A DNA stretch of 63,000 bases, the filler included, from Basidiobolus meristosporus CBS 931.73 (taxonomy: Eukaryota > Fungi > Basidiobolomycota), in NCBI GenBank assembly GCA_002104905.1. It is 3 parts of 3 records of this genome, joined end to end, with 100 filler letters (N's around TTAATTAATTAA, not from the genome) between each part and the next. Parts side by side here need not be neighbours in the genome. Positions count along the whole stretch, not along the records: positions 47,554 to 63,000 come from MCFE01001146.1; 2 more parts are not named here. One strand, 5' to 3'. A program made the translations under genes and the position numbers. Below the pieces are notes generated by a model. That model ran no database searches, was not told where the DNA came from, and was given only the letters and a program-made list of their open reading frames with translations. Shown here piece by piece: positions 1 to 63,000 of this stretch. Positions within the stretch are counted from its first letter, which is position 1, and each line of letters begins with the position of its first letter.

Positions 1-381
1 ACGATCCACTGCAGGTTGAATGCCACCGAGACTGACAAGAACAGATACAAATCTACCGAGAAAATAATAAGCCAAGCGCTGATGGTGCATACATCTTCAG
101 GAGCTTTGGCCAGTTACGGCAGCGAGAACGCAGAGCAGAATTAGTAATCCTCTCAACCGCAGTATTGTTAGATACCACTCACTATCATCCGTCATATACG
201 TATAAGCCAGGACAATTGCCGAGCGGAATGCATCGATCAAGGATATCAGCGCATTCAGCCGCAGACTGACTCTGTCCATAGAAGGGCGGTCGTACATCCA
301 CAAAACAGATGTGATCATGACGACAAGTAAGCCACCCACAATGGAGAGCACATTGAAGGTTGCTAGATAGTTTTGGCACAA
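1..381 (-). CDS. 7TM GPCR-like membrane protein, 3' part runs off the window; exon 381-183, GT-AG intron 182-104, exon 103-<1
   Basis: TM1 (LSIVGGLLVVMITSVLW) is followed by DRVSLRL. Removing the 79-nt GTGAGT...AAG intron continues in frame into TPEDVCTISAWLIIFSVDLYLFLSVSVAFNLQWI, a TM3-like segment with the extracellular Cys. The pattern resembles cAMP-receptor-like/Git3-like GPCRs of early-diverging fungi. Confidence 0.72.
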
Positions 382-2124
382 TGTAAGCTTGGCACTGTGG
401 ATGAGTATGTGGGGTTCGGTACTTACTATTCACGATGATATTTATTTGGCTGAAAGTAGTGTCAGCAATACTCATAGTCGGCAGGTCTACCGCTTGTTGT
501 AGAGTCCCCCAGCTTTGCGAGATCATTACCAATGGAGTCGTCGATACCAAAGTCGTGTTCACAAGCAAGTACAAGCGTAACTAAGAGCAATCGATTGTAA
601 AGGGAAAAGTCGGATACGGTCCAACAAGAATGGCGTTCCAGTAAGAGCGGAGGGCCAAAATAAATGGGCATCTGTCAAGATCAGCTGTGCGTCCTGATAG
701 GCGTGCGGAAAGATCTGGTTAAAAGAATTATCCAAGTTGGCCGAGGACAACATGCTGAAACTACTCTTGAACTCGGCTAGCAAACGCACCTAACCTGCTC
801 AGAATTGTGGAACATGATAAACAAAGTTTTCACGAGGTGAGACCAGAGATCGATTCAGTAATCCGGGGATAGCGATCCCCCAATGTTACTGACATTGCCC
901 ATTCAAATTTCGATTAAACCGAGGCATCTGTTTGCAGAACCGATATGAGCGCAGTGGGCGCTTGCGATTTGCCAGGCTCCGATCATGGCCCCCAACGACG
1001 TTCGGCATTTGCCCTGAATGAAACACTGGAAATGCTCGGCAAATGACTTGTTTCAAAGCACTAGCTCGCAGTTCCCTGGTCTGCAGTGAGCGAAACGTAG
1101 TCATACGTACCACAATAACCAACACGGCTGCTTGCGCTAAACCTAGACATCTGTTCTACTAACCAATCAACAACGATCCACGCTTTCGGGCTTAACACAC
1201 TAATCATCCAGTGCACTCGACGAAGTAGATAGTGTTCTATGTAGGCTACAGTACTGCGAATCTCCGCTCAGCGAGGCAATCTCCAATCAGGTACATCATT
1301 CACCTGGCAGCTCTCTACCTCTAACGACAGCATGTCTGATATTCTGCCAGCATGATCGCTCATTGAAGGAATCAATTTCACCATTCCTGCACTTCTCATC
1401 ATGACTTCATTGGCGGCCATCACTAGACCGCATGGATCGTCGCCAGCGTATCACTAGACTCTTTACTCAAGATGCCTATTGAGCAGCTCGTCATGTAGAT
1501 TCCACTCTTGCAAGATGCCAATATAGTGTAGTACTTTCATGGGGGGTCGGTGGTGTCCACAACTAGAGTGGCCATTACTTGGCTCTAGTGTATGTTCTTA
1601 TCTTACAGTACGATATCTATGCTAATTCATATGACAACCTGACCACAATTTGATGTAAACAATTCGCTCAGTTCAATCCGTGTGACTATATCATCCAATG
1701 ATAAAAGGTATGCTGTAAGACATCCATATAGGATTTTCCGCTGAATAGATGCTAGATATCCTCCTATGGCTAGAGCCTTATCTGCTGACAGGGAATTACC
1801 AAGCCGTGTCAGGGCATTTGCTGTATCAAGAGAGATATTATGTGCATTGCAGACTCTGATAATGTGTGGGATCGGGACTAGGGTCGCTAAGTCATCTGCC
1901 CAAATCCTCTCTGCATTGGATACCATAGCCTATTTATGGTGGAGACGCATGGCTTCATGCAACGCATACTCAGATACGATATTTACTGATATCTTGGACA
2001 ATGAGATCTGATTTTAGCTGCTATAAAGGTCTATAAACAATGGTGAAGAGTGAGAGCACTCCGTATGCTGGGAAAAACAGCGAGGACTAAATAATATTAA
2101 TGACCGATTCCTAGAAATATAAGA

Positions 2125-4222
2125 CTAGTGTTTGGAGGTTTGCGAGGCATTTTTGCTCCAGAGAGCTCCAGAGCGCTGTGTGGGAGAAGGAGAATTTACA
2201 ATGTCACCAAACAGGGTAGCCACCGCTTGCTTTCTGGCAACTTTCTGCATAGCGGTCCCCGCGGAGCGAGGCGTTGAAGTAATTGGTGAAGGCGAAGGTG
2301 AGGATCTATATCGACTCTGGGATCTCATGGATGTCCGCACAAGTTTTGATCGGACGCGAGGCGTCTGTAATTCAGATGCGGAATTTTCATAGCAGGCTGA
2401 ACTAGGGCGAGGAGAAAGCTCTTCCATACTAGGTGCTTGGAGAGGGGTGCGAATAGAATCCCCTGAATCATTTGATGATACAGAGCTATGGCAATCGTCT
2501 GCATTGCTGGTACGCGAAACACTACGGGTTGGACAATGCGAGAATCTGGACACCGGATGTGATGCTGCTGATGTACGAGAAGGAGATAAATGATGTCCGC
2601 CATAGCTAGATGTGCTGCTTGTAGGTCCGGAATAGCTTGCGCTTCGGTCTTTGACATATGTGCCACTGCCGAAGCCAAATAGAGTCAGATTCACCGGGCG
2701 CTCGGCGATTTCCCTATCCAGTACATCCATGTAGCGTTGGTTGTTGTGAATAAAAGGCTTGTTTTCTTGCAACTCGTAGTTTAATATGGCATTGATAAGC
2801 TGCTCCTCAAACTTCAGCAGATTCGGATATGCTTTTTTCCTCCATTTCTCTTCTTGGTTCAGCTGGAAAGAGCTTCGAAATAGACGGCGAGGGTCAGAAG
2901 CAGTCTTCTCAAATTCAATCATCTTGTGAATTAACTGCCGGCGCTCTTGCATTGCAGAGAATATAAGGTGGCATTGGCTGTATAGCTCCTCGAGGCGAAT
3001 GAGCTCTTCACGGATAATATCCGCTCTCTCTACTTTGTTGATGCCCTCCATTATTCGTAGCATGGTAAACCGTTGCTCTTCGCGGCTGATCTCGCATTTC
3101 TCCCAATACTCAGCAAGCTTCTGCTTATAATCGTCAAAAAGCTGGTCCAGATTTATCAGGAGAATCTCTCTCAAGTGCTCGTGCTCCGCTTCCATTTGCG
3201 CCAACGTAGTGTCCTCATAGTCGAGTTGGAATTTCTTTTGCCTCGAGTTGGGGATATCCAGCTCTATGTACAGTCGGTTGATTTTCTTCAGGAGAGTGGC
3301 ATATCGTTGTTTCCGTTCCTCCATAATCCTGGTGTAGCGGCATTGCTTTTGCTTCATCAGCTCGACGCACTCCTTAGATAATTCAAGTGGCGGCTGATTT
3401 GGGGTATACCAGGCCGACTTCTTTGGATGCGGCTTCTGCGAATCTGCAAAATGCTTCTCCTCCTCCAGTGTAAATTGGCGCACAAGGGATTTCTCGATCT
3501 CGTCAGTAGGGGCGAACTTGATATTTTGCCAAGCCTCATACAAGTCGGTGGCTGCTTGATCAAATTCCTGAACCCTGGTCTCTTTGAGTATTGTGATTTT
3601 CGTAGCTGCATACGTTAGGAAGTCGACGGTACTGCGGCTAAAGTCATCGGGCTTCTGGGTAAACCAGCAAAATTAGGCCTCAAGTTCCGGCACAACTGGC
3701 GCAAATACTTAGGCTTACCGGCTTTGGGAGATCCTGCGTTTCGTGCAGCTCTCTGGATAACGCATGCAATGTGTCCATAGCTGCCTCGTGGAGTTGCTTT
3801 TGCCGGGAAAGTTCGGCGTCAAGTGAATTGTTCAGGCTTTTGAGCTCGAGGTAAGTAGTGTAGAGCGATCTTGTGCTGACGGGGGTATACTTGGGTAGGT
3901 ACAAGTCAGCGTTGCGACCTAAGAGTTGGCATTTCTCCTCGATGGACATCTAGAATAGGAAGATAAGAAAATGGGCTAAACTCCAATCAAGTGGTGATTT
4001 CCGATCTACCTCCAAATCCTCAGTCTCTGCCTTTAGCATGGCACACCGCTTAGCTTCGCTGGCGGCAAGTCTATCAAGCTCATGTAAAGCCGGTTGGAGC
4101 TTTCTCTCCACCCAGCTGGGGATAGTACATTTCTTATCTGCACATTTTATCTCTGACTCAAAGTAGCCAAGTTCATTCCAAAGGCTGTAAAGCTGTTGAA
4201 CTCGGTATCGAACTATTTCCAT
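2125..4222 (-). CDS. ASE1: Spindle midzone microtubule-bundling protein, MAP65/Ase1/PRC1 family (about 657 aa); exons 4222-4010, 3949-3719, 3654-2125
   Basis: Two GT-AG introns join three ORF pieces in frame. Conserved motif EFEKTASDPRRLFRSSFQLNQEEKWRKKAYPNLLKFEEQL, coiled-coil rod and Ser/Pro-rich disordered tail with SP/TP sites. Confidence 0.92.
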
Positions 4223-5494
4223 ATTTCAATGAAGGCGCTCTACTGTGGATATTGGCAAAAGGATCTTCTCAGGGGCAATAGTTGAATAATTAGCAATGTC
4301 AGTGGAATCGCAGACGTGAAGGAGGCTGTGACACGCTGTCTAGCGAGTAGGAGGATGGGCCCAGGGTGATGGTAACGGGTTGAGGTAATGTAGTTGTAAG
4401 AATCAACTTAGAAATATAGCATTGAAGGCAACACGTAAGTGAAGGCACATTTATATCAGCGACGAGACATGAAAACATCCTATACAATCCCGGCAACGGC
4501 TAATGAGTTTGATAATTTCCGATCTCTATTGGCTATGGTTTAGGGCAATACATTTTCCTAGAGAAAGGGAGCTTATCTCGACATGAATGACTACATGTGA
4601 GCACTATGAGGTTCATTTTCTAATAATAAGTGACACTCTATTTTCCATTTATGTGGGTGGTTGATTCATTCAAGGCGGTTCATCATTTACATTAGATGAC
4701 AATGAAGTATTGATTTGTTTGAGAATCCTCAATCACGGCAATTCGTCGTGGCTCACCTGTCAACGGCATCACACCGATTCGAATACAATGTAGAACCAAC
4801 GCTAAAGGGCTGGACATAACAGATTTCATGGGAGTTTAACTGATCGATTATGCAGGTGTACCCAATGAGCACCACGGCATCAGAGGATTTTCATCAACTT
4901 GACTAAGACAAAAATGGAACGGATATATTGATGCGCGCAGCTCCACCTGAGTCCTAGACGATACATGAGATTAACTCGGCTGCATCCAAACCGTCTGAAC
5001 CGTTTGGCAGCTTTTCGTAGGGCCTGGATCTCACGCTGATATAGCATTCGGTGCTCTATTTAGCTCCTAACTTTACGCCCTTTCCGGAAGATCCTGGATC
5101 TCCTGATCCCCTAGTAGTGGAGGAAGGCCATGCCAATCTATACAAGCTCTACAATGATAGCAAGCGTTTGATTCAACAATATTAGAACTATCCCATAGAC
5201 TAGCGCCGCTTACCTAATCCGACCGGGATTTTGTCCCGCTTGCCTAATCCTTTGCAACTGGTTGCTGGGCCGATTTTTTGGTCTCAAAATGCTTGCATTC
5301 CCCAGCTGGTGGGTCGGTACCTCGATAGAATAACGCTTGCTAGCGGTATTGGATTCTCGCAATGAACAATCGTTTCCGAGCAACTACCTGATACAAAGAT
5401 GCTCTTTTGGATAGCTTGCGAAATAATCAAAATTTATTGTTCTATAACGAAGTCAACAAGGACGAGCATTCTAGACAGTTTCTTGCGACTAGGT

Positions 5495-8400
5495 CTATCT
5501 ATATTCTACCTGCATTTCCTCTTCCCCCTCCACATCCCCATTCTCTTTGTCCTCCTCATCCTTTTCCATGCCAGCTTCCTTCGATTCAGAGTCCCCATCC
5601 TTCTTCACTCCATTGCCCTTGTTCATGTTCTTGCCGTAACCCATACCCTTGTTGTATTTGACATTGTCCTTTTGGATGGTTTGACCGTACTTGCCCTTAT
5701 CCTTGCTGATGCTCTGACCATGTTGATCATCACTCTTATTTTCATTAATGCTGTGTCCTTGCTTAATTTTGTCCTTGCCGATACTCTGGCCATTCTTGCC
5801 CTTCTTAAGGGTTTTGTCGCTCTTGCCGTATTTGCCCTTGCCAATGCTTTTGTCGGATTTGCCCTTGCTTAGGGTCTTGTTGCTCTTGCCCTTGTTAACG
5901 TTCAGGGTTTTATCGCTCTTGCCCTTGCCAATGCTTTTGCCGTACTTGCCCTTGCTCAGGGTTTTGTCGCTCTTGCTCAGGGTCTTGCCCTTGCCAATGT
6001 TCTTGCCGGATTTGCCCTTGCTCAGGGTCTTGTTGCTCTTGCTCTTGCCCTTGCTAATGCTCTTGTCGGATTTGCCCTTGCTCAGGGTCTTGTTGCTCTT
6101 GCTCTTGCCCTTGCTAATGTTCTTGCCGTATTTACCCTTGTTCAGAGTTTTGTCGCTCTTGCTCTTGCCCTTGCTAATGCTCTTGTCGGATTTGCCCTTG
6201 CTCAGGGTCTTGTTGCTCTTGCTCTTGCCCTTGCTAATGTTCTTGCCGTATTTACCCTTGTTCAGAGTTTTGTCGCTCTTGCTCTTGCCCTTGCTAATGC
6301 TCTTGTCGGATTTGCCCTTGCTCAGGGTCTTGTTGCTCTTGCTCTTGCCCTTGCTCTTGCCAATGCTTTTGCCGCTCTTGCTCTTGCCAATGCTCTTGTT
6401 CAAGGTCTTGCCCTTGTTCAGAGTTGTGTTGCTCTTGCCCTTGTTAATGTTCTTTCCGGATTTGCCCTTGCTCAGGGTTTTGTCACTTTTGCTCTTGCCC
6501 TTGCCAATGCTCTTGCCGGATTTGCCCTTGCTCAGGGTTTTGTCACTTTTGCTCTTGCCCTTGCCCTTGCCAATGCTCTTGTCGGATTTGCCCTTGCTCA
6601 GGGTCTTGTTGCTCTTGCTCTTGCCCTCGCCAATGCTTTTGCCGTACTTGCCTTTGTTCAGAGTTTTGCCGCTCTTGCTCTTGCCAATGCTCTTGTTCAG
6701 GGTTGTGTTGCTCTTGCTTTTGTTAACGTTCTTGCCGGATTTGCCCTTGCTCAGGGTTTTGTCACTCTTGCTCTTGCCCTTGCCAATGCTTTTGCCGTAC
6801 TTGCCTTTGTTCAGAGTTTTGCCGCTCTTGCTCTTGCCAATGCTCTTGTTCAAGGTCTTGCCCTTGTTCAGGGTTGTGTTGCTCTTGCCTTTGTTAACGT
6901 TCTTGCCGGATTTGCCCTTGCTCAGGGTTTTGTCACTCTTGCTCTTGCCCTTGCCAATGCTTTTGCCGTACTTGCCCTTGTTCAGAGTTGTGTTGCTCTT
7001 GCCCTTGTTAATGTCCTTGCCAGATTTGCCCTTGCTCAGGGTTTTGTCATTCTTGCTCTTGCTCTTGTTCATGGTCTTGCCCTTGCCAATGCTTTTGCCG
7101 TACTTGCCCTTGCTCAGGGTTTTGTCGCTCTTACTCTTGCTCTTGCTCAGGGTCTTGCCCTTGCCAATGCTTTTGCCGGATTTGCCCTTGCTCAGGGTTT
7201 TGTCGCTCTTACTCTTGCTCTTGCTCAGGGTCTTGCCCTTGCTCAGGGTTTTGTCACTCTTGCTCTTGCCCTTGCCAATGTTCTTGCCGGATTTGCCCTT
7301 GCTCAGGGTTTTGTCGCTCTTACTCTTGTTCTTGCTCAGGGTTTTGTCGCTCTTGCCCTTGCCCTTGCCAATGTTCTTGCCGGATTTGCCCTTGCTCAGG
7401 GTTTTGTCGCTCTTGCTCTTGTTCAGGGTCTTGCCCTTGTTCAGGGTTTTGTCGCTCTTGCTCTTGTTCAGGGTCTTGCCCTTGTTCAGGGTTTTGTCGC
7501 TCTTGCTCTTGCTCAGGGTCTTGTTGCTCTTGCTCTTGCCCTTGCCAATGCTTTTGCCGTACTTGCCCTTGCTCAGGGTCTTGCCCTTGTTCAGGGTTTT
7601 GTTACTTTTGCCCTTACTCAGGGTATTATCGCTCTTGCTCTTGCTCTTGCTCTTGCTCTTGCCAATGTTCTTGGCGGATTTGCCCTTGTTCAGGGTTTTG
7701 TCGCTCTTACTCTTGCTCTTGCTGGATTTGTCCTTGCTCAGGGTTTTGTTGCTCTTGCCCTTGCTCAGGTTCTTGTTGCTCTTACTCTTGCCAACGCTTT
7801 TGTTCAAGGTCTTGCCCTTCTTCAGGGTTTTGATGCTCTTTCCCTTGCCCTTGCTAGTACTCTTACCGTATTTGCCTTTGTTCAGGGTTTTGTTGCTCTT
7901 GCCCTTGCCATTGCTTTTGCCGTACTTGCCTTTGTTCAGAGGTTTATCGCTCTTGTCCTTGCTCAGGGTTTTGTTGCCCTTGCTCTTGCTCAGGGTTTTG
8001 TTGCCCTTGCTCTTGCTCAGGGTTTTGTTGCCCTTGCTCTTGCTCAGGGTTTTGTTGCCCTTGCTCTTGCTCAGGGTTTTGTTGCCCTTGTCCTTGCTCA
8101 GGGTTTTGTTGCCCTTGCTCTTGCTCAGGGTTTTGTTGCCCTTGCCCTTGCTCAGGGTTTTGTTGCCCTTGCCCTTGCCCAGGGTTTTGTTCAGGGTTTT
8201 ATCGCTCTTGCTCTTGCCAACGCTTTTGCCGTATTTACCCTTGTTCAGGGCCTTGTTACTCTTGCCTTTGTTCAGAGTTTTATCGCTCTTGCCCTTGCCC
8301 TTGCCAATGCTTTTACCGTATTTGCCCTTGTTCAGGGTTTTGTCGCTCTTGCCATATTTGCCCTTGTTCAGGGTTTTATCGCTCTTGCCGTACTTGCCCT

Positions 8401-9292
8401 TTTTCAGGGTCTCGTTGCTCTTGCCCTTGCTCTTATTATTGCTCGTGTTAATGCTCTTGTTAATACTCTTGTTGATACTCTTGTTAATGCTCTTGTTAAT
8501 GCTCTTGTTAATGCTCTTGTTAATGCTCTTGCCGGACTTGCCCTTTTTCAGGGCCTTGTTACTCTTGCGCTTGCCCTTGTTAATGCGCTTGCCGTACTTG
8601 CCCTTGCTCAGGGTTTTGTCGCTCTTGCCTTTGCTTTTGCTAATGCTCTTGCCGTACTTGCCCTTTTTCGGGGTCTTGTTACTCTTGCCCTCGCCTTTTT
8701 TCGCGGCTTTTTCATGCTTGCTGTTGTTGTGCTTTCCGCTCTCTCCGTACCTCATTGTATCGTGTTTGGGTTTTACAACGCCACCTCGTAGCACTGGGTC
8801 ATCTCCGCTAAAGTCCGTATTTTGGTAGAGTCTATAGATGCGGCTAGCGCGCTTGACCCCATGAATGAGATTATCAATCCCTCCGAGCTGCTTCACAAAC
8901 CAATCTGTTTTCTTGAACTTTTTACTCGAGCTGATGATGTTGTAAGCAGTAGCATAATCTGGGCCTTCAGTTTTGATCAATGCATCGGCTGCATCACTCA
9001 AATTCACACCTAGCTTCTTCCCATATTTGTTCATGTAGTTGTGAAAGAGTCTATTGGCGATCGTGCCTTTGATTCCACCACCTGCCAACTTCTTGATCAG
9101 ATTGGATTTTCCACCAAACCCAAGAAATTCATCCTTCATGGCAGGATCGAGTTCAAGCTCATTCAGGGCAGGATCCACATCCATCACTTCATTCTCCTTC
9201 AACTCCATATGCCGTGGCATGGCAGTCACTGAGGGAGCTGCTATCACCAAGCCTGCCAGAAAGGCAATGATCTCTGAACTAGATACTTTCAT
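5495..9292 (-). CDS. Secreted lysine-rich low-complexity repeat protein, 1265 aa, single exon
   Basis: 3.8-kb uninterrupted ORF with N-terminal signal peptide (MKVSSSEIIAFLAGLVIAAPSVTA), a non-repetitive N-domain, about 1000 aa of K/S/G/N/T repeats and an acidic C-tail. TATAAATA lies about 70 nt upstream of the ATG. Confidence 0.85.
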   Translation of the reverse strand: MKVSSSEIIAFLAGLVIAAPSVTAMPRHMELKENEVMDVDPALNELELDPAMKDEFLGFGGKSNLIKKLAGGGIKGTIANRLFHNYMNKYGKKLGVNLSDAADALIKTEGPDYATAYNIISSSKKFKKTDWFVKQLGGIDNLIHGVKRASRIYRLYQNTDFSGDDPVLRGGVVKPKHDTMRYGESGKHNNSKHEKAAKKGEGKSNKTPKKGKYGKSISKSKGKSDKTLSKGKYGKRINKGKRKSNKALKKGKSGKSINKSINKSINKSINKSINKSINKSINTSNNKSKGKSNETLKKGKYGKSDKTLNKGKYGKSDKTLNKGKYGKSIGKGKGKSDKTLNKGKSNKALNKGKYGKSVGKSKSDKTLNKTLGKGKGNKTLSKGKGNKTLSKSKGNKTLSKDKGNKTLSKSKGNKTLSKSKGNKTLSKSKGNKTLSKSKGNKTLSKDKSDKPLNKGKYGKSNGKGKSNKTLNKGKYGKSTSKGKGKSIKTLKKGKTLNKSVGKSKSNKNLSKGKSNKTLSKDKSSKSKSKSDKTLNKGKSAKNIGKSKSKSKSKSDNTLSKGKSNKTLNKGKTLSKGKYGKSIGKGKSKSNKTLSKSKSDKTLNKGKTLNKSKSDKTLNKGKTLNKSKSDKTLSKGKSGKNIGKGKGKSDKTLSKNKSKSDKTLSKGKSGKNIGKGKSKSDKTLSKGKTLSKSKSKSDKTLSKGKSGKSIGKGKTLSKSKSKSDKTLSKGKYGKSIGKGKTMNKSKSKNDKTLSKGKSGKDINKGKSNTTLNKGKYGKSIGKGKSKSDKTLSKGKSGKNVNKGKSNTTLNKGKTLNKSIGKSKSGKTLNKGKYGKSIGKGKSKSDKTLSKGKSGKNVNKSKSNTTLNKSIGKSKSGKTLNKGKYGKSIGEGKSKSNKTLSKGKSDKSIGKGKGKSKSDKTLSKGKSGKSIGKGKSKSDKTLSKGKSGKNINKGKSNTTLNKGKTLNKSIGKSKSGKSIGKSKGKSKSNKTLSKGKSDKSISKGKSKSDKTLNKGKYGKNISKGKSKSNKTLSKGKSDKSISKGKSKSDKTLNKGKYGKNISKGKSKSNKTLSKGKSDKSISKGKSKSNKTLSKGKSGKNIGKGKTLSKSDKTLSKGKYGKSIGKGKSDKTLNVNKGKSNKTLSKGKSDKSIGKGKYGKSDKTLKKGKNGQSIGKDKIKQGHSINENKSDDQHGQSISKDKGKYGQTIQKDNVKYNKGMGYGKNMNKGNGVKKDGDSESKEAGMEKDEEDKENGDVEGEEEMQVEYR
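5760..8710 (-). repeat. Coding tandem repeat array (12-, 27-, 60- and 120-bp periodicities)
   Basis: (KSIN)n near 8450-8530 and (KSKGNKTLS)n near 7960-8180. The 20-aa unit KSISKGKSKSDKTLNKGKYG recurs; the sequence lines at 6061/6181 and 6121/6241 are identical. Confidence 0.95.
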
Positions 9293-9361
9293 GTCCGGAT
9301 AGAAGGGAAGCAGACAGACAGTGCGTGGACTGGGTGATGAACTAGGAGAGAGGTGGAAGTG

Positions 9362-9369
9362 TATTTATA
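9362..9369 (-). promoter_or_regulatory. TATA box of the Lys-rich secreted protein gene
   Basis: TATAAATA on the minus strand, followed by a pyrimidine-rich leader to the ATG at 9292. Confidence 0.55.
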
Positions 9370-10352
9370 CAATCTGCTGCAGGCTTCGTCTCCACGTAGT
9401 ACTGGTAGCCTGAAATGCATAATGCACTCGCGCGGCTAAAACGATACTGCAAGCGATGGCCGATGCGCATGATGGCTGTAGTCAAGAGCGAAAGCTTGTG
9501 CTGCCTGAGCGAGTAGTATGAGGTCCAAACAAATCTTGCTAAGCGATGTTTGAACGTAGTAGAAGGCTTATTGGCTGCCATACCCGATGTTTCGGAATGA
9601 ATCGACTAAATGCCTTGATCGAGGTCCGATAGAAGGATGGTGTACTATGACCGCATTTGCTCCTCTTACGGGTTGGATCGACTATACTGACACTCCTTCC
9701 AACATATGGCGACCGCCCGATGATCTACAAAGTGCACGACCTCGAGCGTTTCAGATTAATTCCTGTCGATTGTATCTTTGTTTCAATGGCAATATGCTGG
9801 GCACAGCAGTTTCATTTACTTTAGATGCTATTACTTATTCTCCAATCACAGACTAATCCCACCCAGCACCCATCACTACTTGAGTTATCAAGCCCACGCG
9901 GCTAGGGTCTAAGCATCAATGGTTAAAAACACACTGGAGGCAACATTCCTTGCGAAACACAGTCACAGCGTGTCTACTGAGTATACGCTCGCATCTCTGA
10001 CCCAATCCATAACATCTTCACTGCAAACTGCATCTGAAGTGGTGATGACAAAGGAGCAACTTGCCAGCTAGTAACCCGAAATACAAACGCATCTCTTCTC
10101 GCTTACAGAGAAATAGATCGTGAGGATCAGGCTGGGCTGCTCTGCCCTGTCCATTCGCAAACCATGAGACTTGGACTGCTATCGCTATTAAGACCTGCTC
10201 AAGGATGACTCATCAATCGGGACGGACACGCACTCGGTGCCTACCTAGCTCAGCTCAGCCAGTGCGCTGGTTTCAAGTGCTTTACTGACAGTTGCCACAC
10301 AATTTGTTTCGAGATTGCCACGTCTATGTGGATCACTGAGCAATGACAGTGT

Positions 10353-10764
10353 CTAGTGAGGTGGGCTTTTGGATGCGTGTCGATTCCGCCCCGATATCCT
10401 CCGGCGTTGTGTCTGGTCCTTTGGATCTTCATCGGAAAAGCCTATACGGAATAAGCAGCAAGCTCTTTGATATCACGTTACATATCTGAAACCGATGGAT
10501 CATTCGGCATTTCCTAATTGCATGTGCATGATTGGCATTTTGCTCACTACTGGCCACACTGCGTCCTGGCTCACGATGCCCCTTCTCTTTCATCCACCGC
10601 CTAAAGCCTTTATCATGGGTTATGACGTCAGAGACCCACTTATGGAGGAGAACCTCTTTGTAAGGCTTGTACTCCCCTTCAACCTCGATGTCAACATCAG
10701 TGATGAGAGGCACATTATCATGGAAAATGGCCCCTAGAACTAGATTCTTGATTTTGCGTGACAC
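10353..10764 (-). CDS. Possible hypothetical protein (5' end unresolved), divergent from the SR gene
   Basis: Protein-like 111-codon ORF (LVLGAIFHDNVPLITDVDIEVEGEYKPYKEVLLHKW...) with a plausible 40-nt GTAACG...TATAG intron leading to a short terminal exon. No ATG start and no recognised domain. Confidence 0.3.
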
Positions 10765-11068
10765 ACGCGTTACTCAGCACAGCAAGCCTTCTCCAGTTTA
10801 TGTGGAGATAGACATCAATAGTGACAACAAACAAAAGGAGCAGTCTAGTAGCCACCCTGGATCCTGCTATCTCAGCTCAACTGGACATTTGTTATTATTA
10901 ACCTCCAGGGAAACAAAGCAGGCATAACTGAAACGGTTTTGGAATTTTTCAACTCGGCTCTAGCGATCCAAGCATTTCATCGAGGCGAAACACTAATGCC
11001 ATACAATAGACACATCGGAAACTGCACTCTTGGTCCTTCATCCCTTCTCTTTGGATTAGTCCCCTTCA

Positions 11069-11856
11069 ATGAGTAGAAAAACTTTGTTTGTTGTTGGTTT
11101 TGGTTCAAGCTTACGTGCTCGTGACTTGGCTTATGAGTTTGAAAGGTACTAGGGTCGGGCTTGTCCTTAGTTGCAAGGTCTAATAGCACATGTAAACATA
11201 GATATGGACGTCTTATCCGTTGTGATATCCCGGCACCCAAAAGTCATTCGTCCAGACTGTAAGTAACCATCTTTGTTGAGATACCCGTTTAGAGCCACAC
11301 AAATATGATAAAGCACGTCCTCATCCACCTTTTCGCACAAACAAACAAAAGCTTCGCCTTCGTTGAGTTTGAGGATTCTAGAGACGCCGAGGACGCATAT
11401 GTGGAAATGCATGGGAGGAGTCTTGACGGTCACGCCCTAAGTGTCCAGGTATGTATGGGCTCCCTACCGGATTTGCTTGTCAGCCTAGTAACCCTATTAA
11501 TGAGTGTTTCTCAGTGGGCCAAGAATGCTCCGCCTAAAGGCTGGAGGGGAGGCAGGTCTCGCTCACCCCGCCTTAGTAGCCATTCGCACTCACGTGATCG
11601 CAGTTGGTCACCTCAGGGTAGTCGCGGCCGCCGCTCATACTCACGTTCCCGTTCCCCCACCCACGAGCATGCCATAGGTAATAAGCGTCGGCCAGGATCG
11701 AGGAAGCCCCATTCACGCTCGCCACCTCCAATACGCTCACCAGTACGCATTCGTTCGCCTGATTCCGAAAAAAGTGATTCTAATGGCCACCAGAGACCAC
11801 GCTCTACCTCCCCCATTGACTCGCCTAGCAAAGCAATGTCTGAGCCACAGGATTGA
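11069..11856 (+). CDS. srp1: SR-family splicing factor (RRM + RS domain), S. pombe Srp1-like; exons 11069-11145, 11202-11258, 11352-11448, 11515-11856
   Basis: Spliced product [61 protein letters not shown]...WAK followed by RS/RSP repeats. [10 protein letters not shown] and RCDIP are characteristic of fungal Srp1. Confidence 0.9.
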
Positions 11857-12508
11857 TTCTGGGAGGGAGTGCACCAACGTACACGCCTTTCAACCCTCGC
11901 ACAGCCCCTCATTTGATTCAAGCGTCACGAGGTTTGTAGACCGAGCTCAGATTTCACCAGCCTCGGTGAAACTTCGCTATATCGTCGAAAGCATCACTTA
12001 TCAATACCACAATCTTACCCACGTTGGTTGTCATACTACGCTTACGATTGAGACTCTTCACACCACACTATCACACAAGATTGCTCACTAGTTTGTTGCC
12101 GAGTATATACATCTATTAAAGAGTCGTTGGTCCGAACTTCATTGCGGTAGAAGAAATGAAAAGGGGATGGATCAGCTGGTCTTCATAGAGTTTATTCATC
12201 ACATCAATCAGAGCAGCACCAAGCCAACCGCCAACCGTGCTCTAAACAACTGTGTCTCTAGGGGTTCGACCTAGTCAACTTAATCCAGGTAAACGATCCT
12301 CACAAGCAGCTCTTCATCAAATGATGCCAGTATAAATTTCCTTCTAATGCACGGATTGCCGGATCTACAACACTACATACATTTGGGATACTGCAGAGAA
12401 ATCAACCTTACCGCAAAAAATCTGGTGAAATGGAGGAGTAGGAAATAAAAGTGATAGTACTTCGAGGTGGCTTATCAATCATTCTTGGCGAATCAGCATC
12501 CGGGGGGA

Positions 12509-13648
12509 CTATTCCATGGTACGCCCTCGGTTGAAGAAACCGCGGATGCCCTCGCGAATGGCGTGGAATGGGCCTCCCTTGGGGTGCCCTTTCTTGTCAT
12601 CGCTCTTGCTTTCTTGTTTGGTGTCGCCCTTGGCCGGGTCCTCCTTTTTCGTGGCATCCTTGAGCGGTGAGTCTGCTTTGGCTTCGCGCTTTTCGACTGC
12701 TCTAGGATTTTCCCGGTCGAAGAACTCTCTGAAGGAGTCTGTAAGTCTTTGGAAAGCACTTGTATCATCCTTCTTTGCGTCGTCCTTCTTTGCGTCGTCC
12801 TTCTTTGCATCGTCCTTCTTTGCATCATCCTTCTTTGCATCATCCTTCTTTGCATCGTCCTTCTTTGCATCGTCCTTCTTTGCATCGTCCTTCTTTGCAT
12901 CGTCCTTCTTGGCATCGTCCTTCTTTGCATCGTCCTTCTTTGCATCGTCCTTCTTGGCATCATCCTTCTTTGCATCGTCCTTCTTGGCATCGTCCTTCTT
13001 GGCATCGTCCTTCTTTGCATCGTCCTTCTTTGCATCGTCCTTCTTTGCATCATCCTTCTTTGCATCGTCCTTCTTGGCATCATCCTTCTTTGCATCGTCC
13101 TTCTTGGCATCACCTTTGCCCAAAATACGTTGTAATGCGGAGAACGCCTCTTGAATCAAGGTATCAGCTTTGGCGGAATCTTTTGGAAGAAGATTACGCC
13201 TAGTTAAGGCCGCAGTAATTTTGGCCTTCAGCACACTTTCTGGAGGAACCTGCTTTGCCTGACGTTTTTCTACTACCTTCTTCTGTTTGTTGAGCATGAT
13301 AAGCTCTTGAGTTATCTTCTGGATGGCTAGTTTATGCGACTCTTGTTCGCCAGATACATCCTTTGGATGCTTTTTTTTGACCATATGAAGTATCTCCTGG
13401 ACCAAACCCTCCTGCTTCGCATGCTCTTTCGGTAGCACGTTTCCGTGGGATAACTCGTTTTTGATCATCATGATCAAATTGGTATCTTTGTTGGGTAACT
13501 GGATATTTTGATTCGGACGGCCAATAATGGTATCTTGTTTACCCATGAGCTCTGCCTCGGTAGCCCCACTGTCGCCAAGAGCCTGGGCCATTGTGCCCAC
13601 GACACAAATGGCAAAGGCCACTTTAGTGAGTATTCCTGATGCACGCAT
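12509..13648 (-). CDS. Secreted modular protein, 379 aa, with (DAKKD)23 and two VEKR dibasic sites
   Basis: Signal peptide [23 protein letters not shown]; single exon; TATATAAA at 13830-13837 upstream. The overlapping ORFs in other frames are repeat shadows. Confidence 0.85.
12764..13111 (-). repeat. 15-bp tandem repeat, 23 copies, encoding DAKKD
   Basis: Unit ttctttgcatcgtcc on the + strand; variation is confined to synonymous positions. Confidence 0.97.
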
Positions 13649-15148
13649 GTTTTATTTATCTAGAGCGCTCTAAGGTACGGTAGGTGATAGAGAGTATGGC
13701 TGGTTGGGGCCGGAAAGGTATCTATATTGAGATTGGATAAGAGGATATGAAGACACTGCTTTCTGAAGACAATATCTCCACTACAGCACAACTGAGTCAG
13801 ATATCCTTGATGAATCCCTCAATCGCTCGTTTATATAGAGTCACCAAGCCTGTGATCTTTCACGTTGTTCTCCCAGGAAGCGGGAGGGGCAATGAAAGAT
13901 CGCCTCTTGATTGATGTACCATGCATTGCACTGCCGCTAGTGATACCAGAGTCTCCTGCACCTCTAGTTGGCCCTTATGTACGATGCCCATATACATGTT
14001 AACAAGGTGCCACCACTCCTCTAGCAGGCCTCGCACACCCCCTTGGAGATGATGATTGTAGCGGCAGTATTGGATTGTGGGTGCACTCACCACAAATTCC
14101 ATGGTCCCGCCGAATTCGTAGTATTGCACCAGCAAGGCTCTACCATGTATCCATTGAGCGAATCAGCAACACAAGAACAGTATCAGTTCACTCTAGTAAA
14201 TAGCAGAAGATAGCCCTATCCGTCACACAGTAAACTGTGGATCAAAAGTGAGACAGAGGAGCAACAATTGTATCAAGGGATCTGCGAAGGATCATGAAGT
14301 GGATTGGGAATACGAGTAATGGGCATGGCTATTCTCTGGATCTCGCTGCACCTCAAATGAGGAGGTTAGTGAGCTGGCTGATCAGTCGAACGATCCGTTT
14401 CAATTGAGCCTCTGCAAGTTCTTACACGTGGCTCATGTGGCGGATGTCATGGCGATTAGTCCCTAGATAAGAGCCAGCGCTAATTAGATGGGAGGGCCTT
14501 GCGAAACGCATCGGACACCACATTGCACGTGTTCATCAGTGTTTGGTCTGGTCACTTAGCGTGCTGCTATCGCTGGGTGCGTGGGAACTCTATGCACACC
14601 AAGCTTTGTGGATGCTGTTCGCAAGCTGCATCACTATTCTGGTGCAGCTGGATGTTGTGAAAAACTGGAGGCGAATACCCAACCACGTGGGATCATTGAT
14701 GCTTGCTACTCAGAGCACACCAAGTTAAAAGCTACCGAAGAATAGCAACTTTCGTAATGAATCTGGCGATTCATCGTACAGCGTGCATGATCTGGGCACT
14801 GCTAGCGCCAGGATTTATTAGAGTCAACGGAAACTAGTTTACTGATACTACAATTCAACGAGGGAAATGGCCCATTGATTCAAAATGTATCCTTGATAAT
14901 GTCTATGAACAATCGACTAAGTACAACGGAATGGATTCCCACGAGGGTAGCGCGCTATAGATAAACGATATAGAAAAGCCCTAATCCTATTGCCGTCACC
15001 ACGGCACGGCTACCTCGGGACATGTATGCACATCGACCACCAAAGTCCAACTGAGGTCGTGGTAGGCTCCACTGGGATTCCCACTACCAATAATCATATT
15101 TACAATGAAGATTAGATCAGCCAGGATCAAAACAAGTGCCTTGACTGG

Positions 15149-15708
15149 TCATTGGGAGCCCCGCCAGTCCATGGCAACACCATTATCTTGGAGGAAGGCG
15201 TGGATCTCCTCGGAATCCACCCACAGATCGAATTGGAGGAAGTTCAGAAAGGCGCGCTCCATTCGATTGATCTCCTTCGAGCTCCAGCGGTTCCCGACGA
15301 CCTGCACAAGCTTGGCGGTGGTCAAAGGTTTATCATCCAGGAACTTGCTCGCGATCAAGATTCCCGCGAGGAAGATTCGATGGCACGCCCCGTACTCACC
15401 GACAGACCCTGAAGGTAACGCCTTCTTGAAGCGCTCGAAGTACACTAGGGTGGCCAAGAGAATCTCGACGGAGAGTTTGGCGCCGCAGACCGTCTCCCGG
15501 ATGAAGTCTGAGAGAGGAGGAAGCGGCTGCGTGGCGCCAGCCAGGGATGCAGGACAGTTCAACAACGAGCCAACCGATTGGGTTGTAAAGTCTACGGAAC
15601 AGGAAATGTCAGTGAGTGGCCAGATCCAATCATCGCGTACAGCTACTTACCAATAAGGCTGTCGGGCAGCGGATCCCACGTAGCAGGGGTGTCAATTGCA
15701 CAGCTCAT
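15149..15708 (-). CDS. Pho85 (PCL-type) cyclin, about 166 aa; exons 15708-15651, 15591-15149
   Basis: Cyclin box LPPLSDFI...LLATLVYFERFKKALP...CHRIFLAGILIASKFLDD...EINRMERAFLNFLQFDL. A 59-nt GTAAGT...TAG intron joins it to an upstream ATG exon. Confidence 0.88.
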
Positions 15709-18700
15709 GAGATGGGTGGGGGAAAGTACTAGGGACAGGCAGAATCCACGCGATATGGACACGATTCCGATGGATGGCAAGGTAAAACACAGTTTGAGAA
15801 TCATCGGTGAGTTTACTCCGCCTTATATATCTCGAGGCGGAGACAGAGGAGCCAGACAACCGGTCATCTGACTGCAAGCAAGCGCAGAACACTGGTGACC
15901 AATCGGGCGGCTGTCGGGGACGGTCTTATTGGGTACGAAGTGGATTTCAGACGAAGGTGAGTGGACACCAATTTGTTCGAAATGGTTACCACAGTAATTT
16001 GATACCATTGCCATGAATGGCAGGTCGCTTTGCAACCCTACTAGGCATGCCCTAAATCCGAACGCTTCGCTGTGATTGGAGCAGCCCATATATCTGGCAC
16101 GATTGCAACCAGATTGCCTGCCACTCGCCAAGCTGTGCCACGCTCCTCAAATTGCTGATGCAGAGTGGTGCATCCTATTACCTGATGAGATGCGACTAGC
16201 TGAGCGGAATCAGCACCGCCTGACATATAAGGGGAATCGTGAAATGGCTGCTGTGGATTCGTTGATCATCAACCTCAGTGCCATACGCTGCCTGATCAGG
16301 AATGGGAGCCAGCCAGATCTGTGTGGCAACGGAGTCGTCTTGGGCAGAGCTAAGCCAGCTGCAAATGCATGGAGGGCCATTCTCGACCTCATGCAAGCTT
16401 GGCTTGGCCTAGCTCTGATCAATGAGACTCGGGCCATGGGGCAGCAGGGATGCGGATGCGGCCGCCAATTGTCTGGGCGTCCTGCGAATGCCGCCAACTT
16501 TGAAACCGACACATAGTCATGGCTCACGGCAGACAGGCGAAACAGCCAGATTGGAATGACCAGCATCATCATGGTTTTGATGGGGCGGTTTCCAAATACG
16601 AACGCCCGTTCTGACCGTGGCCACAAAAGACCACATGCTAATCCCACCTCAGCCTGAAATGTGATGATACAGTGATCACGCCCCTCAACAGTCTGCGTAG
16701 AAAATTTGCGCATGCTTACCGCATCGCACATCGACGTATCTGATGAGGCGGATGGGTTGGTGCCGCTTGCGCCCTCCTGATTGGCCAGCGATCCAACAAA
16801 GGAGAGGTGAAAATTTCCACACCCTGATCCGAAGGGGCTGATCAGCTGATGCGTAGGCCAATCCTTCAGCATGGAATTGGCCATCAAGGCACCGATTCTC
16901 CATTTTAAGCAATGGTGGGATTGTCCTTTTGGCTGGATCGTCGATTCCTCGAACCATCGAATTGGTTGGGGCATCTCTCAAGTTGTCATGGCATCGAGGT
17001 GGACGATTGAGAGCCTCGGAGTGTGTCGCCCATCTGGTCGAGAAAAAAAATTCCCATTGGGGAGGAGCCGTCGTCGCCACCAAAGCGTCACATTTGGCCG
17101 TTCGTTTTGGCAACCAGGTTACATGGGCCACATTTCGAGCCCAGCATCGATACTAGAAATGGTCCTTCCAGCAAATCATCGGTGGTTGGGATGTCGCCGA
17201 CACCCAAATGGAATGGTCGCCCCACGCTGGGCCTTGGGACGTTTTTGCTGGCCATGATTTCCATCTTAGTCACCATCTCAGCTCCGCATCTCCTCACCCA
17301 CTCCCTGGGGGTTGGCTGGAGCTCCCTTCAGCTGGCAACAGTTGCGTCTCCGGAGCAGAGCTGTCGCACGACTGGCCATTTCACATGTGAGCCAACCCCG
17401 CCATGGCCATGTTGGCCCCTCTCGACGGCATCCTCATCCTTAGCACACAAGTCGGTGGCGTGTTTCAGGTTTCCACATAGTCATGCTGATCCGCGACGAA
17501 ACTCAATTCTTATTAGTGGTTGTCCACCATTCTACTTCTGGGCTAGTGTATTATCACCACATGTCAAATCCCCAAAATCACATGAGATCATCCCACAGGA
17601 GAGTAGGTGATGTTAGCAGGCCCTGTGTGTGACAGGTTTCCATACCACGTCGGTAGTTTGGGGCGGGTGCTCATCCTACACGCATTCGACTGAGTCAGTA
17701 ATGCTCCAAACAGCAGTCAGCATGTCGGCTCGAGACGGTTGCATTTTTCCAACAGGTGTGTCGCCTGTGGATTTCGAATTGTTGGATGGTACCCCGAGCG
17801 CATATGACCCTTGGGATTACATTGCGGGATGGAGATGGTAAGGAGTGCTACCCTCATTGAGTCGATTCCCAAAAGTACCTCTTCGGAGTTATCGAGACCG
17901 TGGCCACAGGTTAGTGAAGTATGGATACCACGTCATAGTCAATCGTTTCTGAGCGGTGGACTCTAATATCATTCGTGTGAGTTACTAGCCAGGCACCGTG
18001 CAAAAAACAAAGCGACAACAACACAAAGTTAGGTTGGGTGTGGTTTCGGCAGACCATCAGCCAGTCGAGGTCGGCCTTGCCATGAAAGGGTTTCCCTCAT
18101 GGCTGCTAAGGGTGATTGGTGGGACCCTTGCCCCAGCACCTATAAGGAATTGGCATGGTATACAGCACTTGGTTAAATGTAGGTTGCGCACAATGATTGC
18201 GATCTTAAGGGCTAAGAGCTAATCTCAGTGGAGGCTAGGCCATCTGAGCCGAATTTTCTCGAAAAAAAAGCTCGACTGAGATACACACTATTTGGTGAGA
18301 CTGGCACATCTACCTGATGTCAATCTTGGGGCGGGGAATCGAGGAGCGGTGGTGATGGAACTGCTTGTGCTTAAGAGCCGTAAGCAGGGTGCGCCCTCAC
18401 GCCTCACTAGCCAAATATACCAGCAGCCATTTGGTCAAGTATGGGCTGAATTGGTCCCCCTTGGCTACATAGACGTTGCTGGTGATCATTACCATAATAA
18501 TCAGGCCCTAAACACTCTTTAAACTTCCCTTTCTCCACGCACGACTATAATTGCACTTTATTTGCCTGTCCAAGACTCGATCGGTTGCTACTCAATTTGT
18601 CCCAATCTCTGGCCAATGGTCGTCCGAGTAGCTATCCTTTCCGAATTGGATAGCGCCATTCGATACCCAAAACAGCCGTGGGTTTGGATGCTTGGTAAAG

Positions 18701-19710
18701 TCCTGAAGAGATGTAGACTGAGGGCTGCACTTGGTCGGAAGAGTACAGGTGGAATGGCTCTCTAAGCAGGCTGCTTACAACCTCGTAAGCCCAGCCCATC
18801 CAAACCCCATGCTTTGATGGCCACATCGGTACCAACGAATTTACTGCAGAGGAAAGTTGGAAGTTTAATCGCGCCATCACCAAATCGAGCCTGCCCACTC
18901 CCGTTGCCGTCTCTGATTTGTCAAGATGGTTGTACCCCTCTACCCGCTCATCAATCAACTGTATTCATCATGATTATTGTGTCATGGCAATTTAATGACC
19001 GTGATGGCATTCGTCAAAGATCACATCAGTTGGTAGCATGGGGCCGAATGCGATCGCACCCGAGGTCACCTTAGCAGCCAACAACATAACAAGGCCCCCG
19101 CTGTAGGGAAGGCGTGGAGGTGGGCAAAGCATGCGTAGAGCCAGCGTCGCCAAGCCGTCAGAACGAAAAAAAATGGGCCGTCGAGGTCGAAAATTTGGAA
19201 TTCAAAATCCCAACCGGATGAGGGCCAAACCGAGTTAGTCGAGCAAAGAATATATGATCCCTTTCCATTCTGGTGCGAGGATGGCCAAAAAGGGGATTGG
19301 AATGCAATACATTGGCTGGCCTGAAATCCATCACCACCATGCCATTCGGCCCCACCCAGTCAATCGAGGGAAATGGATTTTTGTGTTCAAAATTTTCTTT
19401 GTTTTCTTCCGTCCATAGAAGTTGATCGAATATCTAGGGGATGAAAAAAAGTTTCCTCGAACGACTATTGGTAATTGGGGGTGGCCAGCAATAGACCAGG
19501 TTGCTTTTGGTGACCAGTTCCCAGGTACGCTGTTGTCATGAGTGGTTACAAGATAGGATCATCCACCACGGCGAGCCACCGATTTTTTTTTCTTTGTGCG
19601 CGGGGTACAACAACAAAACTACCCGGCAGTCACTAAAGGACCGTCTCTTTTCCTTTTCCTCTCCTCTTTTCTCTAGAGAGGGACAGTCACAGGGTTATTA
19701 GGTTTAGGAT

Positions 19711-20609
19711 ATGACCCCTACCCAGGTCGAGGTGGAAGCTAACTCTCCTTCGGTATCAGCCAACGAATGCGCTTCGAACGGCGGGAAACCATCCAAGGTG
19801 ATGGACGAGGCCTTGCTTGAAAAGATGCGGGCCGAGAACCGGGAAAGGAAGAAGAAGTGGAGACAGCAGAACGAAGAAAGAAGTAAGTGCCCCTTCCCCA
19901 TGCCGTGGGTGGTTCCTTTTGGCCCGGTGCTAACCAGTTTCCTGTAGACAAGGATAATGACCTTCGTTGTCGGGTGAACAAACGTGCGAACAAGTTGTTC
20001 GGTCCGGGTCCCAGCGACCACAAGACCCGTTGGACCGAGGAGGAGTTCAAGAAACGTCAGCAGAAGCGTAAGGAAAAAGAGCGCCGCAAGCTTATGGTTT
20101 CTGGCACCTCCACTATGGACGGAGGTCATATCATGATGAACGGCCAAGTCCCTCTGACCTCAGCCCCGCTTTCTGGCATGATCCACATGAGCGGTCCATC
20201 GAGCAGCGGATTCGTTAGTCCATCTCAGTACAGTAATATGGGGGTCCCGATTCCGATGCCCTACACTGGGGTTAGCTCTCACCCCATGAGTCTGCTCAAC
20301 ATGAATGCGAATGTCGCCAACAGCAACGGGCCCAGCTTGCCAAGTGTTAGCAGCAGCGCAGTGAATGGGATGTCCTTGATGGGCCCCATCCTGCCTCTTC
20401 CCAACAACACGGCCACCTTCAAATACGCCATCTCGACCAACCCTCACCCGGCCATCAGCGCGCCTAGTTCAACCAAAATGGTCAGCCCGGCCCCCGTCAA
20501 GAGTGAGTCGTCGTCGTGCGCCCCGGACTATCCCATGGATGCGGTGATGACCTTGATGCAGTTGAACTCGGGATGGCAGGGATGTAATCGGGATGTCAGA
20601 ACTAACTGA
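19711..20609 (+). CDS. DUF3020-family fungal nuclear protein; exons 19711-19882, 19948-20609
   Basis: Spliced motif RAENRERKKKWRQQNEERNKDNDLRCRVNKRANKLFG...WTEEEFKKRQQKR. The 65-nt intron has a GTAAGT donor and a GCTAAC branch site. Confidence 0.85.
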
Positions 20610-22609
20610 GCCTTTCGTTAGACCACCGACCCCGTTCGCCTCTGATACCATCTCAATATCCAATATATAGATAGAGTAATACTTCCCCTCCCGGGAACCA
20701 TTTAATAATTTCTCTCCTTTCCTACTCCCCTACCCTCCCATCTCCCTTCTCTTTAGTATCCCATGGAAATGCTCCTCTCGGTGTGCTCCCGGTCGGAGTC
20801 CACCTTCATTCGCATACACCCCCTAGGTGACCAACCTCCCGCCCCCCTAGAATCCCCATCATAGAGCAATGGGCTTTTGCGCTTAGATTCCCTCGGCAGC
20901 CGATCTGCCTTACTGTCTTGACTGGCCTCACATGTTCCATCCACACTTCCATTCCACCATCATCACCCCCATACCACCATTGCCATTACCATTGCCATCG
21001 CCATCGCCACCACCATTTCCATTTCATGTAAATTCTTGAATCCCTTCCCCCGATTAAACGTGCTCTGATCTGCCGCACTTCATGGTTCCCATCGTATTGT
21101 ATGTTTGCGCTTATTTGTGTGGGGTGGTCCATTGGGAGGTGTGCGGCATCTTGATCGAAGATACCCGCGTCCGACCGAGGTTGGAAATCTGGTGTGCCGC
21201 GTCCGAGAGAGATGCCCTCGCTGCGAAGGCCAGCGATGGGAGGGGGGCCTTGGCTGTTGCAAGGTGTCCATCCAGTCGTCTAGCTATCTCCGGACTCTCA
21301 ATGGTATCCAATGCCCTGCTTTGAGGCCGACCACCAGACAGCACCATGAATAATCCTCCCATGGCTCGCGGTGTCAATAGCCAATTTGCCAAGCAGTAAA
21401 CTGGATTGGAATGGCGATGCTACCAATTTTCCTTCCCGAGGGGGAGGGAATAGTGAGGAAACTTTTTTTTTGGGGGGGGTGGGAGGAGCAAGGATAGAGG
21501 AGTTTACCGCAACATGTTGACGGACTCGTGTAGAGTTGGTCTCCTCACTTTACATCTGCAATGGTGGCCGATGGTTTCTATGGGGTAGCTCAGGTGCGGC
21601 GCGGGTTGGATATTTGGAAAGGGTACCGAACCTGGTGTATGGACCGCCTTGAAAGCGCCTACTTCTTGACATTTCCGGGGATTCTTTCATATCATCCTAC
21701 GCCAACAATGTCAAAGTATTCACATTTCGCCAGAAGGTTGGCCCAACATGATGCTGATATACCACCAGTCTAGAGGTCGTGGTGATGCTCACTCACACGT
21801 ACCATTCAACCCGTGGGTTTCCGGTGCCCTTGATCACCTGCTTTCCGGACCATTGGGCTCGTCTGCTTTGAATGGATGGTTGTTGATTTGGGTCACCATG
21901 TTATCTGTTGGGTAGCGCAGGGACGTAGCCATACGTTCCAGTGGGCAATCAGTAGTTTGGGTCGTTCGTCCGGTCGATATTCTCTGATCTGTCTAAAACC
22001 AACTATGGCCCACACCTCTCGAGGAAACTCTACTGCTGTGTTCCGTGCTTGATCTTGCCATGCCCCATCAAAAGTATGCCTGGTAAGCTCGCCTGAGCAT
22101 ATCACACCGAATCATATGCCATCTCCCCATCAGATGTACCCCCCCTCCAGTAGAAACTTCTCCCCAACCCCATCGGAATGCCACAGGAAGTTCAGTGGTA
22201 TCTCAACGTGGCCTTACCCACGCTATTTGCAAAATCCGGGTCATGGGTCGTTTAAGGAAAACTCTGCGAAATAGGTAGACGCTGAGCAAACCGCTTCCCA
22301 TACGACATAGGAATTCTAGCCACCTTCTTTCACATCAGCCGTGGGCCCTGCTTAATAGTGAGGATAGGAGTGCTTGGACGTGATGGGGGGGGAGGACTTT
22401 TTTGGTGTTTCCACTATTTCCAGGAGTTAGTGAATCTCGCTCAAAACCAATTCACAGCCTGTATATGCCATTGACGGTCTCTCCGGTGGAATTGTTGACC
22501 ATGGTCTTCAAGACTTATTGGCTGGGTTAGAATGCGCAGAACCCATAAAACCGCCTGTTTGACCCGTAGAGGCGTCAACGGGGCGGAATTAGCAGATGAG
22601 ATCAATAAC

Positions 22610-22941
22610 TGTTGTAATAATTCGTAATTCCACCTAAATATTCACCTAACCTAGTCACTTAGATCATTACCCTCAAATCCTAGAGTATACTGACCAAATT
22701 CCTTGTCGGGATTTACTTGGAATATTTACCCAGAACATGAAAATTAGATAAGTTGTCCAAACTGCCCCAAACTTTGCACACATGTTCTTGGGACCTTCTT
22801 AAACCTATTTTACATGTTTGTTATACCAAGACCATGTAAAAGTATAAATACTACTTTTACATTCAATAGATCATCAAGTGAAAGCCACATAATCTACTTG
22901 TTCTCCCAATCACTTCCAATATCTCCAATACTCTTACAACA
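22610..22941 (+). mobile_element. Solo LTR of the copia family (short 332-bp variant)
   Basis: TGTTGTA...TTACAACA termini, no PBS after it, flanks ATAAC/CTAAC (TSD with one mismatch). Confidence 0.88.
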
Positions 22942-23359
22942 CTAACCCCATCAATAGAAATACCTCTTTGGATGATCAGACAAAATCTGGGACATTGCAT
23001 ACCACTAATAAGAATGCATCAGTAATAGTATCAACCAGGCAAAGTTGTAATCTGAGATATCAAATCTGCCTCTGGCTAATAGTTCTATTGATATATTTAC
23101 TTTTGTATCACCTGTGCGGAAAATTTGCTAATTACACCTCAATATTCACTTTTTAGTCTACAAAGCATAAAGATTTGGCCAAGTGTCTTGTTATAATTTA
23201 TCTGGAATACTGAACATATATATCATATATGCAGGACACAAACAACCAAAGAATTTGCAAACACCCCTGAACTTTGCATATGGACCCTTGGGTCCTTCTT
23301 AAACATAATCTATATGTTTGCTTTGCTGCTACTGTGCAAAAGCTCAAGTACAGTTCTTA

Positions 23360-24350
23360 CATTAAATCATTCGTCCAAAATACTATGTTCACACCTAAAT
23401 ATCCACTCAACTTATTCACTTGGATCATAGTCAACAAATACTGGACATGGCAGCCAATATTCCCTGTCAGGATCTACTTGGAGTATTCTCACCTGGTATT
23501 GGCAACATGAAAAATCATCACAATTAGCTAACAGCAGCAAACTTTGCATACATGCTCCTGGAGCCTTCCCATGGATATTATAAATCTTGTGACTACACTA
23601 AATCTTCCCTAATTTAGTGACTTGGATCATTTCCTACAAGCCTCAGAGAATTCTAACTAATTTCCTTGGCAGGATTTACTTAAAATATTCTCACCAAAAT
23701 GTTAGGTATCCAAAACATGAAATCTCAAACATTGCCCAAGCAGCCCCAAGCTTTGCACACATGCACTTGGGACCTTTGTATACATATTCTGTGTGTCTGG
23801 ATTGCCAAGACCATGTAGAAGTATAGATACTACATTTGCATTCAACAAATTATCAAATGAAGACCCTATAATCTGTGTGTTCTCCTAAGAACTTCCAGTA
23901 TCACCAAAACTTTTACAACAGGCTAAGAGCCCTAAGCTGTCACTCTCCAGAATGTGTACTACTATCACTGTAACTTTTCCCTCTGCTGAGAAGTTAAATA
24001 GATGTAACATTCAAATCTAGAAGATGAAGCTGAAGATGCTGAAACAGGACAGTGACCTCAGGATATTGCTATGGGAGAAGGATACCCTCCTAAAGGTGTA
24101 GGCAAAGAAGTCTTAAGTACCAGAAAAAAGAACATAGTGCCTTCAGCTGCAATTGCCTGAATGATAAATACAGCTTGCCAATTCAATGCCCAAAAGCAAA
24201 AACAGCAACAAATGCCTGGAAGGCATTGGAAGTAAACCTACCAGGCATGTTCAGCTGCTAAGAAAATATATTATTGACAAATATTTGGTACTGTTTTGAT
24301 GCTCCCTGAAAAAAAAAAAATGAAAAATCCAATTAACAGAACTACCCTGT
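23360..24350 (+). mobile_element. Old, heavily decayed copia LTR fragments plus LTR-PBS-gag start
   Basis: Diverged LTR copies ending ...TTACAACA near 23920, decayed PBS GGCTAAGAGCCC, and a gag remnant with stops and indels. Confidence 0.8.
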
Positions 24351-24353
24351 TAG

Positions 24354-24910
24354 TGTTATGAATAGACACAAGGCAGGAGAGTAGAGCTAGGCAAGGCAGG
24401 ACTAGGAAAGGACTTAGGTGTGGATCAACAAGGCAAGATGTGTTTCTAAGGCAAGGCAGATTTCCAAGGCAAGGCTGTTTATTTAAGACCTGTGTTTATC
24501 AGACTGAGGAATACATAAGGGGGGATAAGACTATATATACTTTTTGGCAATGTGGATGCTAAGAGATATTGGCTAATACTGATGGGCTCTGGGATGAGGC
24601 ACAGTCAGTGTGCCAAGATAGAATATACCAATGAACAGACTGGAATATCACATGGAGATATGTCAGGGGTCAGCTGATCATGTGACTAGGTCATGTGACA
24701 TGCAGTTACCATATATGGCATGACACTATACAAATTCTAATGGGAAGCTTCCATAGAATGTTCCATTCTGTAACATTGACTTGGAGCTTTCAAGAAGTTG
24801 CTAGAATGTAGTAGAACTTTGTAGAAGGAGCTGGGATTTCTTCACTGACTTGATTTGGCTATAAAATTGGAGACCAGGGATGTCATGTGATCATGGCAGT
24901 TAGTTGATAA
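24354..24910. repeat. Unrelated non-coding repeat or LTR-like fragment of another family
   Basis: TGTTA...TAACA (24354-24775) with internal CAAGGCA and TCATGTGA reiterations. No TSD found. Confidence 0.35.
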
Positions 24911-26753
24911 TGTTGTAAAACTTTGTAATTCCACCTAAATATTCACCTAACTTAGTCACTTAGATCATTACCCTCAAATCCTAGAGAATACTGACCAAAT
25001 TCCTTGTTGGGACTCACTTAGAATATTTTCACCAAAATACCAGGTACCCAGAACATGAGAATTCTTAAAGTTGTCCAAACAGCCCCAAACTTTGCACACA
25101 TGTTCTTGGGACCTTCCTCAACCTATTTGACGTGTTTGTAATGCCAAGACCAGGTAAAAGTATAAATACTACTTTTACATTCAATAAATCATTAAGCAAA
25201 AACCACATAATCTACTTGTCCTCCCAATCACTTCCAACATCTCCAAGACTCTTACAACAGGTTATGAGCCCCAAGCTGTCACTCTCTGCAATGTCTACTA
25301 CTGCTATTACTGGAATTTTTCCCTTTGCTGAAAAGTTGGATGGATCTAACTACCAAGTGTGGAAGGTGAAGATGAAGATGCTGCTACAAGAAAGAGGCCT
25401 TTGGGATATTGTCATGGGGGAAGAATGCCCTCCTAAAAATGTGGGAGAGGAAGCCTTAAAGTACCAGAAGAAAGAACAAAGTGCCTTTAACTGCATTTGC
25501 CTTAATGTCAAGCACAAATTGCTAATTCAATGCTCAAGTGCAAAAACGGCAAAGAATGCCTGGAAAGCATTAGAAGACACCTACCAGTCATGTTCAACTG
25601 CCAAGAAAATGTATCTGAGACAAAAATTCTTTACTACAAAGATGCTGCCAGGAGAAGAAATGAAAAATCTAATTAACAGCATTACCCTGCTGGTAGATGA
25701 GATGGAATCTGTGGGCGTACCAACTACTGATGAGGATGTGATAGTTAGCATCCTGAATAGCCTGACAGACAAGTTCCAGGGCCTTGTATCAGCCTTAGAG
25801 TCCAGAACTGAAGATTTGACCTTAAATTACATATATGGAAGGCTCCTGGATGAAGAATTAAGAAAAACAAGCGCCAATAAGAAGGAAGGAGAAAGTGCTT
25901 TAATAAGCAATGATAACCAACAAAGGAGGTACCCAAGACCCTACAAAGGCAACAGCAACCTATTTTGCAACTACTGCAAAAGGAAAGGACACACATCAGA
26001 CCGGTGTCTCAAAAAGAGAGATTATCAGCAAAAGAAGCCTGAATATGGAAATGCTGCAACAACTGAAGATAGATTATTCATATCTGCACTAAATATGACC
26101 ACAAACAAGGATTCTCAGACGTGGTATATTGACTCTGGAGCTTCTCAACACTTCACACACCAAAAAGAACTTTTTACCCATTATCAAGAAATTCCAATTA
26201 AGAAGGTTTTCATGGGTGACAATAGAACACTTGATGCAGTGGGAGAAGGAACTATCCAAGTAAACCTTAGAAGCAGTGAAGGAAGCCATACACTGACCTT
26301 TAAAGAAGTACTCTATGTACCAGAAATAGCCAAGAACCTACTCTCTGTAAGCAAGGCCACAGCAGAAGGACTCAGTTTCAGTTTTGACAATTCTGGATGC
26401 AGGATCACTGATCAAAATGGTGCTCATATTGCTTTGGGCATCAGAGATCAGAATCTATACAAGTTGACTTATATTCCATCATATCTGGAAGCCAATATAA
26501 GTAACTTAAATGAAGAAACACCAATGCTTTGGCACAGGAGATTTGGACACATCAATTTTGATTATTTGCGTAAAATGATCAAAGATCAGCTAATTTCTGG
26601 AGTGAAAATTAATCCCCCAGCTATTTTGGAGTACTGTGAAGCCTGCATATATGGGAAACAAGCCAGACAACTGTTCAAGAGCTCTGGGCTAATCAAAACT
26701 AAGAAAAAATTAGATTTAATTCACTCAGATCTGTGTGGACCTATGCAAAATTT
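24911..26753 (+). mobile_element. Ty1/copia copy 1: 5' LTR 24911-25259, PBS, gag-protease-start of integrase; interrupted by copy 2
   Basis: Open ORF 25132-26772 with CNYCKRKGHTSDRC zinc knuckle, WYIDSGASQH protease and WHRRFGH...CEAC. It switches abruptly into a new LTR after DLCGPMQN. Confidence 0.95.
25260..25271 (+). promoter_or_regulatory. Primer-binding site complementary to the tRNAiMet anticodon stem-loop (half-tRNA priming)
   Basis: GGTTATGAGCCC directly abuts the LTR end and is the reverse complement of GGGCUCAUAACC in initiator tRNA-Met. Repeated at 27104, 33813 and 40666, with a variant at 32946 on the minus strand. Confidence 0.9.
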
Positions 26754-29560
26754 TGTTGTAAAAAATTTGTAATTCCACCTAAATATTCACCTAACTTAGT
26801 CACTTAGATCATTACCTTCAAATCCTAGAGAATACTGACCAAATTCCTTGTCGGGATTTACTTAGAATATTTTCACCAAAATACCAGGTACCCAGAACAT
26901 GAAAATTCTCAAAGTTGTCCAAACAGCCCCAAACTTTGCACACATGTTTTTGGGACCTTCCTTAACCTATTCTATGTGTTTGTTATGCCAAGACTTGGTA
27001 AAAGTATAAATACTACTTTTACAATCAATAAATCATTAAGTGAAAACCACATAATCTACTTGTTCTCCAAATCACTTCCAATATCTCCAAGACTCTTACA
27101 ACAGGTTATGAGCCCCAAGCTGTCACTCTCTGCAATGTCTACTACTGCTATTACTGGAATTTTTCCCTCTGCTGAAAAGTTGGATGGATCTAGCTACCAA
27201 GTGTGGAAGGTGAAGATGAAGATGCTGCTGCAAGAGAGAGGCCTTTGGGATATTGTCATGGGAGAAGAATGCCCTCCTAAAAACGTGGGAGAGGAAGCCT
27301 TAAGGTACTAGAAGAAAGAACAAAGTGCCTTTAACTGCATTTGCCTTAATGTCAAGCACAAATTGCTAATTCAATGCTCAAGTGCAAAAACGGCAAAGAA
27401 TGCCTGGAAAGCATTAGAAGACACCTACCAGTCATGTTCAGCTGCCAAGAAAATGTATCTGAGAAGAAAATTCTTTACTACAAAGATGCTGCCAGGAGAA
27501 GAAACAAAAAATCTAATTAACAGAATTACCCTGCTGGTAGATGAGATGGAATCTGTGGGCATACCAACTACTGATGAGGATGTGATAGTTACCATCATGA
27601 ATAGCCTGACAGACGAGTTTCAGGGCCTTGTATCAGCCCTAGAGTCCAGAACTGAAGATTTGACCTTAAATTACGTATATGGAAGGCTCCTGGATGAAGA
27701 ATTAAGAAAATCAAGCGCCAATAAGAAGGAAGAAGAAAATGCTTTAATAAGCAATGATAACCAACAAAGGAGGTACCCAAGACCCTACAAAGGCAACAGC
27801 AACCTATTTTGCAACTACTGCAAAAGGAAAGGACACACATCAGACCGGTGTCTCAAAAAGAGAGATTATCAGCAAAAAAAGCCTGAATATGGAAATGCTG
27901 CAACAACTGAAGATAGACTATTCATATCTGCACTAAATATGACCACAAACAAGGATTCTCAGACGTGGTATATTGACTCTGGAGCTTCGCAACACTTTAC
28001 ACACCAAAAAGAACTTTTTACCCAATATCAAGAAATTCCAATTAAGAAGGTTTTCATGGGTGACAATAGAACACTTGATGCAGTGGGAGAAGGAACTATC
28101 CAAGTAAACCTTAGAAGCAGTGAAGGAAGCCATACAATGACCTTTAAAGAAGTACTCTATGTACCAGAAATAGCCAAGAACCTACTCTCTGTAAGCAAGG
28201 CCACAGCAGAAGGACTCAGTTTCAGTTTTGACAATTCTGGATGCAGGATCACTGATCAAAATGGTGCTCATATTGCTTTGGGCATCAGAGATCAGAATCT
28301 ATACAAGTTGACTTATATTCCATCATATTTGGAAGCCAATATAAGTAACTTAAATGAAGAAACACCAATGCTTTGGCACAGGAGATTTGGACACATCAAT
28401 TTTGATTATTTGCGTAAAATGATCAAAGATCAGCTAATTTCTGGAGTGAAAATTGATCCCCCAGCTATTTTGGAGTACTGTGAAGCCTGCATATATGGGA
28501 AACAAGCCAGACAACTGTTCAAGAGCTCTGGGCTAATCAAAACTAAGAAAAAATTAGATCTAATTCACTTAGATCTGTGTGGACCTATGCAAAATTTATC
28601 CTTAGGCGGGATGAAGTATTTAATCACTTTTATTGATGATTATACAAGATACACATGGGTCTACTTCATGGAGAGAAAGGAAGAAGCTCTGTCTAAGTTC
28701 AGGGAGTTTAAAGCCGTGGTGGAGAGAGAAACTGGTGAAAAAATCAAGAAAATATGCTCTGACAATGGTGGAGAATACACCTCCAAACTCTTCATCCACT
28801 TCTGCAAAATTCATGGGATAAAGCAAGAGACTACTGTACCTTACTCCCCACAGCACAATGGAGTAGCAGAATGAGCTAACAGATCAATAATTGATATGGC
28901 AAGATCTATGATCCATGATCAAAAATTATCCTATGATTTTTGGGCGGAATCAGTTGCCACTGCTGTATATCTTAAAAATAGGAGTTATAACAGAATACTT
29001 TGTGATTCTACTCCATTTGAAGCATGGTATGGATACAGACCAAGTGCAGAACATCTAAGAATATTTGGGTGTACAGCATATGCCAAAAAACTGGCCGGAA
29101 ATCAGTCAAAATTTGAGCCAAAAAGTGTAAAATGCATATTTTTGGGCTACTGCAATGAGAGTAAGGCATACAGACTCTACAATACCAAAGCAAAGAAGCT
29201 GATCAAGTCCAGGGATGTGTTGTTTGATGAAGATTCAAAATTTTCACAAAAAATGACATCAGATGATGACGAAAATTTGATCTCAAGTCCACCAATTGTC
29301 AGGATTGAATCAGAGCAAAACAATGAAAATTTTTTCACTCCAGAGGACTCTACAACCGTGGTTCAGCCAGAATCAGTGCCCAGGAATATCCCGGAAGTGA
29401 TCATTCCAGTATCAAATGCCTGGAGATCCAATCGGACAAGAAATAGCCCAAATTACTATATTAATGAGGGTACAAACTTAGCCTATGCCTATTCAGTCCA
29501 TATTGATGAACCCCAGACTGTAAAAGAGGCCCTAAATAGCCCTCAGACAAAGTTTTGGAG
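26754..29560 (+). mobile_element. Ty1/copia copy 2 nested in copy 1: LTR 26754-27103, gag-PR-IN with nonsense codons at 27309 and 28872; runs into a gap
   Basis: ORFs 26976-27311, 27363-28874 and 28896-gap are in one frame, separated by TAG and TGA. Integrase motifs IDDYTR, SDNGGEY and NGVAE are present. Confidence 0.95.
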
Positions 29561-29660
29561 NNNNNNNNNNNNNNNNNNNNNNNNNNNNNNNNNNNNNNNN
29601 NNNNTTAATTAATTAANNNNNNNNNNNNNNNNNNNNNNNNNNNNNNNNNNNNNNNNNNNN
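29561..29660. other. Scaffold gap (100 nt of N with TTAATTAATTAA six-frame-stop linker)
   Basis: N-run with an embedded artificial linker; an identical structure is at 47454-47553. Confidence 0.98.
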
Positions 29661-32600
29661 GATGGCACCAAGCTCTCTTGATTTGGTTGAGTTTTGACCA
29701 AGTTAAGGTTTGTCTCCATTGGGGTAGCTTGCCAGTTTACAGTCTTCCATTTTGTACTTCTTTAGTATATCTTGAATATACTTGGATTGGCTTAGGGTAA
29801 TGGTCTGGGTGCTTCTGTCTATGGAGAACTTAATCCCTCAGTAGTAACTAAGTTCTCCTAAATCAGACATCTTGAACTCCTCAGATAGGCTGGATTTAGT
29901 CTCTTCCAATGTTTCTAGGTTATTGGTGGTTATAATAAGATCATCCACATATAGAGCTAATAGAACTGGATTTGCTCTATCTGGCTTATAGTATATACTA
30001 TAGTCAGCACTACTTCTTTTGAAACTCAAGGATTCCAAATAAGAATCTATCTTGCAATTCCAGGCTCTTGGTGATTGTTTGAGACCATATAGTGACTTTT
30101 TAAACTTGCAGACCAAATGGGGGTTATCTTGGTCAACAAACCCATCAGGCTGGTCCATATACACGTCCTCATCAAGTTCTCCATTCAAAAATGCAGTTTT
30201 TACATCCATTTGATGAATAAAAAACTTATATTTGGCTGCAATAGCCAATATTAATCTGATGGAATTAAACTTGGCTACCGGTGCAAAGGTCTCAGTATAG
30301 TCAAGTCCTTTTGTTTGAGAGTATTCTTTGGCTACAAGTCTTGCTTTGTATCTTTCAATTGTACCATCAGCCTTGTATTTTGTCTTGAAGACCCATCTGC
30401 ATCCAATTAATTTTTGGTTGATTGGTAATTTGACTAAGTCCCAAGTTTGATTTTCCATCAGTGCCTGATATTCCTCAGTCATTGCAGATCTCCAAAACCT
30501 TGTCTGAGGGCTATTTAGGGCCTCTTTTACAGTCTGGGGTTCTTCAATATGGACTGAATAGGCATAGGCTAAGTTTGTACCCTCATTGATATAGTAATTT
30601 GGGCTATTTCTTGTTTGATTTGATCTCCGGGCATTTGATACTGGAATGATCACTTCTGGGGTATTCCTGGGCACTGATTCTGGCTGAACCATGGTTGTAG
30701 AGTCCTCTGGAATGAAAAATTTTTTATTGTTTTGCTCTGATTCAATCCTGACAATTGGTGGACTTGAGATCAAATTTTTGTCATCATCTGGTGTCATTTT
30801 TTGTGAAAATTTTGAATTTTCATCAAACAACACATCCCTAGACTTGATAAGCTTCTTTGCTTTGGTATTGTAGAGTCTGTATTCCTTACTCTCATTGCAG
30901 TAGCCCAAAAATATGCATTTTACACTTTTTGACTCAAATTTTGACTGATTTCCGGCCAGTTTTTTGGCATATGCTGTACACCCAATTATTCTTAGATGTT
31001 CTGCACTTGGTCTGTATCCATACCATGCTTCAAATGGAGTAGAATCACGAAGTATTCTGTTACAACTCCTATTTTTAAGGTATACAGCAGTGGCAACTGA
31101 TTCCGCCCAAAAATCATAGGATATTTTTTGATCATGAATCATAGATCTTGCCATATCAATTATTGATCTGTTAGCTTGTTGTGATACTCCATTTTGCTGT
31201 GGGGAGTATGGTACAGTAGTCTCTTGCTTTATCCCATGAATTTTGCAGAAGTGGATGAAGAGTTTTGAGGTATATTCTCCACCATTGTCAGAGCGTATTT
31301 TCTTGATTTTTTCACCAGTTTCTCTCTCCACCATGGCTTTAAACTCCCTGAGCTTAGACAGAGCTTCTTCCTTTCTCTCCATGAAGTAGACCCATGTGTA
31401 TCTTGTATAATCATCAATAAAAGCGATTAAGTACTTCATCCCGCCTAAGGATAAATTTTGCATAGGTCCACACAGATCTGAGTGAATTAGATCTAATTTT
31501 TTCTTAGTTTTGATTAACCCAGAGCTCTTGAATGGTTATCTGGCTTGTTTCCCATAAATGCAGGCTTCACAGTGCTCCAAACTAGCTGGGGGAGCAATTT
31601 TCACTCCAGAAATTAGCTGATCTTTGATCATTTTACGCAAATAATCAAGATTGATGTGTCCAAATCTCCTGTGCCAAAGCATTGGTGTTTCTTCATTTAA
31701 GTTACTTATATTGGCTTCCAAATATGATGGAATATAAGTCAACTTGTATAGATTTTGAACTCTGATGCCCAAAGCAATATGGGCACCATTTTGATTAGTG
31801 ATCCTGCATCCAGAATTGTCAAATCTGAAACTGAGTCCTTCTGCTGTGGCCTTGCTTACAGAGAGTAGGTTCTTGGCTATTTCTGGTACATAGAGTACTT
31901 CTTTAAAGGTCAGTGTATGGCTTCCTTTGCTGCTTCTAAGGTTTACTTGGATAGTTCCTTCTCCCACTGCATCAAGTGTTCTACTGTCACCCATGAAAAC
32001 CTTCTTAATTGGAATTTCTTGATATTGGGTAAAAAGTTCTTTTTGGTGTGTAAAGTGTTGAGAAGCTCCAGAGTCAATATACCACGTCTGAGAATCCTTG
32101 TTTGTGGTCATATTTAGTGCAGATATGAATAGTCTATCTTCAGCTGTTGCAGCATTTCCATATTCAGGCTTCTTTTGCTGATAATCTCTCTTTTTGAGAC
32201 ACCGGTCTGATGTGTGTCCTTTCCTTTTGCAGTAGTTGCAAAGTAGGTTGCTGTTGCCTTTGTAGGGTCTTGGGTACCTCCTTTGTTGGTTATCATTGCT
32301 TATTAAAGCATTTTCTTCTTCCTTCTTATTGGTGCTTGATTTTCTTAATTCTTCATCCAGGAGCCTTCCATATATGTAATTTAAGGTCAAATCTTCAGTT
32401 CTGGACTCTAGGGCTGATACAAGGCCCTGAAACTCCTCTGTCAGGCTATTCAGGATGGTAACTATCACATCCTCATCAGTAGTTGGTACGCCCACAGATT
32501 CCATCTCATCTACCAGCAGGGTAATTCTGTTAATTAGATTTTTCATTTCTTCTCCTGGCAGCATCTTTGTAGTAAAGAATTTTCATCTCAGATACATTTT

Positions 32601-33296
32601 CTTGGCAGCTGAACATGACTGGTAGGTGTCTTCTAATGCCTTCCAGGCATTCTTTGCCATTTTTGCTCTTGAGCATTGAATTAGCAATTTGTCCTTAACA
32701 TTAAGGCAATAGCAGTTAAAGGCACTTTGTTCTTTCTTCTGGTACTTTAAGGCTTCCTCTCCCACGTTTTTAGGAGGGCATTCTTCTCCCATGACAATAT
32801 CCCAAAGGCCTCTTTCTTGTAGCAGCATCTTCATCTTCACCTTCCACACTTGGTAGTTAGATCCATCCAACTTTTCAGCAGAGGGAAAAATTCCAGTAAT
32901 AGCAGTAGTAGACATTGCAGAGAGTGACAGCTCGGGGCTTATAACCTGTTGTAAGAATCTTGGAGATATTGGAAGTGATTTGGAGAACAAGTGGATTATG
33001 TGGTTTTTCACTTAATGATTTATTGAATGTAAAAGTAGTATTTATACTTTTACATGGTCTTGGCATTACAAACACGTAGAATAGGCTAAGAAAGGTCCCA
33101 AGAACATGTGTGCAAAGTTTGGGGCTGTTTGGACAACTTTGAGAATTTTCATGTTCTGCGTACCTGGTATTTTGGTGAAAATATTCTAAGTAAATTCCAA
33201 CAAGGAATTTGGTCAGTATTCTCTAGGATTTGAAGGTGATGATCTAAGTGACTAAGTTAGGTGAATATTTAGGTGGAAATACAAATTTTTACAACA
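29661..33296 (-). mobile_element. Ty1/copia copy 3 (minus strand): LTR 33296-32947, gag-PR-IN-RT with three in-frame stops; runs into the gap
   Basis: ORFs 33011-32583, 32564-31536 and 31463-29838. RT motifs YKARLVAK, QMDVKTAFLNG, LYGLKQSPRAW and LYVDDL. Domain order PR-IN-RT. Confidence 0.95.
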
Positions 33297-33464
33297 GAAA
33301 CTGGCTTCAAACTGGGGGAAACCCAACATACTTTGACCTATGAGTAATTATTGTGAAGACCCTGTCCAATGGCCATCACAGTTTCCAAGTCCCATGACTA
33401 AGAGGTGTTGATCCCTTCAGGACACTGTGCAAAGACTGTCAAAAAATAATTGCACCCCAGATTT

Positions 33465-35709
33465 TGTTGTGAAAAACTGTAATGCACCTAAATATTCACC
33501 TAACTTAGTCATTAAGATCATTACCTTCAAATCCTAGAAAATACTGACCAAATTCCTTGTTGGGATTTACTTGGAATATTTTTACCAATATACCAGGTAC
33601 TCAGAGCATGAGAATTCTCAAAGTTGTCCAAGCAGCCCCAAACTTTGCACATATGTTCTTGAGACCTTCTTTGCCATATTGTATGTGTTTGTTTTGCCAA
33701 GACCATGTAAAAGTATTAATATTACTTTTACATTCAATAAATCATTAAGTGAAAACCACATAATCTACCTGTCCTCCCAGTCAATTCCAATATCTCCAAG
33801 ACTCTTTCAACAGGTTATGAGCCCCAAGCTGCCACTCTCTGCAATGTCTACTACTGCTACTACTGGAATTTTTCCCTCTGCTGAAAAGTTGGATAGATCT
33901 AATTACCAAGTGTGGAGGGTGAAGATAAAGATGCTGCTACAAGAAAGAGACCTTTTGGGATATTGTCATGGAAGAAGAATGTCCTCCCAAAAACGTGGGA
34001 GAGGAAGCCTTAAAGTACCAGAAGAAACAACAAAGTGCCTTTAACTGCATTTGCCTTGATGTTAAGCACAAATTGCTAATTTAATGCTCAAGAGCAAAAA
34101 CAGCAAAGAATGCTGGGAAGGCATTAGAAGACACCTACCAGTCATGTTTAGCTGCTGAGAAAATGTATCTGAGACAAAAATTCCTTACTACAAAGATGCA
34201 TTCCAGGAGAAGAAATGAAAAATCTAATTAACAGAATTACCCTGCTGGTAGATAAGATGGAATCTGTGGGCATACCAGCTACTGATAAGGATGTGATAGT
34301 AACCATCCTGAATAGGCTGACAGATGAGCTTCAGGGCCTTGTATAAGCCCTAGAGTCCAGAACTGAATATTTGACCTTAAAATACCTATATGGAAGGCTC
34401 CTGGATGAAGAGCTGAGAAATCAAGTGCCAATAAGAAGGAAGAAGAAAATGCATTAATAAGCACTGATAGCCAGCAAAGAAGGTACCTAAGACCTTACAA
34501 AGGCAATAGCAACCTGTTTGCAACTAATGTAAAGGAAAGGACACACATCAGACCAGTGTCTAAAAAAGAGAGATAATCAGTAAAAGAAGCCTGAATATGG
34601 AAATACTGCAACAACTGAAGATAGACTAATCATATCTGTACTAAATATGACCACAAACAAGGATTCTCAGATGCGGTACATTGACTCTGGAGCATCTCAA
34701 CACTTTACACACCAAAAAGAATTTTTTACCCAATACCAAGATATTCCAGTCAAGAAGGTTTTCATGGGTGCCAATAGAACACTTGATGCAGTGGGAGAAG
34801 GGACTATCCAAGTAAACCTTAGAAGCAGTAAAGGAAGCTATACACTGGCCTTGAAAGAAGTACTCTAAGTACCAGAAGTAGCCAAGAACCTACTATCTGT
34901 AAGCAAGGTGACTGCAAAAGGACTTATTTTCCACTTTGACAATTCTGGATGCAAGATCACTGATCAAAATGGTGCCTGTATTGCATTGGGTATCAGAGAT
35001 CAGAATCTATACAGGTTAAATTATATTCCATCATATTTGGAAGCTAATATAAGTAACTCAAATGAAGAAACACTAATGCTTTGGCACAGGAGATTTGGGC
35101 ACATCAATTTTGATTATTTGCGCAACATGATCAAAGATCAGCTATTTTCCAGAGTAAAATTGATCCCACAGCTAATGTGGAGCACTGTAAAGCCTGCATA
35201 TATGGGAAACAAGCCATACAACTGTTCAAGAGCTCTGGGTTGATGAAAACTAAGAAAAAATTAGATCTGATTCACTTGGATATGTGTGGACCTATGCAAG
35301 ATTTATCCTCAGGTGGGATGAAGTATTTAATCACTTGTATTGATGATTATACAAGATACACAAGGGCCCACTTCAAGGAGAGAAAGGAAGAAGCTCTGTC
35401 TAAGTTCAGGGAGTTTAAAGCCATGGTGGAGAGAGAAACTGGTGAAAAAATCAAGAAAATAAGCTCTGACAATGGTGGAGAATATACCTAAAAACTCTTC
35501 ATCCACTTCTGCAAAATTCATGGGATAAGGCAAGAGACTAAGGTGCCATACTTCCCAGAGCAAAATGGAGTAGCAGAACATGCAAACAGATCAATAATTG
35601 ATATGGCAAGATCTATGATCTATGATCAAAATTTATCCTATGATTTTTGGAAGGAATCAGTTGCCACAGCTGTATACCTTAAAAATTGGAGTTATAACAG
35701 AATACTTGT
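33465..35709 (+). mobile_element. Ty1/copia copy 4, degenerate and 3'-truncated within integrase
   Basis: LTR 33465-33812 plus PBS and a frameshifted gag-PR-IN; homology stops near 35709. Confidence 0.92.
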
Positions 35710-36799
35710 CAAAATTTCTCTTCATAACAATACAAAAGTGGCTTTTGATTGGTTCTCTGCAAATTTTCTCACTATCTTAACCTCAACACTCTGTCACCTC
35801 CTACATTTGTGTGTATTGATTGCCCATATCCTCTTACTCACACTCCTTACTTCCTGACTCAATTGTTTCTCTTACTTTCATGCACACAAATTGATTTATA
35901 TTTTTTGAAACTTCTGTTGCACCTCAATTGCCAATTGTATTGACTTATACAAGTTCCTGTACCCAAAATTAACATTAAGCCCAGCTCCACACTCAACAAG
36001 TAACTCCATTAAAATCTACCACTCAATATGTATTTCTGCTGTAATGCTCTGTTCCCATGACCTTGGCAGGAACCCTATGGCTTTATGCCACTGTTCATTC
36101 ACTAGTTCCCATATGTCCTGGTCTTCAGCCAGCACTGCAAGGTCTAGCACTTCATCTGCATGCCTTTGCAATAAATCCTTGCAAAATTCCAGTGTGTCTT
36201 CTTGAGCACTGATCTTGAAGGAGTGCTGCAACCTCTTGGTGCACCAATTAGTATTCCAAAACTCCACTGAAGGTGTTGTGATAACCTTTTGAGTTCTTGA
36301 CATTCACTATGAAAAATAACTTGGTCCCATGGGTGGATCCAATCCAGATCAGCGGTCAAGATCTGGTTTGGAGAGCATCATAATAGCAGCAGCTTGGAAT
36401 TAGTGACCCTCCTAGCACTCTTATGACAAGATTATGATGGTGTTTTGCTAATTTTACAGCCAAATAAAGGGATAAAACTTGACAATATTTTATTGGTGCT
36501 GTAACAATATTTGCATGGTATTGTTGCAGTCTTTCAGTACTCTATAACTATTTTAAGTGGAATCAGTTGGCCAGGACATCCAATTGCCCTATATGGCAAG
36601 AAACTTGACAGTATTTTGATGGCCTCACAGCAAGACTCTGATGGCACTATATTGGCAGTATGACGGCCTACCACTGGTTCTCTATAATGCTACCGTACCA
36701 ATTTACCAAGTGGTATTTCCTTTTTCTACATCCCCTTGTGCAATTCATATATTCCACTGTAGAATCACCCTACTTTATTTGCTTACCCACTACTACCTT

Positions 36800-39400
36800 G
36801 GGTATTTCACATATAGAATAAATCAAAAAAAACTATGGCCTCCTGCTTACTAACCTCTACAAATGTGCACACCTGCTGCAATTGACATACTTCTATCACC
36901 TCAACTTTATGGCTTTTTAGTGTGATACTTGCAAAGTTGCCATATACCTTGTACTGCTGATAACATATATATCATTCAAACATATGCTTGGTTGTTGCCA
37001 CTTCTGCCATGAATACCTCCTGAATATCCGTAAAGAACTTCTTGGTATTTAGCCAATATATTCCTTATCCCTGTTGGATTCTAGTCCCCCTATAGGTGCG
37101 CTCTGGCTTTTGTTTGTGTGAATTCCATATTGAATGGTGTAGAAGTTGGCGTAAGATCACAAGAAATCCAGCTTACCTTGGTGGAGTTTTCCTGATAAAA
37201 ATTAGTTGCTTGTTGCACCCAACCTAACTTTGCATTACTCAACTGATTACCCATGCATTGGGGCTGCTTAGCTTCTTAATGCCATAGGCATAGGTGTCTC
37301 CATGTGCACATTTGTCCTCAGTATTTTCCAACTCTTTCTGGCTGCCCTCCATGTGCCAACTCATCACATCCATGAGGGACTTGAAGGTAATATTCTTGAT
37401 GAGATTGGGATATGGTAGTACCTGTGACTTGACTTGTCTTCCTATCTCCCAACACATCTGCTCCATAGGAAACTCCCAAAAGGTGAAGCAAGGCCCAATA
37501 TTCTCCACACACTGTGCAAGATGGAGTAGAGAATGGATACAGTAGCAGCAGAGATCTACACATCCAGCTTTATGTTTGTAGTATAGCCGCTCAAATCCCA
37601 TTACAAACTCCTCACACAACAGCTGTAGATGTGTCAAGTTGTCATTGGTGATCGGCTTCTGGATAAATATTCCTACAATGTCCACATATGACTCCCAATG
37701 CTTCCAATGTACTCCTGGTAGGAGTGGCTTCAGAACACCACTTGAATAAATACATATCCAGTTCATCCAGTCTTGGCATTTGCATTGTTGCATATGCATA
37801 TGAATATTAATTGGAGCCCATGAGAAGTACTTAGGGTAGCAGATACTCTGCAATATCTTGCCAATTCTTTCAAATTTCTCCGGTATCTCAAAGGGCTCAT
37901 TTAGCTTGAAATGCCCCATGTACAACTTGGTCATCAGTATAGGGATATTGTTGAAAATTAAATGCATTGCTCCCAGTGGAAAGATTTTGCTCTAACAGAT
38001 ACCCTCCATCTTAAGTATCTCTGGTTTCTAATTGATTCCATATTCCAGCCAATGGCTTATAGCTTGCCAACTTTGCTGCAATTGCATGTTTACTTCTGTA
38101 TGTTCTCTGTGTGGAAAGATGATGTTCTTAGTGCTGGTGTTTGAGTAATAACAATGTGTGTGAGTTATGGAGTAAATCCCCTGGATCTCACACATTTGAC
38201 AGTAATACCAGCCATTGTCCCCAGAAAAACTTGCTATCTTGCGGATGGCCAGGGTAACTTCAATGCAGATAAAGATATACGCTTTTACATGACAGCCATT
38301 TACCATTATCCCACTGGAAAGTATACAAAATTCATCCAGCAATGGATACAGGTAGTTATCCAGGTTGGACAGTGATTTAGGCCCAGATACCAGCAAGACT
38401 ACCATCAGATTATTGCTTTGATACCATAAGATGGGTGGCAGACTCAGATTGATGAGAATCAGTGGCCAGCAGGATTTGCTGGTAGAGTACTTGTCTAATG
38501 AGAATCCATCAAGTGCTAAAGCAAAGGCATGGTCATACATACCTTCAGAGTAGCCCTTGCTTCTTAGCTGTTTGTAATGTTTGCCATCAAATATATCAAA
38601 TATGTTTGCACTTGATTGGTACTGAGTGCAGTGCTGGATTATATGTTGCCAGCCACATGATGGTTGTCTACTTGTACCATATAAATGGTAAGTTGCATCC
38701 TGGTATGATTTTGGCAAGAAGTAGTAATACATCCTCAAAGTCCACATTACTGATATTAGTGGAAACATGTCACTTCATTAGCCACAACATTACATCATTC
38801 ACCAGTAGATGGATAACTGGGCTCACTTGGCTCCATAAAGTATCCTTGGCATTTGTTTCAACAGGTGTTGTCTCATTGCATATAGGGATTTGACCAGGCT
38901 CATATGTGGTACAGTTGTTAGGGGAGATAGGCTCAAAATCCATCAGTGAACCTTCTTTGTCAGAGCTATCACTCTGCATGCCATAATCAGAAGGCTGAGG
39001 TGAGCCCAAAGGTGTCACAAACTCACCTGACTCAGTTTGCGCAAGGTGACAATGACAGCCTGGTGCCAATATAGAAGTATCAACTGGCCAGCAAGATAAT
39101 GTTGGTACAGTAGTGACCAATCAATGGTCAAATATAACTTGGGTGGCAAAACACTGGCCATGATCTTTGTAATACTTCCTATGCTGTCTGCATACTTCAT
39201 GGCTGAGAGGCTTGTCACAATAGCCACATGGTCTTTTTTCTCTTCTCTTATGGCCTTGAGTCAAAAGAGTGTTGTCCAAGGGGCAAACAGTTTGACCTTC
39301 AATAATGTAATGCTATTATATCACTTCTTGGTCAATACTCATGTGAACTTAAGGCAGTCTTGTATTTGAGACATTACACCTACATGAATGTAAGATTCAA
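36800..39400 (-). pseudogene. CACTA/EnSpm (tnp2/Transposase_21-type) transposase pseudogene; boundaries approximate
   Basis: ORF pieces 38768-38028 (DIFDG...LALDGF...WPLILINLSLPP...GPKSLSNLDNYLYPLLDE) and 37967-37239 (HSLLHLAQCVENIGPCFTFWEFPME...VKSQVLPYPNL) match the fungal CMC-EnSpm transposase pattern. Confidence 0.85.
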
Positions 39401-39501
39401 TGATGACCCGCCACGGTAAGCATTAGAAGTAAAGTTGTGGCACCACATACACATGTATATGTAACACTATCTCCCCATTGGTTTGACTCACTTTTATATA
39501 T

Positions 39502-40317
39502 ATGCCGCCAAAAAATAAAGCAAAGTGGTCTGGTTCCCAACAAAACCCCACTGCTGACAGCAGCAGAAGGATGATTGGACAACAGCTTGCTTTGACATTG
39601 AGTGCAACAAGCAGGGCTACATCCAAAAAAGGCCATGCTATTAGTGTGCCCACTGAAGGTAATAATGCAGACTCCACAGGCTCTCAGTCAAGTAAGCAAT
39701 AAGAATTGAGAACCTCTGCAGAGCAACATGCTGACCATCATGCTCAGGCAGATGAGAATTTAGAAAACGCAGTACCCTCAGTTGAAGACCAGCAAGTAGC
39801 TAACATAACATCACCACAACCCATATTAGCAAGTATGTTGTCAGCTCATACCAAAGCATTAATGAAGCAATCAGGTGCAGTGGCTGATAAGATAGAAGCA
39901 ATGGCTCAGATAAATCAGGAAATAGTCCAGAAACAGGATGAGCAGATAATACATGTAGAGCAATCAATATTGCAGGTAGAGAAAGCAGTATCTTTGCTGC
40001 AAAGAACAAACTCAAGTAGCTCAGTGTTACAGCCAAGAATTGAGTCATTTCCCAATGTAACAGCAGGGGAACATGGTACATTCTTTGAAGCACAACAAGA
40101 GTGCCCAAAGATAAAGCCCACAGAAAAGCCATTCACAGTGTGGGGGGGAGACAATGAGGTGTTTATACCAAAGCCTAAAGATCAAAAGACATTGAAGATT
40201 GGTGAGACTGTTGAGTGCAATAATAAGGAGTGGGCTAATACTCATGCTGCTGTCAAAAGTCTAGCATGCCATCACCTCAAGGCTGGCATACCATGGGCCC
40301 ATCAGAAACTTAAGGCC
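39502..40317 (+). pseudogene. Coiled-coil ORF divergent from the CACTA transposase (probable accessory gene), one stop, cut by copia copy 5
   Basis: ORFs 39502-39702 and 39706-40317 are in the same frame. The sequence after 40317 is LTR-derived. Confidence 0.5.
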
Positions 40318-43300
40318 TGTTGTAAAAATTTGCAATTCCACCTAAATATTCACCTAACTTTGTCACTTAGATCATTACCTTCAAATCCTAAAGAATATGG
40401 ATCAAATCCTTGTTGGGATTTACTTAGAATATTTTCACCAAAATACCAGGTGCCCAGAACATTAAAATTCTCAAAGTTGTCTAAACAGCCCCAAACTTTG
40501 CATACATGCTCTTGGGGCCTTCCATAACCTATTCTATGTGCTTGTAATGCCAACACCATGTAAAAGTATAAATACTACTGTTACAATCAATAAATCATTA
40601 TGTATATACCACATAATCTACTTGTCCTCCCAATCCCTTCTAATATCTCCAAAACTCTTACAACAGGTTATGAGCCCCAAGCTGTCACTCTCTGCAATGT
40701 TCACTACTGCTATTACTGGAATATTTCCCTTTGCTGAAAAGTTGGATGGATCCCACTACCAAGTGTGGAAGGTGAAGATGAAGATGCTTCTACATGAAGG
40801 AGGCCTTTAGGATATTATCATGGGAGAAGAATGCACTCCTAAAAATGTGGGAGAGGAAGCCTTAGAGTACCAGAAGAAAGAACAAAGTGCCTTCAACTGC
40901 ATATGCCTCAATGCTAAAGACAAATTGCTAATTCAAGCACAAGAGCAAAAACAGCAAAGAATACCTAGAAGGCATTAAAAGACACCTACCAGTCATGTTC
41001 AGCTGCTAAGAAAATGTATCTGAGACAGAAACTCTTTACTACAAAAATGCAGCCAGGAAAAGAAATGCAAAATCTAACTAACAGAATTACCCTTACCAAC
41101 TGCTGATGAGGATGTGATGGTTACCATCCTGAATAGCCTGAGAGACAGGTTTCAGGGCCTTGTATCAGCCCTATAGTCCACAACTGCAGATTTGACCTTA
41201 AAATACAAATATGGAAGGCTCCTGGATGAAGAATTGAGAAAATCAGGCACCAGTCAGAAGGAAGATGAAAATGCTTTAATAAGCAATGACAAACAACAAA
41301 AGAGGTACCCAAGAACCTACAAAGGTAACAGCAACCTGTTTAGCAACTACCACAACAGGAAAGGACACATATCAGACCAATGTCTCTAAAAGAGAGATAA
41401 TCAGCAAAAGAAGCCTGAATTTGGAAATACTGAAACAACTGAAGATAGACTAATCAAATCTGCACAAAATATGACCACAAACAAAAATTCTCAGACTTGA
41501 TATATTGACTCTGGAGCATCTCAACACTTTACACACCAAAAAGAACTTTTTACCCAGTATTAAGAAATTCCAATCAAGAAGGTTTTCATTGGTGACAATA
41601 GAACACTTGATGCAGTGGGAGAAGGGACTATCCAAGTAAACCTTAGAAGCTGTGAAGGAAGCCATACACTGACCTTCAAAAAAATACTTTATGTACCAGA
41701 AATAGCCAAGATCCTACTGTCTGTAAGCAAGGCCACTGCAGAAGGACTTGGTTTCTGCTTTGACAATTCTGGATGCAAGATCACTGATAAACTGGTGCCT
41801 GTATTGCATTGAGTATCAGAGATCTGAATCAATACAAGTTGGCTTATATTCCATCATATTTGAGATCCACTATAAGTAACTTCAATGAAGAAACTCCAAT
41901 GCTTTGGCACAGGAGACTTGGACGCATCAATTTTGATTATTTACGCAAAATGATCAAAGATCAGCTAATTTCTGGAGTGAAAAATGATCCCCCAGCTAAT
42001 TTGAAGCACCGTAAAGCCTGCATATGTGGGAAACCAGCTAGGCAACTGCTCAAGAGCTCTGGGCTAATCAAAACTAAGAAAAAATTAGATCTAATTCCCT
42101 CAGATTTGTGTGGGCCTTTGAAAAATTTATCCTTAGGCAGAATGATGTATTTAATCACTTTTATTGATGATTATACAGGATACACATGGGTTTACTTCAT
42201 GAAGAGAAAGGAAGAAGCACTGTCAAACCTCAAGGAGTTCAAAGCCATAGTGGAGAGAGATACTGGTGAAAAAGAAAATATGATTTGACAATGGTGAAGA
42301 ATATACCTCCAAACTCTTCAACCACTTCTGCAAAATTTATGGGATAGAGTAAGAGACTACTGTACCATACTCCCCACAGCAAAATGGAGTAGCAGAATGT
42401 GCTAACACATCAACAATTGATATGGAGAGATCTATGATCCATGATCAAAAATTATCCTATGATATTAGGGTGGAATTAGTTGCCACTGCTGTACACCTTA
42501 AAAATAGGAGTTATACCAGAATGCTTTGTGATTCTACTCCATTTGAAGCAGGGTATGGGTACTGACAAAGTGCAGAGCATCTAAGAATACTTGGTACAGA
42601 ATATGCCAAGAAACTGCCCAGAAATCAGTCACAATTTGAGCTAAAAAGTATAAAATGCTTACTTTTGGGTTACTGCAATGAGAGTAAAGCATATAGATGC
42701 TACAATACCAAAGCAAAGAAGCTAATCAAGTCCAGGGATGTGTTGTTTGATGAAAATTCAAAATCTCACAAAATAGACTTGTTCTGCTGGATAGTGCCAC
42801 ATTGAGCCATGAGTGCCAAATGATGCAATAGTGTGCCAGAGAGGCCAAGTGAGCCTCTGCCTGGCCACAGAGTGTGAAACATAGCTCCGCATCTTCATTC
42901 AAAGCAGCCCCTGTGCTTCACCCATTGTGTTGGAGAAAATCCATTTTTTGACCTTTTTTTTTGGATCAATGTTGTGCAGGATGTGTTAAAGCATAAGCAG
43001 ATTGAAGATATGCAACTGGTACTCAATACCCATGGCACTCTGAATCTAGCTCCTGTAGCTTGTATCATGTCACAAAAATGAATGGCACTATCTTGGTCCA
43101 CTGGTACTATCTGGCACCATAAGTGCTTTGTGTAGATCTTACTTTAAGGCTAGTATTTAAATATAGTGCCAGATAGTACCAGTGGACCAAGATAGTGCCA
43201 TTCATTTTTGTGACATGATACAAGCTACAGGAGCTAGATTCAGAGTGCCATGGGTATTGAGTACCAGATGCATATCTTCAGTTCTCCTGTGCTCTTACAC

Positions 43301-45677
43301 ATCCTGAGCTACATTGATCCACAAAAAAAGGTCAAAAAATGGATTTTCTCCTGCGCAATGGGTGAAACACAGGGGCTGCTTTACATGAAGATGCAGAGCT
43401 ATGTTTCACACTCTGTGGCCAAGTATAGGCTCACTTGACCTCTCTGGCACACTATGGCATCATTTGGCACTCATGGCTCAATGTGGCACTATCCAACAGA
43501 ACAAGTCTAGTATACACTAGATGATGACAAAAATCTGATCTCAAGTCCACCAATTGTCTGGATTGAATCAGAGCAAAACAATGATGATTTTTTTCACTCC
43601 AGAGGACTCTACAACCATGATTCAGCCTGAAGCAGTGCCCAGTAACTTCCCAGAAGTTATCATTCCGGTACTAATGCCCGGAGATCCAATTGGACTAGAA
43701 ATAGACCAAATTACTATATCAATGAGGGTACAAACTTAGCCTATGCTTATTCAGTTCATATTGATGAGCCCCAGACTGTAAAAGAGGCCCAAAAGAGCCC
43801 TCAGACAGAGTTTTAGAGATCTGCAATGACTTAAGAATATCAGGCCCTGATGGAAAATCAAACTTGGGACTTAGTCAAATTACCAATCAACCCATCGTCA
43901 ATTGGATGCAGATGGGTTAATAAGACAAAATACAAGGCTGACAGTTCAATTGAAAGATACAATGCAAGACTTGTGGCTTAAGGATACTCTCAAGCAGAAG
44001 GACTTGACTATACTGAGACCTTTGCACTGGTAGCCGATTTTAATTCCATCAGATTAATATTGGCTATTGCAGCCAAATATAAGTTTTTTATTCCTCAAAT
44101 GGATGTCAAAGCTGCATTTTTGAATGGAGAATCTGATGAGGGTGTGTATTTGGACCAGCCTGATGGGTTTGTTGACCAAGATATCCCCCATTTGGTCTGC
44201 AAGCTTATAAAGTCAATGTATGATCTCAAACAATGACCAAGAGCCTGGAATTTCAAGATAGACTCTGATTTGGAGTCATTGAGCTTCAAAAGGAGTAATT
44301 CTGACTATAGTATATACTATAAGCCAGATAGAGCAAGTCTAGTTCTTTCAGCTCAATATGTGGATGATCTTATTATAGCCACTAATAACCTAGAGGCATT
44401 GGAAGAGACTAAATCCAGCCTATCTAAGGAGTTCAAGATGTCTAATCTGGGAGAACTCAGTTACTACTTAGGGATTACGTTCTCCATAGACAGAAGTACC
44501 CTGACTATCACTCTAAGCCAATTCAGGTATATTCAAGATGCACTAAAGAAGTACCAGATGGAAGACTGTAAGCTGGCAGCTACCCCAATGGAGACAATCC
44601 TTAACTTGGTCAAAACTCAACCAAATCAAGAGAGCTTGGTGCCATCTGAAAGCCCCAACTATGTATATTAATATATGGTTTGCAGACTGATGTATATTAT
44701 GCTTAGAACAGGTACAGATATCACATATTCAGTAGGAGTTGTCAGCCAGCATAATCTGAACTATGGATCTGATCATATTGCAGCAGTTGAGCAAATTTTT
44801 AGATACCTAAAAGGAACTGCTGATATTTGCTTAAGATACACTATAGAGACTCAGAACAGGATCTTGTGGGATAGTCTGATACTGATTGGTGACAAAACTC
44901 AGAAGACAAAAGTTCCACCACAGAATACACCTTTCTTTACTGTCAAGGAGCAATTTCATGGAATTCAAGAGAGCAACCAACTGTAGCACTTTCTACAACA
45001 GAAGCAGAGTATATGGCAGCCTGTGAAGCTACAAAAGCAGCAATGTGGTTAACAAAACTTTTTACAGATTTAGGCCTATGTCAAAAAATGCCTAATACTT
45101 TATTTAAAGATAATCAAGGATTAATACTATTATGTAGAAATTCAGCTTTTCATGCTAGAGCTAAGCACATAGATATTAGACATCATTTTATATGTGAAGC
45201 TATAGGGAATAACTTATTTAGCTTAGTTTACTGTCCTTCAGATGAAATGATTGCAGACATATCTACAAACCATTAGCTAGAGACAAGTTTGAATATCTTA
45301 GGTCAAAATTAGGACTAGTCAGTATCAACACTTAGCTGAGTAGGGGTGTTTTAAAAACTTGTAATTCCACCTAAATGTTCACCTAAGTTAGTCACTTTGA
45401 TCATTACCTTCAAATCCTAGAGAATACTGTCCAAATTTCTTGCTAGGATTTACTTGGAATATTTACCCAAAACATAAAAATTAGATAAGTTGTCCAAACA
45501 GCCCCAAACTTTGCACACATGTTCTTGGGACCTTCTCTAACCTATTCTATGTGTTTGCTATGCCAGGAACATGTAAATGTATAAATACTACTTTTACATT
45601 CAATAAATCATTAAGTGAATACCACATAATCTACTTGTCCCCCAATCACTTCCAATATCTCCAAGACCCTTACAACA
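40318..45677 (+). mobile_element. Ty1/copia copy 5, full-length but decayed (LTRs 40318-40665 and 45347-45677; PPT GAGTAGGGG), carrying a foldback insert
   Basis: All domains gag-PR-IN-RT-RNase H are recognisable (EAEY, RAKHIDIRHHF, ADI). About 4.6 kb once the 736-bp insert is removed. Confidence 0.93.
42774..43509. mobile_element. Foldback/MITE-like palindromic element: 348-bp arms, 40-bp spacer, TA at both ends
   Basis: 42774-43121 is the reverse complement of 43162-43509 with scattered mismatches. It is inserted in the integrase tail of copy 5, and the site is empty in copies 2 and 3. Confidence 0.92.
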
Positions 45678-45803
45678 GAAATAAGCCATCGGATTTTGAG
45701 CCAGTATTCATATACTACAAAGTATCTCAAGAATAGCAAAAGCTACTAATGGCAGAAGAACAAGGGTGCCATGGCATAATAGCCAGTGGCATCTGTAAGT
45801 GCC

Positions 45804-47453
45804 TGTTACAAGTGTGAGTACTATGTGTAGTACCCACTCTCTGCCCAAGAGTTCACCCAGAGTCCTAACCAAAGCTCCCCCAGTATCCTCCCTATGGTTC
45901 CCTCATGCATGCTTACTCTAATTCCTATACAAGCCTGGTTGAGACACTTACCATAGCAGGAAGGTGTTCATACCCCTATTTTATAACACACTGTCAATCA
46001 CCTATGCCCCTCCCAGTGAGATATTTACATCTGATTGAGTCAAGACTGTAAGAAGGGTTTTATTAAATGTAATCAACACAAGTCTCTAGTATCTTACTAC
46101 CTTCTACTGGAAGCTGTTCTCAACCAAGTAGTACTGACTTGACCTACAAGCTCTCCCAACTATTAAGTACAGTCAGTAATTATCCCCAAATTTGGTGCTG
46201 TAACTGTGGAAACAAGCACAATTGAGGTAATGACTACTACAATCAAGCTAAAAGCATATAAAGGGAAGAGAGACAAAGCCATTGAGCAATTTGATAGGTT
46301 TGAGAGCATTGCAGTTGATGCCAGATGGGACAATAATGAGAAAGTAATAGAGTTAGCAAGATATATGGAAGGGTCAGCATGTCAATGACACTATGGGTTG
46401 GAAGATGCAATTAAAGGCAGCTAGGATGCACTGGTAGAAGCCTATAAGACATGCTTTCTATATTCCACAGGATATCACTATGAAGCCCCTCCAGTATTCT
46501 TACAGAAGAAAAGCAGTGAGGGCTACAAAGCTTACACTGAACTACTACTTCAACAAGTGCAATGTCCCCCAAAGGATAAAATGGCCTATCAACAGCTCAT
46601 GAGGCATCACATCATGGGCTTAGAAAACAAAATAAGACTTACAGCATCCAAAGAGCAACAGGTATGTAAAAAACTGCTAGTGTTGGTTGAACAAGTAAGA
46701 GGTGTTATCTTGCTATGGGGGCTATCCTTTGGTGATAGGTGTGAATAAAGAATAGAGATCCCTTTTAAGAAAGAAAACGTTGCCTCCCAAAGACTGGGAG
46801 TCTGTGAGATTACAACAAAAGGTCCAAGACCTCTTGATCAATAATGCCTAAGAAGACCTCAAAGAAAGCAAAAAACTCTGGGAAGCTGCTGTAGAACTAA
46901 AGGCCCAGGTACAAGCCCTGACCCAACAGATGGAACAACCACAACAATGGTATCTGTTTATGATATGTGGAGAAATAGGACACTGGGCTCACAAATGTGA
47001 AAACCAACATGGACAAGAACCTTTACTAGAGACAAAGGAGAAGCAGGTGTCAAAAAACAGAGTCCCTCACCAGAAGGCCAACGGGACTCAATTAATGTAA
47101 GCCCTCCAGTTTGAGCAGTAAAAGTTCAGCAGAAGTGTCAATATGATGCCATAGCACACTGGTCTGGCTGATGAAAACTGAAGACTTCACCAGCTGACTA
47201 GCAAGCTGGACCCTCCAACTGCAGGAACATGACCTGAAAGTAACTCACCACACTGGCAAGAAACACCAGGATGCAGACTTCCTCAGTTGCTATGCTCTTT
47301 GCCAAATATCTGTCAGTGGCAATTACAAGAACATGATCTGCTTCAAAAGAAGGCAGAAGTTCCTGAACATGTTGTTACAAGCTAACAGAACAGAGAATCT
47401 CAAAGGAAATGTTATGTTGTATTACAATTAGTTTGGGGCTTGTTCTACAATGT
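45804..47453 (+). mobile_element. Ty3/gypsy-type LTR retrotransposon remnant (LTR about 45804-46190, PBS, gag)
   Basis: TGTTACA start and PBS-like TGGTGCTGTAACT at 46193. Gag IKLKAYKG...FDRFESIAVDARWDNNEKVIELARYMEGSA and a decayed knuckle CGEIGHWAHKC near 46965. Confidence 0.75.
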
Positions 47454-47553
47454 NNNNNNNNNNNNNNNNNNNNNNNNNNNNNNNNNNNNNNNNNNNNTTA
47501 ATTAATTAANNNNNNNNNNNNNNNNNNNNNNNNNNNNNNNNNNNNNNNNNNNN
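47454..47553. other. Scaffold gap (100 nt with linker)
   Basis: N-run with TTAATTAATTAA. Confidence 0.98.
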
Positions 47554-49344
47554 CTGGATGCAGATGGATCTTTAAGACAAAATACAAGGCTGATGGCACA
47601 ATTGGAAAATATAAGGCAAGACTTGTGGCCAAAGGATACTCCTAAACAAAAGGACTTGACTACAATGAGACCTTTGCACAGGTAGCCAAGTCTAATTCCA
47701 CCAGATTAATATTGGCTATTGCAGCCAAATATAAGTTTTTTATCCATCAAATGGATATGAAAGCTGCATTTTTTGAATGCAGAACTGGATGATAATGTGT
47801 ATATGAGCCAGCCTGATGGGTTTGCTGACCAAGATAATCCTCATTGGGTCTGCAAGCCTAAAGGGTTTCTATTGGTACTTGAGCATTTTGCAAGTGACTG
47901 GAATTGCAAAATAGATTCTTATTTGAAATGCTTGAGTTACCAAAGGAGTAATGCTGACTATAGTATATACTATAAGCCAGATAGAGCAAGTCTAGTTCTA
48001 TTAGCTCTATATGTGGATGATCTTATTATAGCCACCAATAGATCCAAAACACTGGAAGAGACCAAATCCAGCCTATCTAAAGAGTTCAAGATGTCCAATC
48101 TAGGAGAACTCAGTTACAACTTAGGGATATAGCTCTCCATAGACAGAAGTAACAAGACTATCACCCTAGGCCAATCCAAGTATATTCAAGATATACTAAC
48201 AAAGTACCAAATGGAAAACTGTAAACCAGCAGCTACCCCAATGGAAACAAACCTTAACTTGATCAAAACAACCAAATCAAGAGAGTTTGGTGCCATCTGA
48301 AAGCCATGACTTTCCTTATCAATCTATAGTTGGCAGTCTGATGTTATCATGCTTGGAACATGTCCATATATCTTATATTCAGTGGGAGTTGTCAGCCAGC
48401 ACAATCAGAACTATGGATCTGATGATATTGCAGCAGTCAAGTGGATTTTAGATAACCAAAAGGAACTGCTGACATCTGCTTAAGATACACTTATAAGGAT
48501 TCAGAACAGGAACTTGTGGGTTACTTTGATGCTGATTGGGGACAAAATTTGGAAGACAGGAGATCCACTACAGGATACACCTTTCTTCACTGTAAAGGAG
48601 CAATATCATGGATATCAAAAAAGCAACCAAATGTAGCACATTCTACCACAGAGGCAGAGTATATGGCAGCCTGGGAGGCAACAAAAGAAGCAATGTGGCT
48701 AAGGAGGCTTTTTAAAGATTTATGTTTATGTCAAAAACACCTATTACTTTATTTCAAGATAATCAGGGATGTATACAATTAGGTAGAAATCCAGCTTTTC
48801 ATGCTAGAACTAAGCGCATAGATGTTAGACATCATTTCATATGTGAACCTATAAAGAGTAGCTTAGTTAACTTAGCTTATTGTCCTACAGAAGAAAATAC
48901 TGCAGACATGCTTACTAAACCCTTAGCTAGAGATAATTTGAATATCTTAGGTCAAAATTAGGACAAATAAGTATAAACATTTACTTGAGTGGGAGTGTTC
49001 TAAAAATTTGTAACTCCACCTAAATGCTCACCTAACTTAGTTGCTTAGATCATTACCTCCAAATCCTAGAGAATACTGACTAAAATCCTTGCTGGGATTT
49101 ACTTGGAATATTTTCACCAAAAAATCAGGTACCCAGAATATGATAATTCTCACAGTTGTCCAACCGGCCACAACCTTTGCACATATGCTCTTGGGACCTT
49201 CCTAAACCTATTCAGTGTGTTTATTATGCCAAGATCATGTAAAAGTATACATACCACTTTTACATTCAATATATCATTAAGTGAGTTCCACACAATCTAC
49301 TTGTTCTCCCAATCACTTCCAATATCTCCAAGACTCTTACAACA
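47554..49344 (+). mobile_element. Ty1/copia copy 6, 3' half (RT-RNase H, PPT GAGTGGGAG, 3' LTR 48996-49344)
   Basis: LYVDDL, FDADWGQNLEDRRSTTGY, EAEYMA and ADMLTKPL motifs with stops and frameshifts. Confidence 0.93.
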
Positions 49345-49893
49345 GCTTATTGGCCACTGAGCCAATGGGCAGCTCACAGCTTCACAATGCATTTGGACTA
49401 ATCAACCACTGTCATATCACTTAATCAAAAGGATGGTAACCAAAATGATAAGTATCAGTATAATGAGTAGTGTGATAAGCTTTCATGACCATTAACATTA
49501 AAGACAAATATCCAAATACCTGATTGTACCTACCATAATAGTGGTATCCAATTGTGCCTGCAATACAAACTTTACAAGTTGGTCCAATCATCTGTGCCAA
49601 CCTCATTGTATCAGAATGTGCTATAGTGTGCAAGATTGTCCCACATAGTGCCATATTGCCCAAGAGCAATCCTGCCTGCTGGTAGCTATATTATTGCACC
49701 CAATCATTTTTAGAGTTCATGGATTGTGCTGTACACCCTGGCACAGTAGAATGGAACAAGTTCAATATGTGGATGATCTTATTAGAAGCAACTCATAGCC
49801 CAAAAAAGCCCCAAAGTGACTAAATTCAGCCCATATGTGGAGTTTAATATGTCCAATCTGGGTGAGCTCTTTCACTGCTTGAGGATAAGGCTC

Positions 49894-50243
49894 TGTTGTA
49901 AGAGTCTTGGAGATATTGGAAGTGATTGGGAGAACAAGTAGATTATGTGGTTTTCACTTAATGATTTATTGAATGTAAAAGTAGTATTTATACTTTTACA
50001 TGGTCTTGGCATTACAAACACATAGAATAGGTTAAGGAAGGTCCCAAGAACATGTGTGCAAAGTTTGGGGCTGTTTGGACAACTTTGAGAATTTTCATGT
50101 TCTGGGTACCTGGTATTTTGGTGAAAATATTGTAAGTAAATCCCGACAAGGAATTTGGTCAGTATTCTCTAGGATTTGAAGGTGATGATCTAAGTGACTA
50201 AGTTAGGTGAATATTTAGGTGGAAAATACGAATTTTTACAACA
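49894..50243 (-). mobile_element. Solo LTR (350 bp) with perfect 5-bp TSD GGCTC, inserted in an older copia RT fragment (about 49760-50330)
   Basis: GGCTC at 49889-49893 and 50244-50248. The flanks rejoin into decayed YVDDL...SNLGEL...IDR RT sequence. Confidence 0.95.
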
Positions 50244-50389
50244 GGCTCTTCATAGACAGAGGTACTCAGATTGTTACCTTTACTCTGTCCAGGAAAACTC
50301 AAGGCATACTGGAAGGTAGCAAATGGAAGACTGTACACCAGCTGCCACCTCAGTGAAGACACACCAAGATGTGGTCAGACATCAGCCAA

Positions 50390-50707
50390 ATCCATTGTCA
50401 GACTTTTGGAGATATCCAAAGTGATTGGAACATATGGTTTTCACTTACCAATATATTGAATGCAACAGTAGTATTTATACTTTTAGATGGTCTTGGCAAG
50501 ATAAACACATGCTATATGCTAGGAAGCTCCCAAGAATGTGTGCGCACAACTTTAGGAAATTTCATGTTCTTGATACCTGATATCTTGGTGAATATATTTC
50601 AAGTAAATCATGGCAGGGTATTAGGTAGAATTCTCTATGATTTGTAAGCTATGACCTTGGTGACCAAGTTAGGTCAGTGTTCAGGTGTAATTATGAAATT
50701 TACAACA
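50390..50707 (-). mobile_element. Old degenerate copia LTR at the right edge of the island
   Basis: Diverged match to the family LTR, with outer end ...TACAACA at 50707. Confidence 0.75.
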
Positions 50708-51813
50708 AAATCAAGAGTTGCTTGGTATCATTTGAATGCCCAGACCTCCCTTGTCCTATCATATGACCATCAAGGGAGCATCTGGCTGGAGTTCACTGCT
50801 GTGGCTCACTTGGCCAATCCATACCTACCAGTAAGCGGGGGGAGGGGGGGTTCCACCTAGATCCAAGTGTTGGGGAAGACCAGATCACTGTGGTACCCCC
50901 TTCCAGTTGGGTTTGGACAGGGAACACGTACCACTAGTCACCATATAGCAGCTTCATGGCAATTGGTGCGTGCTGTGTATTGATGAGCGAGTGACCAACA
51001 TGAAAATCTACCATAGGGAGGGAGGAGGGCGACCGGACAAAGCACTGATCGCTCTCATGGGATGGTGTGAGCATCGCCACGGCATGGGTACATCCATGTA
51101 GATCCAACATTGCCAGCCTCCCCCTAAAACCCGGTGGCTTGGCTCCATGGTAAGATTCAAGTCTCATCAACCATCTTCACGGCCAGTGGTGGACCAGGTA
51201 GTTTGGATACGGAAGCGGTCATGGCATCTTGGGTCATCCAGGTGAGGGTACACACCGCAAGTACCAAGCTGTGACCACATTCGGTGGACTCGGTTGGGCG
51301 TCAACACAATTGAGGCGACGTGCAGCGTTCCAAACCCAATTTGGATCCCCACCCAACCAGGTAGGAACTTGTCTGGGGGGGGTAGATTGTAGCCCAGGGG
51401 GGAGGAATGATTGGCTGAAGGGGAAAATTCACGAGCCACCAAACCCATCCCGGACAGAGCGGGTAGCGTGCAGTGGTGGCGAACATGGGTGAAGGATGAG
51501 ATGATCCGGTGACGCGATGATGGTGGCATCCTAAAGTAACCACCACGGTGATGGCGAGATTGACCGGGCAAGTGGGGTGATTGGTCCACCAGCTTCACAC
51601 TCACCGCACGTTATTTTTACCATCTGTCGGATGGGAGCGACCATCCACTGGCCAGGTTTGACCCTTGGTATGCATACGTAACAATGGCGAGGGGGAGAGA
51701 ATGCAGTGGATGGTGGGCCAGAGTATAAAATCCCTCCCGACATTCCCGACATGGGACTTCGTATCCAATCCTCGATCCTCGACCCACTTCCCTCAATCCC
51801 ACTTCCCTTCACC

Positions 51814-52425
51814 ATGGTCAAGATCTACATCATCATCCACACCGTTTACCACCACATCTACCAACTCGCCCTTGCCATCAAGGAAGGCGTCGAGAAGGTT
51901 CCCGGCGTGGAGGTCTCCCTCTTCCAGGTCCCCGAAACCCTATCGGAGGAGGTGTTGGCCAAGATGCACGCCCCACCCAAGCCGGACATTCCGGTGATCA
52001 CCCCGGCGCAGTTGGAGGAAGCGGACGGCTTCATCTTCGGCATCCCCACCAGATACGGCACCCAGCCAGGTCAGTGGAGAGCATTCTGGGACGCGACCGG
52101 CTCCCTGTGGGCCCGTGGCGCTTTGGCCAAGAAGTTCGCCACCACCTTCTTCTCCACCGCGTCCCAACACGGCGGACAGGAGACCACCGCATTGACCTCG
52201 CTGACCACCTTGGCCCATCACGGAATCATCTACGTTCCCCTTGGCTACACCTCGCCCCATCTCACTGACAACAGCGAGGTGCTCGGGGGCAGCGCGTACG
52301 GCGCGGGCACCATCGCCGGTGGAGACGGCTCTCGCAAACCATCCGCCAAGGAGTTGGAGGTGGCCAACCACCAAGGGGAGTACTTTGCCAAGATTGTCCA
52401 GCAGTATGTCCGCGGTGCCCAGTAA
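51814..52425 (+). CDS. Flavodoxin-like NAD(P)H:quinone oxidoreductase, WrbA/Pst2/Ycp4 family, 203 aa, intronless
   Basis: FQVPETLSEEVLAKMHAPPK, DGFIFGIPTRYG, FWDATGSLW, STASQHGGQETT, GGSAYGAGTIAGGDGSRKPS. TATAAAA lies upstream at about 51724. Confidence 0.95.
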   Translation: MVKIYIIIHTVYHHIYQLALAIKEGVEKVPGVEVSLFQVPETLSEEVLAKMHAPPKPDIPVITPAQLEEADGFIFGIPTRYGTQPGQWRAFWDATGSLWARGALAKKFATTFFSTASQHGGQETTALTSLTTLAHHGIIYVPLGYTSPHLTDNSEVLGGSAYGAGTIAGGDGSRKPSAKELEVANHQGEYFAKIVQQYVRGAQ

Positions 52426-52829
52426 TTGCCCCTGGAGCGCGCGATCTGCAACCTTTCCCCCTTCCCGCGGCCCCTCCCCTCCACTCCAACATCCACACCA
52501 CCCCTATGTCGCCACCCCCCCCCCTTGGTGCTCACATTCTCCATAATAAACCAACTCAAACCAACAAACCCTGACATCAGTGTTACATAAGTTGTGTCAG
52601 CATGAGACGGACGGGACCCGATGTCGTCATTCGGCTGACGTCACCCAACCATCCCTTCCTACGGGTCCCAGCGGACCAGTGTTTGAGGAATATATATTGT
52701 GGCCTGGCCATGGGCAGAGCAGAAAACTCCAGTAAACCAACGAAAGCCACGTTGGCCATATACACCCAAACACACCCAACCCACAGCCATACCACAGCAC
52801 CACATCACGTTACATCCCCCCCACCAACC

Positions 52830-53383
52830 ATGACATCCACTAACAAGGTAGGTTCATCGAGCTGCGACGAGAGAGAGGAGAGACTGACCCCTGGACAGGA
52901 AGGACCCTCAGGAAACACGCTCGCCGGTCTGAGAGACACGGTGTCCGGCAAGGCGAAGGTAAGGGTTGGGATTACGGGTGAACGGAAGCGATGGTAAGGG
53001 AACTAACCAAACCTTGGTTGCTTTCCGGTGTTTACCACGACCAGGAAGAGATCGGGGAGCTGACGGGGAACCCGGAGATGGGCGGGGTGGGGAGCTACGA
53101 GAAGCAGCTTGGTCAACAGGAGCTCGCCGCCCCGGACGGCCCGCGACTGAGAAAGGGTCTGGGAACGGGCGGCCCGAACGAATCCGCGGACCAGACGAAT
53201 CGAACGGTCGAGGATGATCAGGAGATCGATGTGGCCAGGGCCTCGGAGTACGCGGAAGGAGCGGGCACGAAGGTGGCGGGAATCATCGAGTCGGTGGTTG
53301 GAAGTATCATCGGGGACGAGTCGCTCAAGGACCAAGGGGAAAGTAAGAAGATCGAAGGGGAACTTCAGATGCGCAACGCCTGA
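52830..53383 (+). CDS. CsbD-like stress protein, about 138 aa; exons 52830-52847, 52899-52958, 53045-53383
   Basis: Two CsbD-like modules (GKAKEEIGELTGNPEM...GQQE and GTKVAGIIESVVGSIIGDESLKDQG...EGE), joined in frame by two GT-AG introns. Confidence 0.75.
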
Positions 53384-53634
53384 CCCCAACCCTAACCCAA
53401 TCTGACCTGATCATCCACCTATCCACCGACCGTTTGTCGCGTACACCCCCACTCGGGAAGGGAACCTCCGCCAATCATGGCACTTACGAAGGATCCAGAC
53501 AACAAACCACCCACCTAATAAACACCCATTCCCAGACCGCAATCTTGATTGGTCCCTCGATCGGTAGTTGTAAATAAACCGTGGATCGAGCATTTATTTG
53601 CCCATCACATATCGATATCGCCACTTACCGAGTC

Positions 53635-54675
53635 ATGACTCTACATCCACCCATCCCTCCCCCGAAGCCCATTTTCAGGGATTCGTCCGAGGGGCAGCCC
53701 GTCCCTCCGCCCAGACCGACGGCTCCCCCCGCTCCCTTTGACAGGGAAGACACGAACTTACACGAATGCGACCAAGAGGGCGTCGAGGGTAGTCAAGCCC
53801 GCACCTCACTCATCAGCGCGAAACAAGGTTGCCTACCCGTGGTGCCTCTGGAAGGGGGGAGGCGGCCCAACGAGAAGCCCGGATCCAGAAGAAAGGAGCT
53901 GCCCTCCCTGCCTGTGCACGAGAAACACGTCTACCGGGAGTTGGTGAGAGAGGGGCCAGAGAACGGGGCTGGACTGTTGTTGGAGGAAGAGGGAAGCGGG
54001 AGCGGGAGCGGGAACATGGTGAAGGTGGATCATATGAGCTTCGTCCGTGTCCAAACCGCGTCATCCCATCCAAATTCCCATGATACCAGGTCGGATACCC
54101 ATCCCGATACCGAATCCCCTCCTTACGTCAATCCAGCCGTACCCGTCAACTCTAAACCCCACAAATATGGTCAGTTGGTGGGACAAACCAGATCCACCAA
54201 ACCATTGCCGAAGCCTCGTACCACCTCGGGGGCATTGGAGCTGGCCCAAAGCGAGCTCAAGCTAGCCTACTTCCAGGTGAACTCTCTACAGCAGCGGGTG
54301 TCGAGCCAGCAGGAAGAACTGGACCGGCAGCGGGCACGGGAGGAGCAGCACGCGAGGGAGCGCTCCGAGCTGGTCCTGCGCAACCTGGAGATGTCGGAAA
54401 CGGAGGCCCGCCTCAGGGCAGAGATATCGGGGATGCGGGAGGCGATGTCTCGGTTGGAAACGGAGAACGCCCGCCTGACCAGGGAGATGGAGAAGCTCAC
54501 GGTGGAGAATGAGCGCCGATTGCTGGCGGTCGAGCGACAATCTGCCTACCTCAAGGCGGAGCTGATCAAAAGCGCCACGTTCGCCGACTCGGCGGTTCAG
54601 CAGATCCTGATGGGGGCCACGAACGTGGGCCAGGTGGCCGCCTGCTTGGGCAGCCTAGGTAAGATCGACCCGTAG
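53635..54675 (+). CDS. Hypothetical protein, Pro-rich N-terminus and C-terminal coiled coil, about 346 aa
   Basis: Long GC-rich ORF with strong heptad character from ELAQSELK to AELIK. AATAAA at 54741 downstream. Confidence 0.8.
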   Translation: MTLHPPIPPPKPIFRDSSEGQPVPPPRPTAPPAPFDREDTNLHECDQEGVEGSQARTSLISAKQGCLPVVPLEGGRRPNEKPGSRRKELPSLPVHEKHVYRELVREGPENGAGLLLEEEGSGSGSGNMVKVDHMSFVRVQTASSHPNSHDTRSDTHPDTESPPYVNPAVPVNSKPHKYGQLVGQTRSTKPLPKPRTTSGALELAQSELKLAYFQVNSLQQRVSSQQEELDRQRAREEQHARERSELVLRNLEMSETEARLRAEISGMREAMSRLETENARLTREMEKLTVENERRLLAVERQSAYLKAELIKSATFADSAVQQILMGATNVGQVAACLGSLGKIDP

Positions 54676-54773
54676 GCCGGGGTCGGGAGTGTACAGTTGA
54701 AGGAAGAATACGTCGGGGATGGGATGCACGTATTATTGTGAATAAACAAGTCGGGTTTTATTGATGAATCTTG

Positions 54774-55033
54774 TTATGTCCATTGATCGGGTTGGTCCTG
54801 CTTAATGATGGACCACAGAAACATCCCGTTGTACCCCAACACCAAGGAGGCAACGCAGCCGAGAGTGATCAGCGGGCTTACGCTGGGCTTCCCCTGGCCT
54901 TGCTCTAGAAATGGAGGTTAGTCCTGGCTCGAACGACATCCCCCGAGAATTCCTTACCAAAACTGCTCTCCAAGCCTAGCGAGCAGCCCACGAGCGCCAG
55001 GACGAAGAGAAGCGCGGGTGTTGGGTGGTTCAT
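54774..55033 (-). CDS. Small two-exon membrane protein, 68 aa (signal peptide + one TM); exons 55033-54958, 54904-54774
   Basis: 53-nt intron with GTAAGG donor, ACTAAC branch and CTAG acceptor gives MNHPTPALLFVLALVGCSLGLESSFEQGQGKPSVSPLITLGCVASLVLGYNGMFLWSIIKQDQPDQWT. AATAAA on the minus strand lies just after the stop. Confidence 0.65.
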
Positions 55034-55882
55034 GATGGCACGGAAGAGAGCGCGTGTCGGTGCGGCTATATATGGCACCGTCGGATGCAGGAGCGTTTCG
55101 AGGACCACTTGGAACCGCAATCCATGGTAACTTGGAGCGTTGAAACGCAGATGAGACGTACATGTCGCAAGCGGGCCTCACATCATTTCCAATTAGGAGC
55201 CAATCGATATCTGGGATCCATTTGATGGCCATTTGATGGCCATTTGAGGGATTAATTGAGCCAAAAGCTGGTCGAGCTATCTTTCCATAAATGGGCCACC
55301 AGTTAGACTACATCAACATGGAATAGGAAGGCAGGAAAGGTGGACAGACTCTAGATGCGATCAGTGAATGCGTCATCAATAGGCATCCTCCTCAGCACCA
55401 ACACCCACACCCGCGGTTGAATCTTGAACACCGCCACATTCCGGAATCAACGGCCAGGATCAGAAGCCACCAGGCTACACAGGTATCTGGCTCGTATCGT
55501 GTCGAGGATCAATAAGGATTGATTGAATGGAAATTCGACACCGCTTCTCGCCATAAACAGCTGTCGACGCATTCTCGGATACGACCAGATCTACGTATTT
55601 TGGGAATGAGGTTGGGATCATGAACGAGCACTCAGATCTACGCATTTGGGAATGCAGTTGTGATCATGGATGAGCACTTCATTCGCTCACCGGTGATTCA
55701 GATTCAATTTCAATACCAGGGACTTCGTAATGGGTGACATCAGGCGGTTCTGGCCAATCAGGGCCGCGATCCCGATAGCCACCTTATGGGGAGTCGCTGG
55801 TGTCGATAAAGCATGGCCGAGGAGTATAAATGGGCCGCACCCGCTGAATCATCCCCTCGTAATTCCCATTCGATCCATTGAA

Positions 55883-57562
55883 ATGCCTGGATTCACAGTC
55901 AACACTGTCCCCACCACTCCATACGAAGGCCAGAAGCCGGGCACCTCCGGCTTGCGTAAGCGAGTCAAAGTGTTCCAACAAAAGAATTACACCGAGAACT
56001 TCATCCAGGCCACCTTGGCCGCCATGCCCGCCCCCGGGGCCAAGGGAAGCACCTTGGTGGTAGGTGGTGATGGCAGATACTACTCCAAGGACGCCATCCA
56101 GATCATCATCCGCCTTGCCGCCGGCAACGGCGTCACCAAGCTCATCATCGGCAGAAACGGCATCCTCTCCACCCCCGCCGCCTCCAACCTCATCCGCAAG
56201 CGCAAGGTCTCCGGAGGCATCCTCCTCACCGCCTCTCACAACCCCGGAGGCCCCGAGAACGACTTCGGCATCAAGTACAACATCAGCAACGGCGGGCCTG
56301 CCCCCGAGGCCGTCACCGACGCCATCTACGAGAAGACCACCCAGATCAAGGAGTACTACGAGAGCAACATCCCCGAGGTTGATCTCAACCAGATCGGGGA
56401 GCAGAGCTTCGACGGATTCTCGGTCGAGATCGTCGACTCGGTCGCCGATTACGTCGAGATGTCCAAGGAGATCTTCGACTTCCCCAAGATCAAGGAGTTC
56501 TTCCAGAAGCGCCCCGAGTTCAAGGTTCTCTTCGACGGCATGCACGGAGTGACCGGCCCCTACGGACAACGGATCTTTGTCGAGGAGCTCGGCCTCCCCG
56601 CCACCTCGGTCATGAACTGCGTGCCCAAGGAAGACTTCGGCGGTGGCCATCCCGACCCCAACCTCACCTACGCTCACGAGCTCGTCGAGAGAGTCGAGAA
56701 GGAGAACATCCACTTCGGAGCCGCCTCCGACGGTGACGGTGATCGTAACATGATCATCGGCAAGGGATGCTTTGTCACCCCCTCGGACTCTGTGGCCGTC
56801 ATCGCCGCCCACGCCGAATCCATCCCCTACTTCAGAAAGAACGGTGTCAAGGGACTTGCCAGAAGCATGCCCACCAGCACCGCACTCGACCGCGTCGCCC
56901 AGAAGAAGGGCTTGGAGTACTTCGAGGTCCCCACCGGATGGAAGTTCTTCGGCAACCTCATGGATGCCGATCGTCTCTCCATCTGCGGTGAGGAATCGTT
57001 CGGAACCGGATCGAACCACATCCGCGAGAAGGACGGCATCTGGGCCATCCTCGCCTGGTTGAACATCTTGGCTGCCGAGAACGACAAGAACGCCCAGGTC
57101 GGGATCAAGGACATCTTGGCCGAGCACTACCACACCTACGGCCGCAACTTCTTCACTCGCTACGACTACGAGGAGGTGGACTCCGCCGCTGCCGGCAAGA
57201 TGGTCGACCACTTGAACGAGTATCTCACCACCAAGAAGGCCGAGTTCATCGGCACCAGCTTTGGTGAGTTCAAGGTTGCCGACGCCGACAACTTCTCCTA
57301 CACCGACCCCATCGACAACAGCGTTTCCAAGAACCAGGGCATCCGTATCATCTTCAGCGACAGCTCTCGCATCATCTTCCGTCTCAGCGGCACCGGCTCC
57401 CAAGGGGCCACCATCCGCTTGTACATCGAGAAGTACGAGTCCGATCCATCCAAGTACGACTTGGACGCCCAGGTCGCCTTGAAGCCATTGGTTGAACAGG
57501 CCCTCACTCTCTCGCAGCTGACCAAGTTCACTGGCCGTGAAAGACCCACCGTCATCACATAA
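55883..57562 (+). CDS. PGM: Phosphoglucomutase, 559 aa, intronless (true start MPGFTV at 55883)
   Basis: [11 protein letters not shown], catalytic TASHNP, metal loop DGDGDR, sugar-binding GEESF and RLSGTG. TATAAAT at about 55826 lies inside the over-extended ORF. Confidence 0.97.
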
Positions 57563-57924
57563 GCGAACTCGTCCACCGACCCTCACCTATGTACATACAT
57601 ATTCCCTTAATTCACCTCTTCCAATATCGTGAATAATTATCGTGAATAATAAATCCAATCCATTTTTCCATTCATTGTTGATTCCCCATGCCTCCGTAGT
57701 CGATTTGTTTTTCACCTGTCGACCGGCATCTTGATTGCCAAAAATATTGATGAAAAAATATCCCAGTCCGGAAGCCAATGATCGTCCTGTCGAGACTTCC
57801 ATCGACAAAAAAATCCCAATTCCTGATGTGCGAGCGTTCGGCAACGAAGAGGGGGGGGGGGGGGGGGGGATCGCTATATCTGGATTGATCCAGGTTCGTT
57901 CTTGGAAGTGTCAGTATTTTCGAC

Positions 57925-60900
57925 ATGGACTACGCAAACGTGCTGAAGGAACTGGAGGAAGCCTGTGCCGACTTTCATGTGAGTTGACCTGTGAGTGTGC
58001 GGTCTTCGCTTTCGTTGGTTAATGGACTTTGCTTGTTCAGGTGCCCGCCACCAGAGTGGCTGCGGAGCAGACGTTGCTAGCCTTCCAAAAGACCCCCAAT
58101 GTTCTACCCGTTTGCCAATACATTCTCGGTAAGTCCTCCCTTCCCCCTTCCTCCGTCCCCTCCGCCTCCGCCTCCCCCTTCAAGCCGAGCGAACCCCCTA
58201 TCCCACCCTTCGTCGCGCCTTTGCTCACAGGTTTCTTCATTCCACTCCACCAAGAACACGCCACCAACTCCATGTTGCTCTTCCACGCGGTCACCGCGAT
58301 GAAGGAGTGCTTCGCTCGGGAATACGCCGACCTGGACAAACCGAAGGTCACCGAGTTGAAGAATTATCTTCTCAACTACGTTTTCCAGAAACCAACGTGA
58401 GTCAGCCTCCCCCTCCTCATTGCATCTGCTCTCCGTACCCTCGACGGAGCCTACCACCCCAACCCGACCCTACCGACCTTGCTGACCCGCTTCAACCACC
58501 AATCTAGCCTGGAAAGATATGTTTGTGAGCAGGTTCTTCAGGTGATATCTCTTTCCAAGCCTTAGCCACCCCGTTACCTCGACTCAACACCCTTTCTCAG
58601 GTAGTTGCGGTTATCATGAAGAGAAGCTGGCAGGATCTCTCGGACGAAGAGAAGGAGTCGGCCTTCCAAGGGATCCTTGGGCTTATCCAAGCCAATGCTC
58701 ACGGGGTAACTGCAACCATGCTCTTGACTCCGCAAAACCAGCCATTCACCCAATCCACCTTCCACAGCAAACCCTCGGGATCCGATTGTTCAGTGCGCTG
58801 ACCGACGAGTTCTCCAGCACGAAGGCCAGCAGCATCGGACTATCCTGGGATTTCCATTTTGCCTGCAAACAATCCTTCGAGGTAGGCCATCATTCCCTTC
58901 CCCTTCCCCTTCCCCTTCCTCCGCAACCATTAACTGACCAACTCACTTCCCTCGATCTAGCGCGTTTATCTTCGAAAAATCCTGGAGCAGGACTTGAAGA
59001 TCCTGCACGAGCAGCTCAGCCGTGGAGACGCTCTTCACGGGGCCAAATGCTCCGAGGGGCTGAAGGCAACGGTCTCGCTGGCGGAGCGGATCCTGACTTG
59101 GGAGTTTAGTGAGCAATGTCGGTTCAGCGACCGCCACGCCGTTCATCTAGTTCGACCTTACTAACCCATCTGAACTCTACAGGCGGTCAGCTCATGGTCG
59201 GCTCCTTCGGGGACGCCAGCGACGAGTTGGTGAAGAAGTTGGTCCTTCCGGAAGATTGGACCGAGATCCTGTTGAACCACGATGTGCTGAACCTCTTTTT
59301 CCAGGTAGGTCGATTTCCATCTCTCGTGACTCACGGTCTGCGGACTGACCCCGGACGTGGCGTAGCTTTATACAGTGGTCCAGAGGGACGAGGGGGCCGC
59401 CAATCACTCTAGACAATGCCTGGTTCAGCTGTCCGGGCTTCGGGGGCCAATGTTCGCGAATGAGGAGGTTCTTTGCTCGTACGCTTCGTGCATGCTGAGA
59501 GGGCAGCTGCAGTTGATCACCAGGTAAGCATGTGTGGCTTATTTCGCCAGCCCACCCTCCGCTCACACCCATTCCCTCAGCCTTTCGGGCATGATCCACC
59601 AAGAGAACTTCGAGTTCGGGCCAGCAGTGTTGGGCGTGTGCGAGATGATCAATCGCTTGGTCGATACCGTCAAGCTGGCCGTGCTCTGTCAGATGTCGGA
59701 GTTCTTCCAGTACATGACGGAGATCGGCAAGCTCACCTCCACCTGCCTCCAGCACGCGGCAACCGAGGTTGATGATACCTGGAATATGGAGGCGTTCGAT
59801 CAGCTGCTCGAGATGTGGGTCACTCTAGGTAAGTGCCTAAACCGTATGCGTGCCGCTGCTCGGGCTAATCCCGGCTAGTTTCCAAGGCCACCGACCCTTA
59901 CCAGTCGGACGCCGAGCCTCTGAAGTCGTCCGGATTCATCCCATTCCTCACCAACGCCAGCTCCCACGTGGTTGAAGCCTACGTCCAGGTGCGTCTAGAA
60001 ATAGCCAAGCAGTTCATCGAGGACTTCGACGAGGACGACGGGAATTTCAAAGACCAGGTAGGCCGCTTCTCCTCCCGTCTGCTCATTGCGCCATACGCTG
60101 ACCCATTCTTCCAGGACATGTACGCCGATCAGCTGATCGGCGTTGCCACGCTGGCTCGCATGAATCCCAAGCAGTCGATCGAGGCGCTCGACGGCCTGCT
60201 GAGACAGAAGTTCGATCTACTTCGCAGCCATTACCAGTCCAGCCACGCCCAGTTCGGCGACCAGCATTCGGTGCTGCTTCACGAGCAGATCCACTGGCTC
60301 TTGCTGATCGCGGGTCATGTGCTGTGCGATGGCGGGCAAGGCGAGAAGCCACTCGTCCCTGACTCCCTCATGCGGCTTTCCGTAGCGCAGGACAATTCCG
60401 AAAACAACGCGATCGTCTCTCTTTCCTCCGCAGTGTTCTCGATGCTCGAGTTCCTGTCTCTGGACCCACATGAGCCAATGGTAAGCCGTCCTCAATCCAC
60501 TTTCCATCGCTGCTCCTGACCGGCCCCTCCAGGCCACCTTCTGCAGCCCTCTAGTCGCCGAAACCCTCTTCTGGTTCATCGAGCGGTGGTCGCGCACCTA
60601 TCTTCTCATCGAGCCGCAAGAATACAGTCATATCAGGTAGCGCAGCGTGCAGACCCTTGATCCCTGCAACCTACTCATCCTCCTCCTCCACCACCCCAGC
60701 GCCAGTCTAGCACAGGCGTTTGGAAACGGCGTCGGCGGCCAGACTATTCTGGTCGCGCTCGTTGACAAGCTGCAGAGCAACTTCTACCAATGGAACGCCG
60801 AGGAAGAGGTGTTGATCCAGGTAGATTGGCCACTCAGAACCTCCTCATACACAGCAACTAACCATGACAACCCAGCTGATCAAAATCATCAACACGTTCG

Positions 60901-62750
60901 CCAAGACCGCCAACATCAGAAACGCCCTCCTTGCGTGTGGTAAGTTCTTTGCCCGGGCCTCTCCAGCAGTTCGATCGCTCACTCGACGTAGAAAAATTCC
61001 CGGTTCTTATCCAGTTCTTCACTCAACACCTCGGAAACTTCCCGGAGATCGTTCACAGGTAGCTGGTCGGACAACGGCTCGATTCCACCGCAACTCCTAA
61101 CCCATCCCAAGTGCTTTGATTCAAGCCATCACTCTAGTCATCTCGGGTGCTTCGTCGGAGGTGCAACGCCAGCAATACTTTGGCCTTGTGACTGGCGCCG
61201 TGGAGGTAAGTCCCGCCATCCTGCCCATGGATTGTTCAGCCCCATTCACCTCGGCCGAGTAGAAGCAATTCGTCGCCGTGCTCCAGCGCCCTGATTTCAA
61301 TCAAGTCTACCAGAACTCCGATGTCATTTCCCAAGTGCTGAACTCGCTTGATGTACGTATTCTTGCTCCCTGCCGCCCGGCCGTTGCTAACACCCCTGCC
61401 CCAGATGCTCGATGGACTGGCCTTGGCTGCCGACCCCTTCAACACCAAGTATATCCACGCGTTTGCTTCCCGGTTCTTCGAAAGCCTTGCCCAGCTTCTC
61501 AATATTTATCAACGCCACCCTGAAGTGGAGATCCAGATCATCCAGCTGCTTTCGTCCTTGTGCAAATATCTGGTGAGTGCCGCGGAGTCTGTATCGTTCT
61601 GCTGCGTCTAACCCCCCTCGGAACTCAGGACTTTAGTGAGCTCGAGGCGCACCAGGTCAGAGACTTCTATCTGGTCATCGGAAACGCCATCAAGGTCTAT
61701 TCTACCCAGAGCCTTAGTAAGCGTCTATTCAACCTCAACCTCAGCCTCAACCCCCACCACGCATCTGCCCTAACCCCTCCCAAGACAAGGCCAGGGATCG
61801 CAATTACGACAAGCAGCAGGAGAACCCTTACCAAGACATCGTTGCCTTCACCAAGCTGTTGTTGGCTCTGATCGTCTCTGAGCCCTCGGCCGCCGACGTC
61901 GCCGAAATCCTCTTCTTCGGAACAAACCAACTGATTCCCCTGATGACCTTGGAGATGCTCGAGGTTGGTGCCTCGATGTAATGTGGGTGGGTCCCCGTCG
62001 CGCTAACCTCGTCTTTGCTTAGATCCCCAAGATCTGCGGCGATTATGTGGAGCTTATTGCCCAGTTGATTGACCGTTACCACGACAGACTGGTCAACCTT
62101 CCATCCGACCTATTCGTAAGCCTGATGCAGTCCCTGGAGTACGCGCTCAGACAATATCCTTTCTATGCCAGACACCACTGCTAGCTTCGTGGCCCCTAGG
62201 CTCCTTGACTCGTGTCCCCACCCCTATCTATGACATCTCTAGGTTAGCCTTCCAGTCCATAGCCTCCCTGGCCCTATTCTTCGCCAACAACCCCTCTGCC
62301 AAAGGTACGCCCACTGTCCAGCTTCCCATTCGTCGCTCTGACTAACTTCCCTGCAGAGTTCCTCCTTCCGACCATGCGGAAGTTCCTGGACCAGATCATG
62401 AACATGCTGCTGTACGAGGAATTCGACATGGACTTGCTCGAACCGGCTAGCGAAGCCTTGTACTTGCTAATCGCTTCCCAACAGGTAGCCACCCCCTCAC
62501 ATGACCTGCCCTCGCACCCCGTATTGAACTCCCTTCCACTTAGGAGCAATTGAGCGTCATCGCCCACACCGTCATTCAGCAACAAGTCAACCCGCAAGTC
62601 CAGGTGAGATTGTCCGGCTACTTCACCCACCTCCAGCAATCCATACCCGCGGTGCAAACGTATCCGCTGATGGCGAATTGCTCCGCCGGCTTCCGAGACA
62701 CCCTCACGAAATTCTTGATGGACATTCGAGGTGTCTTGCGAGTCAAATAA
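57925..62750 (+). CDS. XPO4: Exportin-4, about two dozen short introns
   Basis: Spliced N-terminus ...AAEQTLLAFQKTPNVLPVCQYILEHATNSMLLFHAVTAMKECFAREY...LLNYVFQKPNLERYVCEQVLQVVAVIMKR, internal LLHEQIHWLLLIAGHVLCDGGQGEKPLVP and C-terminal ...MDIRGVLRVK parallel metazoan XPO4 as recalled. Confidence 0.9.
62154..62221 (+). other. U12-type AT-AC intron (68 nt, phase 2) in XPO4
   Basis: 5' ATATCCTTT, branch TCCTTGAC at 62202-62209, 3' ...CCCCAC. Excision gives SLEYALRHPIYDISRLAFQSI in frame. Confidence 0.88.
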
Positions 62751-63000
62751 TTCCAATCCTCTATAATAAACCTTTTGTTTTCTTCCCATGGATGTATCTG
62801 CCGGTACTCTCGCAGCTGTCCTGTGCTTAGGGGTCTGCTAACCTGTGAATTCATTTAGATACATTGGCTTTTTAGCATAGGGTGGTTGGTTCATACTCTT
62901 TCTTGAATTCCTTGAAATTCCCAATCATGCCAGTTTTCCATAATACTACAGTTCAAACAAGAAGGATATCATTGTCTTGTATATATATATCATCAAAGTT

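Follow-up and report, generated by a model that had tools for sequence, protein, structure and literature searches.

A predicted secreted lysine-rich polycation of Basidiobolus meristosporus, formed by recent tandem duplication behind the N-terminal module of a genus-restricted family

Results

Gene structure and composition

The window, a 63,000-nucleotide stretch of DNA from Basidiobolus meristosporus CBS 931.73 (GCA_002104905.1; three parts joined end to end with filler), carries on its minus strand a complete coding sequence for an exceptionally lysine-rich protein (Table 1). It looks like a real gene because the reading frame is intact, a TATAAATA box lies at −70, an AATAAA follows the stop codon, and the N-terminal domain is 38–55% identical to five Basidiobolus proteins over its first ~150–179 residues. 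The gene prediction thus appears well supported, and from its product we infer a physicochemical role. The exact protein is not present in a collection of 15 billion proteins, though the product of the neighboring gene is, which may mean that this gene is missing from the deposited annotation or is modeled differently there; the ESM Atlas contains the exact sequence letter for letter. An antisense, leucine-rich open reading frame of 1026 residues (5748..8828, plus strand) arises as a side effect of the codons used.

Table 1. Features of the gene and its product, in window coordinates
Feature	Position	Strand	Details or basis
Complete intronless CDS	5495..9292	−	1265 codons, ATG start, TAG stop at 5495-5497; N-domain homologues in the same frame
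TATAAATA box	9362..9369	−	70-77 nt upstream of ATG
AATAAA, polyadenylation-signal-like	5433..5438	−	About 57 nt past the stop
aa 1-24, predicted signal peptide (MKVSSSEIIAFLAGLVIAAPSVTA)	9221..9292	−	Hydropathy; conserved in family
aa 25-57, conserved acidic segment, pro-region-like	9122..9220	−	Net −7; −7 to −10 across 6/6 members
aa 58-150, predicted basic all-helical core	8843..9121	−	Net +10, invariant GGG-x-KG; family alignment, charge, AF2 at low confidence
aa 151-190, linker	8723..8842	−	Resembles B. ranarum P0003 to about aa 179, unique beyond
aa 191-1180, Lys/Ser/Gly/Asn/Thr/Leu tandem-repeat polycation	5753..8722	−	Composition, repeat analysis, self-alignment
aa 1181-1265, degenerate repeat grading into acidic tail (...EKDEEDKENGDVEGEEEMQVEYR)	5498..5752	−	Composition, charge

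Lysine makes up 28.9% of the 1265-residue protein, followed by serine (16.0%), glycine (13.8%), and asparagine (8.1%); there is no cysteine, and tryptophan, proline, and glutamate occur 1, 9, and 25 times. Within the repeat (residues 191–1180) these preferences sharpen to 33.4% Lys, 18.6% Ser, 14.5% Gly, 8.4% Asn, 7.0% Thr, and 6.6% Leu, with two prolines, four glutamates, two glutamines, and neither cysteine nor tryptophan. The computed net charge is +292 (~+290) and the computed pI 10.45. Lysine-to-lysine spacings of 2, 3, and 4 occur 131, 93, and 98 times, the tetrapeptides KYGK and KSGK 18 and 13 times, and tyrosine accounts for 17 of the 990 repeat residues (1.7%). A preliminary description of this locus had reported about 1000 residues in which about every third is lysine, with Ser, Gly, Asn, and Thr as spacers, regular KYGK and KSGK motifs, and a near absence of Cys, Trp, Pro, and Glu, and these counts bear it out. 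The protein also contains 48 N-x-S/T sequons, 45 of them within the repeat, compared with 21 ± 4 in shuffled sequences. With 45 sequons and a Ser+Thr content of 26%, the repeat has the potential to be glycosylated. Neither the sequons nor the acidic character of the last ~65 residues had been part of the preliminary description.

The signal peptide was assigned by eye and from Kyte–Doolittle hydropathy, rather than with a trained predictor. Windows of 15 residues exceed 1.6 at residues 3–12 only, and the hydrophobic stretch at residues 3–26, the sole one in the protein, suits a signal peptide ending in ...PSVTA immediately before MPR. This sequence after the hydrophobic segment is conserved in the family and places V-T-A at positions −3 to −1. 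The N-terminus is kept in all six family members, which agrees with the signal peptide proposed earlier, and the domain that follows is indeed non-repetitive from residue 25 to about residue 190. Composition and the conserved signal-like N-terminus together support the original picture of a secreted, giant, fungal polycation. Hydropathy and sequence inspection revealed no transmembrane segment, GPI-like C-terminus, or HDEL/KDEL signal in the 1265-residue protein.

A family of N-terminal domains found in Basidiobolus

The N-domain defines a small, uncharacterized, genus-specific family. Its homology search, proposed in the preliminary description, matched five Basidiobolus proteins: K7432_006013, K7432_006080, K7432_006405, and K7432_006406 from B. 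ranarum and K493DRAFT_389985 from B. meristosporus, none of them characterized. An N-domain profile run against 1.84 billion representatives retrieved P0003–P0006 at E-values of 3e-38 to 3e-57 (hmmsearch); these four Basidiobolus clusters were the only matches apart from a bacterial GGID-repeat protein (E 6e-5), which was judged spurious. P0002 was matched by phmmer at E 1.4e-31, and tblastn gave 40–55% identity across residues 1–140/179. The statement that no fungal family could be recognized therefore holds as far as characterized families are concerned, with no Pfam match, but fails in that the N-domain does belong to a family, albeit a small and uncharacterized one.

Outside this family, the searches returned no relatives. 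Pfam gave no family at E-values up to 1 for the whole protein and the N-domain, and nothing for the five relatives. When the N-domain region was run in a word-indexed search against proteins of 696–2214 residues, no relative emerged; the same type of search with repeat residues 560–1100 yielded none among 8000 candidates, an absence that is weak evidence owing to the HMMER bias correction. Neither the N-domain profile nor a degenerate KGKYGKSIGKGK pattern had a match in the metagenomes scanned; in the ESM Atlas, the N-domain query returned no usable match and the repeat query only low-complexity look-alikes with scores of 0.81 or less. PDB sequence searches were without significant match. AF2 predicts the N-domain to be all-helical from the six-sequence alignment (pLDDT 48, poor), and a Foldseek search of the PDB with this model found nothing at E ≤ 0.001; the single-sequence AF2 model of P0003 was unusable (pLDDT 33).

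One layout is common to all six members: a predicted signal peptide, an acidic segment (−7 to −10), a basic helical core, and a basic tail. The core carries +10 here and 0 to +11 across the family, and the C-terminal tails of the other members carry +2 to +15. Four members are only 161–200 residues long, with tails of 11–52 residues, the 52-residue tail of P0006 being rich in Lys, Ser, and Asp. The closest relative, P0003 from B. ranarum (388 residues), has an unrelated C-terminal region of ~200 residues without the repeat. In contrast to these relatives, the protein in the window alone carries a ~1000-residue lysine repeat, and this polycationic region is a hypertrophied form of the family's short basic tail.

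The succession of signal peptide, acidic segment, and cationic region resembles that of cationic antimicrobial peptide precursors. The family might accordingly comprise cationic protein precursors directed against bacteria or other competitors, with the anionic segment as a neutralizing pro-piece and the lysine tail agglutinating or permeabilizing gut and soil bacteria in the manner of protamine or polylysine. The conservation of this layout in all six members, an amphipathic helix at residues 137–155 (hydrophobic moment 0.62), and the bacteria-rich herptile guts that Basidiobolus inhabits (PMC10964425, PMC9391592) are in line with such a function. However, the ~20 acidic residues are too few to neutralize a charge of +292, Pfam, PDB, and Foldseek searches revealed no homology to antimicrobial families, and processing sites between the repeats are lacking (three KR, no RxL). 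We regard an antibacterial function as a lesser possibility.

Repeat architecture, selection, and age

The repeat modules end in KTL[S/N], and the 20-residue unit reads KGK[Y/S]GK[S/N]I[G/S]KGKSKS[D/N]KTL[S/N]. Tandem Repeats Finder detected nested periods of 12, 27, 45, 60, 78, 120, and 153–180 nt between ~5794 and 8689, and the 1050 self-alignment HSPs within the repeat all have offsets divisible by three. Across aligned copies, lysine is retained at 95%, Ser/Gly at 60%, and Asn/Asp at 35%. Single-base differences in lysine codons number 1918 at position 3, compared with 73 and 119 at positions 1 and 2. The HSP pairs behind these counts are not independent of one another, and lysine codons partly anchor the alignments. 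Spacer codons, in which Gly, Ser, Asn, and Asp interchange, differ mainly at positions 1 and 2, and overall each codon position has an even share of the mismatches between repeat copies, suggesting little sequence constraint apart from Lys, Leu, and Thr. A pN/pS of 0.22 from regex-selected units is biased by unit selection, and the unbiased self-alignment counts were used instead. Lysine retention between repeat copies is thus selective.

The tail has grown to ~1000 residues by very recent tandem duplication. One block of 120 nt is duplicated at 100% identity, and further blocks comprise 45 nt in three copies at 97% and 120 nt in 3.6 copies at 93% identity. The GC3 of 0.80 in the repeat, versus 0.51 in the N-domain, is a founder-unit effect. 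Because the nearest B. ranarum homologue lacks it, the repeat may be young and dispensable.

An array this young, containing an identical 120-nt duplicate and missing from the closest homologue, could also be a neutral runaway minisatellite within, or in place of, the tail of a gene for a small secreted protein, weakly or not at all expressed, or partly an artifact of assembly or annotation. The overall even distribution of mismatches, the absence of the exact model from the 15-billion-protein collection, and the failure of protein and metagenome searches to find relatives of the repeat point the same way. Yet the frame is still open over 3.8 kb despite many indels, every one a multiple of three; position-3 changes in lysine codons are in 10- to 26-fold excess, the promoter and polyadenylation motifs are intact, and a basic tail is conserved throughout the family. 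We think this reading unlikely.

Genomic neighborhood

The same strand carries, at a distance of 3.2 kb, a second charged-repeat gene, which encodes a predicted secreted (KKDDA)x23 polyampholyte, and the contig contains copia elements. A match to HC2 belongs to this KKDDA gene; it is below the Pfam cut-off and compositional.

Sandcastle worms build coacervate glues from oppositely charged repeat proteins. The present protein could be a component of a glue or complex coacervate at the adhesive tip of capilliconidia or in another sticky stage, perhaps together with its KKDDA neighbor. Its predicted secretion, its polycationic nature, and its Tyr, Ile, and Leu "stickers" at regular intervals would suit this, as would the fact that Basidiobolus makes adhesive capilliconidia (PMC13370150). 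Against it, the KKDDA neighbor is zwitterionic rather than polyanionic, and B. ranarum also makes capilliconidia, yet its closest homologue is without the repeat. The 17 tyrosines (1.7%) also fall well short of the 10–27 mol% found in DOPA glues. A dedicated glue appears distinctly improbable.

The copia elements and the second secreted repeat gene on the contig, together with an extremely basic, NLS-like composition, would also be compatible with an effector acting on host or prey cells, in which the lysine-rich region would mediate cell penetration or nuclear/nucleolar targeting and nucleic-acid binding after secretion. Secreted repeat-containing nuclear effectors do occur in other early-diverging fungi (PMC11085264). 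However, translocated effectors are not typically so large (135 kDa) or so highly charged (+292), Basidiobolus is chiefly a saprobe and gut commensal, and the protein shares no homology with known effectors. This function is very unlikely.

Comparison with known protein classes

The protein was compared with silaffin-like proteins by the operational screen of PMC5501833, which calls for an ER signal peptide, KXXK motifs (X = S or G) 1–6 residues apart, pentalysine clusters, and RXL sites. It contains 14 strict K[SG][SG]K and 100 KxxK motifs, and pentalysine-type clusters (at least 5 non-adjacent lysines per 14 residues) fill 574 windows spanning residues 210–1177 and covering 922 residues. RxL is absent throughout, and all relatives come from the fungus Basidiobolus. 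With diatom silaffins and cingulins it shares K/S/G-rich regions, here behind a putative signal peptide, which makes for a compositional class without homology, whereas it is much longer than silaffins, is rich in Asn, Thr, and Leu as well, and comes from a non-silicifying fungus. A true silaffin was rejected on the absence of homology and RxL and on the non-silicifying organism.

Lys/Gly-rich tandem repeats with tyrosine beside lysine (KYGK) recall mussel Mfp-3/5 and sandcastle-worm Pc1/2/4/5, and here too a secreted, disordered product is predicted, but there is no homology. DOPA glues contain 10–27 mol% Tyr, and at 1.7% Tyr in the repeat, set against a threshold of at least ~10 mol%, a DOPA glue was likewise rejected. 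The resemblance to silaffins and to mussel glue is compositional only.

Among fungal proteins, Ustilago Rep1/Rsp3 and the Flo/Als adhesins combine a signal peptide, which is predicted here as well, with a long, fast-evolving intragenic tandem array, and repeat number is likely to vary in the present array. Those proteins are rich in Ser/Thr/Pro or in Gly, are acidic or neutral, and in many cases undergo Kex2 processing or carry a GPI or PIR anchor; in contrast, the protein described here carries +292, has three KR sites, and lacks a GPI signal and a PIR motif. A Kex2-processed repeat protein (KEP) was rejected, with KR at residues 147, 235, and 241 only and no RR, and so was a GPI/PIR wall protein, the C-terminus being acidic and hydrophilic, with no hydrophobic window past residue 26 and only 2 Gln in the repeat. 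Extreme lysine content and low complexity are shared with histone H1/HC2. A histone H1-like protein was rejected on the lack of a Pfam match, the conserved signal-like N-terminus, and the absence of Ala/Pro-rich H1-type repeats.

Discussion

These observations lead us to a reading that we hold to have about an even chance of being correct, namely, that this is a lineage-specific gene in which the N-terminal module of the family is joined to an amplified basic tail, and that its product is a secreted polycation binding polyanionic surfaces as a coat or adhesive. In this reading, the module of the genus-restricted family supplies the predicted signal peptide, the acidic segment, and the basic helical core, and recent tandem duplication has enlarged the C-terminal tail, once tens of residues long, to about 1000. 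We predict an extracellular product that is intrinsically disordered and probably glycosylated, a polycation of ~135 kDa before modification, whose activity would reside in the density and spacing of its lysines, supplemented by sparse conserved Leu, Ile, and Tyr. Multivalent electrostatic binding to polyanionic surfaces, such as the fungus' own wall polymers, bacterial envelopes, mucus, or cuticle, would then result in a non-covalent coat or adhesive. The roles of glue, coacervate, mineralizing agent, and polyanion binder are all consistent with the composition, and those of glue, coat, antibacterial agent, and effector cannot be separated on this evidence.

A bolder version would see in the repeat a ribosomally made, polylysine-like polymer of ~1000 residues with selected charge spacing, arisen by runaway amplification within one species and serving as a wet adhesive or coacervate matrix (for instance, a capilliconidial haptor glue) or as a coat that agglutinates bacteria. 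We consider this improbable; if true, a class of biomaterial protein new to fungi would have evolved here in convergence with silaffins and the cement proteins of marine animals.

We found no paper on the protein or its relatives, and the small family of predicted secreted proteins defined here has not been described before. If expressed and secreted, the protein would be among the most highly charged extracellular proteins of any fungus and would offer a natural case of a short basic tail turned into a giant polycation by minisatellite dynamics, with lysine spacing under selection. It bears on the birth of orphan secreted repeat proteins and on fungal silaffin-like or polylysine-like peptides as possible biomaterials. 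Basidiobolus is a symbiont of the herptile gut and occasionally a pathogen of humans, and the protein also bears on how this fungus adheres to or coats surfaces and handles gut bacteria.

A Basidiobolus-specific protein family

All relatives of the N-domain, the non-repetitive part (aa 25 to ~190) of the window protein encoded by the Lys-rich ORF, are Basidiobolus proteins: one belongs to B. meristosporus CBS 931.73, the other four to B. ranarum. Among 1.84 billion representatives, the only other match was a bacterial repeat protein, which was judged spurious. The five relatives (P0002–P0006) are 40–55% identical to the N-domain (tblastn), with E-values of 1.4e-31 for P0002 (phmmer) and of 3e-38 to 3e-57 for P0003–P0006 (hmmsearch). 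The family displays a 24-residue signal-like N-terminus ending PSVTA|MPR, then an acidic segment of 33–45 residues (net charge −7 to −10), followed by a basic, helical core (net 0 to +11) with an invariant GGG-x-KG motif. Each relative also has a basic tail (net +2 to +15), which comprises 11–52 residues in four of them and in P0003 is mostly an unrelated region of ~200 residues. Judged by its sequence, the window protein is a member of this uncharacterised family, with the same architecture but a tail enlarged to ~1000 residues. The preliminary description recognised no fungal family; this holds in that none is characterised, but phmmer, hmmsearch and tblastn all place the N-domain with the five Basidiobolus proteins.

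The closest relative is P0003 from B. ranarum (K7432_006013), which shares 54% identity through aa ~179 and carries its unrelated ~200-residue C-terminal region (aa ~190–388) in place of the Lys repeat. This region has no Pfam or PDB match; it may reflect a true domain swap, or else a fused gene model that conceals a collapsed repeat. P0004 and P0006 have adjacent locus tags (K7432_006406 and K7432_006405) on one 18-kb B. ranarum contig, which suggests that the family expanded by local tandem gene duplication. The 52-residue, K/S/D-rich tail of P0006 resembles a seed from which the giant repeat could have grown.

Composition and reading frame of the repeat

Lys, Ser and Gly make up 28.9, 16.0 and 13.8% of the whole window protein, respectively. 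Its repeat (aa 191–1180) contains 33.4% Lys, 18.6% Ser, 14.5% Gly, 8.4% Asn, 7.0% Thr and 6.6% Leu; Pro and Glu occur 2 and 4 times, Cys and Trp not at all. It has a computed net charge of +292 and pI of 10.45. Of the 364 intervals between consecutive lysines, 322 measure 2, 3 or 4 residues, and KYGK and KSGK occur 18 and 13 times in the protein. The giant Lys-rich repeat described earlier is thus borne out by ORF and composition. The repeat is modular: KTL[S/N] closes most modules, a 20-residue unit, KGK[Y/S]GK[S/N]I[G/S]KGKSKS[D/N]KTL[S/N], is common, and KSKGNKTLS and SINK runs occur eight times each. Over the final ~65 residues the repeat is lost and the sequence becomes acidic.

Features in the window
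Feature	Position	Strand	Remarks
Lys-rich ORF	5495-9292	-	single open frame, 1265 codons, ATG start
TATAAATA box	9362-9369	-	70 nt upstream of ATG
AATAAA		-	57 nt past stop
Nested periods	~5794-8689		12-180 nt (Tandem Repeats Finder)
Antisense ORF	5748-8828	+	1026 aa, Leu/Pro/Arg-rich, runs through repeat
MAP65/Ase1 gene	2125-3543	-	E 3e-23
RRM protein gene	11305-11856	+
(KKDDA)x23 protein	12509-13648	-	379 aa, signal-like N-terminus, 3.2 kb upstream of Lys-rich ORF
KKDDA repeats	12760-13111		23, near-perfect, 15-nt period, 93% matches
SPP41/DUF3020 gene	19887-20609	+
AT-rich block	22500-29560		GC 0.37-0.40 (elsewhere 0.45-0.54), at least two copia-type LTR retrotransposon copies
Copia gag, pre-integrase, integrase, SH3-like ORFs	25132-26772, 27363-28874, 28896-29612

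The case for the Lys frame as the coding frame rests on four lines of evidence. The five Basidiobolus proteins are homologous to its first ~150–179 residues, which share the frame of the repeat, and the ORF is flanked by the upstream box and AATAAA signal listed in the table. In self-alignments of the repeat, which are partly anchored on Lys codons, all 1050 ungapped alignments are offset by a multiple of three, and aligned copies retain 95% of Lys, 81% of Leu, 73% of Thr, 60% of Ser/Gly and 35% of Asn/Asp. Counted over pairs of copies, and hence not as independent events, single-base differences in Lys codons number 73, 119 and 1918 at positions 1, 2 and 3, whereas spacer codons differ more at positions 1 and 2 (2239 and 2138) than at position 3 (1058). 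Pooled over all codons, mismatches are even across the three positions; together with the retention of Lys, this indicates constraint on the identity and spacing of Lys and on sparse Leu and Thr. The spacers appear free of it, drifting among G/S/N/D. A neutral runaway minisatellite is an improbable explanation, given that Lys codons are conserved, the frame has been kept open and basic tails occur throughout the family.

The antisense ORF was rejected as a gene, since its frame is open because TTA, CTA and TCA codons are nearly absent from the sense strand. The exact window protein is present in the ESM Atlas and absent from a large protein collection; the deposited annotation may therefore differ.

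Origin of the repeat and genomic surroundings

A 120-nt block (aa 992–1031) is repeated with 120/120 identity; other blocks comprise 45 nt (3.1 copies, 97%), 120 nt (3.6 copies, 93%) and 78 nt (3.2 copies, 91%). GC3 reaches 0.80 in the repeat, compared with 0.51 in the N-domain and 0.50–0.68 in neighbouring genes. This restriction of high GC3 to the repeat points to codon bias inherited from an amplified founder unit rather than to translational selection. No relatives of the repeat were found among long proteins, and the KGKYGKSIGKGK coding pattern had zero occurrences in 241 million metagenome records.

The Lys-rich ORF lies on a eukaryotic, fungal contig, which also carries MAP65/Ase1, RRM and SPP41 genes and copia retroelements. 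The MAP65/Ase1, RRM and SPP41/DUF3020 ORFs, probably exons of spliced genes, represent ordinary eukaryotic housekeeping functions and confirm a fungal nuclear contig. The neighbouring KKDDA protein is, by virtue of its 23 repeats, a zwitterionic polyampholyte; it forms a singleton cluster (NCBI, UniRef, EukProt), and an HC2 identity was dismissed as compositional, with a Pfam score under the cut-off. The copia-bearing AT-rich block places the secreted repeat genes near a transposon-rich compartment.

Predicted secretion and structure, and comparison with known systems

The sole hydrophobic segment of the window protein is aa 3–26, and no transmembrane segment, GPI-like end or HDEL/KDEL signal was found in it, so that we infer a soluble secreted protein. 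The repeat contains 45 N-x-S/T sequons versus 21 ± 4 in shuffles, although its units are not independent; with a Ser+Thr content of 26%, this makes heavy glycosylation possible. The N-domain model is all-helical at low confidence (pLDDT 48), with no structural or PDB sequence match.

By silaffin-like screening criteria (PMC5501833), the proposed silaffin likeness of the KxxK repeats stands for composition, with 100 KxxK motifs and pentalysine-type clusters spanning aa 210–1177. Against it, no more than 14 motifs are strict K[SG][SG]K, RxL sites number zero, and the producing organism is a fungus. The suggested likeness of the KYGK repeats to DOPA-based mussel glues is unsupported because Tyr accounts for just 1.7% of the repeat. 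Membership tests placed the protein outside the KEP, GPI-anchored, PIR and histone H1/HC2 groups, and Pfam returned zero families.

Proposed role

In the best-supported reading, in which we have about even confidence, the protein is an extracellular disordered polycation. Its Lys-rich repeat would bind polyanionic surfaces through multivalent electrostatic interactions, the bound polycation forming a non-covalent coat or adhesive, while the N-domain would contribute whatever activity the family members have in common. Several sub-roles are compatible with such a polycation and are not separated here. One is a general coating or adhesive function. An antibacterial role of the polycation is suggested by the acidic, pro-piece-like segment that precedes the cationic body; the protein could also be a host-directed effector, or a glue or coacervate of capilliconidia, in which the neighbouring secreted (KKDDA)x23 protein would be a candidate partner. 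Secreted fungal tandem-repeat proteins form a broad class, of which the window protein is a new cationic variant.

Follow-up and report, generated by a model that had tools for sequence, protein, structure and literature searches.

Positions 62154-62221 of the stretch analysed here are very probably a U12-dependent AT-AC intron in the exportin-4 gene (XPO4) of Basidiobolus meristosporus. The window is that whole stretch, 63,000 nucleotides with filler, of which positions 47554-63000 (the piece carrying XPO4) come from record MCFE01001146.1 of strain CBS 931.73. Two lines of evidence support this reading: the colinearity of the flanking exons with their homologues, and the existence, in two Glomeromycotina genomes, of an AT-AC intron that matches this one in position and phase.

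Results

The Basidiobolus exportin-4 gene

The features of the locus are collected in Table 1. Our model of XPO4 contains 23 GT-AG introns of 50-111 nt and one AT-AC intron, the sole U12-type member among the 24, and has no internal stop; a single minor intron among about two dozen U2 introns is also what a first, sequence-only reading of this DNA had claimed. The exons were searched singly, and the concatenated exon coordinates served only for the codon count and the stop test. The closest relatives of the gene product bear the name Exportin-4, and the exons match mouse exportin-4 (PDB 5DLQ chain B) with E-values of 2e-9 and 2e-4. On contig MCFE01000043.1, where the same gene occupies 164903-169723, its product (1096 aa) carries Pfam XPO4 (PF28490). 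Next to XPO4 lies an intronless phosphoglucomutase gene (55883-57559) with practically complete identity to K493DRAFT_311625 of B. meristosporus CBS 931.73. A B. ranarum contig with a syntenic phosphoglucomutase gene breaks off within the 5′ part of XPO4. Two other introns of the gene, intron 11 (60058-60114, 57 nt) and intron 2 (58129-58230, 102 nt), keep the reading frame and contain no stop codon; if retained, they would lengthen the protein by 19 or 34 residues, respectively, and leave it unbroken. An Rfam search of the piece of about 15 kb (E≤1) gave no matches, and thus no snRNA gene there.

Table 1. Coordinates of the features at the exportin-4 locus and of the orthologous introns (window positions unless a locus is named).
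Feature	Location	Strand	Description
Exportin-4 (XPO4) coding region	57925..62750	+	25 exons, 1101 codons before the stop
Exon 22	62023..62153	+	IPKICGDYVELIAQLIDRYHDRLVNLPSDLFVSLMQSLEYALR plus CA; aligns to mouse XPO4 936-975 and to fungal homologues
Probable U12-type AT-AC intron, B. meristosporus exportin-4 gene	62154..62221	+	68 nt, phase 2; CA, then ATATCCTTT, TCCTTGAC and AC, then C CCT ATC TAT GAC
U12-type 5′ splice site ATATCCTTT	62154..62162	+	motif match
U12-type branch-point sequence TCCTTGAC	62202..62209	+	branch A taken as 62208
3′ splice site, terminal AC	62220..62221	+	sole end that restores both the frame and the 12-residue spacing
Exon 23	62222..62304	+	C completing the His codon, then PIYDISRLAFQSIASLALFFANNPSAK, then 1 base of the next codon
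Competing in-frame GT-AG interval	62139..62242	+	GTACGC...TAG (AG 62241-62242), 104 nt; would delete YALRHPIYDISR
In-frame GC-AG interval	62180..62262	+	in place of the AT-AC intron gives exactly 1096 aa (-5 aa)
Intron of Gigaspora margarita (WTPW01000336.1)	L004 5509-5574		66 nt; GAA TAT GGA ATT GAA AA, then ATATCCTTT, TCCTTGAC and AC, then T CCT ATA TAT GAA
Intron of Ambispora gerdemannii (CAJVPL010000023.1)	L001 5939-6012		74 nt; GAG TTC GGA ATT ACG AA, then ATATCCTTTCC, ACCTTAAC and AC, then C CCC ATC TAT GAT

Signals and boundaries of the intron

The sequence-only reading had pointed to ATATCCTTT, TCCTTGAC and a terminal AC, and all three lie where it had placed them. The 5′ site fits the U12 pattern /[AG]TATCCTT, the branch box fits TCCTTRAY with its branch A in the range of about 10-15 nt from the 3′ splice site, and the termini, AT (62154-62155) and AC (62220-62221), are those of the AT-AC subtype. 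From 62208, the second A of the branch motif, to the last base of the intron we count 13 nt. The branch box has a G where the commonest consensus, TCCTTAAC, has an A, and is still within TCCTTRAY. Single motifs of this kind are not rare, RTATCCTT occurring three times and TCCTTRAY six times in the window. When both strands of the 15.4-kb piece were scanned for RTATCCTT followed by TCCTTRAY and then by AC or AG 8-15 nt past the branch A, this three-signal combination was found at one site, 62154-62221, against a chance expectation of about 0.01 per random piece of like composition.

The junctions read CTGGAG TACGCGCTCAGACA/ATATCCTTTCTATGCC...GGCTCCTTGACTCGTGTCCCCAC/CCCTATCTATGACATCTCTAGGTTAGCC, the slashes marking the intron ends. 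Read-through in the frame of the upstream exon gives SLEYALRQYPFYARHHC and is halted by a TAG at 62182-62184, as the earlier claim of a stop near 62182 had it. Because the coding frame downstream (PIYDISRLAFQSI) differs from that upstream, the length removed must be 2 modulo 3. Moreover, since both flanks are conserved and the TAG interrupts the frame, the intron must start between about 62153 and this stop and end at 62221. The bases 62140-62188 contain no GT, and none of the GT-AG or GC-AG pairs preserves both conserved flanks; the AT-AC boundaries alone do so, and with the exact spacing. Excision of the 68 nt joins CA/C into a His codon and yields SLEYALRHPIYDISRLAFQSI, that is SLE-YALRHPIYDISR-LAFQSI, thereby restoring an open frame colinear with the orthologues.

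Colinearity of the flanks with other exportins

Exon 12, used as the query of an exhaustive HMMER search, led to full-length exportin-4 proteins of Endogone, Jimgerdemannia, Calcarisporiella, Mortierella, Circinella, Bifiguratus, Ambispora, several chytrids and a crinoid. When the homologues were compared with the gene by tblastn and with one another in protein alignments, a conserved block SLEFGIDH-DIGEVSRL-TLQAISPLAL emerged, in which the Basidiobolus sequence places YALRH opposite FGIDH, PIYDISRL opposite DIGEVSRL and PIYDISRLAFQSIASLAL opposite DIGEVSRLTLQAISPLAL; PIYDISRLAFQSI of exon 23 corresponds to DIGEVSRLTLQAI, PIYDVARQGYQAI and PIYEVSRLAYQAI in the homologues. After excision of the AT-AC intron, the distance from SLE to the conserved L is exactly 12 residues, a spacing common to Endogone, Jimgerdemannia, Umbelopsis, the Mucorales, Bifiguratus, Calcarisporiella, Mortierella, the chytrids, the crinoid and mouse XPO4 (5DLQ_B), which reads SLELGMTSMSSEVCQLCLEAL in the same block without a gap. 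The SLE-to-LAFQSI product put forward in the sequence-only reading is thus gap-free against both the fungal exportin-4 proteins and mouse XPO4, and the mammalian sequence and 12-residue spacing that it had quoted were right.

The named exportin-4 relatives that we retrieved belong to the Mucoromycota, Glomeromycotina, Mortierellomycotina, Zoopagomycota, chytrids and animals, with no ascomycete or basidiomycete among them. The taxa of these named relatives are consistent with a loss of XPO4 in Dikarya.

The same intron in Glomeromycotina and its absence elsewhere

Orthologues from Gigaspora margarita and Ambispora gerdemannii carry a U12-type intron at the matching position. In all three species the codon preceding P-I-Y is split after its second base (phase 2), and AATATCCTTT is invariant across the three-species intron alignment. 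The two Glomeromycotina introns share with that of Basidiobolus the codon, the phase, the 5′ site, the AC end and the approximate length (66 and 74 against 68 nt), and their branch box is identical to it in Gigaspora and differs by one mismatch in Ambispora. Outside the U12 splice signals, however, the intron sequences cannot be aligned among the three species: those of the Glomeromycotina are AT-rich and unrelated between the signals, whereas that of Basidiobolus is GC-rich.

The site has no intron in the XPO4 genes of Mortierella alpina, Circinella minor, Calcarisporiella thermophila and Geranomyces michiganensis, and it is also intron-free in a Coemansia and in the crinoid Antedon. The Calcarisporiella gene has two RTATCCT-like strings (L010 710 and 1156), which were dropped as unlike splice donors. 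The Coemansia sp. exportin-4 gene (L009 201-3875) is wholly intronless and encodes 1224 aa, as against the 24 introns of the Basidiobolus gene.

A second copy of the locus

Contig MCFE01000043.1, also from CBS 931.73, matches the piece with 99.0% identity over 12.8 kb, with 61 mismatches and 11 gaps. Alignment of the two across the XPO4 region shows 24 substitutions and two indels, of 6 and 5 bases, making 35 differing positions in all, yet not one of them lies within 61755-62495, so that the intron region is identical. Since the same intron region is found in two independent sequences, an assembly slip is ruled out. The piece (47554-63000), being distinct from MCFE01000043.1, would represent a second haplotype, a paralogous copy or another strain.

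Some further differences between the two copies may be recorded here. Over 47554-49894 the identity falls to only 94.5%. A segment of the AT-rich upstream DNA, at about 49893-50243, is found in MCFE01000043.1 in inverted form and once more downstream; these copies, with some 88% identity, suggest a repeat element. Just 5′ of the XPO4 start codon, the G run at 57849-57870 is 6 bases longer than in MCFE01000043.1.

Public gene models at the site

All six Glomeromycotina exportin-4 models that we retrieved (P0308, P0311, P0323, P0326, P0329 and P0017) are faulty precisely at this intron, which bears out the claim that annotators restricted to GT-AG would err. Either they skip an exon, as in Gigaspora margarita and G. 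rosea, or they force a GT...AG pair, as in Ambispora, where EFGITN is lost; the model for Diversispora is irregular at this point, and in that of Dentiscutata the peptide KYPLF is the translated read-through of A-ATATCCTTT-A, followed by a jump.

The public B. meristosporus model has 1096 aa, compared with 1101 aa for a product spliced at the AT-AC intron and 1089 aa for one spliced at GT-AG 62139-62242. Because 1096 aa fits neither value, this model is probably wrong at the site, a judgement based on the length of the product. The GC-AG interval at 62180-62262 matches that length, and we infer that it may be the mis-annotation concerned; its product would read YALRQYPFYARHHS-SLALFF, a read-through of the type seen in Dentiscutata. 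At this place, the public protein may read YALRQYPFYARHHSSLALFF, the GC-AG workaround, or YALRHPIYDISRLAFQSI. As a real intron, GC-AG 62180-62262 was rejected; it does not keep both conserved flanks.

Discussion

If the intron at 62154-62221 is processed by the standard mechanism of its class, U11 snRNA would pair with the 5′ site ATATCCTTT and U12 snRNA with TCCTTGAC, bulging an A as the branch point, after which U6atac would take the place of U11 at the 5′ site. Cleavage after the AC, 13 nt past the branch A, would then join CA to C, and the resulting mRNA would encode SLEYALRHPIYDISRLAFQSI as one colinear part of a HEAT-repeat exportin. Gene finders restricted to GT-AG or GC-AG introns mis-model this intron.

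The sequence-only reading had also drawn attention to the competing pair formed by GTACGC at 62139 and the AG at 62242, which indeed exists, is in frame and deletes 12 residues. It is very unlikely that this pair delimits the real intron, a U2-type one, with the inner U12-like motifs present by chance and a protein 12 residues shorter. Intron 23 (62305) has the same donor hexamer, GTACGC, the acceptor TAG is typical of the XPO4 gene, and the interval is stop-free as well as in frame. However, more than 20 in-frame, stop-free GT-AG or GC-AG alternatives lie around the intron by chance, and the frame of this one therefore carries no weight. Furthermore, its removal deletes YALRHPIYDISR, which is aligned residue for residue in every colinear homologue, mouse included; its donor GT is missing in Gigaspora (GAATATGG), neither Gigaspora nor Ambispora has an AG at the codon that matches its acceptor, and it leaves unexplained the U12 signals conserved across three genera. 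We thus reject it as the intron. A combined use of both pairs, in which the U12 intron would be nested in a U2 intron and two in-frame isoforms would arise from a regulated U12/U2 switch, appears hardly more than a slight possibility. Both sets of signals are present at the site, and competition between U12 and U2 splicing is known for some animal minor introns. Nevertheless, the U2 sites of the nested pair are not kept in all relatives, and the short isoform would be without 12 residues that are conserved gap-free from fungi to mouse. The earlier suggestion of a U12/U2 switch, or of an intermediate in intron-type conversion, finds no support for these same reasons, and we mention a dual-use site giving a 12-residue-shorter exportin-4 as an added and less likely reading.

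Two further explanations would dispense with the minor spliceosome or with the intron itself. U2-dependent AT-AC introns have U2-like 5′ sites (ATAAGT-like) and are devoid of the TCCTTRAY box. That such introns exist (they are reported in PMC1557818) is what speaks for processing of the AT-AC intron by the major, U2-dependent spliceosome; since 62154-62221 has a full U12 5′ site together with a branch box at U12 spacing, we regard this as extremely improbable. The stop codon and the change of frame between the two flanks would also be expected of a frameshifted pseudogene or an assembly error, in which case 62154-62221 would be no intron at all. Against this, none of the 25 exons is interrupted by a stop and the remaining introns are all canonical, the two assemblies or haplotypes are identical at the intron while differing at 35 other positions, and the 68 nt have exact splice signals at exact boundaries. 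The chance that the gene is a pseudogene or the sequence in error is, in our view, negligible, and the pseudogene reading was rejected. The U12-dependent AT-AC intron is the reading that we retain.

The finding fits what is on record for fungal minor introns. According to two surveys, B. meristosporus is the fungus with the highest density of minor introns, with 249 (0.554%) and 237 introns (PMC10639083; PMC11347168), and no convincing minor introns are reported in Dikarya (PMC10639083; PMC11347168). As B. meristosporus does not belong to the Dikarya, an intron of this kind at 62154-62221 agrees with the known distribution. The sequence-only reading took the intron to imply functional minor snRNAs in this organism. 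For U11, U12 and U6atac, genes have indeed been reported in B. meristosporus, but U4atac is described as putative and divergent only (PMC11347168), and the implication itself was already known. With the minor introns catalogued in B. meristosporus and Rhizophagus irregularis (Larue and Roy 2023, PMC10639083; Olthof et al. 2024, PMC11347168), the intron shares a ATATCCTT 5′ site, a TCCTTRAY box 10-15 nt from the 3′ end, AT-AC termini, a non-zero phase (2) and its location in an old, long, intron-rich gene. Unlike them, it is probably missing from annotation-based lists, the public model being 1096 aa long. We would thus regard 62154-62221 as one more unremarkable case of an established class of introns, the species being known for its minor introns, and what it implies for the species is not new.

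Animal XPO4, a member of the same gene family, also carries a minor intron: Sheth et al. (2006, PMC1557818) give a U12-type intron with AT-AG termini in human and GT-AG termini in mouse. A link with these animal introns had been hinted at from the sequence. In the crinoid Antedon mediterranea, we found an AT-AC intron at L007 2934-3756 (ATATCCTTT...TCCTTAAC...AC, phase 1, after ILCWDFSNIR). However, it lies in the N-terminal third, unlike the Basidiobolus intron, and at the Basidiobolus site a single crinoid exon spans L007 22480-22821 without an intron. Judged on the crinoid gene, homology with the animal XPO4 minor intron was rejected. Intron 7 of the Basidiobolus gene (59109-59182), of the U2-type GT-AG kind and in phase 1, lies 4 codons upstream of the crinoid AT-AC position in an ungapped alignment; this proximity could be a coincidence or the outcome of an old type conversion with sliding.

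The simplest history would be that of an old fungal U12 intron, kept in the two fungal lineages known for their many minor introns and lost elsewhere. Basidiobolus and the Glomeromycotina have its codon and phase in common, and the losses would include those in Mortierella, the Mucorales, Calcarisporiella, a kickxellid and a chytrid. Only tentatively do we propose the wider statement, that Basidiobolus and the Glomeromycotina share an ancestral fungal U12 intron which all the public models examined get wrong.

For annotation, the peptide YP[FL] beside a break in the alignment might serve more generally to reveal ATATCCTT introns that have been overlooked, and annotated proteins could be screened for it, the combination of YP[FL] with a local break marking ATATCCTT read-through.

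In conclusion, the known distribution of the minor spliceosome is unchanged by this intron, B. meristosporus already having minor introns on record. Because the species was already known to possess a minor spliceosome, the main value of the finding is the correction of the gene model: the exportin-4 model is corrected for B. meristosporus, and the same logic applies to at least six Glomeromycotina assemblies. If mis-modelling of this kind is typical, annotation-based surveys would under-count fungal minor introns. The intron adds a well-supported minor intron common to the pair of fungal lineages in which such introns are most abundant, and thereby aids the reconstruction of the ancestral intron content of fungi.
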